DNA of 64,000 bases from Myxococcota bacterium. Lineage in GTDB: Bacteria > Myxococcota_A > Polyangia > Polyangiales > Sandaracinaceae. Under the pieces are notes generated by a model, which saw nothing but the letters and a program-made list of their open reading frames with translations, ran no database searches and was not told the DNA's origin. Shown piece by piece: positions 1-64,000 of this stretch (position 1 is its first letter; every line of letters starts with the position of its first letter). The DNA is taken from NCBI GenBank assembly GCA_036149055.1, contig JAYZQJ010000069.1, forward strand, positions 96,001 to 160,000. The letters run 5' to 3'. Position numbers and translations under genes: made by a program.

Positions 1-1
1 G

Positions 2-631
2 GCGCTCGTCCATGTCGCGGTCGCCGTCGCGCGCGAAGGCCTCCAGCGCCTGCACCGCGGCCGGATCGCGCAGGCGGCCGAGGCTACGGATCGCGTCGAG
101 CCGGACGTCCTTCTCGGGATCGCGGAGCAAGGTCACGAGCGGCTGGGTGGCCCGGCGGTCCCGGATCACGCCGAGCGCGAGCGCGGCCCACTGGCGCGCC
201 GCCGCCTCCTGGTCGCGGAGCAGCTCCAGCAGCGCGGGGACCGCGGCCGGATCGGGCAGGCGCCAGATCGCGGCCGCCGCCACCACCCGCACGTCGACCA
301 CCGGGTCGCGCAGGGCCCGCACGAGATCGGGCACCGCGTCGCGCGCCGCCAGCCGGCCGAGGGCGCGACCGGAGGAGGCCCTCACCCGCCAGTCCCGGTC
401 CTCCCGGATGCGGGTCCGGAGCAGCGGCACCACGACCTCGCGGTGGTCATACCCGCGCCGGCCGAGGAGATCGGCGGCGCGGGCGCGCTCCTCGGGGCTG
501 CCCTCGTTCAGCTGGGCGGTGGCCGCGCGCAGCTCCGCCTCTCCCAGATCCTGCGCGGCGCAGGGGCCTGGCGAGAGCAGCAGGGCGGCGGCCGCGGACA
601 GCATCGCCGCTCGCAAGACGGTGCGAGTCAC
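2..631 (-). CDS. HEAT-repeat protein with N-terminal signal peptide (3' end runs off the window)
   Basis: Not in the ORF track (no stop in window). Manual translation from GTG 631: VTRTVLRAAMLSAAAALLLSPGPCAAQD... then HEAT-like units (VRASSGRALGRL, AVPDLVRALRDPVVDVRVVAAAAI, AVPALLELLRDQ, QPLVTLLRDPEKDVRLDAIRSLGRL). Confidence 0.85.
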   Translation of the reverse strand, partial: MTRTVLRAAMLSAAAALLLSPGPCAAQDLGEAELRAATAQLNEGSPEERARAADLLGRRGYDHREVVVPLLRTRIREDRDWRVRASSGRALGRLAARDAVPDLVRALRDPVVDVRVVAAAAIWRLPDPAAVPALLELLRDQEAAARQWAALALGVIRDRRATQPLVTLLRDPEKDVRLDAIRSLGRLRDPAAVQALEAFARDGDRDMDER

Positions 632-711
632 GGTCAGATCCCCCGGGGCCCGAGCCCAAGACCGGCTGGTGGGCCTCGTTCAATGTACCACAGACGGAAC
701 GGCGCCCCGGT

Positions 712-2457
<1,746 letters not shown>

Positions 2458-2501
2458 GGGTCGGGACCTCGCGCCGAGCGTACCGCGAAACGGAGCCCGC
2501 G

Positions 2502-2530
2502 TTGACCGTGCCGAGGCCCGGTGCTAGCTC
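2502..2530 (+). promoter_or_regulatory. Putative sigma70-type promoter for the yqaA-like gene
   Basis: TTGACC-17 nt-TAGCTC with TG upstream of the -10; ATG 2539 follows after 8 nt. Confidence 0.4.
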
Positions 2531-2538
2531 GCGCGCGC

Positions 2539-3213
2539 ATGTCGTCCGACTCCGAGGCCGCCCCGATCCCGTGGTATCGCTGGCCCACCGCGCAGGTCCG
2601 GCGGCTCTACGACTGGACGATCGAGTGGTCCAAGAGCCGCTTCGCGGTCCCCGCCCTCTTCGTCCTCGCCTTCGTCGAGGCGAGCTTCTTCCCCATCCCG
2701 CCCGACGTGCTGCTCATGGCGATGTGCCTGAGCAAGCCCAAGCGCTCGTTCCTCTACGGCGCGGTCTGCAGCGTGGGCTCGGTCACCGGCGCGCTGCTCG
2801 GCTTCTGGATCGGCATGTCGCTCTGGTCGGCGCTCGGGACCTCGGCCGCCTGCCCCGACTTCGAGGGCGGCGCGCTGGTCTTCGACTACATGCCCGGCTT
2901 CACCTGCGAGCGCTTCGGCAAGGTGCAGGAGCTCTACCAGGACAACGCCTGGATGGCGCTCTTCACCGCGGCGTTCACGCCCATCCCGTTCAAGGTGTTC
3001 ACCGTGGCCGCCGGCGTGTTCGGGGTCGCGCTCAGCACCCTCATCGCCGCCAGCGCGGTCGGCCGCTCGGCGCGGTTCTTCCTGGTCAGCGCGCTCATCT
3101 ACTTCTTCGGTCCCCAGGTGCGCGTCTTCATCGAGAAGCGCTTCGAGCAGCTGACCCTGGTGTTCACCGTGATCCTGGTCGGCGGCTTCGTCCTGCTGAA
3201 GTATCTGCATTGA
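2539..3213 (+). CDS. DedA/YqaA-family (VTT domain) membrane protein
   Basis: LAFVEASFFPIPPDVLL and AAFTPIPFKVFTVAAG motifs, GRSARFF; ATG 2539 preferred over GTG 2521. Confidence 0.9.
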   Translation: MSSDSEAAPIPWYRWPTAQVRRLYDWTIEWSKSRFAVPALFVLAFVEASFFPIPPDVLLMAMCLSKPKRSFLYGAVCSVGSVTGALLGFWIGMSLWSALGTSAACPDFEGGALVFDYMPGFTCERFGKVQELYQDNAWMALFTAAFTPIPFKVFTVAAGVFGVALSTLIAASAVGRSARFFLVSALIYFFGPQVRVFIEKRFEQLTLVFTVILVGGFVLLKYLH

Positions 3214-3232
3214 GCCCGACCGCGGGCGATTC

Positions 3233-3261
3233 TTGACAATGCCGATGCGCCTTCCCAGAGT
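3233..3261 (+). promoter_or_regulatory. Putative sigma70 promoter of the Rrf2-cysK operon
   Basis: Perfect TTGACA (3233-3238), 17-nt spacer, CAGAGT (3256-3261), 9 nt before GTG 3271. Confidence 0.5.
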
Positions 3262-3270
3262 CCGGGGAAG

Positions 3271-3729
3271 GTGAAGCTCTCGAACAAGGGGCGCTACGGT
3301 GTGAAGGCGATCTTCGACATCGCCTTTCACAACGACGGCAAGGCGACGCAGATCAAGGAGATCGCGGAGCGGCAGGCGATCCCGCCCCGCTTCCTCGAGC
3401 AGATCTTCCAGGATCTCAAGCGCGCCGGGCTCGTCCGCTCCAAGCGCGGCCCGCGCGGCGGCTACCAGCTCGCGGTGCCCGCCGCCGACATCCGCCTCGG
3501 CGACATCATCCGGGCGCTCGAGGGGCCCCTGACCCTCAACGCGCCCAAGAAGGGCGACGACGACGAGGGGGACGCCACCAGCCGCGCGGTCACCGAGGAG
3601 GCGTTCGAGGACCTCGCCGAGCAGATCGAGGCCTGCTTCGACTCCCGCACCATCGAAGACCTCTGCGAGCGCGGTGAGGCGCTCGGCTACCGCCGCGACA
3701 CCCCCGGCAAGTACGTCTACGTGATCTGA
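3271..3729 (+). CDS. Rrf2-family transcriptional regulator, CymR-like
   Basis: MKLSNKGRYG, EIAERQAIPPRFLEQIF, VRSKRGPRGGYQL; lacks the three-Cys Fe-S motif of IscR; C-terminus KYVYVI; directly upstream of cysK. Confidence 0.9.
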   Translation: MKLSNKGRYGVKAIFDIAFHNDGKATQIKEIAERQAIPPRFLEQIFQDLKRAGLVRSKRGPRGGYQLAVPAADIRLGDIIRALEGPLTLNAPKKGDDDEGDATSRAVTEEAFEDLAEQIEACFDSRTIEDLCERGEALGYRRDTPGKYVYVI

Positions 3730-3754
3730 GCCGCGAGCTCGGAGGGAGATCCCC

Positions 3755-4662
<908 letters not shown>

Positions 4663-4666
<4 letters not shown>

Positions 4667-5370
4667 GCGACGCGCGCGTGCTCCTGGTCGGCGCCGGTGG
4701 CCTCGGCTCGCCGGCCGCCCTGGTGCTCGCCCGGAGCGGCGTGCGCCGCCTGACCGTGCTCGACGACGACGTGGTCGACGTCACGAACCTGCACCGCCAG
4801 GTGCTCTACGAGGACGCCGACGTCGGCCACCCCAAGGCGGAGCGCGCGGCCGCCCGCCTGGAGGCCGAGGGCGCGGTGCCCGAGGTCGTGCGAGGGCGCC
4901 TGCTCCCCGACACCGCCGAGGCGCTCTTCCGCGCGCACGACCTGGTGGTCGAGGGCGCCGACAACTTCGCCACCAAGTTCCTCGCCGCCGACGCGAGCGC
5001 GCTCACCGGCGTGCCGGTCGTGCAGGCGGGCGCGGTCCGCTGGAGCGGCTGGGCGCTCGCCACCCGACCCGGCGAGAGCGCGTGCCTGCGCTGCGTGTTC
5101 GAGGACATCCCCCGCGACCGGGTCGAGACCTGCGCCGAGGCGGGCGTGGTCGGGCCGGTCGTCGGCGTGCTCGGCGCGATCGAGGCCACCCTCGCCCTCC
5201 GGCTGCTCGGCGGCGACGCGAGCGCGGCGGGGGAGCTGTGGAGCTATCGCGGGCTCGAAGGGAGCCTGCGCGCGAGCCGCGTCCGACGGAGGCCGGGTTG
5301 TCCGGCCTGCGAGGGCGCCATCGAGGCGTTGACCTGGGAGCGCTATGCTCCGCCGGACTGCGCCGTCTGA
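4663..5370 (+). CDS. ThiF/MoeB/HesA-family E1-like adenylyltransferase without N-terminal helix or rhodanese domain
   Basis: ATGA overlap with cysK stop; VGAGGLGS, DDDVVDVTNLHRQ, GADNF, CLRC, ETCAEAGV, CPAC. This is the 3' part of track ORF 3850..5370. Confidence 0.92.
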
Positions 5371-5388
5371 GAGAAGACTGGAGACGTC

Positions 5389-5661
5389 ATGGCCATCACC
5401 GTTCGCATCCCCACCCCCCTCCGAAACCTCACCGGCGGGTCCGACGAGGTCAGCATCGACGGCGGCACCGTCGCCGAGGTGATCGACAACCTCGAGGCGG
5501 CCCACCCGGGCTTCAAGGAGCGCCTGCTCGACGACAAGGGCGTGCGCCGGCACGTGAACATCTTCGCCAACGACGAGGACATCCGCTTCCTCGACAACCT
5601 CGAGACGACGCTGAAGGACGGCGACTCGGTGCAGATCGTGCCCGCCATCGCCGGCGGCTGA
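5389..5661 (+). CDS. MoaD/ThiS/CysO-family ubiquitin-like sulfur carrier
   Basis: 90 aa, VRIPTPLR...VNIFANDEDIRFL...IVPAIAGG with C-terminal GG; GGAG RBS. Confidence 0.95.
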   Translation: MAITVRIPTPLRNLTGGSDEVSIDGGTVAEVIDNLEAAHPGFKERLLDDKGVRRHVNIFANDEDIRFLDNLETTLKDGDSVQIVPAIAGG

Positions 5662-5975
5662 TGCTCTCGCCCGAGGACAGGCGCCGCCACGCGCGCCAGC
5701 TGCTGCTCCCCGAGATCGGCGAGGCCGGCCAGCGCGCCCTGCTCGACGCGCGCGTGTCCGCCGGCTCCGACGTCGCCGCGCTCTACCTCGAGCGCGCGGG
5801 GCTGCAGGTGGCGCGCGGCGCAGAAACGCCCGCGGCGACCGCGACGCCCGAGCTGGCCGAGGCGGCGCGCTTCCTCGCCGGCGCGTTCGAGGCGGTGGAG
5901 ACGATCAAGCGCGTCGTCGGCGTCGGCCAGCCCGGTCGGCTCGACGTCTCGCTCCGGGGGCCGGGCGAGCGATGA
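5661..5975 (+). CDS. 104-aa MoeB/E1-derived mini-protein (Arg-finger and dimer helices only)
   Basis: TGATG coupling to the carrier gene and ATGA overlap with cysM; MLSPEDRRRHARQLLLPEIGEAGQRALLDARV, VAALYLERAGL, AGAFEAVETIKRVVG; no GxGxxG or CxxC. Confidence 0.8.
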   Translation: MLSPEDRRRHARQLLLPEIGEAGQRALLDARVSAGSDVAALYLERAGLQVARGAETPAATATPELAEAARFLAGAFEAVETIKRVVGVGQPGRLDVSLRGPGER

Positions 5976-6898
5976 GGCACGGCGCGATCACGTCGATCGT
6001 CGACGCGGTGGGCCAGACGCCGCTCGTCCGTCTCCGCAACCTGGAGCGCGACTGCGAAGGGGACGTCGAGCTCTGGCTGAAGCTCGAGTACGCCAACCCC
6101 GGCGGCTCGGTGAAGGACCGGCCCGCGCTGCAGATGATCCGCGACGCCCTGGCCGACGGTCGCTTCTCGAAGGACCGCACGCTCATCGACGCGACGAGCG
6201 GCAACACCGGCGTCGCCTACTCGCTCTACGGCGCCGCGCTCGGCCTCCGGGTCGCGCTCGTGATGCCGTCGAACGTCTCCCAGGCCCGGAAAGAGATCAC
6301 CCAGGCCTACGGGACCGAGCTGATCTACAGCGACCCGATGGAGGGCTCGGACGGCGCGATCCGCCTGGTGCGGGAGATCGTGGGCGAGGAGCCCGACCGC
6401 TGGTTCTACCCGGACCAGTACAGCAATCCGTCCAACCCGAAGGCGCACTACCTCGGCACCGGCAGCGAGATCGTGGCCCAGGTCGGCGACCGGCTCACCC
6501 ACTTCGTCACCGGGCTCGGCACGACCGGCACCATGATGGGGACGACCCGGCGCCTGAAGGAGCACCGCGCCTCGATCCGCTGCGTCGCGCTCGAGCCGGA
6601 CGACGCGTTCCACGGGCTCGAGGGGCTCAAGCACCTGCCGAGCTCGATCGTGCCGAACATCTACGACGCCAGCGTGCCGGACGAGATCATGCCGGTCGCG
6701 ACCGACGCCGGCTGGGACATGGCCGACCGGGTGGCCCGCGAGGAGGGCCTGCACATCGGCCACTCGGCCGGCGCCAACGTCTGGGGCGCGCTCGAGGTCG
6801 CCAAGACGCTGAAGGAGGGCTGCGTGGTCACCATCGCCTGCGACCGGGGCGACCGGTACTTCGCGCCGATGAAGTGGGAGAAGAAGTATGTCTGGTGA
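5972..6898 (+). CDS. cysM: Cysteine synthase B / CysM-type PLP enzyme, probably carrier-thiocarboxylate dependent
   Basis: NPGGSVKDR, DATSGNTG, DQYSNPSN, GLGTTGT, HGLEGLK, DRGDRY; flanked by carrier and JAB genes as in the mycobacterial mec-cysO-cysM system. Confidence 0.85.
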   Translation: MRHGAITSIVDAVGQTPLVRLRNLERDCEGDVELWLKLEYANPGGSVKDRPALQMIRDALADGRFSKDRTLIDATSGNTGVAYSLYGAALGLRVALVMPSNVSQARKEITQAYGTELIYSDPMEGSDGAIRLVREIVGEEPDRWFYPDQYSNPSNPKAHYLGTGSEIVAQVGDRLTHFVTGLGTTGTMMGTTRRLKEHRASIRCVALEPDDAFHGLEGLKHLPSSIVPNIYDASVPDEIMPVATDAGWDMADRVAREEGLHIGHSAGANVWGALEVAKTLKEGCVVTIACDRGDRYFAPMKWEKKYVW

Positions 6899-7388
6899 GC
6901 TGCCTCCGTGGACGCGCGGCGGGCTGTCCATCCCGCGGGCCCTGCTCGAGGCGATCGAGACCCACGCCGTGGAGGAGTACCCGAGCGAGGCCTGCGGCTT
7001 CGTGATCGGGCCGGCCGACGACGCGGCGAAGCTCGACGAGGCGGTGCGCGAGGTGAACGAGGCGGACAAGTACCACCGCCTCGACCCCGAGCGCTTCCCG
7101 CGGACGAGCCGCACCTACTTCAAGATCAACGAGCTGCGCGCGGCCCGCGCCTTCGAGGCGGGGGAGAAGAGCGGCCGCCCGATCAAGGTCATCTACCACT
7201 CGCACTGCGACGCCGGCGCCTACTTCAGCGAGGAGGACGCGGCGACCTTCTCGAACGAGGGCCAGCTGATGTGGCCGTGCGCGTTCCTGGTGGTCAGCGT
7301 GGTCGAGGGCGAGGTGCGAGACCGCAAGCTCTGGGTCCACGCGCCCGGCACCGACGACTTCACCGAGTCCCCCCTGACGATCTCATGA
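6888..7388 (+). CDS. JAB/MPN/Mov34 metallopeptidase (Mec-like carrier-Cys hydrolase)
   Basis: YPSEACG...IYHSHCDAGAYFSEED matches the JAMM motif E...HxH-x7-S-x2-D. Confidence 0.9.
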   Translation: MSGELPPWTRGGLSIPRALLEAIETHAVEEYPSEACGFVIGPADDAAKLDEAVREVNEADKYHRLDPERFPRTSRTYFKINELRAARAFEAGEKSGRPIKVIYHSHCDAGAYFSEEDAATFSNEGQLMWPCAFLVVSVVEGEVRDRKLWVHAPGTDDFTESPLTIS

Positions 7389-7819
7389 GCGATCCCCGAA
7401 ACCCCTACCCCACGGTCGACGTGCTGATCGAGACCGAGGGCGGCCTGGTCTTCATCGAGCGCGCCAACGCGCCCGCCGGCTGGGCGCTCCCCGGCGGCTT
7501 CATCGACTACGGCGAGCGGCCCGAGGACGCCGCGGTCCGGGAGGCCAAGGAGGAGACGGGGCTCGACGTCGAGCTGCTCTCGCTGCTCGGCGTCTACGGC
7601 GCGCCCGATCGCGATCCCAGGCAGCACAACGTCTCGATCGTCTACGTCGGCCGCGCGACCGGCCGCCCCTCCGGCGGCGACGACGCGGCGAAGGCCGAGA
7701 TCTTCGCGCCCGACGCCCCGCCCTCCCCGCTCTGCTTCGACCACGCCCGCATCCTCGAGGACTACCGCCGCTTCCGGGAGACCGGCGCCATCCCCCCGCC
7801 GCGGCGGGGAGACGGGTGA
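7385..7819 (+). CDS. NUDIX hydrolase
   Basis: ATGA overlap; Nudix box WALPGGFIDYGERPEDAAVREAKEETGL; RDPR, GDDA, FDH. Confidence 0.93.
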   Translation: MSDPRNPYPTVDVLIETEGGLVFIERANAPAGWALPGGFIDYGERPEDAAVREAKEETGLDVELLSLLGVYGAPDRDPRQHNVSIVYVGRATGRPSGGDDAAKAEIFAPDAPPSPLCFDHARILEDYRRFRETGAIPPPRRGDG

Positions 7820-8361
7820 GAGCGGACCTCGAGGCGCGCGCCGCCGTGCTCGTGGCGGCCGCGCGCGACGCGATCGCGGCGGCGGTGGAGCCCCGCGCCC
7901 CGCGGATCGCGGCCGCCGAGCGCGACCCCGTGCTCCGCGCCGACGCGGCCACCTTCGTGACCCTGCGCCAGCCCGACGCGACCCTGCGCGGCTGCATCGG
8001 GGAGCTCGAGGCGCGCCGCGCCCTCATCGACTCGGTGCGCGGCAACGCCGTCGCCGCCGCCACCCGCGATCCTCGCTTCCCGCCGGTCACCGCCGACGAG
8101 GTCGCGCAGCTCCAGATCGGCATCAGCGTGCTCACCCCGCCCGCGCCGATCCGCCCCGAGCAGATCGAGGTCGGCCGCCACGGCCTGCTGGTCGAGCGCG
8201 CACCGCACCGCGGCGTGCTCCTCCCCGAGGTCGCGGTGGATCAGGGATGGGACGCGGAGACGTTCCTCTCGATGACCTGCCGCAAGGCCGGCCTCGAGCT
8301 GGAGGCCTGGGGAGACCCCGAGACCCGCGTCCTCGCCTTCGAGACGATCAAGCTGCCTTGA
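7816..8361 (+). CDS. AMMECR1-domain protein (AmmeMemoRadiSam protein A-like)
   Basis: GTGA overlap; ATFVTL...LRGCIG, AATRDPRFPPV, GRHGL, GVLLPEVA, CRKAG. Confidence 0.92.
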   Translation: MRADLEARAAVLVAAARDAIAAAVEPRAPRIAAAERDPVLRADAATFVTLRQPDATLRGCIGELEARRALIDSVRGNAVAAATRDPRFPPVTADEVAQLQIGISVLTPPAPIRPEQIEVGRHGLLVERAPHRGVLLPEVAVDQGWDAETFLSMTCRKAGLELEAWGDPETRVLAFETIKLP

Positions 8362-8377
8362 TCTCGGCGCGGAAACG

Positions 8378-8475
8378 CGAGCAGCGGAGTCAGCCGATCA
8401 CTCGACTGCTCCGCAGCTCGGAGCCACCATGCTCATCGAAGAGGGGGCTCATCGCTGCCGCCACGAGGGCGGCAG
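8378..8475. terminator. Two hairpins between the convergent AMMECR1 gene and rplS (likely terminators)
   Basis: Long imperfect stem 8378-8420 (CGAGC/GCGGAG/CAG/CGA-TCAC-TCG/CTG/CTCCGC/GCTCG) and CTGCCGCC-ACGAG-GGCGGCAG at 8455-8475. Confidence 0.55.
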
Positions 8476-8479
8476 AGGG

Positions 8480-8932
8480 CTACTCGTCGGCGCCGCCGGC
8501 GGTCGCCGCGACGGGCGGCTCCTCGGGAGCCACGGGCGCCTGGATGGGCAGCTCGTTGATGCCCTTGATGTCGCCGGAGAGCTTCTGGCTCTGGCGGAGG
8601 CGCGCCTTCTTCCCGCGGAGCTTGCGGAGGTAGTAGAGCTTCGCGCGGCGGACGTGACCGCGGCTCACCACGTCGAGCTTGTCGATCTTCGGCGAGTGCA
8701 CCGGGAAGATGCGCTCGACGCCGACCCCGTAGCTGACCTTGCGCACGGTGAACGTCTCGCGGTTCGCGCCGCCCTTGCGGCGGATCACGACGCCCTTGAA
8801 GACCTGGATGCGCTCCTTCTCGCCTTCCTTGATGCGATAGTGCACCTCGACCTGGTCGCCGGGGCGGAAGGCGGGGAGCTGGCGCTGCTGGGCGGCCTCG
8901 ATGGCCTGAATCTCGGGGACGACGCCTGACAT
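8480..8932 (-). CDS. rplS: 50S ribosomal protein L19 with Pro/Ala-rich C-terminal extension
   Basis: [55 protein letters not shown]. Confidence 0.98.
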
Positions 8933-9014
8933 GGCTGCAAAACCTCGTATCTCGGGCTCGGGGCCCTACCGTTGCTCGCGCGTGGGGCGAATGCCACCCG
9001 ACGCGGGGTCGCAG

Positions 9015-9043
9015 CGTTTAACACGACGTCCGGGCAGGGTCAA
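9015..9043 (-). promoter_or_regulatory. Putative internal promoter for rplS
   Basis: Minus strand TTGACC-17 nt-TAAACG preceded by TG. Confidence 0.4.
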
Positions 9044-9615
9044 TCGGACCCGCCCGGATTCGCGCCCCGCTCGCCGAACAGGCGGTCGAGCGTGATGGCC
9101 ACCGCGGCCCGCACCGAGAGGTGATTGTAGGCGCCAGCCCCGCGGATCGGGGCGATCACGCCGGTCGCCGCCTCCACCAGGGACGGCGCGAGCCCGTGCC
9201 CGGTGCCGAACAGCACCAGCGAGGGACACCCGCGCATGCGCGCGCCGGCGATCGCCGCGTCGGTCAGCCCCTCGGTCGCCCGAGCGCTCGTGATCCAGAT
9301 CTCCGGCGCCTCGCCCTCGCGGGAGGCGATCTCCCGGGCGGCGTCCTCCACCGAGTCGACCACCTCGCAGAGCGCCAGCGCGGCGCTGCGCTCGGGCACC
9401 CGGGCCGCTCCGGCCCCGTCGCGCCAGTGACCGAGGATGCGCTCGACGAGGGTGCGCTGGGCCTCGATCGGCGTGACCACGAAGTAGCCGGACAGATCGT
9501 AGGTCCGCGCGCTCCGGGCGATGTCGTGCACGTCGAGGTTGGTCACCGCGGTGGTGATCACGTCGCCCGCCCGATCGAGCACCGGGTGGTGCACCAGCGC
9601 GAGATAGACGCTCAC
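9040..9615 (-). CDS. SPOUT-class RNA methyltransferase (SPOUT_MTase_2-like)
   Basis: GTG 9615 overlaps trmD stop; YLALVHHPV...[44 protein letters not shown]. Confidence 0.9.
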
Positions 9616-10349
9616 GACTCGCGCTCGTCCCGCCAGGCGCGCTCTTCGTCGCTCAGCTCGCGGCCCTCGAGCAGATCGGGCCGGCGCTGCAGAGTGCGCT
9701 CGAAGGCCTGACGGCGACGCCAGGCGGCGATCTTCGCGTGGTTGCCGCTGAGGAGGATCTTCGGCACGCCCTCGCCTCGGAACTCGGCCGGGCGGGTGTA
9801 CTGCGGGTACTCGAGCAGCCCGCGGGCGTGGGACTCGTCTTCGATGGACTCCGGGTTGCCGAGCACCCCGGGAGCGAGCCGCGCCGTCGCCTCGATCACC
9901 GCCAGCGCCGCGATCTCCCCGCCCATCAGCACGAAGTCGCCGAGGCTCAGCTCCTGGTCGACCCGGCGCCGCGCCCGCTCGTCGACGCCCTCGTAGCGGC
10001 CGCACACGAGGGTGAGCGCGCCGCGCCCGGCGAGCTCGCGAGCGTGCGACTGCCGGAAGGGCTCGCCCTGGGGCGTCAGGAGCACGCGCCAGGGGCGCTC
10101 TCCGCCGCGCTCGAGCTCCCGGGCCTCCGCCCGCTCCATCGCCTCCACCACCGGGCCCGGCATCATCACCATGCCGCTACCGCCCCCGTAGGGAGTATCG
10201 TCGATGGAACGGTGGCGGTCGGTCGCGAACTCGCGGGGGCTCACCGTCTCGACGGTGACACGACCGCTCTCCTGCGCCTTGCCGAGGAGCGCCTGGCCGC
10301 AGAAGTCCCGCACCAGCTCCTCGAAGACGGTGACGACGTAGTACCTCAC
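9612..10349 (-). CDS. trmD: tRNA (guanine37-N1)-methyltransferase
   Basis: [62 protein letters not shown] 10349 coupled to rimM stop. Confidence 0.97.
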
Positions 10350-10873
10350 CGCTTCCTCCGGAGCTCGAAGTCCTCGTGGTGCCGGACCGTGAGCACGCCC
10401 TCGTCGAGATCGACGTCGATCACGTAGGGCTCGAGGATCGGGATCTCGCGCACGCCGTCCTCGCCTTCGACCAGCAGGCAGTCGACGCTGGGATAGCGGA
10501 TCACCTCGGCGACCACGCCGAGCGCGGCGCCGTCCTCGGCCCGCACGCGCAGGCCCTCGAGGTCGATGTGGTAGAGCTCGTCCTCGTCGGGCGGCGGCAG
10601 ATCGTCGCGCGGGACACACACCTCGAGGCCGCGGAGCGCCTCGGCGGCCTCGCGACCCACGACGCCCTCGAACACGTAGAGCACCAGCTCCCCGTGCGGA
10701 CGCGAGCGCTCGACGCGCATCTCGCGCAGCAGCCCGTCGGGCCCCCGCAGCCACACCTTCTCGCGATCGAGGAGGAGCGGGGAGTCCGGGTTGAAGCGGT
10801 GCACGCGCACCTCTCCCCGGACCCCGTGGGGGCGGGTCACCGCGCCGAGCGCGACCATGGCCGGCTCGGCCAT
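10346..10873 (-). CDS. rimM: Ribosome maturation factor RimM
   Basis: [28 protein letters not shown]; canonical position between khpA and trmD. Confidence 0.95.
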
Positions 10874-10877
10874 GGGG

Positions 10878-11117
10878 CTACTCGAGGATGTCGAGCACGG
10901 CCCGGCGGCGCTGGCGCGCGGACGTCGCCGCGAGCAGGGTGCGCATGGCCCGGGCGGTGCGGCCATCCTTGCCGATGACCTTGCCGAGATCGTTCTGCGC
11001 GACGCTGAGCTCCACGATCAGCGCGCGATCGCCCTCGACCGCATCGACCTGCACCTCGTCGGGCTCGTCGACGAGGGCGCGGGCGATGTAGTCGATCAGC
11101 TCGGTGAGCTGGTCCAC
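10878..11117 (-). CDS. khpA: KH-domain RNA-binding protein KhpA
   Basis: LVDEPDEV...DLGKVIGKDGRTARAMRTLL; between rpsP and rimM. Confidence 0.93.
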   Translation of the reverse strand: MDQLTELIDYIARALVDEPDEVQVDAVEGDRALIVELSVAQNDLGKVIGKDGRTARAMRTLLAATSARQRRRAVLDILE

Positions 11118-11128
11118 GTCGTCGCCGC

Positions 11129-11443
11129 TCAGGCGCCCGCCTCGGCCGACTCTTCGGCCTTGGGCTCCGCGGCGGGAGCGACGGCGGCCTCGGGGGCGGC
11201 CGCGCCGAGACGGCGGCAGGTGTTGATCAGGTTGCGGACCCGATCGCTGGGCTGCGCGCCCACGCCGATCCAGTGGTCCACGCGCTCGAGGTCGAGGCGG
11301 ATGTCCTCGTCCGGGCGCGACGGATCGTAGGTCCCGACCTGCTCGAGGAACCGCCCATCGCGGGGGCTCTCGGAGTCGGTGACGACGATGTGGTAGTAGG
11401 GACGCTTCTTGGCGCCATGACGCGCCAGTCGAATCTTGACCAT
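11129..11443 (-). CDS. rpsP: 30S ribosomal protein S16
   Basis: [41 protein letters not shown]...GAQPSDRV. Confidence 0.98.
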
Positions 11444-11497
11444 CTCGAAAAGCCTTTTTGCTCTCAGCCCGCGCGCCTCCCGGCTGCGGGACGGCGG

Positions 11498-11526
11498 AAG
11501 CTAGCGGCAGAGGTGGGGGGCGTCAA
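11498..11526 (-). promoter_or_regulatory. Putative sigma70 promoter of the rpsP operon
   Basis: Minus strand TTGACG-17 nt-TAGCTT. Confidence 0.6.
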
Positions 11527-11600
11527 GCGAACACGTGGCGCGGGCGAAACGGGCGCGTCGGCGATGGTGCGAGCGCGCGCGGATTGCTAGATCGGGGGCC

Positions 11601-13289
11601 GTGAAGCGCCCGAAGCGACGACTCGGTTTCGCCCCGCTCGGCGTGGCGGCCCTGGTGCTGCTCACCGGCTCGGGCGGGTCCTGCTCGGAGGAGCAGCGCG
11701 AGCCCACCACGCCGGCCCCTCCCCCGCTCGCCGAGGCGGAGCTCCCGCCGGCCGACGTGCGTCTGCTCGTGATCACCGATCTCGACGGCTACCTCGAGCC
11801 CTGCGGCTGCACCAGCCGGCCGCTCGGGGGGATCGATCGCATGAGCGCGCGGGTCCGCAGCCTCTCCGGCGAGGGCCCGCCGAGCGCGCTGGTCGCCGCC
11901 GGGAACCTCTACTTCCACGGCGCCCCGCACGGAGCCGACGCCGAGCGAGCCGCCGTTCAGGAGCGGATGCGGGCCGAGACCCTCAACACGATCCTGGAGC
12001 GGGTGGACCTGACCGCGGCCGCGCCGGGCCCGCTCGACTTCGGCTACGGGACCGACACGTTCCGCGCGCTCGCGGGCGAGGCGGGCTTCCCGTTGCTCGC
12101 GGCCGGCGTGACCCTGGCGACGCCGGCGGCGGAAGGTGAGGAGGACGCGGCGCCGAGCCCGGTGCTCACCGCGACCACGCTGCGCCGGATCGGATCGCGC
12201 CAGGTCGGCTTCGTCGGGCTGAGTCAGCTCGAGTCGGCCGACGGGAGCCTGCCCGACGCGGTCCAGATCGACGCGGCGCTCCGGGAGGCGGGGCGCGCGG
12301 CGGTGGCCGAGCTCCGGGAGCGGGGCGCCGAGCTCGTGGTCGCGCTCGTGACCGCCGATCGACGCGGGGCGCGCCAGGTCGCCACCGGGGTGGACGGGGT
12401 CGACGTGGTGGTGCACGGCGGGGTCGACGAGGCGAGCGTCTCGCCGCCCAGCACGCCCGGCGGGGCCATCCTGGTGAACGCGGGCCGGCAGGGGCAGGGG
12501 CTGGTGGTGCTCGATCTGCGGCTCGGCGAGGGCGACGGCTGGACCGACGCGAGCGTGTGGACCCGCCGGGAGCGGCGCGATCACCTGCAGGGGCGGATCG
12601 AGTCGCTCGAGGCGCGCATCGCCGAGTGGGAGGGCGACGACGACGTCGCCGAGGCCGACGTGGCGAGGCAGCGGCGGCGCCTCGAGGAGATGCGGGCCGA
12701 GCTGCGGAGCCTGAGCGCGGCGCCGACCGCCGAGGGCAAGGTCTTCACCGCGCGCTACGAGGAGCTGCCGCCCGAGGCCGCGCGCGACCCCGCCATCACC
12801 CGGATCATGGGTGAGCACGACCGGCGGGTGAACGATCGGAACCGCGAGCTGTTCGCCGACTGGACCCCGGAGCCCGCGCCCGAGGGCGAGCCGCACTACC
12901 TCGGCTCGCAGGCCTGCGCGTCCTGTCATGGCGCCGCGGTGCGCTGGTGGCGCGGCCACGCGCACGGCCGGGCGTACGCCACCCTCGAGGACCGCCACAA
13001 GAACTTCAACCTCAGCTGCGTCGGCTGCCACGTCACCGGCTACCTCCGCCCGGGCGGATCGACGGTGACCCACGTCGACCGCCTCCAGGACGTGGGCTGC
13101 GAGGTCTGCCACGGCCCCGGAAGCCAGCACGTCCAGAACCCCACCGGCGCGACCGTGAACGTCGCCCGCGAAGTCCCCGAGAGCCTCTGCGTCCGCTGCC
13201 ACAACGAAGAGCACAGCGACCAGTTCGTCTACGAGTCCTACCGCCAGTCCCTCCTGGTCCCCGGCCACGGACGCCCGTCCGGAGGCTAG
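11601..13289 (+). CDS. Exported protein: degenerate UshA/5'-nucleotidase-like domain, coiled coil and tetraheme cytochrome c (c554-like)
   Basis: Signal/lipobox-like LVLLTGSGGSC; TDLDGYLEPCGC...LGGIDR; four CxxCH motifs (CASCH, CVGCH, CEVCH, CVRCH). Start GTG 11601 assumed. Confidence 0.85.
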   Translation: MKRPKRRLGFAPLGVAALVLLTGSGGSCSEEQREPTTPAPPPLAEAELPPADVRLLVITDLDGYLEPCGCTSRPLGGIDRMSARVRSLSGEGPPSALVAAGNLYFHGAPHGADAERAAVQERMRAETLNTILERVDLTAAAPGPLDFGYGTDTFRALAGEAGFPLLAAGVTLATPAAEGEEDAAPSPVLTATTLRRIGSRQVGFVGLSQLESADGSLPDAVQIDAALREAGRAAVAELRERGAELVVALVTADRRGARQVATGVDGVDVVVHGGVDEASVSPPSTPGGAILVNAGRQGQGLVVLDLRLGEGDGWTDASVWTRRERRDHLQGRIESLEARIAEWEGDDDVAEADVARQRRRLEEMRAELRSLSAAPTAEGKVFTARYEELPPEAARDPAITRIMGEHDRRVNDRNRELFADWTPEPAPEGEPHYLGSQACASCHGAAVRWWRGHAHGRAYATLEDRHKNFNLSCVGCHVTGYLRPGGSTVTHVDRLQDVGCEVCHGPGSQHVQNPTGATVNVAREVPESLCVRCHNEEHSDQFVYESYRQSLLVPGHGRPSGG

Positions 13290-13295
13290 GGGATA

Positions 13296-13393
13296 GGGGA
13301 CGGAGTGAACTTGTTAACCTACGTAGGCAGCAAGCCTACACCAGGCGGTGTCGAGCGAAGACCTACCTAAGTACACTAGTGAACTCCGTCCCC
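13296..13393. repeat. ~98-bp REPIN/MITE-like inverted-repeat element
   Basis: Perfect terminal IR GGGGACGGAGT (13296-13306) / ACTCCGTCCCC (13383-13393), extending imperfectly to about 26 bp; internal GTAGGC-AGCAA-GCCTAC hairpin; visibly AT-richer than its flanks. Confidence 0.6.
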
Positions 13394-13396
13394 GGG

Positions 13397-13762
13397 TCAC
13401 TCTTCGAGGACCTCGACGCGGACGTCGACGACGCCTTCGCGGATCATGTCGAGGCGCTCGGCGGCGGCGCGGCTGAGGTCGATGATGCGGCGGCGGTCGC
13501 CGAAGGGGCCGCGGTCGTTGACCCTCACGACGACGCTGGCGCCGGTGTCGACCCGGGTGACGCGGACGCGGGTGTCGAAGGGGAGGTCCCGGCTCGCCGC
13601 GGTCAGGCGCTCGGGGTCGTAGGGCTCGCCGCTCGCGGTGGAGCGACCGGCCAGTCGGTCCGAGTAGTAGCTCGCCCGCCCCGCGCGGCTCTCGAGCGCG
13701 GAGGCGCCGCAGGCGCTGGCGGTGACCACGGAGGCGAGCAGCACGGCGGAGATCCGGGGCAT
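13397..13762 (-). CDS. rlpA: RlpA-family lipoprotein (DPBB domain only)
   Basis: GRASYY...TASGEPYD, LTAASRDLPF, VVRVNDRGPF, RIIDLSRAAA; lipobox ASAC. Confidence 0.92.
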   Translation of the reverse strand: MPRISAVLLASVVTASACGASALESRAGRASYYSDRLAGRSTASGEPYDPERLTAASRDLPFDTRVRVTRVDTGASVVVRVNDRGPFGDRRRIIDLSRAAAERLDMIREGVVDVRVEVLEE

Positions 13763-13785
13763 CTCGCCCAGGATATCAGCGCAGC

Positions 13786-14700
13786 CTATCTGCGAAAGCG
13801 CTGCTCGGGGCCCGACGGCGTGTAGACCTGGATCGCCCTGAGCGGCGCGCCCCCGTCGCCCTCCAGCGAGTGCAGCACGCCGGGCGGCACGTAGAGCGCG
13901 GCCCCCGGGCGGACCCGGATCAGGCGCTCGCCGACCCGCATGACCCCGGAGCCGCTCTCGATGAGCAGGATCTCGGCGCTCTCCGGGTGACGGTGCGACG
14001 GCACCGCGACGTCGGCGTCGCCCTCCAGCACGCTCAGCCCTCCGTGCCGCGCCCCCGCGCCCTCCTCGTCCAGCAGGATGCGCACCCGCAGCTTGCCGCC
14101 CAGCGCGGGCAACGGCGGGGTCGTGCGCACCGAGGTCGCCCGCAGGGGACGGACCCGAGCCTCGCGCGCGTCTTCGTGCCCACAGCCGGTCGGCCCCGGG
14201 TCCGAGAGGCTCGGCTCCCCGCGCCCCGCCGCGCGCACGTAGGCGACCACGGTCCGGGCCGGGTGCTCGGAGAGGTTCTGCACGAGCCCGTCGCCCTCGA
14301 CGCCGAAGCGGACCGCGTCGCCCGCGTACAGGGTGGCCGGCGCCTCGGGCGGCGCGATCCCGGTCCCCACCCCGCGCAGCTCGCCGCTCCGCACCAGCAG
14401 GAGCACGTCCTGGCAGGCCCCGGCCGGCGGACGGAAGCTCCCTCCGGGCCGCAGGGTCAGGCTCGCCAGCCGCGCGCGCGCCTCGACGGGACGCGGCTCG
14501 AAGTCCAGCGGGGTGATGACCTGCGGCTCGAGGTGGGTCCCGCCGACCACGCCGCGGATCGCCGGCGCGACCTCCTCCATCGCGCCGGCCTCGTCGATCG
14601 CGGCCGGCGCGTCCCCGCCCGTCACCGCGCTCGGCGCGGCCTGCGGCTCCCGACGCTCGTCGACCGGGGCGCCGCAGGCGACGGCGAGCCCCGCCAACAC
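13786..14700 (-). CDS. Cupin-domain lipoprotein (bicupin-like); start uncertain
   Basis: LAGLAVAC lipobox; C-terminal cupin VPSHRHPESAEIL...YVPPGVLHS; 3' part of track ORF 13786..15618. Confidence 0.75.
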   Translation of the reverse strand: MLAGLAVACGAPVDERREPQAAPSAVTGGDAPAAIDEAGAMEEVAPAIRGVVGGTHLEPQVITPLDFEPRPVEARARLASLTLRPGGSFRPPAGACQDVLLLVRSGELRGVGTGIAPPEAPATLYAGDAVRFGVEGDGLVQNLSEHPARTVVAYVRAAGRGEPSLSDPGPTGCGHEDAREARVRPLRATSVRTTPPLPALGGKLRVRILLDEEGAGARHGGLSVLEGDADVAVPSHRHPESAEILLIESGSGVMRVGERLIRVRPGAALYVPPGVLHSLEGDGGAPLRAIQVYTPSGPEQRFRR

Positions 14701-14705
14701 GACGC

Positions 14706-15754
<1,049 letters not shown>

Positions 15755-15758
<4 letters not shown>

Positions 15759-16087
15759 ATCGAGAGCTTTCCGGCGCGATTGCGCATCTGGATGCCGTGC
15801 ACGAGCGACGCGCCGCCTCGGAGGGCGGCCGCGACGTGCACCGCCTCGGTCATCTGGTCCATGTCGGCCCCCTTGCGGAGGCAGTCCTTACTGTAGCTGT
15901 CGATGCAGTAGGGGCACTGGATGGCGTGGGCGACCGCGAGCGCGATCAGGGACTTCTCGCGGGCGGTCAGGGCGCCGTCGGCGAACACCGCGCCGTACCA
16001 CTCGAAGAATTTCTCGGCCAGCTCGGGCGCGTTCTCACCGATCTCACCGAACTTCGCGAGGTCTTCGTGATCGTAGTAGTGGCTCAT
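15755..16087 (-). CDS. AhpD/CMD-family peroxidase-like protein associated with arsS
   Basis: YYDHEDLAKFGEI, GALTAREKSLIALAVAHAIQCPYCID, RGGASLVHG; overlaps the arsS start. Confidence 0.88.
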
Positions 16088-16203
16088 CGGGCTCTCCTCG
16101 GGTCTGGCGCCTACGCGACGCGGGGCGGGCAAGTTACAACGGAGGCCCCCGAGATTCGCCGGTTTTTCGGTCGCCCGAGAGGCTTCGGTTAGGTTCGAGG
16201 CCC

Positions 16204-17724
16204 ATGGCGGCCGAAGCCCTCGCAGACGACACCCTGGCCACCGGCGCGCTCCACCTCCGGCGCTGCCGCACCTGCGGCGAGGAGTTCCCGAGCGACTACC
16301 GCGTCTGCCCGCGGGACGGCACCCCGCTCGGGGTCGACGCCAGCCGCGAGGACCCGATGATGGGCATCGTGCTGGCGGGCACCTACCGGGTCGTCCGCAA
16401 CCTGGGTCGCGGCGGCATGGGGCGCCTCTACGAAGCGCAGCACACCCGGCTCGACCGACACTTCGCGATCAAGGTCCTGCACGAGGCCCAGTCCCGCTCC
16501 CGCGACGCGGTCCGCCGCTTCGACCGCGAGGCGCGGGTGCTCAGCCGCATCCGCTCCGACCACGTCCTCGACGTGATCGACGTCCTGCGCACCCCCGACG
16601 ATCGGGCGGCCATCGTGACCGCCCGGCTCGAAGGCGAGGATCTGAAGGCGCGGCTCGATCGGGTCGGCAAGCTGCCCGCGGCGGAGGCGGTCCCGATCGC
16701 GCGGCAGATCTGTCGGGGGCTCGCGGCGGCGCACGCCGAGGGGATCATTCACCGCGACCTCAAGCCCTCGAACCTCTTCCTCGAGACCGGCGCGGACGGA
16801 CGCGTCGTGGTGAAGGTGCTCGACTTCGGCGTCGCCAAGCTGAACGGCGAGGAGGAGCTGACCCGGACGGGCGCGGTGGTCGGGACACCCGCCTACATGG
16901 CCCCGGAGCAGGCCCGCGGGAGCGCGAAGGTCGACACGCGCGCGGACATCTACGCGGTGGGCGCCGTCCTCTACCGGATGCTCACCGGGCGAGCGCCCTA
17001 CTCCGGCGACGAGCCCGCGGCCCTGCTCGCCAGCCTGCTCCACGAGGTGCCGAAGCGGCCGCGCGCGCTCGAGCCGTCGATCCCGATCGGCCTCGAGGCG
17101 CTCGTGCAGCGCACCATGGCCCGCAACCCGAGCGATCGCCCCGGCGACGCGCTCGAGCTCGAGCGGGAGCTCGCCCTCTTCGACCCCGGGGGCGAGTCGG
17201 TGGCGCCGTCGACGTGGGAGCCCTCGATGGGCGGCGGCGAGGTCTCGACCCTGATCCTCCCGCGGGGCAGCGTCGATCGCGCCCGCGCGCTCGCCAAGCA
17301 GGCGGCCCGCGCGCGCCCGTTCGCGGTCCTGCTCGGCGCGGCGTCGGCGCTCTGGGCGGCATGCGTGGCCGGCCTGTTCGTCACCGGGCTGCAGACCCTC
17401 GGGGGCGCCGCCCGCACGCCGGTGGAGGTGAGCGCCGCCTGGCTGCTCGCCGCCGCGGCCGCGATCGGCGCCCTGAGCGCGCTCACCCGCTGGCTGTCCC
17501 GTCACTGGTCGAGCGCGCCCGAGGTCCTGCGCGTGAACCGCGTGCTCTCGCGCGCGGTCTTCGCCTCGACGATCGTCTACGGCGGCTGGGAGCTGGCGGT
17601 CCGCGGCCTCGAGGCCCTCACCGCCGAGAGCGCCGCGCTGCACGGCTGGGCCCTGCTCTCGCGCGCCGCCCTGCTCGCCCTGGTCGCCGGTCTGGCCGGC
17701 TGGTCGGCTCAGCGCAGGCGGTAG
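16204..17724 (+). CDS. Membrane-anchored Ser/Thr protein kinase with Zn-ribbon
   Basis: CRTC...CPRDG, GRGGMGRLY, HRDLKPSN, DFG, GTPAYMAPE; about 4 hydrophobic C-terminal segments. Confidence 0.94.
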   Translation: MAAEALADDTLATGALHLRRCRTCGEEFPSDYRVCPRDGTPLGVDASREDPMMGIVLAGTYRVVRNLGRGGMGRLYEAQHTRLDRHFAIKVLHEAQSRSRDAVRRFDREARVLSRIRSDHVLDVIDVLRTPDDRAAIVTARLEGEDLKARLDRVGKLPAAEAVPIARQICRGLAAAHAEGIIHRDLKPSNLFLETGADGRVVVKVLDFGVAKLNGEEELTRTGAVVGTPAYMAPEQARGSAKVDTRADIYAVGAVLYRMLTGRAPYSGDEPAALLASLLHEVPKRPRALEPSIPIGLEALVQRTMARNPSDRPGDALELERELALFDPGGESVAPSTWEPSMGGGEVSTLILPRGSVDRARALAKQAARARPFAVLLGAASALWAACVAGLFVTGLQTLGGAARTPVEVSAAWLLAAAAAIGALSALTRWLSRHWSSAPEVLRVNRVLSRAVFASTIVYGGWELAVRGLEALTAESAALHGWALLSRAALLALVAGLAGWSAQRRR

Positions 17725-18983
17725 AGGCGGGTCCCGGAGCCGTCGGGCAGCGCGACCACGCACGGCACGATCATCAGCGCCCCCTCCGCGTGCACGAGGC
17801 GGCCGCCGAGCCAGCGCGGCTGCGCGGCGGTCAGCTGATGCAGGACCGCGACCCCGCCCGCGTCGTCGGCCCGCGCGAAGGCGAGCGCGGTGCCGTCGTC
17901 GTCGAACGCGACCGGCTCGCCGTTGGTCGCCCAGCGCTTCGGGGCCACGATCGCGAACGGCTCCGACTGTCCCGGGTGGCCGCCGATCTGCTCGCGGTAG
18001 CGGTCCGCCAGCGCGCCGAAGCGTCGGTAGGCGTTGCTCGACACGCGCGTCAGGTCGTCGTGCGACGGCCCGAGGCTGACCGCGTACTGCATGAGGCGGA
18101 TCCGGCGCGGCGAGGCGCCGTCCTCCACCTCGGCGAGCCCGACCTGGATGACCCGCGGGCACGGGCCGACCGAGGCCACCGGGCTCGAGCGCGAGCGCTC
18201 CTCGCGGAAGACCTCGCCGTTGCGGAGATCGACCAGGTAGCGCCGCTCGATCCCGCCGCGCTCGCTGCTCGGGAGCCACTCTCGGGCCACCTCGACGAGC
18301 ACGCGATCGGAGAGGCGCTCGACCGCGCCGAGCTCCCCGCTCGCGCCCATCCAGCCGACCACGCGGCGGCGCGCGCTGCGCGACGGGCGCTCCTTGCGGA
18401 GATCCTTGGCGAGCTGGCTCGCGCCCATGAGGAGCAGCGCCACCTGGGCCACGTCCTTCGCCGCCAGCCCGCTCTCGAGCCGCTTGAGCCAGCGCGCGAG
18501 CCCGGTGGGCGTGGGGAGCGGCGCCTCCTTGCGCAGCCGCTCCAGGCTCTCGGCCACCGACGGCGCGTTCCGCTCGCCCGCGCCCGCGCGCACCACGGTG
18601 GTCACCACGTCGTCGAGGGCGTCGGCCAGCCGGCCCCGGGCGGAGGGCGTCGGCGCCTCCTCGGCGGGCGGCGCGGGCGGCGGCGTGCTCGGGCGCGGGG
18701 CCAGGTCGGTCTCGGTGACGCGCATCCCGGTCTGTGACGCGCGCACGTCCTCCGCCGGCGGCGCGCTCTGGGCCAGCCACCGCAGCGCCTCGCGCACGTG
18801 GGGACCGTCGGCGGCGCCGCTGCTCGTCCAGGACAGCTCGCCGTCGCGGAGGGCCAGGGTGACCATCTCCGTGACTCCGTCCAGCTGGACGTCGACCGTC
18901 AGCCGGGTCACCTCCCCGGCGCCCCGCCCTCCCCCGACGCGCTCGAGCGCGCGCCGCGCGGCCTCGCGGATCGCCTCGCTCAC
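17709..18983 (-). CDS. Hypothetical protein, possibly a degenerate SWIM-family protein
   Basis: GTGA coupling to the upstream gene; GC3-rich codon use; LSWTSSGAADGPHVREAL resembles a Cys-less SWIM end; family call tentative. Confidence 0.65.
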   Translation of the reverse strand: MSEAIREAARRALERVGGGRGAGEVTRLTVDVQLDGVTEMVTLALRDGELSWTSSGAADGPHVREALRWLAQSAPPAEDVRASQTGMRVTETDLAPRPSTPPPAPPAEEAPTPSARGRLADALDDVVTTVVRAGAGERNAPSVAESLERLRKEAPLPTPTGLARWLKRLESGLAAKDVAQVALLLMGASQLAKDLRKERPSRSARRRVVGWMGASGELGAVERLSDRVLVEVAREWLPSSERGGIERRYLVDLRNGEVFREERSRSSPVASVGPCPRVIQVGLAEVEDGASPRRIRLMQYAVSLGPSHDDLTRVSSNAYRRFGALADRYREQIGGHPGQSEPFAIVAPKRWATNGEPVAFDDDGTALAFARADDAGGVAVLHQLTAAQPRWLGGRLVHAEGALMIVPCVVALPDGSGTRLYRLR

Positions 18984-20746
18984 GCCGCGCTCCGCTGGCG
19001 AAGGTGCTCCTGGCGACGCGACAGCTCGAAGCGCAGCTCGCTCGGCACGCGCCGCAGGTCGAGCGCGAGCATCTCCTCGATGAGCCCGCGCGCGATGTCG
19101 ACGCGGCCGCTGCGCTCGACCTCCTCGGCCCGGCGGAGGAAGACACGGGCGAGCGCGCGCATCGCGAAGTGGTTGCCCTCGACCCACGGGCGGTCGGCCT
19201 CGAGGGCGCGCCGGAACGCGGCGAGCGCCTGAGGCGGCCGCTCCTTCCGGGCGTGATGTAGCGCGAGCGCGGCCAGCGGCGCGGCCCAGCCGGGGCGACG
19301 CGCGGCGGCGCGCTCGAAGCGGGAGATCGCCCGGCGCCCGGCGCCGAGGGCCAGCCAGAGGTGGCCCATCACGAAGTCGAACCAGCTCGAGAAGCGCACC
19401 ACCGCCGGATCACGCGCCCGCTCGGCCATGCCGCTCCGCGAGGCGGTCGCCAGGTCGACGCTCTCGGTGTGCTCGGGCGGCTCCTCGCCGCGCAGCTCCA
19501 TGAGCGCGCGGATGGCGGCCTCCGCGTCCTCCGCGTCGGCGAAGAGCGCGCTCAGGCCGCTCTCCCGCCGCAGCTCCGCCAGCGGCAGCAGGCCGCGCGC
19601 GTCCCCGGTCTTGCCGAGGGCGCGGATCACGTGGGTGAGCAGCACCGGGTCGCTCTTCTCGAGCAGGGGCACGAGCCGCTCGGCGTCCTCGGCGTTGGCG
19701 AGGCTCTCCATCGCCTCGACCGCGGCCCCGAGCACCCGCTCGTCGTCGCTCCCGAGCAGCTTGCGCACGTAGTCCCGCCCCCGGACGTCCGCGGCGATGC
19801 CGAGCGCGCCGGCCAGGATCGCCCGCTCGCTGTCGACCACGCTCCGCTCGTAGGCCGCGGCGAGCGCGGGGTGGGCGCGCGGATCCTCGATGCGCGCGAG
19901 CGCCCGCGCCGCCTCCGGCACGAAGTCGGCGTTGCGCGAGGACAAGAGCCCGACCAGCGCCGGGGTCAGCCGCGGATCCCCCGAGTAGCGGAGCGAGGAG
20001 AGCATGGCGAGGCGGTTGCTCTTGCCGCTCACCCCGTCGCTCCCGTCGAGCACCGAGGCGAGGTGATCGAGCACCACGTCGGGCGCGTCGCGGAGGCGCA
20101 CCATGAGCTGGGCGCGGTGATCGGGCGGCATCGCGCCCACCGGCTCGATCGCGAGCTGGCCGGACCAGAAGTCCTCGATGGCGACCCGGAGCTTGTCGAG
20201 GACCTCGGCGAACTCCTCGCTCTCCTGCCGCGCCGCCCGCCCGCGGGCCCCCGGGAGCGCCTCGCGCGCGTGCGCCACCTCGAAGGCGATCTCGACGTCC
20301 CGGACGTTGAGCAGGGTCGTGGTGACGCCGCGAACGTCCTCGTTGCTCAGCTCGCCCTCCTCGACCAGGGCGCCGAGCCGGAGCGCCGCCGCCCGCCGCT
20401 GCACGAGGCCGCCGGCGCGCAGGACCGCGAGCAGGGTCTGCACGTCGTCGAGCTCCGCCACACCGAGCTGCTCCGCCCCGTGCTCGCTCGAGACGGTCAG
20501 GCGGCCCAGGAACGAGGCGTCGGCGGAGCTCACCACGGGGGGGGCCTCCGGGGCCCGCGGATCCTTCTCCGCCCCGCAGCTCACGTGGCCGAGCGCCTCC
20601 TCGCCGACCGCCGTCACCAGCGCCCGGGCGAGCTCACCGTCATCGTCGGACGAGACGCCGAGCGTCTGCCGCAGCTCTCCGTCGTCCGTCCCGGCGCCCT
20701 CGCGGAGCCGTCGCTCGAGGCGCTTGACCCCCAGCTTCGCGGTCAC
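18980..20746 (-). CDS. HEAT-repeat protein with C-terminal TPR-like region
   Basis: GTGA coupling; HEAT units (PALVGLL..AARALARI, LVPLLEKSDPVLLTHVIRALGKTGD); TPR-like AISRFERAAARRP, ALAAFRRALEAD. Confidence 0.8.
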   Translation of the reverse strand: MTAKLGVKRLERRLREGAGTDDGELRQTLGVSSDDDGELARALVTAVGEEALGHVSCGAEKDPRAPEAPPVVSSADASFLGRLTVSSEHGAEQLGVAELDDVQTLLAVLRAGGLVQRRAAALRLGALVEEGELSNEDVRGVTTTLLNVRDVEIAFEVAHAREALPGARGRAARQESEEFAEVLDKLRVAIEDFWSGQLAIEPVGAMPPDHRAQLMVRLRDAPDVVLDHLASVLDGSDGVSGKSNRLAMLSSLRYSGDPRLTPALVGLLSSRNADFVPEAARALARIEDPRAHPALAAAYERSVVDSERAILAGALGIAADVRGRDYVRKLLGSDDERVLGAAVEAMESLANAEDAERLVPLLEKSDPVLLTHVIRALGKTGDARGLLPLAELRRESGLSALFADAEDAEAAIRALMELRGEEPPEHTESVDLATASRSGMAERARDPAVVRFSSWFDFVMGHLWLALGAGRRAISRFERAAARRPGWAAPLAALALHHARKERPPQALAAFRRALEADRPWVEGNHFAMRALARVFLRRAEEVERSGRVDIARGLIEEMLALDLRRVPSELRFELSRRQEHLRQRSAA

Positions 20747-22218
20747 GTCTCGGGCTCCACGGTGACCCGGAACACCCCCACCCCGGTCGCCGCGTGGAGC
20801 ACGGTGCGGTCGCCGTCGCGCGCGAGGCTCAGGTCGACGATCCGGTGCGCCCCGTCGAGCCCCAGGCGCTCCGCCTCCTCGGCCACGTCCAGCACCAGGC
20901 CCGCCTCTCCGCCGCCGGGGCGGTGGCGCACGATCACGCCGCGGTCTCCGTCGAGGTGCGCCGCGTAGAGCGACAGCCCGCCGCGCTCCTTGACCAGCGC
21001 GATCGGGCCCGCCGGGGGCAGCCCGGGCACCCGCGCCCACGTCTTGCCCGCGTCCGACGAGAGGAAGGGCCCCGCGACGTCGGCCGCGCAGGCCACCGCC
21101 ACGTAGCCGTCTCCGTAGGCCAGGCTCATCTCGCCCTCCGCCGGCAGGCCGGGGCCGTCGACCGCGGACCAGCGCCCGCCTCCGTCCTCGGTCCACGCGA
21201 GCTGCGGCGGCGCGTCCCGGCCCGCGCAGAGCACCATCACGCCCCCGGTCGGCGGGGTCACGATCGCCACCACCCGCTTGAGGAGCAGCGGGCCCTTCCA
21301 GGTCCGGCCGAAGTCGTCGCTCGCGTGGAGCGCGCCGCCGCCGGTGCGGCCCCAGAGCCGCGTGGTGCCCGCCTCCCGCCGGAGGTGGAAGCTCTGCGCG
21401 GCGTCCTTGCCGAAGCTCGTGACCGGCGCGAACGACGCGCCCGCGTCGTCGGACCGCAGGACCTCTCCGGCGGCGGTGCTGACCACCAGCGCGTCTCCGT
21501 CGCCGGCGACCGCCACCACCTCCGCCGCCTCCAGGCCGCCGCTCCCGAGGCGCTCACAGCCCTCGCCGCGCACGACCCACACCGACGCGGCGCCGCCCAC
21601 GTACGGCGGCCGCACCGCCGCGGCGCCCTCGCGCGGCCCGAGGTGGGTCACGGCGACGCCCTCGAGGGGCGCCGGGAGCGAGCGGTCCGGCGCCTCGTCG
21701 ACGTCGGTGATCATGGCCGCGACGTCGAGCAGGAGATCGTCCCCGGCGTCGTCCTCGTCGCCCTCGTCGGCGTCGAGCGGCGGGAGGTGGGACACATCGT
21801 CGGCGCCGCGACCGCCGAGATCGATCGCGTCGTCGAGGCCGACCTCGCCGCCGTCATCGCCTCCGAGCGGGCTGAGCGTGGGCAGGTCCATCTCGGCCGG
21901 ATCCCAGCCCTCGTCGGCCTGCGAGGCGCCGTCGTCGGTCCAGCCGTACTCGGCGCCCTCGTCGAGGCCCTCCACCGGGATGGCGTCGACGTCCTCCTCG
22001 TCGATCGCCGTCTCCTCGGGCGGCAGCTCGAGAGCGTAGAGCGGCGCGTCGTCCTCGAGGCCGGTGTCGTCGTCGAGGCCGACGGACTCCGCCGCCTCGG
22101 CGTCGTCGGGCAGGAGCGCGTCGAGGCCGAGCTCGCCCGCGTCGGGCAGCGCGTCGTCGTCGTCGTCCGCCAGCGGAGGGAGCGGCGGGAGGAGATCGTC
22201 GTCTTCTTCGGGCTTCAC
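20743..22218 (-). CDS. Protein with very acidic disordered N-terminus and BNR/Asp-box beta-propeller
   Basis: About 170-aa D/E-rich N-terminus; Asp-boxes RSDDAGASF, ASDDFGRTW, TEDGGGRW, SSDAGKTW; GTGA coupling to udg. Confidence 0.8.
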   Translation of the reverse strand: MKPEEDDDLLPPLPPLADDDDDALPDAGELGLDALLPDDAEAAESVGLDDDTGLEDDAPLYALELPPEETAIDEEDVDAIPVEGLDEGAEYGWTDDGASQADEGWDPAEMDLPTLSPLGGDDGGEVGLDDAIDLGGRGADDVSHLPPLDADEGDEDDAGDDLLLDVAAMITDVDEAPDRSLPAPLEGVAVTHLGPREGAAAVRPPYVGGAASVWVVRGEGCERLGSGGLEAAEVVAVAGDGDALVVSTAAGEVLRSDDAGASFAPVTSFGKDAAQSFHLRREAGTTRLWGRTGGGALHASDDFGRTWKGPLLLKRVVAIVTPPTGGVMVLCAGRDAPPQLAWTEDGGGRWSAVDGPGLPAEGEMSLAYGDGYVAVACAADVAGPFLSSDAGKTWARVPGLPPAGPIALVKERGGLSLYAAHLDGDRGVIVRHRPGGGEAGLVLDVAEEAERLGLDGAHRIVDLSLARDGDRTVLHAATGVGVFRVTVEPET

Positions 22219-23051
22219 CGGGACGGCAGCTCCCGGCCGAGGGCGGCCACGACCTTCTGGAGATCTTCCCACACCGGCCGCTTCTGCTCGGGGCTCCGGA
22301 GCAGGTAGGCCGGGTGGTAGGTGGGCATCACGCGCACGCCGGCGAAGGTGCCCCAGCGGCCGCGCCACCCGCCGCCGCCGACCCCGAGGTTCTCGGCCGC
22401 GTGCCGGCCGAGGGCCACGATGACCTGGGGCTTCACCGCGTCGAGCTGGCCCTCGAGGAACCGCATGCACGCCGCCGCCTCGTCGGGGTTGGGCGTCCGG
22501 TTGTCCGGCGGCCGGCACTTCACGACGTTGCAGACGTAGATCTCGTCCTGCGAGAGGCCCATCGCGGCGATCATCTTGTCGAGGAGCTGGCCGGCGTTGC
22601 CGACGAACGGCAGCCCCTGCTGGTCCTCGTGGTAGCCGGGCCCCTCCCCGACGAAGGCCACCAGCGCGCCGTCGGGGTTGCCGCGGGCGAAGACGCTGCG
22701 GGTCCGCCCCTCGTGGAGCCGGCACGCGGTGCAGCTGGCCGCCTCTTCGGCCAGGACCGTCAGGCGCGTCCGCGCGTCGACGGGCGCCTCCTCTGCAGAC
22801 GGCGCGGGCGCCGCGGCGGGGGCCTGGGGGCGCTCGGGCGCCTCGGTCGCGACCGGGCGGGCGATCGGGCTGGCGATCGGGCCGGGCTCGGGAGTCGCAG
22901 CGGGGCTCGGGGGCGGGCTCGCCGCCTCGTCGGCGCGCTCGAGCGCGTCGAGCGCGACCTCGGGCAGGCCCCGGCTGCCGAGATCCATCTCCCAGCGCAG
23001 GTGCTCGGCCGTCAGCGCAGCCAGCTCCGCGAGATCCGAGTCCACGCCCAC
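22215..23051 (-). CDS. udg: Uracil-DNA glycosylase, family 4 (Fe-S)
   Basis: CTACRL, FVGEGPG..ED..GLPFVG, NVVKCRPPDNR, PTYHPAYLLR. Confidence 0.95.
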   Translation of the reverse strand: MGVDSDLAELAALTAEHLRWEMDLGSRGLPEVALDALERADEAASPPPSPAATPEPGPIASPIARPVATEAPERPQAPAAAPAPSAEEAPVDARTRLTVLAEEAASCTACRLHEGRTRSVFARGNPDGALVAFVGEGPGYHEDQQGLPFVGNAGQLLDKMIAAMGLSQDEIYVCNVVKCRPPDNRTPNPDEAAACMRFLEGQLDAVKPQVIVALGRHAAENLGVGGGGWRGRWGTFAGVRVMPTYHPAYLLRSPEQKRPVWEDLQKVVAALGRELPSR

Positions 23052-23057
23052 GGCCGC

Positions 23058-23086
23058 GGATTACACGGCGCCAGCGCCGCGTGCAA
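23058..23086 (-). promoter_or_regulatory. Putative promoter for a leaderless udg transcript
   Basis: Minus strand TTGCAC-17 nt-TAATCC ending 6 nt before GTG 23051. Confidence 0.4.
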
Positions 23087-23128
23087 CGGGTTGCGCGCCG
23101 CCGGCCGATCGGGCATCCCCTCCTCGCG

Positions 23129-23926
23129 ATGAGCGAAGTACCCACCCTGACCGTGGTGATGCCCGCCTACAACGAGCGGGCGACGATTCACGAGGCGCTG
23201 AAGCGCGTGCTGGCCAGCCCCGTGGACAGCCTCGAGATCGTCGTCGTGGACGACGGCTCGACCGACGGGACCCGCGAGCTCCTCACCCAGGGCCCCGCGC
23301 TCGACGAGCGCGTGCGGATCATCCTGCACGACGAGAACCGCGGCAAAGGCGCGGCCCTCCAGACGGGCTTCCGCGAGGCGCGTGGCCGCTTCGTCGTCGT
23401 GCAGGACGCCGATCTCGAGTACGACCCCAACGACTACCCGGCGCTGCTCGGCCCGCTCCTCGACGGTCACGCCGACGTCGTCTACGGCAGCCGCTTCGCC
23501 GGCGGGGGCGCGCACCGGGTCCTCTACTACTGGCACTCGGTCGCCAACCAGGCGCTGACCACGCTGTCGAACATGGTCACCGACCTGAACCTCACGGACA
23601 TGGAGACCTGCTACAAGGTCTTCCGCCGCGAGGTGCTCGACGAGCTCGTGCTCGAGGAGAGCCGCTTCGGCATCGAGCCCGAGATGACCGCGAAGATCGC
23701 CCAGCTCGGCGTCCGCGTGTACGAGGTGCCCATCAGCTATCACGGCCGGACCTACGCCGAGGGCAAGAAGATCGGCCTCAAGGACGCGTTCCGGGCGCTG
23801 TTCTGCATCGCCCGCTACGGGGTGCCCGCGCGGCTGCGCCGTCGCGAGCGTCCGTGGCGTCCGAGTGACGGCGGCGCATCGAACGCTTCCACCGCGGTGG
23901 GTGGGGGCGGTAAGCTCGTCCACTGA
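23129..23926 (+). CDS. GT2 glycosyltransferase (DPM1/polyprenol-phosphate glycosyltransferase-like)
   Basis: VVMPAYNE, VDDGSTDGT, NRGKGAA, QDADLEYDP, TDMETCYK, EGKKI. Confidence 0.93.
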   Translation: MSEVPTLTVVMPAYNERATIHEALKRVLASPVDSLEIVVVDDGSTDGTRELLTQGPALDERVRIILHDENRGKGAALQTGFREARGRFVVVQDADLEYDPNDYPALLGPLLDGHADVVYGSRFAGGGAHRVLYYWHSVANQALTTLSNMVTDLNLTDMETCYKVFRREVLDELVLEESRFGIEPEMTAKIAQLGVRVYEVPISYHGRTYAEGKKIGLKDAFRALFCIARYGVPARLRRRERPWRPSDGGASNASTAVGGGGKLVH

Positions 23927-23956
23927 ACGCCGTCCGGCCCGTCGACCAAGAAAGCG

Positions 23957-24005
23957 TTGACGGGCGTCGGCCGCGCGGGATAACTTTCTGCCCGAATTTT
24001 GGAGG
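23957..24005 (+). promoter_or_regulatory. Putative promoter and RBS of the PP2C phosphatase
   Basis: TTGACG-18 nt-TAACTT; GGAGG at 24001-24005. Confidence 0.5.
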
Positions 24006-24015
24006 GATACGGCTA

Positions 24016-24795
24016 GTGGCCTCGAGCGCACGCGTCCTCGTAGCCGGCGACACCAACGTCGGGATGAAGAGGACTCACAACGAGGACGCCTTCGAAGTCA
24101 TCGACGAGGAGAAGCTCTACCTCGTCGCGGACGGAATGGGTGGTCACGCCTCTGGTGAGGTGGCCTCCAAGATGGCGATCGACACTCTGCGTGAGTTCTT
24201 CAAGGCGACCAGCGCCGACCCAGAAGCGACCTGGCCATACAAGATGGACAAGTCGCGGGGGTACGAAGAGAATCGCCTCATCACGGGCATCAAGCTCGCC
24301 AACCTGCGCATCCACGAGAACGCGCAGCGCGAGCCGAAGCTCCGCGGCATGGGCACGACCGTCGTGTCGATCCTGGTGATCGACGAGGGCGTGCTCATCG
24401 CGCACGTCGGCGACAGCCGCGTCTACCGCATCCGTGATGGCAAGATGGAGCAGCTGACGGACGATCACTCCCTCCTCAACGACTACATCAAGATGAAGCG
24501 GCTCACGGAGGAGGAGATCGCCAACTTCCCGCACAAGAACGTCATCGTGCGGGCCCTGGGCATGAAGGAGACGGTCAAGGTGGACACCCGCCTCGACCAC
24601 CCCCAGCCCGGCGATCTCTACGTCCTCTGCTCGGACGGGCTCTGCGGCCCGGTGACCGACGAGGAGATCCACGAGCTCGCGAGCAGCACCAACGACCTCA
24701 AGCAGGGCGTGGCCAAGCTCATCGATCGCGCGAACCAGAACGGCGGCCCGGACAACGTGACCGTCGTGATGGCCAAGTGGATCGGCAAGGGCTGA
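24016..24795 (+). CDS. PP2C-family Ser/Thr phosphatase (Stp1/Pph1-like)
   Basis: KRTHNED, VADGMGGHASGEVAS, GMGTT, HVGDSRVY, CSDGL, GGPDNVT. Confidence 0.96.
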   Translation: MASSARVLVAGDTNVGMKRTHNEDAFEVIDEEKLYLVADGMGGHASGEVASKMAIDTLREFFKATSADPEATWPYKMDKSRGYEENRLITGIKLANLRIHENAQREPKLRGMGTTVVSILVIDEGVLIAHVGDSRVYRIRDGKMEQLTDDHSLLNDYIKMKRLTEEEIANFPHKNVIVRALGMKETVKVDTRLDHPQPGDLYVLCSDGLCGPVTDEEIHELASSTNDLKQGVAKLIDRANQNGGPDNVTVVMAKWIGKG

Positions 24796-24856
24796 CCCTC
24801 GGCGCTATGCTTCGGGGGCGATGCGCGCCCCCCACGAGATCCAGGGCTGACCCGAC

Positions 24857-25693
24857 GTGGAGCCGCGCTGGGGACACACCGAGCGGCTCGCGGCGGCGCT
24901 GATCGCGCGTCGCGACTTCGCCGACGCCGTCCGTCACCTGAACGCCGCCGGCATCCTGCCGATGCCCCTCAAGGGCGTGCTGCTCCAGCACATCGTCTAC
25001 CAGGACCCGGCCGACCGCCTGCTCTCCGACGCGGATCTGCTCGTCCCCCCCGGGCGCTTCGACGACGCGGTCGCCGCGCTGCGCGCCGCCGGCTACCGCA
25101 CCTGGCCGGAGGGACGCGCGGCCGTCTGCTCCAAGGGCCCCGACGCCCAGCTCGAGGTCGACCTGCACCGTCGGCTCTTCTCGCCGGGCCTCTACGGGCT
25201 GAGCGCCACCCAGCTCTTCGCGCGCGGCCGGATCGACGAGACGCTCGTCCAGGGCGTCGTGGTGGTGCCGGCCCCGCTCGACCTCTACGCGCACCTGGTC
25301 GGCAACTTCGCCAAGGGCCGCCACGAGGCGAGCCACGCGCCCCAGCTGCGCGATTTCTCGGCCGTCGCCAGCCGCTTCCGCCTCGCCCCGGAGCCGGTCG
25401 CCCGTCACCTGGAGCGCCACGGCCTCGCCCGCGCCGCTCGCTACTCCCTGACCATCGCCCACGGGGCCGAGGACGCCTTCGCCGGCGAGGTGCTCCGCCA
25501 CCTCCGCCCCGACCGGGTGGGCGAGCTGAGCGCGGCCGCCGCCCGCGGCCTGACCGGGCGCTGGGGAGGGGCCGCCCGGCTCAGCCTGATCGCCCCCCAC
25601 CTGGTGAACCGCACCCTCCCCCGCGGCGCGGCGAGCTGCGCCATGCACGTCGCCCTGGGCCTCAGATCCCGCATCGCGCGCCGCTGGGGATGA
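24857..25693 (+). CDS. Nucleotidyltransferase-family protein (NTP_transf_5-like)
   Basis: PLKGVLL..VYQDPADRLLSDADLLV, EVDLHRRL. Confidence 0.8.
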   Translation: MEPRWGHTERLAAALIARRDFADAVRHLNAAGILPMPLKGVLLQHIVYQDPADRLLSDADLLVPPGRFDDAVAALRAAGYRTWPEGRAAVCSKGPDAQLEVDLHRRLFSPGLYGLSATQLFARGRIDETLVQGVVVVPAPLDLYAHLVGNFAKGRHEASHAPQLRDFSAVASRFRLAPEPVARHLERHGLARAARYSLTIAHGAEDAFAGEVLRHLRPDRVGELSAAAARGLTGRWGGAARLSLIAPHLVNRTLPRGAASCAMHVALGLRSRIARRWG

Positions 25694-25792
25694 GGCGGTC
25701 GGTGGCGTGGCGAACCTGCCACCTGGGGAAAACAACCCCTCTTTGATCGGCCGCCGTCGGGCTCATTCCTCCGTCGAACCCCAACGGAGGAA
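25694..25792 (+). promoter_or_regulatory. Structured 5' leader with an RBS-sequestering hairpin
   Basis: Perfect 9-bp stem TTCCTCCGT (25766-25774) / ACGGAGGAA (25784-25792) covers GGAGG; a three-way junction is possible upstream. Confidence 0.45.
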
Positions 25793-25795
25793 CCG

Positions 25796-26077
25796 ATGAA
25801 GAAGACCCTCGGAATCTTGCTTGCGTCCATGGCGCTCACCCTCGGCTGCTCGAACGAGATCGGCGAGCTGCTCGAGTGCGCCCAGGTCTGCGAGAGCTAC
25901 GACGACTGCGTGATGGACAGCTACGACCAGACGGCCTGCACGGACGCCTGCGAGAGCTACGCGGACGTCAGCGACGCCAACGAGGCGCAGGTCTTCGACT
26001 GCGACGACTGCCTGAACGAGCTGGAGTGCAGCCCCGACTGCAACGCCCGCTGCGACGGCATCATCCCGGCGTTCTGA
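25796..26077 (+). CDS. Small acidic Cys-rich lipoprotein
   Basis: MKK-hydrophobic-LTLGC lipobox; 10 further Cys in CxxxC/CxxC spacing. Confidence 0.88.
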   Translation: MKKTLGILLASMALTLGCSNEIGELLECAQVCESYDDCVMDSYDQTACTDACESYADVSDANEAQVFDCDDCLNELECSPDCNARCDGIIPAF

Positions 26078-26141
26078 GGGGCGCTGCGAAACCCTCTCCT
26101 TCCCGGGCCGATGCGGGTGCTACTTTGGCCCGGGAGGGAGA

Positions 26142-28112
26142 ATGTACGTACGAGTTCTTTGCACGATCGCTGCCCTGCACCTGCTGGCTGCGTGCGGTGG
26201 AGATGGTGTTCCGCTGGACGGCTCTACCCGCGATGCTGGGGAGGGAGACACCGGCCCCGGCACCGTCACTTGCGAACGAGACCGCGACTGCGATGACATG
26301 CAGTTCTGCAACGGCCGAGAGGTCTGCAGACCTGCCGACATGGCCGCCGACGCACGTGGGTGCGTTTCCCAAGGGAATCCGTGCCTCGCCGATCAGTCTT
26401 GCAACGAAGTGATGGGTCGATGCGAGAGTGATTGCGACAGCGATCCCGACGCGGATGGTGACGGGTACGCCGCGGCGAACTGCGGCGGCGTGGACTGCGA
26501 CGACTCGGACGGAGCGATCCACCCCGGCAGGACGGAGGTTTGTGATGACCTCGGCGTCGACGAGGACTGCGATCCCAGCACGCTGAGCGGCCCTGCCGAG
26601 ACGGACGTCGACTCGGACGGCTACGTCTCGGTGTCGTGCTGCAACCGCCAACCGACCGGCGCCGTTCGTTGTGGACTCGACTGCGACGACGAGCAGCGCG
26701 CTGCAAACCCCGCCCAACCTGAGACCTGCGACGAAATCGACAACGACTGCGACGACGCGGTCGATGAGCGCGTGCGAAACACGTTCTACCGGGACGCCGA
26801 CGGTGACCTGTACGGTGACGACGGCGATACGGTCGAAGCGTGCATGCAGCCCAGCGGCTACACCGCCAACGGTGGAGACTGCGACGACTCGCGATCGAGC
26901 GCCAACCCCGGTGGAATGGAGACGTGTGATGGGCTCGACGAGGACTGCGATACCCGAGTCGATGAAGAGGTGAGCCCCCGCCCCGACACGGCGGAGCACT
27001 GTGGCGGGTGCGGACTGGTCTGCCCCGCCGGATATCTCTGCGCGGGGACCGAGTGTGTGGATGAGCCCGTCAGGCTCACCGCAGGCTCCACCTCGACGTG
27101 CGCGCTGACCGCGGCCGGGGATGTGTATTGCTGGGGCGGCAACCGTGAAGGAGAGGTCGGTACCGGGAGCTCGGTCGCGGTCGTCCCGATACCGACCCGC
27201 GTGACCTTGCCCGCACCCGCCTTGGACGTCGCCATCATCAGTAAGTCCACGGACTTCTCCATGGACGCCTACGAGGTGGTGACCTGCGCGGCGCTGACGG
27301 ATGGAAGCCTCTGGTGCTGGGGAACTGGGCTCGGCTCGAGCCCAGTGGCTTCGGCCTTCTCTGCGCTGCCCAGCGGAACCAACGCTCTCGCCGGAGCCGT
27401 AGTCTCGGAGCCGACCCTGTACGCGCTGACGATGGCCGGAAGCGTGTCGCTACACGAACGGACCGGCTCGAGTTGGGTCATGACCGCAATCGGTCCGGCA
27501 GCCGCGGTCACCGGTCTCTGTGGACGACGCTCCGGAGGCACCATGGCATGCCAGGGCCCGAGCGGAGGCGTGGTGACCTACCCGGAGGTGGACGGGGGCA
27601 CGCTCCAGTCTGCTTCGGAGAGCAGCTGCGCGACGCGCGCCGACGGCGCTCTCTTCTGCTGGGGCCGAAACGGGCGAAACCAGGTCGGGCCGGGCGCTGG
27701 TGTGATCTCGACGCCCACCCGGATCAGTGGTCTGCCTGCCCTGCCCCTGACGAGCGTGAGCACCCGGAGCGAATACCTGTTCTTCGGAATCGGCCGCCCC
27801 CCAGGGGAGAGCGGCCATACGTGTGTGACCGTCAACGACGGTCGCGCGTATTGCTGGGGGGCCAACTCGCGGGGTGAGCTCGGCGTGGGGGGAGCGTCGG
27901 CGCCGTCAGCCACTCCGGCGCGCGTCGCGACCACGCAACGCTTCACCGCGGTCGAAGTAGGCCTGTTTCACACATGCGCCCTGAGCGACACGAGCGAAGT
28001 CTGGTGCTGGGGCGCCAACGACGGACGCCTCGGCACCGCTGATGTCTCCGATGCCCATGCGCCGGTCCGCCTGCCCGGGTTCCCGGTTCGCGTTCCGCCG
28101 ACCGGTCCCTGA
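26142..28112 (+). CDS. Lipoprotein with MopE-like metal-binding repeats and RCC1-like propeller
   Basis: LLAAC lipobox; three DCDD..xPG/A..ExCD..DxDCD repeats; RCC1-like HTC...YCWGxN..GELG repeats. Confidence 0.88.
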   Translation: MYVRVLCTIAALHLLAACGGDGVPLDGSTRDAGEGDTGPGTVTCERDRDCDDMQFCNGREVCRPADMAADARGCVSQGNPCLADQSCNEVMGRCESDCDSDPDADGDGYAAANCGGVDCDDSDGAIHPGRTEVCDDLGVDEDCDPSTLSGPAETDVDSDGYVSVSCCNRQPTGAVRCGLDCDDEQRAANPAQPETCDEIDNDCDDAVDERVRNTFYRDADGDLYGDDGDTVEACMQPSGYTANGGDCDDSRSSANPGGMETCDGLDEDCDTRVDEEVSPRPDTAEHCGGCGLVCPAGYLCAGTECVDEPVRLTAGSTSTCALTAAGDVYCWGGNREGEVGTGSSVAVVPIPTRVTLPAPALDVAIISKSTDFSMDAYEVVTCAALTDGSLWCWGTGLGSSPVASAFSALPSGTNALAGAVVSEPTLYALTMAGSVSLHERTGSSWVMTAIGPAAAVTGLCGRRSGGTMACQGPSGGVVTYPEVDGGTLQSASESSCATRADGALFCWGRNGRNQVGPGAGVISTPTRISGLPALPLTSVSTRSEYLFFGIGRPPGESGHTCVTVNDGRAYCWGANSRGELGVGGASAPSATPARVATTQRFTAVEVGLFHTCALSDTSEVWCWGANDGRLGTADVSDAHAPVRLPGFPVRVPPTGP

Positions 28113-28125
28113 GTCGCCGGCTGGT

Positions 28126-28171
28126 CGTCGACGCACCTCGAGCGCAAGACAACAAACGGGGTGCGTCGACG
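28126..28171. terminator. Hairpin between convergent lipoprotein genes (bidirectional terminator candidate)
   Basis: CGTCGACGCACCTCG / CGGGGTGCGTCGACG: 15-bp stem with one G-U pair and a 16-nt A-rich loop. Confidence 0.6.
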
Positions 28172-28177
28172 GCGCAC

Positions 28178-30064
28178 TCAGATGAGCGGGTTGATCGCCT
28201 CGAGGTCCAGGCCGCCCGGGTACATGTAGCTCGTGTACGAGCCGAACCCGTAGACGACGATGCCGAAGGCGTTGTCGCCCGAGATGGTGTGTTGGCCCGC
28301 ACCAATCGGCACCTGCACCGTCCCGTAGCCGGTCGAGCCGATGGGCATGAAGCCGCTCACCGGCGAGCCGTCCAGCGTGATGGTCGAGCCGCTCGGCGCC
28401 GTCACGCTGACGAAGTTCGTCGGGTACGAGCTCGGGGCGAGGAACGTATACTCGGTCCGGTACTGCTCGGTGGGAATCGCGAGCGAGAAGGCCGGGTCGC
28501 CCTCCCCCATGTCCCCGGCCATGCCATATCCCGCGTAGTCCTGGCCCACGAGGTACTGCCCGACGAGGATCGGCCCGGTGCCGGTGACGCGAAAGCTCTG
28601 GCTCGCCTCGAACTCCATGTACTCGCCCCGGTTGAGGGTGCGGCCGGACGCGACCGACGGGGGATCGAAGGTGATGGCGTTGCCGTCGGCGCCCGAGAGC
28701 ACGCGCACGATGTTCGGCTCGGTGCGCCCCATCGGCGGCTGCGTCTTGGCGACGATGGCCTCCTCGTCCCATGCGTCCTGCGGGAACATCGCCTCCTCGA
28801 GGTGATCGCAGGCCCAGCGGTTGTAGGGGACGAACGCGCAGTTGTGCCCGCCGATGACCTGGACCGGGCCGGTGGCGCGGATCTCGGTCCCCGTCAGGTC
28901 GTACTGGTCTCCCACCGTGCAGTAGTCGATCGTGACGGTCGTGGGTGGAAAGAACGGGATCGGCGAGGGGATCTCGAGAGTCTCGCTATCGCCCACCGTG
29001 CAGCTCGACGGCGCGCCGCCGACCAGCTGGAGCACGTCGCCCTGGTTCAGGGTGTAGGTGGCCGAGCTGCCGGTGCCCTGGGCCGAGACGCCGGGGCCCG
29101 CGACGACGTCGCCGCGAAACTGCACGGTCACCTGCACGGGCGTCTCGCTGACGCCGACGATGGTGGCGAAGCCCGGGGAGGAGCTCTCCGAGCCGTCCTG
29201 GCGGAGCATGAGCGTCGGGCGAGAGAGGATGGTGTAGTTGCCCGTCATCACGTGAGCGGGCAGCAGCAGCGACGCGTCGTTCGAGAAGCTGTACTCGCCG
29301 CCCTGCTCGTACTCGAGCGGGGTGAACTGGTAGACGGTCACCGGCACGTTCGACTGGAGCCGGTAGGAGCCGCCCGACAGCAGGATCGACTGCTCCTCAC
29401 CGATGGTGCCCTTGAGCTCGTTGACCCAGGGGATCGGGATGGTCTCGGTCGCGCCGGCCGCCACCGTGCGCGTCTCCATGACCGAGCCGCCGCGCGAGAG
29501 CGTCACCGTGGCCGGCATCGTCTGCGGGTTCGCCACCACGACCGCGGGGCTGAAGGTCGCGTCGACCTGCGAGTTGAGGGTGGTGACCGGCCAGTACTCG
29601 CAGCCGATGTAGCTGTTGGAGCGGGCCGCGTCGTCGCAGAGGCTCGTGCAGGCGCCGATCGTGGAGTTGCACATCTGGCCGGCCGCCGCGTCACAGGCCA
29701 TGAACGGCTCGTAGCCCGTGCCCGCCTCGTTGCAGCGGGTGACGTCGTTGCCGTCGCAGTTGAAGCTGCCGGGGCGGCACGTCGCGCAGCCCACCGCCTG
29801 CACGCAGACCTGGCCCATGTCGGTGCACATGGTGCGGCCGGTCTCGCTGCCGTCCGCGGCGCACCCGATGGCGGTGTTGCCCATGCAGACGAAGCTCGGC
29901 CCTCCGGCGGTGCAGCCGGTGGGCGGCGGCGGCGTCTCGCCGTCCCCGAGCACGCCGCTGTCACGGAGCGCCGGAGGCGTCCGCGCGTCGCAGCCGACGG
30001 TGGCCAGCGTGGCCACGATGGAGAGGGCCAGCAGGCCCGAGAAGGTCAAGCTCGTACGCATCAT
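28178..30064 (-). CDS. IgGFc-binding-domain lipoprotein with Cys-rich N-terminus
   Basis: TVGC lipobox; SYIGCEYWP, FSNDASLLLP, CDHLEEAMFP, GDPAF, QYRTEYTF, YGFGSYTSYMYPGGLDL. Confidence 0.88.
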   Translation of the reverse strand: MMRTSLTFSGLLALSIVATLATVGCDARTPPALRDSGVLGDGETPPPPTGCTAGGPSFVCMGNTAIGCAADGSETGRTMCTDMGQVCVQAVGCATCRPGSFNCDGNDVTRCNEAGTGYEPFMACDAAAGQMCNSTIGACTSLCDDAARSNSYIGCEYWPVTTLNSQVDATFSPAVVVANPQTMPATVTLSRGGSVMETRTVAAGATETIPIPWVNELKGTIGEEQSILLSGGSYRLQSNVPVTVYQFTPLEYEQGGEYSFSNDASLLLPAHVMTGNYTILSRPTLMLRQDGSESSSPGFATIVGVSETPVQVTVQFRGDVVAGPGVSAQGTGSSATYTLNQGDVLQLVGGAPSSCTVGDSETLEIPSPIPFFPPTTVTIDYCTVGDQYDLTGTEIRATGPVQVIGGHNCAFVPYNRWACDHLEEAMFPQDAWDEEAIVAKTQPPMGRTEPNIVRVLSGADGNAITFDPPSVASGRTLNRGEYMEFEASQSFRVTGTGPILVGQYLVGQDYAGYGMAGDMGEGDPAFSLAIPTEQYRTEYTFLAPSSYPTNFVSVTAPSGSTITLDGSPVSGFMPIGSTGYGTVQVPIGAGQHTISGDNAFGIVVYGFGSYTSYMYPGGLDLEAINPLI

Positions 30065-30222
30065 TCGATTGCTCCCACCACGTGCGCGGCGCGAACGAGC
30101 CTCCCCCACCAGTGGCCGCGGCCACCCCGGGACGCCCCCGCGAGCGCGTCAACCGCGAATAGATGACGGATCTCGGCCCCGATGTCGAGGGTGGCCGTCA
30201 CCGGACGGACACGAGCGGAGCG

Positions 30223-31515
30223 CTACCCGCGGGGCCGAGCCCCGGCGGCGTCGAAGGCCTCGGCGAGGGCCCGCGCCTCGACGATGTTGTCCTCGATGGA
30301 GCAGTAGGTCCACGAGCCGTAGCGGCCGGTCGAGTAGACCCCGCGGGTCGCGAGCGCGGCCTTCAGGCGCGTCACCTCGGCGATGGAGCGCTTGGTGATG
30401 TGCACGTAGGCGGGGTCGAGCACCACCGAGTGGCTGCTGACCAGCTGATGGCCGTCGACCACGCCGCACTTCGCGAGGTCGGCGAGCACCTGCGCCTTGG
30501 CGCGCGCGACCTCGGCCTCATCGATGACGCTGCCGTGGGGGTAGCCGATCTCGACGTACATGCTCATCCGGTCGGTGCCGAAGATGTTGTCGTAGAAGCC
30601 GAGCCGGTAGAAGCAGAGCTCGCGCTGCGGGTAGTAGATCCAGTGCACCCCCTCGGGGCCCTTGCGATCGAAGCCGAGGTTGAAGACCAGCACCTGGTTC
30701 CAGGTGAACGCCTCGGTGTCGTGCGCGATCCCGGTCATGCCGAGCAGCTTCGGCAGCGGCGCGCTCGAGATCAGCGCCTCGAAGCGAATGGTCCGCCCCT
30801 TCGACGTGGTCGCCGTCTTGGCCTCGAGATCGATCCGCTCGACCCGCTCCCGGAGCGAGAGGCGCCCCTCGTCGACGCCCTGCATCAGCGCGTGCACGTA
30901 CTGGATCGCGCCGCCCTCCGGGTAGGTGAACGACGCGTTGTAGGAGGCGTTGTCGCTCGCGCGGAAGTTGCGGATCACCTCGTCGATGTCGGCGTAGGGG
31001 AAGAAGCGCCCCATCGCGTCGACGTCGAGGGTGGAGAGATCCGTCGCGTAGAGCTTCTCGTTGTAGGGGACGAGGAACATCTCGGCGATGGACCGGCCGA
31101 ACTTGGCGTAGAGCATCTCCTGGAAGCTCGTCGCCGGCGCGTCCTCCCGGAAGTAGAGGTCGTGCAGCGCCGCCGCGAAGTCCTCCTTGGGGAGCTGGTG
31201 GATGTTCTTCTGGAACGGGAAGTCGACGTGGTCGCCCTTCCAGTGGATCAGCGAGCGCTTCTCCACCTCGAGCACCCGCTGGCCCTTCATCCGGTCGACC
31301 AGGTAGCGCTCGATCTCGGGGTGCCGGAAGTGGAAGAAGTGCCCCGAGTAGTCCCACACGAAGCCGTCCTGCTGGACGGTCTTGCAGTAGCCCCCGATCT
31401 CGGCGTCGGCCTCGCAGATCAGGTAGTCGTCCGACTTCACCCAGTCGGCGAACGTCAGCCCGCTGATCCCGGCGCCGACGATCAGGTACCGCGTCTCGAC
31501 CACCTCGTCGCTCAT
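30223..31515 (-). CDS. FAD-dependent oxidoreductase (protoporphyrinogen-oxidase/UDP-Galp-mutase-like, LPS-associated)
   Basis: [15 protein letters not shown]...[26 protein letters not shown] 31515 coupled to wbpB stop. Confidence 0.85.
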
Positions 31516-32459
31516 GCCTTCTCCTTCAGCAGCGGGTGCGCCCGCTCGCCCGCCTCGGTCGGCGCGGTCGTCCGGATGCGATGGGCCAGCTCGATCGACG
31601 GCCGCGCGTCCTCGATGGAGTAACCGCCCCCGGCGAGCACGTCCTCGTACACGCGGGTGTGCAGGTCGGTGAACCCGGTCGAGAACTCGATCTCCTCGCC
31701 GTCCATCGTGATCGAGCGGAACGCCGGCTGCCCCGCCCGCAGGCTCGCCTCCGGCAGGTCCTCGTAGCGGGTCGAGAGCAGCCACCGCACGTTGGCGCGC
31801 TCGAGCCCGAGGAAGCCGCTCCAGCGATCCGGCTCGGCCAGGTGCACCTCGTTCTCCCGCGCCGGGCCGAAGAGCCACTGGAGCAGATCGAAGAAGTGGA
31901 TGCCGATGTTGGTCGGCAGCCCGCCGGACTTCGCCTCGTCGCCCTTCCAGCTCACGCCGTACCAGGCCCCGCGGCGCGTCATGTAGCTGAGCACCACCTC
32001 GGCCGGCTCCTTCAGGGCGAGCGTCTTCTCGCGGAGCGCGATCAGGCTCGGCAGCAGCCGCAGCTGGAGCACCGTGTAGACCCGGCCCTCGGACTCCGCC
32101 TCGAGCTCGGCGAGCTGATCGAGGTTCCACGGGTTGATGACCAGCGGCTTCTCGCAGATCGCGTCGGCGCCCAGCCTCAGCGCGAGCCGCACGTGCGCGT
32201 CGTGCAGGTAGTTGGGCGAGCAGATCGAGAGGTAGTGCAGCCGCTCCTCCTCCGTCCGGCGGCGGAGCTTCTCGAGGTGTCGATCGAAGCGCTCGTACTC
32301 GGTGAAGAACTTCGCGTCCCGGAACCACTGGTCGAGCACCCCGACCGAGTCGTGGGGATCGCACGCCGCCACCAGCCGGCTGCCGGTGTCGTGAATGGCC
32401 TTGAGGTGCCGAGGGGCCACGAAGCCCGCGACGCCGAGGAGCGCGAAGTTCCGGATCAC
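31512..32459 (-). CDS. wbpB: UDP-GlcNAcA 3-dehydrogenase (WbpB/WlbA, Gfo/Idh/MocA family)
   Basis: [57 protein letters not shown]. Confidence 0.9.
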
Positions 32460-32486
32460 CAGGGCCGCTTATCGCGGATGACCGGC

Positions 32487-33377
32487 CTAGCCAAGGGCCG
32501 AGACCGTCGCGTGGGGCGCGAGGATCGCGTCGACCGCGTCGTGCTCGACCACCGTGCCCGGCCACACCACGCAGCGCTTCAGCCGCACGTCGTCGGGCAC
32601 GAGCGCGCCCTTCCCCAGCACCACGTCGCCGTCTCCCTCGAAGTCGGCGGTCGGCCAGCGCAGGGCGCCGTCGAGCAGATCGAGGTGGGCGCGCAGGTAC
32701 TCGGCGGGGGTGCCGAGGTCCCGCCAGTCGCCGAGATCCACGAAGCCGCCGACCACCGTCTCCGGGTCGTCCACCCACCGGCGGTACGCGGTCCGGATCA
32801 CGCAGCCCTGCTCGGGCAGCTCCCGGAGCGCCCGGGGGCTCAGGACGTGCACGCCGGTGAACATGTGCTCGGTCAGGGGCACGTCGACCGCCTCGGGCCG
32901 GCCGAGCATGCGCCGCACCCGCTGGTCGGCGTCCACCTCGAGCGCGCCCAGCTTCGCGGCCCGCGGATCCGGCCGCAGCACCGTGGTGGCCATGGCGCCC
33001 AGCCGCTCGTGGAGGATCAGCGCCTCCTCGAAGTCCGGCCAGAAGAAGATGTCGCCGTTCATCACCAGGATCGGCTCGTCGGTCGGCCCGAGCGCGGAGA
33101 GCGCGTTCCGGAGCCCGCCGCCGGTCCCGAGCAGCTCCGGCTCGTGCACGTAGACCACCTCCAGGCCCTCGGGCACGAACGGCTCGAGCTGCCGCGGGAC
33201 CTCGTCGGCCAGGTGGTGGGTGTTCACCGCGCAGCGCGTCACCCCCGCCGCCGCCAGGCGCTCGAGCGCGAAGCTCGCGAGCGGCCGGTTCATCAGGGGG
33301 ACCACCGGCTTGGGCAGCTTCTCGGTGAGCGGCAGCAGCCGCGTCCCGAGCCCGGCGGCGAACACCATGCCGTGCAT
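32487..33377 (-). CDS. Sugar-phosphate nucleotidyltransferase
   Basis: [41 protein letters not shown]. Confidence 0.9.
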
Positions 33378-33435
33378 GGCCGGAGTGTGGGGAGAACCCT
33401 GGGCAGGGCCAAGAAAGCGAGTACGGTTCGACGAG

Positions 33436-34332
33436 ATGGAGGACCTGCTCCAGGGCGTCGAGGTCGACGGCGAGGCGCCGCGGCTCGAGGGCGAGCGGCT
33501 CGTCACCCGCCGCGGCCCGGTCGGCACCCGGAGCGCGCGCCGCCTCGTCTACGAGCGGCCCGCCGACCCGGAGCTCGCGGCGCGGGTCGAGGTCGAGCGC
33601 CGGCTCTTCGATCTCCGCTCGGCCGTGCTCGAGGCTCGGGTCGTCCAGCGGCCCGCCGCGAGCTCCCCGATGGCCTGGCTCGACCTCCGCCTCCGGGACA
33701 ACCCGCGGCTCGCGCACGTCGCCGGCCGCCTCCCCGACCTGGCCGGCGCCCGGGTGCTCGAGCTCGGGGGATCGGGCGAGGTCACCCGGGCGCTCCTCCT
33801 GGCCGGCGCGTCGCGGGTGGACCAGCTCGACGTCAGCCCGGGCATGCTGCGCCTCGCGCGGGCCCGCCTGACCCCGGAGGAGCGCGAGCGCGTCGTCCAG
33901 CACGTGACCTTCGCCGAGCGGCTGCCCTTCGCCGCGCGCACCTTCGACCTCGTCTACACCCGCCACTGCCTCCACCACATGGACCGGGCCCGCGTGATCC
34001 CGGAGGCGGCGCGGGTGCTCCGCCCAGGCGGCGCGATGGTGGTGATCGAGCCCTACCTGCCGCCCGCCATCAAGCTGGCTGCCCGGGTCCGCCGTCGCCT
34101 CGTCCGAGCGGAGCGGGGCACCGACGACCCGCTGGGGCCGGACGACCTCGCGCTCCTCCGCGCGCGCTTCGCGGACGTCGCCGAGGGCGGCGAGCCGAGC
34201 GTCGCGACCCTGCTCCGGGCCCTCCCCCGCCGCCTCCGCGCGGGCGCGCAGCGCGCCGATCGACACCTCCCCGGCGCGGCCGCCCGCTGGGTCGGAGGCC
34301 GCGTCTTCGTGATCGCGCGTCGCCCCCGGTGA
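33436..34332 (+). CDS. Class I SAM-dependent methyltransferase; start uncertain
   Basis: [22 protein letters not shown]...FDLVY, LHH, RVLRPGG. Confidence 0.8.
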
Positions 34333-34389
34333 GCCCCCGGTGAGCTTCGGCGTGCTGTGGCGTCCTGGATGAGGTAGAAGCGCACGCCC

Positions 34390-35343
34390 ATGACCTCCCG
34401 TCGATGCCTGGTGACCGGAGGGGCTGGCTTCGTCGGCTCCCACCTCGTGGACCGCCTCCTCGCGGACGGCCACCGCGTGGTCGCGCTCGACAACTTCGTC
34501 ACGGGGTTCCGTCGCAACATCGGGCACTTGAAGGACGAGTCGAGGTTCGATCTCGTCGAGCACGACGTCACCAAGCCGTTCCCCAAGGGCTTCGGGGGCT
34601 TCGACTGGATCTTCAACCTCGCCTGCCCGGCGAGCCCGCCCGCCTACCAGCGCGACCCGGTCTTCACCACCCTCACCTGCTTTCATGGCGCCCTCTTCTG
34701 CCTGGAGCTGGCCGAGCGGGACGGCGCGCGCATGCTCCAGGCGAGCACCAGCGAGGTCTACGGCGACCCCCGGGTGCACCCGCAGCCCGAGACCTACCGC
34801 GGGTTCGTCAACTGCGTCGGCCCGCGCGCCTGCTACGACGAGGGCAAGCGGGTCGCCGAGACGCTCTGCGCGGAGTTCCGGCAGCGCCGCGGCGTCGACG
34901 CCCGGATCGCGCGCATCTTCAACACCTACGGCCCCCGGATGGATCCGGGCGACGGCCGGGTGGTCAGCAACTTCATCGTCCAGGCGCTCCAGGGCCTGCC
35001 GCTCACCGTCTACGGCGACGGCAAGCAGACGCGGAGCTTCTGCTACGTCAGCGACCTCGTGGACGGCCTGATCCGGCTCATGAGCCACGAGGACGAGCAC
35101 GGCCCGGTCAACCTCGGCAACGACGGCGAGTACACGATGCTCGAGCTCGCCGAGCTCATCACCGAGGCCACCGGGAGCGCGGCCGAGCTGGTGTTCAAGG
35201 AGCTGCCGGCCGACGATCCGACCCGCCGCCGCCCCGACCTCACCCTCGCCCGGGACCGCCTCGCGTACGAGCCGCAGGTCCCCCTCGCCGACGGCCTCGC
35301 CCAGACCGTCGCGCACTTTCGCACGATCGTGGACGTGGGGTGA
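34390..35343 (+). CDS. uxs: UDP-glucuronate decarboxylase (UDP-xylose synthase)
   Basis: [58 protein letters not shown]. Confidence 0.93.
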
Positions 35344-35422
35344 TGCGCGCCCGCCCGAACCGGGGACGGTTGTGCGGCAACCCACGTGCCTATAGGAAAG
35401 CGTCGACCCAGGAGGAGAACCG

Positions 35423-36733
<1,311 letters not shown>

Positions 36734-36823
36734 TCGGGACGCCGACCATGCGAGTCGGCGCGGGACGCGCTATGTGGGTGCGCTGAACGCGGCGTCCAGG
36801 CCGCGACACACACCACACTCGCG

Positions 36824-37717
36824 ATGAGCGCTTCCCGCGTAGACGTCATGGTGCCGTGCTACGACGCCGCCGACACCGTGCGGTTGGCGTTGGCGTCGCT
36901 GCACGCGCAGTCGTTCGAGGACTGGCGGTGCCTGCTGGTCGACGACGGCTCGACCGACGAGACCCACGCGCTGCTGACGCGCGCCGCCGCCGCGGACCCG
37001 CGCTTCGAGGTGCATCGCTTCGAGCGCAACCGGGGCCGCGGCGCGGCGAGGCAGTTCTTGCTCGAGAGGGTCACGGCCCCGCTCGTGGCGTTCCTCGACG
37101 CCGACGACTGGATGTACCCGGATCGGCTGACCGACCAGGTCGCGTGGCTGCAGCTCGAGCCGTCCCTCGCCGCGGTGGGCTCGCCCATGGCGATCTTCGA
37201 CGACGCGCTCGAGATGGTCGGCGAGGCCCGCCCCCGCGTGGCGAGCCCGCTGCCCGCCATCCTCGAGTTCCCTCGGCCCGAGCCGCCCCGGTTCTTCTTC
37301 CCGGCGAGCATGCTCCGCTCGGACATCGTGAAGCAGGCCGGCTTCGACGAGCGGCTCCGCCGCTCGCAGGACTCGGACATGCTGATCCGGGCCCTCCTCG
37401 GGCGCCGCTACGCGCTGACCGCGCGGCCGCTCTACGCCTATCGACGCGCCGCGATGACGCTCGACAAGACGCTCGAGGGCTACCGGTACCGGATGATGGC
37501 GCATCGCAAGCACCTGCGGCGCCACCCGCTCCACGTGGGTCGGACCCTCGCGCAGACCTACGCCAAGGGCGCCGTGCTCCGGGCGATGGCGGCCGTCGGC
37601 GCCGACGAGGCGGTGTTCGACGCCCGCTACGCCGCGCCGTCGAGCGAGGCCGAGGCCGCCTACGGCGCGGCGCGTGAGACGGTCACGCGAGCGCAGGAGC
37701 GGCTGTGGCGGGGATGA
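36824..37717 (+). CDS. GT2 glycosyltransferase
   Basis: VDDGSTD, NRGRGAAR, FLDADD, SQD. Confidence 0.9.
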   Translation: MSASRVDVMVPCYDAADTVRLALASLHAQSFEDWRCLLVDDGSTDETHALLTRAAAADPRFEVHRFERNRGRGAARQFLLERVTAPLVAFLDADDWMYPDRLTDQVAWLQLEPSLAAVGSPMAIFDDALEMVGEARPRVASPLPAILEFPRPEPPRFFFPASMLRSDIVKQAGFDERLRRSQDSDMLIRALLGRRYALTARPLYAYRRAAMTLDKTLEGYRYRMMAHRKHLRRHPLHVGRTLAQTYAKGAVLRAMAAVGADEAVFDARYAAPSSEAEAAYGAARETVTRAQERLWRG

Positions 37718-38970
37718 CTCCGCTCGCGCGGGGCGCCGCTCGTGGTCCCGCTCGGAGTCCCGCGGTCCCCCGCTCGGAGGCGTCGGCGACCTCGGCCGGG
37801 CCGAACCGGCTCGTGCTCCTGTGCTGGTCCGCGATCCTGCTCGGCGTCCCGATCTACGTCTTCCAGTCGGGCCTCCCCCAGCCGGCCGACATGGCGCTCG
37901 CCGTGTTCTGCAGCCTCACCGCCGCCGCCGGCTTCTCGCGGCTCAACGACGCGGCGCGCGCGAGCACGTCGAGGCTGGCGTCCTACCTGGGCTGGGTCGC
38001 CTGCGTGAACGCGCTCTGGTTCCTGGTCGAGTCGTTCAACACCGGATTCCTGCTCTCCACCACGTTCGCCGCGTTCAACACGGTCGTCTTCGTGGGGTTC
38101 CTGAGCTTCGCCGAGCGCTCCCCGGAGACGGTGCTGCGCTGGACCGGCACCGTCACGGCGCTCAGCCTCGTCGGCCAGGGAGCGCTCGCCGTGCTCCGCC
38201 CCGACCTGAACAACGGCGCGCGCCTCACGCTCTACTTCAACAACCCGAACCAGCTCGCCTACTACTGCCTGGGCGCGAGCACCGTCGTGCTCGTCATCAA
38301 CGCCGCCCTGTCCAAGAAGCTCCCCCGGATGCTGGTGGTGGCGTCGTCGCTCGCCTCGGGGTTCGTGATCTACTCCACGTACTCTCGCTCCGCGCTCGGC
38401 GGCTTCGCCATGCTGTGCATGGTGCCCTTCGTGCGGCGCCCGGCGCTCGTCATCGCGGCCGCCATCCCGCTCGCCATCGCGGGCGCGATGGCCGACAACC
38501 CCATCGCCGAAGACCCTCTCTGGCAGCGCCGCGTCGAGCAGGCGGAGGCGCAGCAGCTCAGCGATTACATCGAGGACCGCGGCATCGACCGCATCGTCTC
38601 GAACCCCGAGTACCTGATGCTCGGATCCGGCGAAGGCGCGCACGAGCGGTTCCACCCCTTCGGCCTGGAGCTCCACTCGAGCTTCGCGGGCGTCCTGTTC
38701 TACTACGGCCTGGTCGGGCTCGCGCTCTTCGCCTGGTTCGTGTTCTCCCTCGTGCGCCGTCTCCCGATCACCTACCTCGCGTACCTCGCCCCGACGGCGA
38801 TCTACAGCCTCTTTCACAACGGGCTCCGGTTCCGTGTCTTCTGGCTGCTGCTGGCCGTGGTGGCGGTCGTGCATGGGATGGAGCGAGCGAGCCGGGAGGC
38901 GTCGGCGCCGACCCCCGCCCCGAAGCCCCGCCGGCGGCGCGACCGGCCCGCCCCGCAACCTGCGAGTTGA
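37714..38970 (+). CDS. O-antigen polymerase/ligase-like (Wzy_C) membrane protein
   Basis: About 10 TM segments; FNNPNQLA, SRSA, GSG..HSS..YYGLVG. Confidence 0.75.
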   Translation: MTPLARGAARGPARSPAVPRSEASATSAGPNRLVLLCWSAILLGVPIYVFQSGLPQPADMALAVFCSLTAAAGFSRLNDAARASTSRLASYLGWVACVNALWFLVESFNTGFLLSTTFAAFNTVVFVGFLSFAERSPETVLRWTGTVTALSLVGQGALAVLRPDLNNGARLTLYFNNPNQLAYYCLGASTVVLVINAALSKKLPRMLVVASSLASGFVIYSTYSRSALGGFAMLCMVPFVRRPALVIAAAIPLAIAGAMADNPIAEDPLWQRRVEQAEAQQLSDYIEDRGIDRIVSNPEYLMLGSGEGAHERFHPFGLELHSSFAGVLFYYGLVGLALFAWFVFSLVRRLPITYLAYLAPTAIYSLFHNGLRFRVFWLLLAVVAVVHGMERASREASAPTPAPKPRRRRDRPAPQPAS

Positions 38971-38973
38971 GCC

Positions 38974-40839
38974 ATGTGCGGTGTGTTCGGAGTGAGGTAC
39001 TGGGACGGCCGTCCCATCGACGCAGGCGCGGTGAATCGAGCCCGCGACACCATGGTGCGACGCGGCCCCGACGACGCGCACACGCTCACCGCGCCGGGGC
39101 TCGCCCTCTCCCACCGGCGCCTCGCCATCCTCGACCTCTCGCCGGCCGGGCGCATGCCGATGTCCGACGAGCGCGAGCGGGTCTGGGCCGTCTTCAACGG
39201 GGAGATCTACAACCACCGCGCGCTGCGCGCGCAGCTCGAGTCCCGGGGCCATCGCTTCCGCAGCCAGACCGACAGCGAGGTCCTGGTCCACGGCTACCTC
39301 GAGTGGGGTGAGGATCTCTTCCGGCGTCTGGAGGGCATGTTCGCCGTCGGTCTCTGGGACACGGCGGACCGCAGGCTGCTGCTGGCGCGAGATCACGCCG
39401 GAGAGAAGCCGCTCTACTTCGCCCCGCTCGGCGACGACGGCGTGGCCTTCGCGTCCACGATCGACGCCCTCGCGACGTGGCGCGGCGGCGGCGCGCTCTC
39501 GCCTCGTGAGGTCGCCGGCTACCTCTCGTTCGGCTTCGCTCGCGGCACCCGCACGGTGCTGCGCGACGTGCACAAGGTGGAGCCCGGCACGTTCCTCGCG
39601 TTCGACGCCGCGGGCGCGCGCCGGGTAGAGCGCTTCTGGAGCCTGCCGGCCGAGCACGCCCACGCGCCCGCGCGCCGCGCGACCGCGGAGGACCTGCACG
39701 ACGTCCTCCTCGACGCCGTGCAGGACCGCATGGAGGCGGACGTGCCGCTCGGCGCCTTCCTCTCGGGGGGCGTCGACTCGAGCCTGGTGTGCGCCCTCAT
39801 GGCGCGGGCTCGCCGGGACGGCGTGCGCACCTTCACCGTCGGCTTCGACGAGCCCGCCTTCGACGAGAGCCCGCACGCGCAGGCCGTCGCGGCTCATCTC
39901 GGCATCGAGAACGTCACCCGCATCATCTCGGAGCGAGACGTCGTGGAGGAGATCGACGCCGCGGTGACCGCGCTCGACGAGCCGATGGCGGACTACTCCA
40001 TCCTGCCGACGCTGGCGGTCGCACGCCTCGCGCGCGAGGAGCTCACGGTCGCGCTCACCGGCGACGGCGCCGACGAGCTGTTCGGCGGCTATCGCTACTA
40101 CAGCGCCCTCGCCGCCTTCGAGCTCTGGGCGCGGGCCCCTCGGCGCCTGCGACGCGCGCTCTCCCGCCTGCACCCGGTGCTGCCCGAGCCTCGCCTCCGC
40201 CGGATCCTGGCCCGGACCAGCGCCTCGACGGCCGGAGAGTTTTTCGGGTCGAGCGGCTTCTACCGCGGGGCGGTGCTCCAGCGCAGCTTCGGCCTGCTCC
40301 TGCCGGAGTCGACGCCGAACCCGGCGGAGATCGTGGCCGCGGAGGTCGCGTCCCTCGAGAGCCGGACCGGCGTGGAGGGCGGCATGCTCTGGGACGCCAC
40401 CAACACGCTCCCCGAGGCCTGGCTCTGCAAGGTGGACCGCGCCTCGATGAACGTGAGCCTGGAGACCCGCGCGCCCTTCCTCGCGCCCGCCGTCCAGCGC
40501 CTCGCGGTCGGCCTCCCGCTCGACGACAAGGTGCGCATCCGCGAGCGCAAGGTGGCGCTGCGTCGCGTGCTCAGGCGCTACCTCCCCGAGCACCTCGTCG
40601 AGCGACCGAAGCAGGGCTTCACGCCCCCGATGGGCCGGTGGATGCGGACCGTGCTGCGGGAGGAGCTCCGCGCGCTCGCGTCGGGCTCGCGACTGGCGGA
40701 GGCGGGGCTCGTCCGGCGCGCCGGCCTCGAGCAGGCGGTGAGCGAGCACGTGGAGGGTCGCTTCGACCACGCGCAGGCGCTGTGGGCCGTGCTCCTCCTC
40801 GAGCGATGGACGCGCCAGCGTGGTATCTCCGGCAGCTGA
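38974..40839 (+). CDS. asnB: Glutamine-dependent amidotransferase, AsnB family (probably polysaccharide amidation)
   Basis: MCG start, RRGPD, HRRLAILD, NGEIYN, FLSGGVDSS, GDGADELFGGY, KVDRASM, KQGF. Confidence 0.92.
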   Translation: MCGVFGVRYWDGRPIDAGAVNRARDTMVRRGPDDAHTLTAPGLALSHRRLAILDLSPAGRMPMSDERERVWAVFNGEIYNHRALRAQLESRGHRFRSQTDSEVLVHGYLEWGEDLFRRLEGMFAVGLWDTADRRLLLARDHAGEKPLYFAPLGDDGVAFASTIDALATWRGGGALSPREVAGYLSFGFARGTRTVLRDVHKVEPGTFLAFDAAGARRVERFWSLPAEHAHAPARRATAEDLHDVLLDAVQDRMEADVPLGAFLSGGVDSSLVCALMARARRDGVRTFTVGFDEPAFDESPHAQAVAAHLGIENVTRIISERDVVEEIDAAVTALDEPMADYSILPTLAVARLAREELTVALTGDGADELFGGYRYYSALAAFELWARAPRRLRRALSRLHPVLPEPRLRRILARTSASTAGEFFGSSGFYRGAVLQRSFGLLLPESTPNPAEIVAAEVASLESRTGVEGGMLWDATNTLPEAWLCKVDRASMNVSLETRAPFLAPAVQRLAVGLPLDDKVRIRERKVALRRVLRRYLPEHLVERPKQGFTPPMGRWMRTVLREELRALASGSRLAEAGLVRRAGLEQAVSEHVEGRFDHAQALWAVLLLERWTRQRGISGS

Positions 40840-40937
40840 CCAGCGCGCAGACGCCGTCCGGTCGTGGTATCAGGCGCCATGCAACGGACCGAACGTCGGC
40901 GGGTGCCCGCGCAACCCTCGTCTCGTATGGAGCGCTC

Positions 40938-41969
40938 ATGACCACCCATGATGTCGGACTCGGCGTCGACGGTTGCCTCGTCATCGCCGAGGTCGGCCAG
41001 GCGCACGACGGGAGCCTGGGCACCGCGCACGCCTTCATCGACGCCGTCGCCGACGCGGGCGCGCACGCGGTCAAGTTCCAGACGCACATCGCGGCCGCCG
41101 AGAGCACCCCGGACGAGCCGTGGCGGGTGAAGTTCAGCCCCCAGGACGCCACTCGCTACGAGTACTGGCGCCGGATGGAGTTCACCGACGCGCAGTGGGC
41201 GGGGCTCAAGACGCACGCGGACGAGCGGGGGCTCATCTTCCTGAGCTCCGCCTTCTCGTTCCAGGCCTTCGAGCTCCTCGAGAAGCTCGGCACACCCGCG
41301 TGGAAGGTCGCCTCCGGCGAGGTCAGCAACCTGCCGCTGCTCGAGCGCATGATCGCGACCCGGAAGCCGCTCCTCTGCTCGACCGGGATGAGCCCGTGGG
41401 AGGAGCTGGACCGGGTCGCGGAGCTGGCGAAGGGCGTCCCCCTCACCTTCTTCCAGTGCACCTCGGCCTATCCCTGCCCGCCCGAGCAGCTCGGGCTCAA
41501 CGTGCTCGGTGAGCTGGAGCGACGCTACGGGTGCGCGGTGGGGCTGTCCGATCACTCCGGCGCGATTCACGCCGGCCTCGGCGCGGTGGCGCTCGGGGCG
41601 GACGTGCTCGAGGTCCACGTCACGCTGAGCAAGCAGGCGTTCGGGCCCGACGTGCCCTCGAGCATCACGTTCCCCGAGCTGAAGCAGCTGGTGGACGGCG
41701 CGGCCTTCTTGTCTCGCGCCGTCCGCTCGCCCGTGAGCAAGGACGCGCAGGCGGCGGAGCTCTCCGAGATGCGGCGCTTGTTCACCAAGAGCATCGTCGC
41801 CGCCCGCCCGATCGCGCGTGGCGCGGTGTTCACGGAAGACGACCTCGACTACCGCAAGCCCGGCACGGGCGTCCCCGCGCGTCGCTATCAGGAGCTGATG
41901 GGGAGAGCCGCGCGCCGCCCCTATGACCGTGGCGAGCAGATCGCCCCCGAAGAGATGGAACCGACATGA
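40938..41969 (+). CDS. neuB: N-acylneuraminate/nonulosonate synthase
   Basis: IAEVGQAHDG, AVKFQT, KVASGE, STGM, CTSAYP, GLSDHS; C-terminal SAF/AFP-like KPGTG. Confidence 0.92.
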   Translation: MTTHDVGLGVDGCLVIAEVGQAHDGSLGTAHAFIDAVADAGAHAVKFQTHIAAAESTPDEPWRVKFSPQDATRYEYWRRMEFTDAQWAGLKTHADERGLIFLSSAFSFQAFELLEKLGTPAWKVASGEVSNLPLLERMIATRKPLLCSTGMSPWEELDRVAELAKGVPLTFFQCTSAYPCPPEQLGLNVLGELERRYGCAVGLSDHSGAIHAGLGAVALGADVLEVHVTLSKQAFGPDVPSSITFPELKQLVDGAAFLSRAVRSPVSKDAQAAELSEMRRLFTKSIVAARPIARGAVFTEDDLDYRKPGTGVPARRYQELMGRAARRPYDRGEQIAPEEMEPT

Positions 41970-43123
41970 GCCCGCGCAAAGTTGCCGCCGTGGTGACCGC
42001 GAGACCCAGCTACTCGCGCGTCAAGACCGTGCTCCGAGAGCTCGACGCCCACCCCGACACGGAGCTGCACCTGGTCGTCGCCGCCTCCGCCCTGCTCCCG
42101 CGCTACGGCGCCGTCTTCAAGAACATCGAAGAGGACGGCTTCGACATCCGTCACCGCGTGTACATGCAGCTGGAGGGCGGCTCGCCGGTGACGATGGCCA
42201 AGACCACCGCGGTCGGCATCCTCGAGCTGGCGACCATCTTCGACAACCTGCAGCCGGACGTCGTCGTCACGGTGGCCGACCGCTACGAGACCCTCGCGAC
42301 GGCCGTCGCGGCGTCCTACCAGAACATCCCGCTCGCCCACGTCCAGGGCGGCGAGATCACGGGCTCGATCGACGAGAAGGTGCGGCACGCGGTCACCAAG
42401 CTCGCCGACCTGCACCTCGTGGCCTCGGACCACGCGGCCGAGCGCGTGATCCGGATGGGCGAGGAGCCCGAGACGGTCCACATGACCGGCTGTCCGTCGG
42501 TCGACCTCGCGGCGGAGATCCTGGAGTCCCCCGGGCTCGACTTCGATCCCATCGCCAAGTACGGCGGCGTCGGCGCCGACATCGACATCAGCGACGGCTA
42601 CATCGTCGTGATGCAGCACCCGGTGACGTCCGAGCACCAGACCGCGCGGCGCCACGTCGAGGAGACGCTGGCCGCCGTAGCCCAGCTGGGCCGGCCGACG
42701 CTCTGGTTCTGGCCCAACCCGGACGCCGGGTCGGATGGCACCTCGCAGGGCCTCCGCGCGCACCGCGAGAACACCGACAACGAGAACATCCACTTCTTCA
42801 AGAACATGGCGCCGGCCGACTTCCTGCGGCTGCTCTACAACGCCTCCTGCCTCGTCGGGAACTCGAGCGTCGGCATCCGCGAGTGCGCCTTCCTCGGCGT
42901 CCCGGTGGTCAACATCGGCACGCGGCAGGCGGGCCGGGACCGCGGCCCGAACGTCGTCGACGTCCCCTACTCCAAGGACGAGATCCGCGCGGCCATCGAG
43001 CGGCAGATGACGGCGCCGCGGCCCGCCAGCGACGCCATCTACGGCTCCGGCGACGCCGGCAAGCGGATCGCGGACGTGCTCGCCACGGCCCCGCTCAGCA
43101 GCCAGAAGCGCCTCACGTACTGA
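41966..43123 (+). CDS. neuC: UDP-GlcNAc 2-epimerase (hydrolysing)
   Basis: TARPSY, DRYE, HVQGGE..GSIDEKVRHAVTKLA, QHPVT, GNSSVGIRE, GTRQ. Confidence 0.9.
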   Translation: MSPRKVAAVVTARPSYSRVKTVLRELDAHPDTELHLVVAASALLPRYGAVFKNIEEDGFDIRHRVYMQLEGGSPVTMAKTTAVGILELATIFDNLQPDVVVTVADRYETLATAVAASYQNIPLAHVQGGEITGSIDEKVRHAVTKLADLHLVASDHAAERVIRMGEEPETVHMTGCPSVDLAAEILESPGLDFDPIAKYGGVGADIDISDGYIVVMQHPVTSEHQTARRHVEETLAAVAQLGRPTLWFWPNPDAGSDGTSQGLRAHRENTDNENIHFFKNMAPADFLRLLYNASCLVGNSSVGIRECAFLGVPVVNIGTRQAGRDRGPNVVDVPYSKDEIRAAIERQMTAPRPASDAIYGSGDAGKRIADVLATAPLSSQKRLTY

Positions 43124-43130
43124 GCGGCGG

Positions 43131-43781
43131 ATGAAGCTCCCGTCGCTCAGAGACGCCGTGCTGGGGCGGATGCGCGGTCGCACCCGGATCCGGGACCGCG
43201 GCGCGCGCAACCACGTCGACGTCCACGCCACGGCGCGGCTTCGCGGCGTGACGCTCGACCTCGGCGGCGACGACATCGAGATCGTCGTGGGCGGCGCCTC
43301 CAGGCTCCGGAACGTGCGCATCGTCTGCGAGGGCGACGGCCTCCGGGTCTCGATCGGCGAGCGGGTGAAGGTCCGCGTGGGCGCCGAGCTGGTGCTGCGG
43401 GATCGGGGCTCCTCGATCGAGATCGGCGACGGCGTGAGCATCGAGTCGGCGCGCGTGGTCTCGCTCGAGGGGCGCGGGGTCTCCATCGGGGCCGGCTCCA
43501 TGTTGGCCTACGACATCGAGATCCGGAACTCCGACTCCCACTCGATCCTCGACGCGAGCACCGGAGCGCGTCTCAACCCGCCCGCGGACGTCGTGCTCGA
43601 CGAGCACGTCTGGGTCGGCGCGCGCTGCAGCGTCCTGAAGGGGACGCGCGTGGGGCGGGACAGCATCCTCGGGATGGGCTCGGTGGTCTCGGGGCAGTTC
43701 CCGGAGGGCGTCGTCGTCGCCGGCTGTCCGGCGACCGTGCGCCGCACCGGGGTGACCTGGACACAGGAACGAACGTCGTGA
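43131..43781 (+). CDS. Left-handed beta-helix (hexapeptide) O-acetyltransferase
   Basis: IRNSDSHSI, HVWVG...LKGTRVG, VAGCPA. Confidence 0.85.
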   Translation: MKLPSLRDAVLGRMRGRTRIRDRGARNHVDVHATARLRGVTLDLGGDDIEIVVGGASRLRNVRIVCEGDGLRVSIGERVKVRVGAELVLRDRGSSIEIGDGVSIESARVVSLEGRGVSIGAGSMLAYDIEIRNSDSHSILDASTGARLNPPADVVLDEHVWVGARCSVLKGTRVGRDSILGMGSVVSGQFPEGVVVAGCPATVRRTGVTWTQERTS

Positions 43782-44683
43782 ATCGAGGCGATGAGACGAA
43801 GCGCGCCCCCGACTTCCTGATCGTCGGAGCGCAGAAATGCGGGACCACGTCGCTGCACCGGCACCTCGCCGCGCACCCGGACATCTACATGCCGGGCGCG
43901 AAGGAGCTGGAGTTCTTCAGCTCCGACGAGCGGTTCGAGCGCGGGCTCGACTGGTACCTGGACACCTACTTCGAGGCCGGCCGGAGCGCGGCGGTCCGGG
44001 GAGAGGCGTCGACGCACTACATGATGCGGGTGCCCGAGGTCCCGGAGCGAATCCACGACACCCTGCCGGACGTCAAGCTGATCGCCATCCTGCGGAACCC
44101 GATCGAGCGGGCCTACTCCCACTTCCGGATGAGCGTGATGCGCGGCCAGGAGAGCCGCGAGTTCGAGGAGGCGATCGAGGCCTGCCTCGCGCTGCCCGAG
44201 GACGCGCCGCCGGACGTGCAGCACGACTACGTGCGCTTCGGTGAGTACGGCCGGATCCTCGGCGCGTACCTCGACCGCTTCCCCGCTTCCCGGATCCACG
44301 TGGTCCTGACCGAGGATCTGGCGCGGGCGCCCGCGGAGACGGTCGCGGGCGTGTATCGCTACCTCGGCGTGGACCCGACCTACCGCCCGGACACGCTGGA
44401 GAAGCGCTTCAACGTCGGCGGCGAGGCGCGCTTCCCGGGCGCCATGGAGCAGCTGCGACGGACGGTGGGCCGCGCGCGACGCATCCCTGGGGTCGGGGAG
44501 CTCCTCACCCAGGAGCGCTACGAGGCCTTCAAGTTCTGGACCCGCACCGAGCTCGGCATCGCGTCGAAGGAGGACCGCGGCCCCTCCGACGTCGTGCGCC
44601 GCCGCCTCGCGCGTCACTATCGACCGGACGTGGCGCGGCTCGAGCGCGAGCTCGACGTCCAGGTGAGCTGGCCCGAGGTCTGA
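43778..44683 (+). CDS. PAPS-dependent sulfotransferase
   Basis: 5'-PSB PDFLIVGAQKCGTTSL; KELEFF; GEASTHY; 3'-PB ILRNPIERAYSHF. Confidence 0.92.
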   Translation: MNRGDETKRAPDFLIVGAQKCGTTSLHRHLAAHPDIYMPGAKELEFFSSDERFERGLDWYLDTYFEAGRSAAVRGEASTHYMMRVPEVPERIHDTLPDVKLIAILRNPIERAYSHFRMSVMRGQESREFEEAIEACLALPEDAPPDVQHDYVRFGEYGRILGAYLDRFPASRIHVVLTEDLARAPAETVAGVYRYLGVDPTYRPDTLEKRFNVGGEARFPGAMEQLRRTVGRARRIPGVGELLTQERYEAFKFWTRTELGIASKEDRGPSDVVRRRLARHYRPDVARLERELDVQVSWPEV

Positions 44684-44723
44684 GATGTGGCGGACGTGGC
44701 TGCCCTGCGGAGACCGCGCGACG

Positions 44724-45953
44724 TCAGGTCGCGGCGTCACCCACGCGCAGCCCGGGCGCGGGCGCGTCGGCCATGACCACGTCGCGGGTCGCCTCGAGGA
44801 ACGCCCGGCCGTGACGCGCGTCGGGCTCGAGGTAGTTGCCCTCCGCCCACTCGTTCCAGGACTTGAGGAACACGAAGCGCTCCTCCTCGCGGCGGACGCT
44901 CACCTGCCGCACGGCGTGCGCGAGGTGCCGTGCGTACGCCTCCGGCGTCGAGCCCTCGAGCACCACGCCCCAGCGGCCCACCCTGGGCGTGTTGTCCCAG
45001 TTCGGCGTGACGCAGGGGAGACGCCCCGGGCGGAGCTCGTCCCGGCAGGCGGCGTCGATCAGCTCGCCGTAGGGCTGGCGGAGCGGCAGCAGCAGCTCGC
45101 GGCTGAGTCGGTCGTGGGCGGCGTGGACCGACCGGGGCGCCAGGGTCGGCGCCGCCGCGCGCGCGATGAGCTGATGGGCCGGGCCGAGCCCGCGGCGCTC
45201 CAGCACGGTGCCCACCCTGCGCCTCAGCTCGGCGCGCCGGAAGCGGCCGCGGGACTGGAACGAGAGCAGGTGACCGATGCCCGGGGCGATGGTCCCGTCC
45301 AGCCCGAGCGAGCTCGGCTCGACGCCGGGGTCACAGATCCCGAGCAGGTACAGCCCCGGGAAGCCGGCGCGGTGGGCCAGCTCTCGCCAGATGTCCGCGA
45401 ACGCCGTGGGCTCGGGGACGCGCTGGGGCCGGAAGACGACGAAGACCGGGCGGCCGTCGACCGCGATGTAGCGGGGGTCCTCGAAGGCCGGCCGGATGGC
45501 CGCGAAGTGCGCCTCGTAGTCGGCGCGCCCCGGGTACGTCTGATCGATGAGCATCTGCCAGGGACGACCGACCCAGGACGCCGTCCAGCTGTGGTTCGCC
45601 CACGCGAGGCAGAAGCCGAGGTCCGGCTCGCCGCGGCTCAGCACCTGCTGGAAGGGCCGCTCCAGGAGCCGCTTGCCCGCGAACCAGTAGTGCCAGTAGC
45701 AGAACGCCTCGATCCCGTGATCGGCGGCGAGCTCGGCCTGTCGGGCGCGCGCCTCGGGATCGAGGAGATCGTAGTACCCGAGTTCCCCCGGGTGCCGAGG
45801 CTGCGCGTGCCCGCGATAGAGCGGCCGCGCCTTGCGCACGTTGGTCCACTCGGTGAAACCCGAGCCCCACCACGCGTCGTTCTCCGGGATGCTATGGAAC
45901 TGCGGCAGGTAGAAAGCGACCGCTCGAGCAGCGCGGTGTGGCGGCGCGGACAT
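44724..45953 (-). CDS. WbsX-like glycosyltransferase / GH99-like domain protein
   Basis: AFYLPQFHSIPENDAWWGSGFTEWTNV, LGYYDL, FCYWHYWF, WANHSW, PNWDNTPR, SWNEWAEGNYLEPD. Confidence 0.9.
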   Translation of the reverse strand: MSAPPHRAARAVAFYLPQFHSIPENDAWWGSGFTEWTNVRKARPLYRGHAQPRHPGELGYYDLLDPEARARQAELAADHGIEAFCYWHYWFAGKRLLERPFQQVLSRGEPDLGFCLAWANHSWTASWVGRPWQMLIDQTYPGRADYEAHFAAIRPAFEDPRYIAVDGRPVFVVFRPQRVPEPTAFADIWRELAHRAGFPGLYLLGICDPGVEPSSLGLDGTIAPGIGHLLSFQSRGRFRRAELRRRVGTVLERRGLGPAHQLIARAAAPTLAPRSVHAAHDRLSRELLLPLRQPYGELIDAACRDELRPGRLPCVTPNWDNTPRVGRWGVVLEGSTPEAYARHLAHAVRQVSVRREEERFVFLKSWNEWAEGNYLEPDARHGRAFLEATRDVVMADAPAPGLRVGDAAT

Positions 45954-46034
45954 GGTCGGTGAAATAGCTTCGTCGGACGTGGCGGACAAGCGCGGCGTCC
46001 CCTCCTCTCCAGCTCGAGCGTCGTTGGTTGTCAG

Positions 46035-47504
46035 ATGGCGGTGACCCGCAAGATCGTCTCGGGGGCGCTCTGGTCCTTCGCCCAGAACGCGGCCGCGCGC
46101 CTGGTGTCGTTCGGCGTGTTCGCCGTGCTGGGGCGTCTCCTGTCGCCCGAGGCCTTCGGCGTGGTCGCCCTCGCGCAGGCGGCCATCGACGTGCTGCTGC
46201 TCTTCGTCGGTCAAGGAATCGGCGCCTTTCTCATCCACAAGGAGGCGCTCGACGACGCCCAGATCGACACGGCGTTCTGGACCACGGTGGGCACCTCCAT
46301 CCTGCTCGCCACCGGGCTCACGTTGGTTGCGCCGTGGGTCGGCGCGTTCACCGACGCCGAGCAGGTCCCGGCCATCGTGCGCTGGCTGGCCTGGACCATG
46401 CCGCTCCACGGCCTGTCGCAGGTCCACGTCGCGCTGCTCACCCGCGAGTTCGCCTTCCGCGCCATGGCGGTCCGGACCATCCTCGCGGCGCTCGTCGGCG
46501 GCGCCGCCGGCATCGCGACCGCCCTCGCGGGCTGGGGTCCCAACGCGCTCGTCACCCAGATCGTCGTCTCTCAGGTGACGAGCACGCTGGCGCTCTGGTG
46601 GGCCAGCGGGTGGCGACCGTCGCTGCGCTGGTCGCGGACCCACGCGCTCGAGCAGCTCCGCTACAGCGGCGGGCTCACCGGCGCGGGCATCCTCCGGGTG
46701 CTCAGCACCCGCCTCGACAGCTTCCTCATCGCGGGCGTGCTCGGGACCAGCGCGCTGGGCACCTACGCGGTGGCGCGCCGGATCCTCCAGCTCTGCTCGA
46801 ACCTGCTCAGCAAGTCGGGGGACGCGGTGGCGGCGAGCGCCTTCGCCCGACAGCAGGACGACCGGGAGGCGCTGCAGCGCTCTGCGCGCGGCGCGCTCGG
46901 CTTCTCGCTCTTCATCACCGCGCCCGCCTTCGTCGGCCTCGCCGCGCTCGCCGACCTCCTCGTGCCCCTCGTCGTGGGACCGCAGTGGGCGGACGCGGTG
47001 CCGGTGCTCCAGATCCTCTGCGGCTCCGGCATCGTGATGGCGATCGGCTACGTGATCAGCGCCGTCGCCCGCGCCGTCGGGCGTCCCATCCTCATGACCT
47101 ACGCGCAGGCGGCCGTGCTCGCGGGCTACGTCGCGCTCCTGTTCGTGCTGTTCCCCTTCGGCCTCCCCGGCGTCGCCGCCGCCTTCACCGCGACCCTCGT
47201 GGTCGTGCTGCCGCTGCAGCTCTGGTTGCTGAAGAGGCTCGGTGAGCTCGAGCTCCGGGGCTGGTGGCCCGTCATCCTGCGCGTGATGCTCGCCGCCGGG
47301 GCGATGGGCGGGATCCTCGTGGGCGTGCGCCACGTCCTGCCGCCGATGCCCGCCGCGGCCGAGCTCGCCCTCGGCACCGTCGTCGGCGTCGCGGCCTACG
47401 CGCTCTTCGCTCGGCTGCTCCTGCGCGAGCAGCTCCTCCAGCTCCGGCAGGTCATCAGCACCCTCCGGCGTCGTCGCCAGGCCACGCCGCGTGTCGACGG
47501 GTAG
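46035..47504 (+). CDS. wzx: Polysaccharide flippase (WzxC-like)
   Basis: SGALWS, LGRLLSPEAFG, TAFW, LGTYAVA; about 12 TM segments. Confidence 0.9.
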   Translation: MAVTRKIVSGALWSFAQNAAARLVSFGVFAVLGRLLSPEAFGVVALAQAAIDVLLLFVGQGIGAFLIHKEALDDAQIDTAFWTTVGTSILLATGLTLVAPWVGAFTDAEQVPAIVRWLAWTMPLHGLSQVHVALLTREFAFRAMAVRTILAALVGGAAGIATALAGWGPNALVTQIVVSQVTSTLALWWASGWRPSLRWSRTHALEQLRYSGGLTGAGILRVLSTRLDSFLIAGVLGTSALGTYAVARRILQLCSNLLSKSGDAVAASAFARQQDDREALQRSARGALGFSLFITAPAFVGLAALADLLVPLVVGPQWADAVPVLQILCGSGIVMAIGYVISAVARAVGRPILMTYAQAAVLAGYVALLFVLFPFGLPGVAAAFTATLVVVLPLQLWLLKRLGELELRGWWPVILRVMLAAGAMGGILVGVRHVLPPMPAAAELALGTVVGVAAYALFARLLLREQLLQLRQVISTLRRRRQATPRVDG

Positions 47505-47548
47505 GCGACATCCGACTACGCTCGCCGGCCCACCGCCCCCGAAACTCG

Positions 47549-48754
47549 ATGAAGATCCTCCACCTCACGCACAACACCCCCGGCCGCAACGCCCGCGGGG
47601 GCGGGCTGGTGTTCTCGTGGCAGAACATCATGTCCCTCGTCCGACTCGGCCACGAGGTCCACCTGGTCATCGCGGAGCCGAACCACCCGCTCGACCAGGA
47701 CCTCCGCGACGCGGTCGCCTCGGTCACGTACTGCACGCCGATCGCGCCGAGCGCGCGCAGCCTCGACGCGCTGCTCGCGCGCGTGTTCCGGCCAGAGACC
47801 ATGATGTTCCGGTTCCCGGACTGGATGGGCGTCCGGGCGCAGATCGAGTCGGCGGTGCGGCGCCTCGCGCCCGACCTCGTGTGGGCCGACTGGATCGGGA
47901 GCCTCGTCCGGCTGCCCGAGGGGCCCCCGGTCGTCTACGGTCACCTCGACTTCATCCACCAGCTCAAGGCGGTGCGTCGGCGGGTCCACGCGGGACGCCT
48001 CCGCCGGCCCGACCCCGTCACGACCGCGCAGCTGAAGCGAACCGAGCTCGACCTCGTCTCGCGCTGCGGTCACGCGGTCACCGTGTCCGCGACCGACGCG
48101 GCCATCTTTGAACGCCTCGGCGTCCCGAGCACCTACATGCCCGTGGTCGGCCAGCCCATCCCGACGCCCACCGCGGCGCCGCCGTCTCGCCCTCGCGCGT
48201 TCCTGCTCGGGCGGAGCAACACCGCGATGAACGCGGCGAGGCGCGCCATGCGGGACCGCCTGTGGCCCAAGCTGGGCCCCGTCCGTGAGCAGCTCTCCTG
48301 GCATCAGCTGGGCGAGATCCCCGGCCAGAAGACGGATCTCTGGCGCTGGGTCGAGAGCGTGTTCGAGGTCCACGGCTACGTGGAGGATCTCGGCGAGGTG
48401 CTCCGCCCGACGGATCTGTGCCTCGTGCCCTACCGGGACGACACGGGGTTCCGCGCCAAGTTCGTCACCGCGGCCGGCTACGGGATGGTCAACATCGGCT
48501 ACACGGAGACCTTCGACTGCGCCGAGGAGTTCGTGCCGGGCGAGAACTGCCTCGCGGCGACGGACGACGACCACTTCGTGGAGCTGCTTCGCGAGTACGC
48601 GGCGGACGCGGATCGCCGCATGGCGCTCTCGCGCGCCTCGCGAGCCACCTACGACCGGTGCTTCGGCTTCGACGCGCAGCTCCCCACCTACGAGACCATC
48701 CTCAACAGCGTGGTCGCGCCGCCCCGGACCGATCGGGGCAGCGCCCACCCCTAG
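47549..48754 (+). CDS. GT4-like glycosyltransferase
   Basis: MKILHLT...GG; C-terminal GYVEDL, PYRDDTGFRAK. Confidence 0.75.
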   Translation: MKILHLTHNTPGRNARGGGLVFSWQNIMSLVRLGHEVHLVIAEPNHPLDQDLRDAVASVTYCTPIAPSARSLDALLARVFRPETMMFRFPDWMGVRAQIESAVRRLAPDLVWADWIGSLVRLPEGPPVVYGHLDFIHQLKAVRRRVHAGRLRRPDPVTTAQLKRTELDLVSRCGHAVTVSATDAAIFERLGVPSTYMPVVGQPIPTPTAAPPSRPRAFLLGRSNTAMNAARRAMRDRLWPKLGPVREQLSWHQLGEIPGQKTDLWRWVESVFEVHGYVEDLGEVLRPTDLCLVPYRDDTGFRAKFVTAAGYGMVNIGYTETFDCAEEFVPGENCLAATDDDHFVELLREYAADADRRMALSRASRATYDRCFGFDAQLPTYETILNSVVAPPRTDRGSAHP

Positions 48755-48775
48755 TCGCTTTTGGAGAGCACCAAG

Positions 48776-49831
48776 ATGCCCAGAGCTCTGATCACCGGCG
48801 TCACCGGTCAGGACGGCGCCCACCTCGCCGAGCTCCTTCTCGAGAAGGGGTACGAGGTCCACGGGGTCAAGCGTCGCTCGTCGTCGTTCAACACCGGACG
48901 CATCGACCACCTCTACCAGGATCCCCACGTCGAGGATCAGCGCATGTTCCTCCACTTCGGAGACATGACGGACTCGACGAACCTGATCCGGGTCGTCGCC
49001 GACGTGAAGCCCGACGAGATCTACAACCTCGCGGCCCAGAGCCACGTGGCGGTCTCGTTCGAGACCCCCGAGTACACGGCGAACGCCGACGCGCTCGGCA
49101 CGCTGCGGCTGCTCGAGGCGATCCGGCTGCTCGGGCTCACGGAGAAGACGCGCTTCTACCAGGCGTCCACCAGCGAGCTCTACGGCAACATCTCGAACGG
49201 ATTCCTCGACGAGAACACCGGCTTCGCCCCGCGCAGCCCGTACGGCGCGGCCAAGCTCTACGCCTACTGGATCACGACCAACTACCGTGACGCGTACGGC
49301 ATCTACGCCTGCAACGGCATCCTCTTCAACCACGAGTCCGAGGTCCGCGGCGAGACGTTCGTCACCCGCAAGATCACCCGCGCGGCGGCCGCCATCTCGC
49401 TCGGGCTGCAGGAGACGACCTACCTCGGGAACCTCGAGGCGCGGCGCGACTGGGGTCACGCGAGCGACTACGTGCGCGGCATGTGGATGATGCTCCAGCA
49501 GGACGAGCCGGACGACTACGTGCTCGCCACCGGCGAGTCCCACAGCGTGCGCGAGTTCGCGGAGCGGGCGTTCGCGCACGTGGGCATGCCCATCGAGTGG
49601 CGAGGTGAGGGCGTCGACGAGGTCGGCGTCGACGCGGACGGCACCGAGCGCATCCGCATCGACCCCCGGTTCTTCCGGCCGACCGAGGTGGAGCACCTGC
49701 TCGGTGACTCGACCAAGGCGCGCGAGAAGCTCGGCTGGTCTCCGACCGTCTCGTTCGACGAGCTGGTGCGGCGGATGGTGGAGTCCGACGTCAGAGAGGC
49801 GCGCGAGCGCGCCCCTGGAGGTCAGAAGTGA
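48776..49831 (+). CDS. gmd: GDP-mannose 4,6-dehydratase
   Basis: [53 protein letters not shown]. Confidence 0.97.
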
Positions 49832-50778
49832 AGCTGGACGGAGACACCAAGGCCGTCGTCACGGGCGGCGCGGGCTTCCTGGGGCGACACATCGTGTCCG
49901 CGCTCGAGCGGCGTGGAGTGCAGGCGATCGTCCCGAGGAGCGCCGCCACGGACCTGCGCGAGTGGGAGGCCACGCGCGCGCTGATCGCCGACGTCCGCCC
50001 GGACCTCGTCGTGCACGGGGCGTGGACGGGCGGCGGCATCGGCTTCATGCGCGCCCACCCCGGCACCATCGCCCGCGACAACACGCTGATGGCGCTGAAC
50101 ACCATCGAGGCGTGCCGACAGCTCGACGTCGAGAAGTACGTCGGCATCGGGTCCGTCTGCGCCTATCCCAAGTTCACCAACACGCCCTTCGTCGAAGAGG
50201 ACCTCTGGAAGGGCTACCCGGAGGAGACCAACGCGCCCTACGGCATCTCGAAGAAGATGATGCTCGTGCTGACCCAGTCCTACGCGCAGGAGTTCGGGTT
50301 CAACGGCGTGCACCTCCTGATGGTCAACCTCTACGGCCCCTGGGACAACTTCGACCTCGAGACGAGCCACGTCATCCCCGCGATGATCCGGAAGTTCCTC
50401 GCGGCGAAGGAGTCCGGCGCGAAGGAGGTCGTGCTCTGGGGCGACGGCAGCCCGACCCGCGAGTTCATCTACGTCTCGGACGCGGCGGAGGCCGTGGCCC
50501 TGGCGGCCGAGCGCTACGACTCGCCCGACCCCGTCAACATCGGATCCGGCGAGGAGGCCTCCATCCGGGACCTGGCGACGATGATCGCGACGCGGATCGG
50601 GTTCGAGGGCGACGTGGTGTGGGACACCACCAAGCCCAACGGTCAGCCGAAGCGGATGCTCGACACCCGCAAGGCCAGGGAGCGCTTCGGCTTCAGCTCC
50701 AGCGTCACGCTCGCCGAGGGGCTCGACCGCACCGTCGCCTGGTATCTGGAGGAGGGGCGCCAGATCTGGGAGCGCTGA
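49828..50778 (+). CDS. fcl: GDP-L-fucose synthase
   Basis: [52 protein letters not shown]; coupled to gmd. Confidence 0.93.
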
Positions 50779-50823
50779 CGTCGGGTGGAACCCCCTCCCC
50801 TCCTCGGCGCTATACTGCGGGAC

Positions 50824-52152
50824 ATGCTCTCTCGACCGCGCATGCCCGCCTCCGTCGCGGCCGCCGCGCTCCTCCTCTCGCTCGCGTCCTCCTGCACCCT
50901 GAACCGCTCGGGGGCCGGGACGGCGGTGGAGTGCCGCCGCGACACGGACTGCGAGAGCGGGTTCTGCGTCAACGGCACCTGCATCGGCGAGAGCGTCGAC
51001 AGCGGCCGCCCGGAGGACTCCGGGCTCGACTCCGGTGCGCCCGTCGAGGACTCGGGGCTCGACGCGCAGGTCCCCCCCGACGCGCCTCCGCCGCCCCCGG
51101 ACTCCGGCCCTCCCCCCGGACCGCTCCTGGACTACGCGGAGGCGACGTTCACCCGCGGCTCGGTGGCCACCTGGTTCGATCCCGCGACCGGCACCCTGAC
51201 GCGCTACGCGGTCCACGAGCCGCGCATCCTCGCCGACGGCTCGATCTACGTCGAAGGAGAGCGCACGAACTTCGTGCTCGACTCCGAAGCGTTCGAGAGC
51301 TGGTTCACCGACGACAGCACCGTCACCGCCAACCTCGACGTCGCGCCGGACGGCGCTCGGACGGCGGAGCGTTGGGTCGCCTTGGACGACGGCGGGGCGC
51401 GCGCGTTCCTGCTCGGCGGCCCCTGGGGCGGCGCGAGCCGGCCGACCGCCACCATCTCCATCTTCGCCGCCGCCCCGGGGGGCAGCGAGACCTTCCGCCA
51501 GTACTGGCGCGGCGCCGGCACCCATCAGTTCGGAGAGGACCGCACCGTCGGAGCGGGCTGGGAGCGCTTCACCGTCACCCGCGAGGACATGGAGCGCAAC
51601 GGCGTGGCGCAGGCCACGACCGCGGCCGCGAGGATGCTGTCCATCTGGGGCGCGCAGGCGGAGGAGGGGCACTTCGCGAGCCAGTACATCCCCACCGCGG
51701 GCCTGCGGGAGACGCGCGCGGCCGACACCGTCGTGTTCGGCGCGGCGCCCGCCGGGATGACGTCGGGTCCCTGGACGGTGGAGCTCGCGCCGGGCGCGTC
51801 GAGCGAGGCCATCGTCGCCGCCGGCGGCTCGTGGACGGTGTTCGAGTTCGGCTCGATCGACGAGTCGGTCCGGCTCCGGGTGGGCGCGGGCGCCGTCCGC
51901 GTCAGCGTCCGGACCTCGGGGTCGCCCCACGTCGAGACGATGCCGCTGACGTTCGACGCCCACCAGGTCCTCACCGTGTCCGTGGACCCGTCGGCCGGGC
52001 GCCTCACCGTGGCCGGCGCGAGCTCCGGGAACGGCACGACCTCCGCGAGCGCGTGGACGTTCCCGGCGGGGCCGCTCCGGGTCGGCAGCGGGGCTCCCGG
52101 GCTCGAGAGCTACTTCGGCGCGATCGGGCGGCCCTCACGCGGCGGGATGTGA
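50824..52152 (+). CDS. Lipoprotein with Cys knot, DSG/Pro linker and phage-fibre-like beta domain
   Basis: LASSC lipobox; CRRDTDCESGFCVNGTC; FTRGSVATWFD..EPR..VEGERTN and WGAQAEEGHFASQYIPT..TRAAD. Confidence 0.75.
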   Translation: MLSRPRMPASVAAAALLLSLASSCTLNRSGAGTAVECRRDTDCESGFCVNGTCIGESVDSGRPEDSGLDSGAPVEDSGLDAQVPPDAPPPPPDSGPPPGPLLDYAEATFTRGSVATWFDPATGTLTRYAVHEPRILADGSIYVEGERTNFVLDSEAFESWFTDDSTVTANLDVAPDGARTAERWVALDDGGARAFLLGGPWGGASRPTATISIFAAAPGGSETFRQYWRGAGTHQFGEDRTVGAGWERFTVTREDMERNGVAQATTAAARMLSIWGAQAEEGHFASQYIPTAGLRETRAADTVVFGAAPAGMTSGPWTVELAPGASSEAIVAAGGSWTVFEFGSIDESVRLRVGAGAVRVSVRTSGSPHVETMPLTFDAHQVLTVSVDPSAGRLTVAGASSGNGTTSASAWTFPAGPLRVGSGAPGLESYFGAIGRPSRGGM

Positions 52153-53619
52153 GTCGCCGCGCGTCTCCGCCACGTGGTGGGGGCGCACGGGCGTCGCGGG
52201 GGGCTCCTCGTCCAGCACCGCGCGCAGCGCGGCCGCGATGGCGCTGACGTTCTCCGGCGCGAGGACCTGCGGGAACGTGTTCGGGTTCTTCATGAACCCC
52301 GGGAACGACGTCTCGTGCAGGGCCACGATGTAGCGATGCAGCGCCTCGTGATCGGGCTCGTGCTCGGTCATCGCGCGCGAGAAGAGCGCGAACCAGCGAT
52401 CCTTCGGCTCGTCGAGCGCCCGGTACACGCCGGGCAGGTGCGCGTAGAAGGCGTCGCCGAACACCACCACCGGCTTGTCGTAGAGCAGGCCCTCCCAGCC
52501 CATCGTGCCGGTGATGACCGCGATGGCCTCGGCCCGCTGGATGAGCGCCCAGGTGTCCTCGTCCGGCCCGAGCAGGCGAGTGCCGCAGACGCGCTTGATG
52601 TCGCGATAGAACGAGAGCGGCCGTCGCCCCCGGTTCGACAGGTGCTCCTTGACGTAGAGGCGCACGCCCACCGGGAGGCTGCGCGCGATGTCCTCGATCA
52701 GCGCGAGCTGGTTCAGGTACATCGGCGCCTGCACCAGGGTGGACGCCTCGGGCTGGAAGTGGATCGGGAAGAGCACGAAGCGCTCCCCCTCCACCGGCGC
52801 CTCGAAGATGTCTCCGCCCTTCGCGCGCGCCATGCGTTGCCAGCGCGTGAGCCGCTGGCCGATGGCCCGGGCGCCCGAGACCGCGGTGGGATCCCGCCGG
52901 TCGCGGAGATGCGCCGCCGTCGCGCGCACCAGCTGGCGCACGTCTCCCTTGCTCGGCACCGGCACCCGCGAGCGCGTCTGCATGCCGGTCGGCCGCCGCG
53001 GTCGATCGCGGAACCCCGCGACGAACGCGCGCGCCAGCTCCGCCTGCGCGTCGGTGAGCGTCTCGAGCTCCGCGTAGCGCGCGAGCACCCGCTCCCAGTT
53101 CTGGAAGCCGGAGCGGTAGACCGAGAGGCGGTTCGTGAGCCGGGCGCTCCCGACGCACCAGAAGGGGATGTCGCGCTCCCGCGCCAGCGCCCAGTGGAGC
53201 GTGCTCATCAGGCACGAGATGTCTTCGGTGAAGATGTAGTCGGGCTGGATGCGATCGAGCGCGTCGCCGATGACCTCGAGCCCGACCTGCACCAGGCGCA
53301 GGACCTGCTCGTAGGTCCGGCCCTCGAGGAGGTGCCGCTCGGCGGCGATGGCCCTCCGGAGCGAGATCCCGAGCTCCCGCTCGCGCCGCTCCAGGAACGC
53401 GTAGTCCACCGGCCCCTCGGCGAGGCGCGGCACGATGTCCCGGGTGAACGAGACGATCTCGGCGCGCTGGTAGGGGACGTCGCTCGCGTCGATCGTCTTG
53501 AGCACGTGCCGGCCCCACGCGAAGCCGCTCACCGAGGTCGCGTGTCCGGTCGCCCTCAGCTCGCGCGCGACGCGGTCGAACAGCTCGATGTGCACGGAGA
53601 AGAAGCAGTAAGCCTTCAC
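52135..53619 (-). CDS. Capsule-synthesis (KpsS/LipB-like) protein, candidate CMP-nonulosonate transferase
   Basis: FPIHFQPEAST, VKEH, ITGTMGWEGL..KPV; GTGA coupling to neuA. Confidence 0.78.
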   Translation of the reverse strand: MKAYCFFSVHIELFDRVARELRATGHATSVSGFAWGRHVLKTIDASDVPYQRAEIVSFTRDIVPRLAEGPVDYAFLERRERELGISLRRAIAAERHLLEGRTYEQVLRLVQVGLEVIGDALDRIQPDYIFTEDISCLMSTLHWALARERDIPFWCVGSARLTNRLSVYRSGFQNWERVLARYAELETLTDAQAELARAFVAGFRDRPRRPTGMQTRSRVPVPSKGDVRQLVRATAAHLRDRRDPTAVSGARAIGQRLTRWQRMARAKGGDIFEAPVEGERFVLFPIHFQPEASTLVQAPMYLNQLALIEDIARSLPVGVRLYVKEHLSNRGRRPLSFYRDIKRVCGTRLLGPDEDTWALIQRAEAIAVITGTMGWEGLLYDKPVVVFGDAFYAHLPGVYRALDEPKDRWFALFSRAMTEHEPDHEALHRYIVALHETSFPGFMKNPNTFPQVLAPENVSAIAAALRAVLDEEPPATPVRPHHVAETRGDSHPAA

Positions 53620-54329
53620 TCGGGTCCTCCAGCGCTCGCCAGGTGGGCTTCGGCGGCGCGCCAGTCGTCCATGGTGTCCAGATTGAACGCCGCCTCGTTC
53701 GCCTCGTGGGGCACACCGACGAGCCGGTCTCCGTAGAGGGTCTCGTCGGTCAGCAGCGTGTCGGTGCGCGTCACGTAGACCGCCCCGCTGCGGATGAACG
53801 CGGGGCCCAGCTCCTGGCGGCGGGTCACGGGCGCGGTCGTTCCGTCCGCGAGGCGCAGCCCGCCCTCCTCCGTGGGGCGATACACCCAGTCCGGGTGGTA
53901 GCGCGTCGGGACCGGCAAGACGCTGACGACCCCGCTCGCGCCCCGCTCGAAGAGCGTGGTCACGCACCGATCGACCAGCGCCGCCGGGCGGAACGGGTCG
54001 GTCGGCTGCAGCAAGCACACGGCGTCGAAGTCTCCCGAGAGCGCCCGCACCGCGTGGATCACGACCGCGAGGGACCCTGCCGCGTCGGTCGCAAGCTCCG
54101 GAGGCCGGAGGAACGGCACCTCGAGCCCGTGCGCCCGCCCGACCTCGGCGATCTCCTCGTCGTCGGTGCTCAGGACCACCCGGGTCAGGGTCTGAGCGGC
54201 GAGCGCGCACTCCGCGGTCCACGCGAGCAGCGGGCGCCCACCGAGGGGGCGAATGTTCTTGCGCGGGATGCCCTTCGACCCGCCCCGGGCGGGGATCAGG
54301 CCGAGCACCCGCGGCGCTCCGGCGCTCAT
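53616..54329 (-). CDS. neuA: Acylneuraminate cytidylyltransferase
   Basis: LIPARGGSKGIPRKNI, VLSTDD, RPPELATD, LLQPT, RRQE, LDT..D. Confidence 0.93.
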   Translation of the reverse strand: MSAGAPRVLGLIPARGGSKGIPRKNIRPLGGRPLLAWTAECALAAQTLTRVVLSTDDEEIAEVGRAHGLEVPFLRPPELATDAAGSLAVVIHAVRALSGDFDAVCLLQPTDPFRPAALVDRCVTTLFERGASGVVSVLPVPTRYHPDWVYRPTEEGGLRLADGTTAPVTRRQELGPAFIRSGAVYVTRTDTLLTDETLYGDRLVGVPHEANEAAFNLDTMDDWRAAEAHLASAGGPE

Positions 54330-55483
54330 GACGCCACCCTCGCCAGCTCTCGCTGATAGATCTCCAAGATTCCGCTCCAGATTCTCTCGGGCTGGAAGTC
54401 TCGCTCCGCGCGCTCCCGGCCCGCGCGCCCGTGGCGACGGCGCAGGTCGGGGTCCCGGAGGTAGCGGGTGATCGCGTCCGCGAGCCCGGCGGCGCTCCCC
54501 GTCGGCGCGATGAGCCCGGTGGCGTCGTGCACGACCGAGTCGACCGCGCCGATCGCGTCGGTCGTGACCACGGGCAGCTCCATCGCCGCGGCCTCGAGCG
54601 GGACGTTGGGGAAGCCCTCCCGCCGCGTGGGCAGCACGAGCGCGTCCACGCCGCGGTAGAGGGTCGCGATGTCCTCCATGAACGGCCGGTGCTCGATCGA
54701 CGGGCTCGTCTCGATGTGACGCCGCGTCTCCGGGTCCAGGCCATCTCGCGCCTCGTAGGTGCCGACCATCAGCAGCCGGGCCGGGGGGCCGTCGTCGCGC
54801 GTCACCCGGCGCCACGCGTCCACCAGCTCGGGGATGCCCTTGTCCGCGACCAGCCGACCGACGTAGGCGAAGACCGTCTCGTCGCCCGCGAGGCCCAGCG
54901 TCCGTCGCGCCTCCTCGCGAGATCGGCGCGTGGGATCGAAGCGCTTCAGGTCCACCCCGTTGCTGCTGCCCGCCCCGATGACCGAGACCTTGCGCCGGAC
55001 GGGGAGGCGATGCGCGCGGGCCGCGGCGGCGAGGGAGCGGCTGACCGCGATGACCCGATGCGCGCAGGTGATCGAGGTCGCCTCGGCGCCCCAGAGGGCG
55101 GCGCGGGTCGCGCCCTCGGCGGTCAGGAGCGGCATGCCCCGCAGGTGGTAGATCCGCACCGGCACCCGCGCGGCGGCGGCCGCCATCATCGAGACCAGGC
55201 CCCCCTTCGGCGTGTGCCCGTGCACGACGTCGGGCCGGAGGGCGCGGATGAGCGCGTGGGTGCGCCGCGTCGCCACCAGGTCGGCGCGGGGCGAGATGGC
55301 GCGGGTCAGCGGGAGCTCGTGGGGCTCGGCCCCGCACTCCTCCGCGACGCCTTGCAGCCGGGCGCCCGGCGCCGTCGCGACGTGCACGTCGAAGCCGGCG
55401 TCCCGCATGAACTGGACCTGCCCCCGGAGGAAGTACAGCGTCTCGGGGACGGTCGCGATGTGCAGCAGACGTCTACGCGGCAT
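54326..55483 (-). CDS. GT4 glycosyltransferase (CapM-like)
   Basis: HTPKGGL, SSNGVD, VGRLVADKGI, REGFPNVPLEAAA. Confidence 0.92.
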   Translation of the reverse strand: MPRRRLLHIATVPETLYFLRGQVQFMRDAGFDVHVATAPGARLQGVAEECGAEPHELPLTRAISPRADLVATRRTHALIRALRPDVVHGHTPKGGLVSMMAAAAARVPVRIYHLRGMPLLTAEGATRAALWGAEATSITCAHRVIAVSRSLAAAARAHRLPVRRKVSVIGAGSSNGVDLKRFDPTRRSREEARRTLGLAGDETVFAYVGRLVADKGIPELVDAWRRVTRDDGPPARLLMVGTYEARDGLDPETRRHIETSPSIEHRPFMEDIATLYRGVDALVLPTRREGFPNVPLEAAAMELPVVTTDAIGAVDSVVHDATGLIAPTGSAAGLADAITRYLRDPDLRRRHGRAGRERAERDFQPERIWSGILEIYQRELARVAS

Positions 55484-57002
55484 CGCTACGACCGGGGCCG
55501 ACGGTCTCGACGACGGGGGGAACGCGGAGGCGGCGCAGGAGACCGGGCGCGACCGTCTCCAGCAGGCACCGCGCGTCCAGGATCGGGTTCGCCTTGGCCA
55601 GGTACTCGAGGTTGAGCTCGACCTTGTGGGGGTAAACGACCGTGTCGTTGTAGTGCACCGGGTCCGGCTGCGCCGCGAGGATCTCCTCCTCCCGGCGGTA
55701 CGCGAGCGTCGCCGGGCCGGTGATGCCCGGCTTGAGGTCGAGCACCGCGCGGTCCGCGCCGGTCAGGGCGTCGGCGTAGCCCGGGACGTCGGGTCGGGGG
55801 CCGACGAGGCTCATGTCGCCGCGCAGGACGTTGAAGAGCTGCGGCAGCTCGTCGAGCTTGAAGCGGCGGAGCACGGCGCCGAGCGGCGTCACCCGGACAT
55901 CACCCCGCACCGTCACCGTCCCGCCTCCACGTCCGGTCGACATCGTGCGGAACTTGTAGAGCACGAAGGGGCGCCCGTGCTGCCCCACGCGGGTCTGACG
56001 GAAGACGGCGGGCGGGCCGTCGGTGAGTCGAATCGCCGCCGCGATCATCGCCATCGGCGCGGCCGCGGCGACCAGCCCGGCGGCGGCGACGCTGCGGTCG
56101 AGGAGCGGCTTGAAGACGTCCCGGTAGACGGCCCCGCGATCCCGGTCCACGAGCGCGTCCTGCGCCATCAGCGCCCGCAGGCTCGCCGACGCGCCACCTT
56201 CGGGGAGCCGCTCGAGGAGCGCCGGGAAGCGCCGCAGCAGCGCGACGCCCAGCCCCAGCGGGAACAGGTAGACGAGCTGGAGCTGCGCGTGCTCGCGCTG
56301 GAAGCCCAGCCGCAGCAAGTAGTCCTGCATGTTGGTGTCGTGCAGCACGGAGCGCGCGCCGTTACAGACCGGGATCCCGCGTGACACGTAGTGTTCGGTG
56401 ACGTGCTCGATCAGCGCGGCGCTGGCGTAGTTCTTCAAGCCCACCGGGGTGATGTCGATGGTGTGCATGAAGACGCCGAGCGGCTCCTCGACGCAGGCGA
56501 TGTAGCCGGCCAGCCGGCCGTCGCCGTCGAGCGCGCCGAAGACCTCGGTCGCCGTGGAGCGGGCGACCGCGCGCGCCCACGCCTCCCAGCCCGCGGCCGT
56601 CAGCGGCTCCGCGTCCCGGTAGCGCTCGTGGGCCGCCACGTGGCAGGCGTGGCCCAGGGCGAGCCACTCCTCCTCCGAGAGTCGCCGGAGGGTGTGGCGC
56701 TTCCGCCCGCGGCGCACCTGCGAGCGGGTGTTCGCCGAGAGCGCCCCGAAGTCGTGGGCCCGGCAGACCACGTTCCACCACGACCCGTCTTCGCGGTCCG
56801 CCACCGTGTTCCGAGCGAGGACCGCGCCCCCGCGGAGCAGCAGCGCCTGCGCCTCCAGCCACGGGAGCGCCCCGTGATTCGGCATCGCCGTCAGCGGCAG
56901 CAGCGCGAGGTGATGACGGCGCCACCGCCGCCCGTCCCGCGAGGAGACGACGCGATCACCGAGGTCCCGCGCCAGCTGCGTGAGCGCCTCAAGCCCGCTC
57001 AT
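55473..57002 (-). CDS. Fusion of a GNAT/FemAB-like domain and a monotopic phosphoglycosyl transferase (PglC-like)
   Basis: C-terminal KPLLD, FRQTRVG, KFRTM, LDELPQLFNVLRGDMSLVGPRP; N-terminal LSANTRSQVRRG and NYASAALI GNAT-like region; single open frame. Confidence 0.85.
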   Translation of the reverse strand: MSGLEALTQLARDLGDRVVSSRDGRRWRRHHLALLPLTAMPNHGALPWLEAQALLLRGGAVLARNTVADREDGSWWNVVCRAHDFGALSANTRSQVRRGRKRHTLRRLSEEEWLALGHACHVAAHERYRDAEPLTAAGWEAWARAVARSTATEVFGALDGDGRLAGYIACVEEPLGVFMHTIDITPVGLKNYASAALIEHVTEHYVSRGIPVCNGARSVLHDTNMQDYLLRLGFQREHAQLQLVYLFPLGLGVALLRRFPALLERLPEGGASASLRALMAQDALVDRDRGAVYRDVFKPLLDRSVAAAGLVAAAAPMAMIAAAIRLTDGPPAVFRQTRVGQHGRPFVLYKFRTMSTGRGGGTVTVRGDVRVTPLGAVLRRFKLDELPQLFNVLRGDMSLVGPRPDVPGYADALTGADRAVLDLKPGITGPATLAYRREEEILAAQPDPVHYNDTVVYPHKVELNLEYLAKANPILDARCLLETVAPGLLRRLRVPPVVETVGPGRSDAA

Positions 57003-57576
57003 CGTCAACCTGGGAGGCGGGTCGATCGAGCACGAAGCGGCCGAGGGGCTTCACGCCCCAGGGCGCGCTGCGGTAGCCGGCGCCGGCGAACTCGAAGCCG
57101 CAGGCACGGATCACTCTCAGCGAGGCGATGTTGTCCTCCGACGCGAAGTACCAGAAGCGCACGCCGGGATGGCTGCGGATCAACGCCGAGACGGCCGCCT
57201 TGGCCAGCCCGCGGCCACGGTGCGAGGGCGCGGTGTGCGTCGAGGCGATCTGGAGGTCCTGCGGCCCCATGAACGGGAAGCGCTGATACTTCGGGAGCAG
57301 GCACGAGTAGTGGGCGAGCTCGCGCCCCCGGCGCACGACGAAGACGCCGTAGCCCTCGCGGGCGAAGAGCCCGAGGCGCGCCATCGTGCCCCACATCAGG
57401 AAGGGGTGCCGCTCGAAGCCAGGCGGCCGCAGCTCGGCCCCGCTCGGGCGCCAGAGCACCGCGTGATAGCCCTCGGGGAGGTCGAACCGCGGGACCCGGT
57501 CGCCGCCCCGCAGACCGTCGTGGACGTAGAAGTGCTGAGTGTTCCGGTTCACGTCTGCCGTCCCGGGGCCTGGCAT
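56989..57576 (-). CDS. GNAT-family N-acetyltransferase; start uncertain
   Basis: HTAPSHRGRGLAK acetyl-CoA motif, DNIASLRVIRACGF. Confidence 0.8.
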   Translation of the reverse strand: MPGPGTADVNRNTQHFYVHDGLRGGDRVPRFDLPEGYHAVLWRPSGAELRPPGFERHPFLMWGTMARLGLFAREGYGVFVVRRGRELAHYSCLLPKYQRFPFMGPQDLQIASTHTAPSHRGRGLAKAAVSALIRSHPGVRFWYFASEDNIASLRVIRACGFEFAGAGYRSAPWGVKPLGRFVLDRPASQVDDERA

Positions 57577-57775
57577 CCTGGCACGCCCATCCGAGCGCGC
57601 CAACCGCCGCGCAGGGCACCGGCCCACGAGGCTCCGGTTGGATGAACGAGGGGCCGCGGGCGTTCATCGCAGGGCGCTTCGAACGCGCGGCGCGAGGCGC
57701 GCAACACAGGTCCAGCGTCGGTTGACCGGGCTCACCGCGAGGTGCAAGGTCCCGGCTCCTTGGAGGATCCCGTTG

Positions 57776-59059
<1,284 letters not shown>

Positions 59060-59066
59060 GCACCCC

Positions 59067-60077
59067 ATGACGCGCTACCTCGTCACCGGCGCCGCCGGGT
59101 TCATCGGCTTCCACCTCTCCCGCCGCCTCCTCGCCCGCGGTGACGAGGTCGTGGGGCTCGACAACCTCAACCCCTACTATTCCGTCGCCCTCAAGCGCGA
59201 CCGGCTCCGCCTCCTGCAGGAGGAGGCGCGCTTCTCGTTCGCGGAGCTCGACCTCGCCGACCGGGAGGCCGTGACCGAGGTCTTCGCCAACGGCGGCTTC
59301 GACGTCGTCGTCAACCTCGCGGCCCAGGCGGGCGTCCGCTACTCGCTGACCAACCCGCACGCCTACGTCGACTCCAACATCGTGGGCTTCCTCAACGTGC
59401 TCGAGGGCTGCCGCCATCACGGCGTGAAGCACCTCGTCTACGCGTCGAGCAGCTCCGTCTACGGCGCCAATACGCGCATGCCGTTCTCGACCGAGCACAA
59501 CGTCGACCACCCGGTGAGCCTCTACGCGGCCAGCAAGAAGGCCAACGAGCTGATGGCGCACACCTACAGCCATCTCTACGGCCTGCCGACCACCGGGCTC
59601 CGCTTCTTCACGGTCTACGGCCCGTGGGGGCGGCCCGACATGGCGCTCTTCCTGTTCACCAAGGCCATCCTCGCCGGCGAGCCCATCGACGTCTTCAATC
59701 GAGGCGAGATGAAGCGGGACTTCACGTACATCGACGACATCGTCGAGGGCGTGATGCGGGTGGCCGATCGCACGCCCGAGCCGGATCCCGAGTGGGACGC
59801 GGCCGCTCCGACCCCGGCGAGCGGCGCCGCGCCCTACCGCCTCTACAACATCGGCAACAACGCGCCCGTGCCGCTCATGGACATGATCGGCACCCTCGAG
59901 CGCTGCCTCGGGCGGACCGCCGAGAAGCGGCTGCTCCCGATGCAGCCGGGCGACGTGCCCGCGACCTACGCCGACGTGTCCGACCTCGAGCGGGACGTCG
60001 GCTTCCGTCCGCAGACGCCGCTGGCCGACGGCATCGCGCGCTTCGTGGACTGGTACCGCGAGTACTACGGAGCGTGA
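59067..60077 (+). CDS. UDP-glucuronate 4-epimerase-type NAD-dependent epimerase (CapI-like)
   Basis: [55 protein letters not shown]. Confidence 0.93.
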
Positions 60078-61207
60078 CCGTGAGCCGCATCTACCTGTCG
60101 GCACCGCACATGGGTGGGCAAGAGCTCGGCTTCGTGCACGAGGCGTTCGACACGAACTGGCTCTCCTCCGTCGGCCCGAACATCGACGCCTTCGAGCGCG
60201 AGCTGCAGGAGGTGGTGGGCGGACACGTCGCCGCCCTCGCCTCGGGCACCGCCGGCATGCACCTCGGGCTCCGGCTGCTCGGCGTCGGGCCGGGCGACGA
60301 GGTCATCTGTCCCACGTTCACCTTCGTGGCGACCGCCAACCCCATCACCTACCTCGGCGCCAAGCCGGTGTTCCTCGACAGCGAGCGCACCAGCTGGAAC
60401 CTCGACCCCGAGCTGCTCGCGTCGGTGCTGGAGCGCAAGGCGGCCGCGGGCGCCCTCCCCCGCGCCGTGATCGTCGTGCACCTCTTCGGCCAGAGCGCCG
60501 ACATGGACGCGATCCGCGAGGTCTGCGCCCGGTGGGACGTGCCGATCCTGGAGGACGCCGCGGAGGCGCTGGGCACCCGCTACAAGGACGCGCCGGTCGG
60601 CGCGATGGGCGCCGTGGGCGTGCTCAGCTTCAACGGCAACAAGATCATCACGACCACGGGCGGCGGCGCGCTGGTCAGCCGCGACCCCGAGCTGGTCCGG
60701 AAGGCGCGCCACCTCGCCACCCAGGCACGCGAGCCCTCGGTCGCCTACGTGCACGAGCAGGTCGGCTACAACTACCGCATGAGCAACGTGCTCGCCGGGA
60801 TCGGGCGCGGTCAGCTCCGCGTGCTGGACGAGCGGGTGAGGCGTCGCCGCGAGATCGCGTTCGCCTACCGGGACGCGTTCGCGGAGATCGACGGGCTCGA
60901 GCTGATGCCCCAGGCGGCGTGGGGCCTGCACACGAACTGGCTCAGCGTCTTCACGGTCGACGCCCGGAAGGTCGGCGTGACCCGCGACGAGATCATCGCG
61001 CACCTGGCCAGTGAGGACATCGAGGCCCGCCCCGTGTGGAAGCCGATGCACACCCAGCCTCTCTTCGCGCGCGCCGAGCGGCACGGCGGAGAGGTCGCGG
61101 AGGAGCTGTTCGAGGTCGGCCTCTGCCTCCCGAGCTCCAGCAACCTGGACGGCGAGCAGCAGGGCCGCGTCATCGGCGCCGTCACGCGCGTCGTGAAGGG
61201 CGGCTGA
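60074..61207 (+). CDS. DegT/DnrJ sugar aminotransferase (PglE/EpsN-like)
   Basis: [54 protein letters not shown]. Confidence 0.93.
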
Positions 61208-61210
61208 CCC

Positions 61211-63178
61211 ATGCGTCGTCGAGTGCTGCGGCTCAGCCAGCTGGTGCTGGACCTCCTGGTGCTCGCGCTCGCCTTCTCCCTGGCGTTCTTCGCCCGCTTC
61301 GACTGGCGTCCGCCCACCGACATGATCGGGCGGCTGGCCCTCACCGTGCCGTACATCGTCCTCGGCGAGTACCTGGTGATGTGGCTCTTCGGCGTCCCGA
61401 AGTTCTCGTGGCGCCACATCGGCCTGCGCGAGGTCTGGCGGATCCTCGCCGCGGGCGTCGTCGCCACGATGGTGCTCGTCTGGATCCGCATCGGCCTGGG
61501 GGCGGCGCAGGGACACGTCCCCTACCTGCGCCACGGGGTGATCCCCCTCGGCGTCATCGCGATGAACTTCGTGCTCTTCCTCCTCGGGGTCGCCGGCATC
61601 CGCGTGCTCCGGCGGATCCTCGGCGAGCACTACGAGGCGCGAGAGCGGGCCAAGAACGTCGAGCGGCGGGACGCCGTGCCGACGATGATGGTGGGCGCCG
61701 GTCAGGGCGGCGTGCTCATGGCCAAGGAGCTCGCCCACCGTCCGGACCTGGGCCTCAAGCCGGTCGGCTTCCTCGACGACGACCCGGCGAAGCTCGGGGT
61801 CGTCATCCAGGGCGTGCCTGTGCTCGGGCGCAGCGACGACCTGGCCGCGCTCTGCGAGAAGCACGGCGCCAAACAGGTCCTCATCACCATGGCGAGCGCG
61901 CCGGGTGAGATCATCCGCCGGATCGCCCGGCTCGCCGAGGCGGCCGAGCTGCCGGTGAAGATCATCCCCGGCCTCTTCGAGATCGCGGGCGGCCGGGTGG
62001 AGCTCGCGCGGATCCGCCCGGTGGCCATCGAGGACCTCCTCCGGCGCGCGCCGGTCGAGCTGGACGTCGACGCGATCGCGGACGATCTGCGCGACCGGGT
62101 GGTCCTCGTGACCGGCGCCGGCGGCTCGATCGGCTCGGAGATCTGTCGCCAGGTCGCCGCGTTCCAGCCGTCCAAGCTCCTCCTCGCCGAGCGGGCCGAG
62201 AACAACCTCTTCCACATCCACCGGGAGCTCCGCACGAGCTACCCGGGGCTCGACATCACGCCGGTGATGGCCGACGTCACCGACGAGGTGCGGATGCGCT
62301 CCATCTTCGAGCGCGACCGCCCGTACGCCGTCTTCCACGCCGCGGCGCACAAGCACGTGCCGATGATGGAGTGGAACTCCGGCGAGGCGGTGAAGAACAA
62401 CGTCTTCGGCACCAAGACCGTCGCGGACCTCGCCCACGAGCACGGAGCGGAGAGCTTCGTGATGATCTCGACCGACAAGGCGGTGAACCCCACGAGCGTG
62501 ATGGGCGCCACCAAGCGCGTCGCCGAGATGTACGTGCAGGCGCTGGCCGAGGACAGCGACACCCGCTTCGTCACCGTGCGCTTCGGAAACGTGCTCGGGT
62601 CGGCCGGCAGCGTGATCCCCATCTTCAAGGAGCAGATCGCGAACGGCGGGCCGGTGACCGTCACCCACCCCGAGATGCAGCGCTACTTCATGACCATCCC
62701 CGAGGCCTGTCAGCTCGTCTTGCAGGCAGGCAGCATGGGGAACGGCGGGGAGATCTTCATCCTCGACATGGGCGAGCCGGTGAAGATCGTCGACCTCGCG
62801 CGCGACCTCATCCAGCTCAGCGGCCTCGTCCCCGGGCGCGACATCGAGATCGAGTTCAGCGGGATGCGCCCCGGCGAGAAGCTCTTCGAGGAGCTGTGCG
62901 TCGACGCGGAGCACGCCGAGAAGACCCGGCACGAGAAGATCTTCGTGGGGCGGCGTCCCCCGGCCACGCTCGCGGAGGCGTCGCGACACCTCGAGGTCCT
63001 CGCGAGGTGCACCGACGGCGCGGACCGCGCGCGCGTCGTGGCCTCGCTGCAGCGCTGCGTCCCCGAGTTCCACGAGCCCGACGCCGCGGCGCCGGTGAGG
63101 CCCTCTCGCCCCGCGCCGCCCGTCGAGGCGCCCTCACTGCCGCCCGCGCTGGCGAACCCGAGCCTCGATCCTCCCTGA
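61211..63178 (+). CDS. Membrane-bound UDP-GlcNAc 4,6-dehydratase (CapD/PglF/WbpM family)
   Basis: Four N-terminal TM segments; VTGAGGSIGSE, HAAAHKHVP, ISTDKAVNP, GATKR, RFGNVLGS, RYFMTIPEA, RPGEKL. Confidence 0.95.
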   Translation: MRRRVLRLSQLVLDLLVLALAFSLAFFARFDWRPPTDMIGRLALTVPYIVLGEYLVMWLFGVPKFSWRHIGLREVWRILAAGVVATMVLVWIRIGLGAAQGHVPYLRHGVIPLGVIAMNFVLFLLGVAGIRVLRRILGEHYEARERAKNVERRDAVPTMMVGAGQGGVLMAKELAHRPDLGLKPVGFLDDDPAKLGVVIQGVPVLGRSDDLAALCEKHGAKQVLITMASAPGEIIRRIARLAEAAELPVKIIPGLFEIAGGRVELARIRPVAIEDLLRRAPVELDVDAIADDLRDRVVLVTGAGGSIGSEICRQVAAFQPSKLLLAERAENNLFHIHRELRTSYPGLDITPVMADVTDEVRMRSIFERDRPYAVFHAAAHKHVPMMEWNSGEAVKNNVFGTKTVADLAHEHGAESFVMISTDKAVNPTSVMGATKRVAEMYVQALAEDSDTRFVTVRFGNVLGSAGSVIPIFKEQIANGGPVTVTHPEMQRYFMTIPEACQLVLQAGSMGNGGEIFILDMGEPVKIVDLARDLIQLSGLVPGRDIEIEFSGMRPGEKLFEELCVDAEHAEKTRHEKIFVGRRPPATLAEASRHLEVLARCTDGADRARVVASLQRCVPEFHEPDAAAPVRPSRPAPPVEAPSLPPALANPSLDPP

Positions 63179-63181
63179 TCG

Positions 63182-64000
63182 ATGTCGCGCCGAAACCGGA
63201 GCACGAAGGTCACACGCGATCGGGTCGCCTTCGGCGCGCTGACCCTCACGCTGGTCGTCGCTCCTCAGCTCCTCGGTGGCGTCTTCGGATGGGGCATCGC
63301 CCTCATCGCGACGCTCGCGGCGATCACGGGCTCCCTCGCCGCCGCGGCCACCCGCGGCACGCACGCGCTGCGCCCCTGGCTCGGCGCGCTCGCCCTGGCC
63401 CTGCTGGGATGGACGGCGCTCCAGGCGACCCCGCTGCCGCGCGCCGTGGCCAGCGCGCTCCAGCCGCTCGCGACGGAGGTCTGGGACGACGCCGCCCGGC
63501 TGCTGGGCGGGCCCGCTCCGTCGTGGATCCCCCTCTCGCTGTCGCCCCACGACACCTGGACCGAGGTCCTGAAGCTCGGCGCCGTCGCGTGCGTGTTCTT
63601 CGCCTCCATGTCGCTGGCGACGCGCTCCTGGCGGCGCGCGATCCTGGTGGCGGCCGCGGGCTCCGTGGCGCTCATGGCCGCGGTCGCGCTCTGCCACCTC
63701 GCCGCCGGCGCGGAGTCGGTCTTCGGCCTCTACCAGCCCCGCTACGCCGCGCGCATCCTCGTGGCGCCGCTGATGAACCGGAACCACCTCGCCGGCTTCC
63801 TCGGCATGGGCGTGCCGCTGATGCTCTGCCTGGCGCTCGACGCGCCCTCGCCGGCCCGGCGCGGCGGGTGGTTCGCGGCGGCGGTGGTGACCGGCGTGAC
63901 CGTGCTGATCGCGGCGTCTCGCGGCGGCGTCGCGTCGCTCGCCTGCGGGATCACCCTCGTCGGGCTCCTCGGCGTCGCGCGCAAGAAGTCGAGCGGCGGC
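63182..64000 (+). CDS. O-antigen ligase-family membrane protein (3' end runs off the window)
   Basis: Not in the ORF track (no stop). Manual translation MSRRNRSTK...APQLLGG...PLMNRNHLAGFL...AASRGGVASL; multiple TM segments. Confidence 0.8.
   Translation, partial: MSRRNRSTKVTRDRVAFGALTLTLVVAPQLLGGVFGWGIALIATLAAITGSLAAAATRGTHALRPWLGALALALLGWTALQATPLPRAVASALQPLATEVWDDAARLLGGPAPSWIPLSLSPHDTWTEVLKLGAVACVFFASMSLATRSWRRAILVAAAGSVALMAAVALCHLAAGAESVFGLYQPRYAARILVAPLMNRNHLAGFLGMGVPLMLCLALDAPSPARRGGWFAAAVVTGVTVLIAASRGGVASLACGITLVGLLGVARKKSSGG

What the first reader, a model, noticed from the sequence alone, without database searches (positions are those of the whole stretch)
4663..5975. Apparently split, heterodimeric E1 in a bacterial ubiquitin-like sulfur relay
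Seen: the ThiF/MoeB gene (4663-5370) begins directly at the Rossmann strand (MSDARVLLVGAGGLG). It keeps the ATP loop, both Zn CxxC pairs and the TC cysteine but lacks the N-terminal 'RY.RQ..L..IG..GQ..L' helix. A translationally coupled 104-aa ORF two genes later (5661-5975) consists of that helix (RRHARQLLLPEIGEAGQRALL) plus two MoeB-like helices (AALYLERAG; AGAFEAVETIKRVVG), with no GxGxxG or Zn site. Established: in the MoeB homodimer this helix supplies an Arg in trans to the partner active site, and in eukaryotic SAE1/SAE2 and APPBP1/UBA3 an inactive subunit does that job. Inference: the two proteins are complementary halves of an obligate heterodimeric E1, a bacterial parallel to the eukaryotic active/inactive adenylation-domain split.
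Basis: partly seen in the sequence, partly recalled or inferred. Interest (0 to 1): 0.88.

Follow-up and report, generated by a model that had tools for sequence, protein, structure and literature searches.

The report
Mini pseudo-subunit partner of truncated E1
A small, unannotated 104-residue protein in a bacterial cysteine-synthesis operon is a stripped-down relative of the neighbouring ubiquitin-E1-like enzyme, and probably pairs with it as an inactive partner, much as the two-part E1 enzymes of eukaryotes do.

Summary
The ThiF/MoeB-type E1 (4663-5370) starts at the Rossmann strand and lacks ThiF residues 1-26. The 104-aa ORF (5661-5975) overlaps the Ubl gene's stop by 1 nt. It carries the missing RxxRQ/GxxGQ helices.

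It is not a simple complementary half. It is a reduced E1 paralogue that keeps ThiF-like residues about 1-57 and 198-219 and has lost about 140 core residues. Its AF2 model overlays MoeB at 2.3 A over 101 residues.

The family is large and unnamed: the best 150 of 5141 profile hits are all 102-210 aa, and sources call it 'hypothetical protein' in Myxococcota. It always follows the Ubl gene, and 0 of 54 visible partner E1s has the N-terminal motif.

A complex prediction puts it at the E1's helix-helix face in a pseudo-two-fold arrangement: ipSAE 0.92, best control 0.00. Likeness to solved ThiF dimers may explain this pass.

'Obligate' is not shown. In a Ubl-anchored sample, 4 of 18 truncated E1s have no such partner. 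A paper reports that the arginine finger is non-essential in MoeB and ThiF (PMC13139853).

Verdict: a new variant of a known kind.

The parts
3271..3729 (+). Rrf2-family transcription regulator, first gene of the co-oriented cluster
   Evidence: Pfam Rrf2 at 130 bits. NCBIfam rrf2_super is over its cut-off; the IscR and CymR models are below theirs.
3755..4666 (+). CysK-type cysteine synthase; its stop overlaps the E1 start (ATGA)
   Evidence: TIGR01139 cysK at 373.5 bits against a cut-off of 350.95. Pfam PALP. Sequence.
4663..5370 (+). N-terminally truncated ThiF/MoeB-type E1 (235 aa). It has P-loop GAGGLG, R45, K58, D100, two CxxC pairs and T156-C157. It has no N-terminal RxxRQ/GxxGQ helices and no rhodanese domain.
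   Evidence: Pfam ThiF at 186 bits, profile positions 19-237. Residue 2 = E. coli ThiF residue 27. Invariant columns.
5389..5661 (+). ThiS/MoaD/SAMP1-like sulfur-carrier (Ubl) protein, 90 aa, ending in GG
   Evidence: Pfam ThiS at 59.4 bits. NCBIfam SAMP1 at 63.2 bits against a cut-off of 60, and moaD_arch at 54.5 against 49.5.
5661..5975 (+). Mini E1-like protein (104 aa). It has N-terminal helices with R12 (= ThiF R11), G20/G23/Q24, a degenerate beta1-alphaA-beta2 (Y42, L43, R45, G47), a variable linker, and a long helix 63-86 (G74, A78) homologous to ThiF about 198-219. It has no P-loop, no Zn site and no catalytic Cys.
   Evidence: Predicted interface with the E1.
5972..6898 (+). CysM-like PLP enzyme; its start overlaps the mini stop (ATGA)
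   Evidence: Pfam PALP at 215.6 bits. TIGR01138 cysM at 338.8 bits, below its cut-off of 394.2.
6888..7388 (+). Prok-JAB / JAMM metalloprotease (Mec+-like), overlapping cysM by 11 nt
   Evidence: Pfam Prok-JAB at 61.1 bits.
7385..7819 (+). Nudix hydrolase overlapping the JAB stop. It may be part of the same transcription unit; its role is not examined here.
   Evidence: Pfam NUDIX at 87.4 bits.

Best explanation
The 104-aa protein is a drastically reduced, catalytically dead paralogue of the E1: a minimal 'inactive adenylation domain'. It keeps only three elements. These are the two N-terminal helices with the arginine finger, a degenerate beta1-alphaA-beta2, and the long helix that packs at the E1 dimer axis.

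It is made in step with the Ubl and the E1 from one translationally coupled operon (cysK - E1deltaN - Ubl - mini - cysM - JAB). It binds the N-truncated E1 where a second E1 protomer would sit, giving a pseudo-symmetric 1:1 heterodimer with a single ATP/Ubl site. Its N-terminal helix reaches the E1's ATP-phosphate region (R45) in trans, as the partner protomer's helix does in ThiF, MoeB and Uba4 homodimers.

The complex adenylates the C-terminal Gly-Gly of the Ubl. The Ubl is then thiocarboxylated and used by the CysM-like enzyme to make cysteine, and the JAB protease releases the product (CysO/CysM/Mec+-type chemistry).

Shown here: homology, anatomy, conservation and synteny. Predicted only: binding and its geometry. 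Inferred: the arginine's contribution and the pathway chemistry. Whether the partner is required for activity is open; I put it near 0.4.
For: Homology and fold
- hhalign of the mini family against the genome's own full-length MoeB: probability 97.3%, E 2.5e-11.
- The family profile hits E. coli ThiF 3-57 at E 1.2e-8, plus a weak second stretch at 198-219; MoeB likewise.
- AF2 model: pLDDT 92.4, pTM 0.83.
- VIA-align: MoeB 1jw9_B Z 8.3, rmsd 2.3 A, 101 aligned, model 1-102 on chain 3-232. ThiF scores Z 8.1-8.2. The inactive subunits SAE1 (Z 7.7) and APPBP1 (Z 7.3) follow. Ranks 1-25 are all E1-family chains.

Complementarity
- E1 residue 2 = ThiF residue 27. Mini R12 = ThiF R11.
- ThiF R11 and MoeB R14 come from the neighbouring subunit (PMC13139853, passages). 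So does Uba4 Arg18 (PMC7527816, passages).

Binding prediction
- ipSAE 0.92 in each of 3 runs; best of 3 controls 0.00.
- That mark was reached by 116 of 157 solved complexes and by 2 of 215 mismatched pairs.
- The runs agree in at least 98% of contacts, and partner pLDDT is at least 86.
- Contact pairs are reciprocal between homologous helices (E1 169-mini 75 with E1 172-mini 72; E1 165-mini 79 with E1 176-mini 68; E1 21-mini 68 with E1 165-mini 42). That is a pseudo-two-fold.
- Mini 8-13 touches E1 40-47.

Conservation
- 13 of the 18 mini positions that are at least 85% conserved lie in the predicted interface, which covers 45 of 104 residues.
- The finger residue is R in 59 and K in 2 of 61.

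Co-occurrence
- 0 of 54 visible partner E1s carries the N-terminal motif.
- In a Ubl-anchored sample of 40 loci, a mini-like ORF was found in 14 of 18 loci with a truncated E1. It was found in 0 of 3 loci with a full-length rhodanese-E1 and in 0 of 17 plain E1-less operons.

Family size
- All of the best 150 representatives are 102-210 aa and cover the profile.

Transcription
- RNA-library contigs from 4 runs of 2 studies bridge the Ubl-mini junction.
Against: - Four of 18 N-truncated E1s in the Ubl-anchored sample (L148, L152-L154) have no mini within 3.5 kb. Nothing is found elsewhere in those genomes, which are 94-98% complete, at E <= 0.01. The truncated E1 can therefore persist alone.
- The complex pass may reflect the model's memory of solved ThiF/MoeB homodimers. 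My own alignments were used, so the calibration holds only roughly.
- An E1 homodimer, which would compete for the same face, was not tested. No ATP was in the model, so no R12-to-phosphate distance is available.
- The mini evolves fast. It is 40-65% identical where its neighbours are 55-93%. NG86 dN/dS is 0.51 for the closest pair, against 0.12-0.24 for cysM, JAB and E1, and 0.45 for the Ubl. It is about 1 or higher in several other pairs, for example 1.02 and 1.35. dS is unreliable at 95% GC3.
- The conservation test is not independent of the predictor, which saw the same alignment.
- RNA-library contigs cannot show strand or level and cannot exclude DNA carry-over.
Confidence: 0.6

Rival explanations
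1. The truncated E1 works as an ordinary homodimer without any arginine finger. On this view the mini is an accessory or regulatory protein that competes for, or caps, the dimer face. It could be a brake on Ubl activation, a stabiliser of monomers, or a device to stop mixed dimers with the housekeeping rhodanese-MoeB.
For: - Four of 18 truncated E1s lack a mini.
- The arginine finger is reported as non-essential in MoeB and ThiF and is absent in TcdA (PMC13139853, passages).
- The predicted interface uses the helix homologous to the mini's own, that is, the face a second E1 would use.
- The genome has a separate full-length rhodanese-MoeB on contig C206.
Against: - The mini's finger arginine and its GxxGQ motif are kept in 59 (R) plus 2 (K) of 61 loci. 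A mere cap would not need them.
- Loss of the helices in the E1 goes with their retention in the partner in 0-of-54 fashion.
- Tight translational coupling suggests stoichiometric assembly rather than regulation.
Confidence: 0.22
2. The mini acts with another partner, or has no function. It could be an adaptor for the Ubl, CysM-like enzyme, JAB protease or a sulfur donor, or a decaying relic of a duplicated E1 gene.
For: - Evolution is fast and dN/dS is high.
- The linker is rich in indels.
- Length varies from 89 to 158 aa.
- In some relatives an RQ-helix region is fused to the JAB protease, hinting at a JAB-linked role.
Against: - Of the 61 mini-like ORFs, 59 are complete open frames, spread over family-to-phylum distances.
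- At least 150 clusters at 50% identity have full profile coverage.
- The fold is confident and compact.
- There are invariant positions.
- The E1 complex scores 0.92 against 0.00 for controls.
- Other partners were not tested here.
Confidence: 0.12
3. Simple gene fission: one ancestral E1 gene was cut, and its N-terminal piece was moved behind the Ubl gene, so that the two products are non-overlapping halves.
For: The E1 lacks exactly the helices that the mini has.
Against: - The mini also holds segments that the E1 still has: ThiF 27-57 and about 198-219.
- Longer relatives keep more of the Rossmann fold (L124 to ThiF profile position 98), or a CxxC pair (L108).
- This fits duplication and stepwise reduction.
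Confidence: 0.03

Closest known systems
E. coli ThiF-ThiS and MoeB-MoaD (homodimeric E1-like adenylyltransferases; PDB 1ZUD, 1ZFN, 1JW9)
   Same: - The E1 is 139 bits / E 1e-39 to ThiF, with the same ATP, Zn and Cys motifs.
- The Ubl ends in GG.
- The mini's parts overlay MoeB and ThiF at 2.3-2.6 A.
- The finger arginine of ThiF/MoeB comes from the partner chain (PMC13139853 and PMC12596934, passages).
   Different: Here the finger-bearing helices are absent from the catalytic chain. They sit on a separate 104-aa chain with no active site, so only one site per pair is expected instead of two.
Eukaryotic heterodimeric E1s SAE1/SAE2(UBA2) and APPBP1(NAE1)/UBA3
   Same: An inactive and an active adenylation domain lie on two polypeptides. 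The mini model aligns to SAE1 (Z 7.7, 99 residues) and APPBP1 (Z 7.3).
   Different: - The inactive subunits there are 300-530 residues with a full fold and insertions; here the subunit is about 100 residues.
- There is no E2, no UFD and no Cys domain.
- The context is a sulfur relay, not protein conjugation.
- The origin is independent (inference).
Bacterial BilD E1 of Bil antiviral operons (IAD + AAD in one chain)
   Same: It is a bacterial E1 whose inactive domain forms a pseudo-dimer with the active one, giving a single active site (PMC10557695, abstract and passages).
   Different: BilD is one polypeptide with a full-size IAD and a CYS domain, works with an E2, and serves defence. That paper states that all other known bacterial E1-like proteins form homodimers.
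Yeast Tcd1-Tcd2 (ThiF-family heterodimer for ct6A)
   Same: It is a ThiF-family heterodimer in which one chain supplies an arginine finger to the other's active site (PMC13139853, passages).
   Different: Both chains are full-size, the system is eukaryotic, and the substrate is tRNA. The finger mutant lost only 26% of the ct6A/t6A ratio there.
CysO-CysM-Mec+ cysteine pathway, and operon type 4c of Iyer et al. 2006 (ThiS/MoaD + E1 + JAB + cysteine synthase)
   Same: The gene set is the same: a Ubl with GG, a CysM-like PLP enzyme and a JAB protease (PMC1779556, passages).
   Different: In type 4c the E1 is described as fused to a rhodanese domain. Here the operon E1 has neither a rhodanese domain nor N-terminal helices, and an extra mini gene is present. 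The mycobacterial pathway details are recalled, not read here.

Membership tests
ThiF/MoeB/E1 adenylyltransferase (PF00899): the E1 at 4663-5370 | Pfam ThiF score over the gathering cut-off | tested here: met
   186 bits against a cut-off of 28.1.
ThiF/MoeB/E1 adenylyltransferase (PF00899): the E1 at 4663-5370 | Rossmann GxGxxG and the ATP-binding Arg/Lys/Asp | tested here: met
   G10-G15, R45 (= ThiF R70), K58 and D100 are invariant in 15 orthologues. Alignment to ThiF.
ThiF/MoeB/E1 adenylyltransferase (PF00899): the E1 at 4663-5370 | Two CxxC zinc pairs and the crossover-loop cysteine | tested here: met
   C141/C144 are invariant, C213 is invariant and C216 near-invariant, and C157 is invariant.
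ThiF/MoeB/E1 adenylyltransferase (PF00899): the E1 at 4663-5370 | N-terminal helices carrying the trans-acting arginine (ThiF R11 / MoeB R14) | tested here: not met
   The match starts at Pfam profile position 15-19 and at ThiF residue 27. There is no motif in frame upstream.
ThiF/MoeB/E1 adenylyltransferase (PF00899): the E1 at 4663-5370 | Homodimer through the adenylation domain | not tested
ThiF/MoeB/E1 adenylyltransferase: the mini at 5661-5975 | Family model score over the cut-off | tested here: not met
   No Pfam hit at E <= 0.1. The best NCBIfam hit is 27.4 bits against a cut-off of 449.
ThiF/MoeB/E1 adenylyltransferase: the mini at 5661-5975 | P-loop, catalytic Asp, Zn site and Cys | tested here: not met
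   All are absent from the sequence and from the 26-member alignment.
ThiF/MoeB/E1 adenylyltransferase: the mini at 5661-5975 | Homology to parts of the fold | tested here: met
   hhalign probability 97.3%. PDB profile search E 1.2e-8. VIA Z 8.3 at 2.3 A over 101 residues, with E1-family chains filling ranks 1-25. Z of about 8 alone would be only middling.
Inactive adenylation domain (IAD) of asymmetric E1s (SAE1, APPBP1, BilD N-domain) | E1-like fold without a functional nucleotide site | tested here: met
   Only a skeleton of the fold is kept.
Inactive adenylation domain (IAD) of asymmetric E1s (SAE1, APPBP1, BilD N-domain) | Forms a pseudo-dimer with the active domain | tested here: inconclusive
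   In silico only: ipSAE 0.92 against a best control of 0.00, with reciprocal helix contacts. The pass may come from likeness to solved ThiF dimers.
Inactive adenylation domain (IAD) of asymmetric E1s (SAE1, APPBP1, BilD N-domain) | Supplies an arginine to the active domain's ATP site | not testable with these tools
   R12 is homologous to ThiF R11 and is kept in 59 of 61 loci. Mini 8-13 touches E1 40-47. No ATP was in the model, and there is no assay.
CysO/CysM/Mec+-type thiocarboxylate cysteine pathway | Ubl carrier ending in Gly-Gly next to a CysM-like PLP enzyme and a JAMM protease | tested here: met
   The CysM equivalog score of 338.8 is below its cut-off of 394.2.
CysO/CysM/Mec+-type thiocarboxylate cysteine pathway | Activating E1 with a rhodanese sulfurtransferase domain | tested here: not met
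   The operon E1 has no rhodanese domain. A rhodanese-MoeB lies elsewhere in the genome, on contig C206.

The most novel reading that the evidence does not exclude
The 90-160-aa proteins would be the smallest inactive adenylation domains known. On this reading they are obligate pseudo-subunits that turn a two-site homodimeric sulfur-carrier E1 into a single-site heterodimer. They would have arisen in Myxococcota independently of eukaryotic E1s and of BilD. Living relatives would still show the stepwise reduction from a fuller E1 copy (forms that keep half the Rossmann fold or a CxxC pair) down to about 100 residues. That series would define the minimal part list an E1 needs from its silent partner: the finger helices plus the axis helix.
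Probability: 0.35. Interest if true: 0.8.

Novelty: new variant of a known kind. Interest (0 to 1): 0.66.

Why it matters
E1 enzymes with one active and one silent adenylation domain are a hallmark of eukaryotic ubiquitin-type activation. How that asymmetry arose from symmetric ThiF/MoeB dimers is usually argued from end states.

Here a bacterial sulfur-relay E1 appears to have taken the same road on two separate genes, and its silent partner has shrunk to about 100 residues. If binding and function are confirmed, three things follow:
- It shows which elements of the silent subunit are indispensable.
- It gives a name and a testable role to a family of at least 150 sequence clusters now labelled 'hypothetical protein'.
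- It offers a small, tractable system for asking what the trans arginine and the dimer partner contribute to Ubl adenylation.

The four lineages with a truncated E1 and no partner are natural controls for that question.

Tried and rejected
- Upstream E1 start. The in-frame reading '..LRHRRAVLQPGRVLR' looks faintly like RxxRQ, and tblastn even aligned it to MoeB in L152 and L154. It is the off-frame image of cysK's conserved C-terminus and recurs wherever cysK precedes the E1. The ThiF profile does not extend over it. Rejected.
- Second mini in this genome. A hit on contig C142 (E 0.0025) lies inside and opposite unrelated ORFs. Treated as spurious.
- Mini outside Myxococcota. Three 'Gammaproteobacteria' loci with long matches (L090, L120, L123) are full-length rhodanese-MoeB genes. 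The other N-terminal-only matches are likewise N-termini of full-length E1s.
- dN/dS as a test of selection. NG86 values were computed. I judge them weak, because GC3 is about 95% and the linker is indel-rich.
- The search for related loci with the 26-row alignment failed for lack of a conserved stretch. A 9-row alignment worked.
- Foldseek alone gave no PDB match at E <= 0.001. The best was ThiF at 2.6e-3. VIA-align gave the full-length overlay.
- Earlier notes of this scan: nothing on this place.
- Literature. Searches (listings), and passages of PMC1779556, PMC12596934, PMC12355090 and PMC10557695, showed no description of a split or heterodimeric bacterial ThiF/MoeB with a mini partner. 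Subscription papers are not in the library (Lake 2001; Burroughs 2009 on the E1-like superfamily), and no supplements were opened.
- Pfam on the roughly 200-aa RQ-helix regions fused to JAB in one family gave no ThiF hit. Calling them 'full-size inactive E1 domains' rests on eye only, and the claim is not made.
Full report
**What is there.** Window 3271-7819 holds one co-oriented, tightly packed cluster:
- an Rrf2 regulator;
- CysK (3755-4666);
- a ThiF/MoeB-type E1 (4663-5370, 235 aa);
- a ThiS/MoaD/SAMP1-like carrier ending in GG (5389-5661);
- the 104-aa ORF in question (5661-5975);
- a CysM-like PLP enzyme (5972-6898);
- a Prok-JAB protease (6888-7388);
- a Nudix hydrolase (7385-7819).

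Four junctions overlap: cysK/E1 (ATGA), Ubl/mini (TGATG), mini/cysM (ATGA) and cysM/JAB (11 nt). The mini frame has GC1/2/3 of 0.84/0.55/0.95, the coding pattern of its neighbours.

**The E1 is truly N-truncated.** Pfam ThiF matches profile positions 19-237 of 238 at 186 bits. A six-frame search with read-through begins the match at window 4654, profile position 15. Residue 2 aligns to residue 27 of E. coli ThiF, and R45 to ThiF R70. The P-loop, R45, K58, D100, both CxxC pairs and C157 are invariant or nearly so in 15 orthologues.

The in-frame upstream reading (..LRHRRAVLQPGRVLR) faintly resembles an RxxRQ helix. It is the off-frame image of cysK's conserved C-terminus and has no GxxGQ helix.

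**The mini is a reduced E1 paralogue, not a complementary half.**
- It has no Pfam hit. NCBIfam MoeB models match residues 2-48 at E 1.3e-6.
- A 26-member family alignment (A1) has invariant G20, Q24, L43, R45, G47, G74 and A78, and near-invariant A11, R12, L16, G23, L27 and Y42.
- hhalign aligns its columns 5-58 to residues 124-177 of the genome's own full-length rhodanese-MoeB, at probability 97.3% and E 2.5e-11.
- Against PDB sequences the profile matches E. coli ThiF 3-57 (E 1.2e-8). A weak, collinear second stretch falls at ThiF 198-219. MoeB matches likewise at 4-93 and 199-220.
- So mini R12 is the homologue of ThiF R11 / MoeB R14.
- The mini and the E1 both retain the segments equivalent to ThiF 27-57 and about 198-219. 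This points to duplication and reduction rather than fission.
- AF2 folds the mini with pLDDT 92.4 and pTM 0.83 into helices 4-9, 11-14 and 20-29, strand 31-34, helix 37-45, strand 49-52 and helix 63-86.
- Foldseek's best PDB hit is ThiF at only E 2.6e-3.
- VIA-align overlays 101 of 104 residues on MoeB 1jw9_B (Z 8.3, rmsd 2.3 A, chain range 3-232). ThiF gives Z 8.1-8.2 and Uba4 Z 8.2. The inactive subunits SAE1 (Z 7.7) and APPBP1 (Z 7.3) follow. Z of about 8 is middling in general, but ranks 1-25 are all E1-family chains.

**Distribution.**
- tblastn with the mini hit 59 of 61 related genomes (the tally includes the unpublished genome G023, from which nothing else was used). Many of those hits cover only residues 2-49 and fall on the N-termini of full-length E1s.
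- True minis, in the order cysK - E1deltaN - Ubl - mini - (cysM) - JAB, were seen in the 19 loci. They also occur in a second family (18 of 18 genomes) and in scattered further families of the phylum.
- Twenty-four loci from the genome collection carry titles of Sandaracinaceae, Polyangiales, Myxococcales or 'Deltaproteobacteria' MAGs.
- Over all 62 distinct loci fetched this way: 61 have the motif-bearing ORF right after the Ubl gene, and the 62nd is positive by tblastn. Fifty-nine are complete ORFs of 89-158 aa. The finger residue is R in 59 and K in 2. None of 54 visible E1s has the N-terminal motif.
- Presence of the mini is circular in this set. The state of the E1 is not.
- A profile search of 1.84 billion representatives gave 5141 hits at E <= 1e-3 and 484 at E <= 1e-10. 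The best 150 are all 102-210 aa and span the profile.
- Public sources call these proteins 'hypothetical protein'. The ESM Atlas's nearest clusters (61, 277 and 78 members) are unnamed and mostly Myxococcota.

**An independent, Ubl-anchored sample.** I searched 301 genomes of the phylum with the Ubl; 171 matched. I then fetched 40 loci of my own choosing: 20 from the same order or class and 20 from the rest of the phylum. I preferred high Ubl scores in genomes for which one search had listed no full-length mini.

| Locus type | Number | Mini-like ORF after the Ubl gene |
|---|---|---|
| N-truncated E1 upstream of the Ubl gene | 18 | 14 (13 by HMM at E <= 1e-3, one by eye) |
| Full-length rhodanese-E1 beside the Ubl gene | 3 | 0 |
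| No E1 within 3.5 kb | 19 | 0; 2 carry an RQ-helix region fused to JAB, and 17 have nothing between the Ubl gene and the next gene |

The four truncated-E1 loci without a partner are L148, L152, L153 and L154. They have only 39-90 nt between the Ubl gene and cysM. A whole-genome search of those four genomes (94-98% complete) at E <= 0.01 finds only the N-terminus of a full-length E1.

The partner is thus tied to truncated E1s, but a truncated E1 is not always accompanied by it.

Partner length varies:
- L124 keeps ThiF profile positions 1-98 (sub-threshold).
- L108 keeps a CPAC pair and a C-terminal CACG.
- The L045-type forms keep an extra strand-helix.

This fits stepwise reduction.

**Does it bind the E1?** One complex job (E1 alignment A3 plus mini alignment A1) gave these results:
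- ipSAE was 0.92 in each of three runs, and the best of three controls was 0.00.
- That mark was reached by 116 of 157 solved complexes and 2 of 215 mismatched pairs.
- Contacts agree by at least 98% between runs, and partner pLDDT is at least 86.

The tool warns that families with solved complexes can pass from memory. ThiF and MoeB homodimers are solved, so this shows likeness rather than proof. My own alignments also make the calibration approximate.

The interface comprises:
- E1 residues 17-25, 40-47, 126-127, 157-188 and 197-206;
- mini residues 8-19, 39-46, 64-83 and 88-101.

With the homology maps (mini n = E1 n+97 in the long helix; mini n = E1 n-20 in alphaA), the best contacts are reciprocal:
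- E1 169-mini 75 with E1 172-mini 72;
- E1 165-mini 79 with E1 176-mini 68;
- E1 21-mini 68 with E1 165-mini 42.

That is a pseudo-two-fold in which the mini takes the place of a second protomer. Mini 8-13, which holds R12, touches E1 40-47, which holds R45.

Thirteen of the 18 most conserved mini positions fall in this interface (mean top-residue frequency 0.67 against 0.46). This is not fully independent, because the predictor saw the same alignment and the rows are related.

**What the literature seen says.**
- ThiF R11, MoeB R14 and Uba4 R18 complete the neighbour's ATP site (PMC13139853, PMC7527816 and PMC12596934, passages).
- PMC13139853 also states that the finger is not essential in MoeB and ThiF and is missing in TcdA. 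It describes a yeast ThiF-family heterodimer, Tcd1-Tcd2.
- Chambers et al. (PMC10557695, abstract and passages) describe BilD, a bacterial one-chain E1 with an inactive and an active domain. They state that all other known bacterial E1-like proteins are homodimers.
- Iyer et al. 2006 (PMC1779556, passages) list the operon type ThiS/MoaD + E1 + JAB + cysteine synthase, with the E1 fused to rhodanese. No mini partner appears in the passages seen.
- Searches gave no description of such a partner. Subscription papers and supplements were not seen.

**Expression.** RNA-library contigs from four runs of two studies cover the Ubl-mini junction with 0-2 differences: 5262-5851, 5333-5738, 5364-5765 and 5493-5693. 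This is consistent with co-transcription. It is not proof, because contigs show no strand or level and DNA carry-over is possible.

**Against.**
- The mini evolves fast (40-65% identity against 55-93% for its neighbours).
- dN/dS is 0.51 for the closest pair, against 0.12-0.24 for cysM, JAB and E1 and 0.45 for the Ubl. It is about 1 or higher in several other pairs.
- Four truncated E1s lack the partner.
- The finger may be dispensable.
- The E1 homodimer was not modelled.

**Verdict.** The best reading is a minimal inactive adenylation-domain partner that forms a pseudo-dimer with a truncated E1 in a CysO/CysM/JAB-type cysteine operon of Myxococcota. Homology and conservation are firm. Binding is predicted. 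Necessity is open. It is a new variant of a known kind.

Noticed in passing
L161:3786-4835, L171:3794-4846, L172:2425-3465 (-), L169:3853-5838: In one family of the phylum, the gene after the Ubl gene is a fusion. A region of about 200 aa starts with an RQ-type helix (..F.RYGRQLLV..) and has no Pfam ThiF hit. It is joined to a Prok-JAB domain, and in L169 also to PAS and GGDEF domains. L171 and L172 have no E1 within 3.5 kb.
   Followed up: partly
L148, L152, L153, L154 (genomes G281, G321, G261, G306): These are cysK-E1-Ubl-cysM-JAB operons whose E1 lacks the N-terminal helices, yet no mini is found in the locus or elsewhere in the genome at E <= 0.01. They are natural controls for whether the partner is needed.
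   Followed up: yes
L150 about 3810-4070 and L151 (between the Ubl gene and the mini-like ORF): A short extra ORF (..KRVYLTYPAHLVREPLVCRMYDELRVEFNVRTASVTDEIGIIGLELSG..) sits between the Ubl gene and the mini-like gene in two class-level relatives. By eye it looks like a small ligand-binding (ACT/NIL-like) domain. It was not scanned.
   Followed up: no
window 4621-4662: The E1-frame reading of cysK's C-terminal codons gives 'RHRRAVLQPGRVLR'. This mimics an E1 N-terminal helix well enough for tblastn to align it to MoeB in relatives. It is a trap for automatic start calling.
   Followed up: yes
window 7385-8361: Nudix hydrolase and AMMECR1 genes follow the JAB gene on the same strand, each overlapping the previous gene's stop by 4 nt. 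Whether they belong to the pathway was not examined.
   Followed up: no
window 8480-11443 (- strand): By eye this is a ribosomal/tRNA cluster: L19-like (8480-8932), TrmD-like, RimM-like, a KH-domain protein and S16-like (11129-11443). None was scanned.
   Followed up: no
window 712-2457 (- strand): By eye this is a long Ser/Thr protein kinase-like ORF with a coiled-coil tail. It was not scanned.
   Followed up: no
G000 contig C206 (L021:1108-2268): The genome's full-length E1 has an N-terminal rhodanese domain ahead of the ThiF domain. It is a possible sulfur donor or alternative activator for the operon's Ubl.
   Followed up: partly
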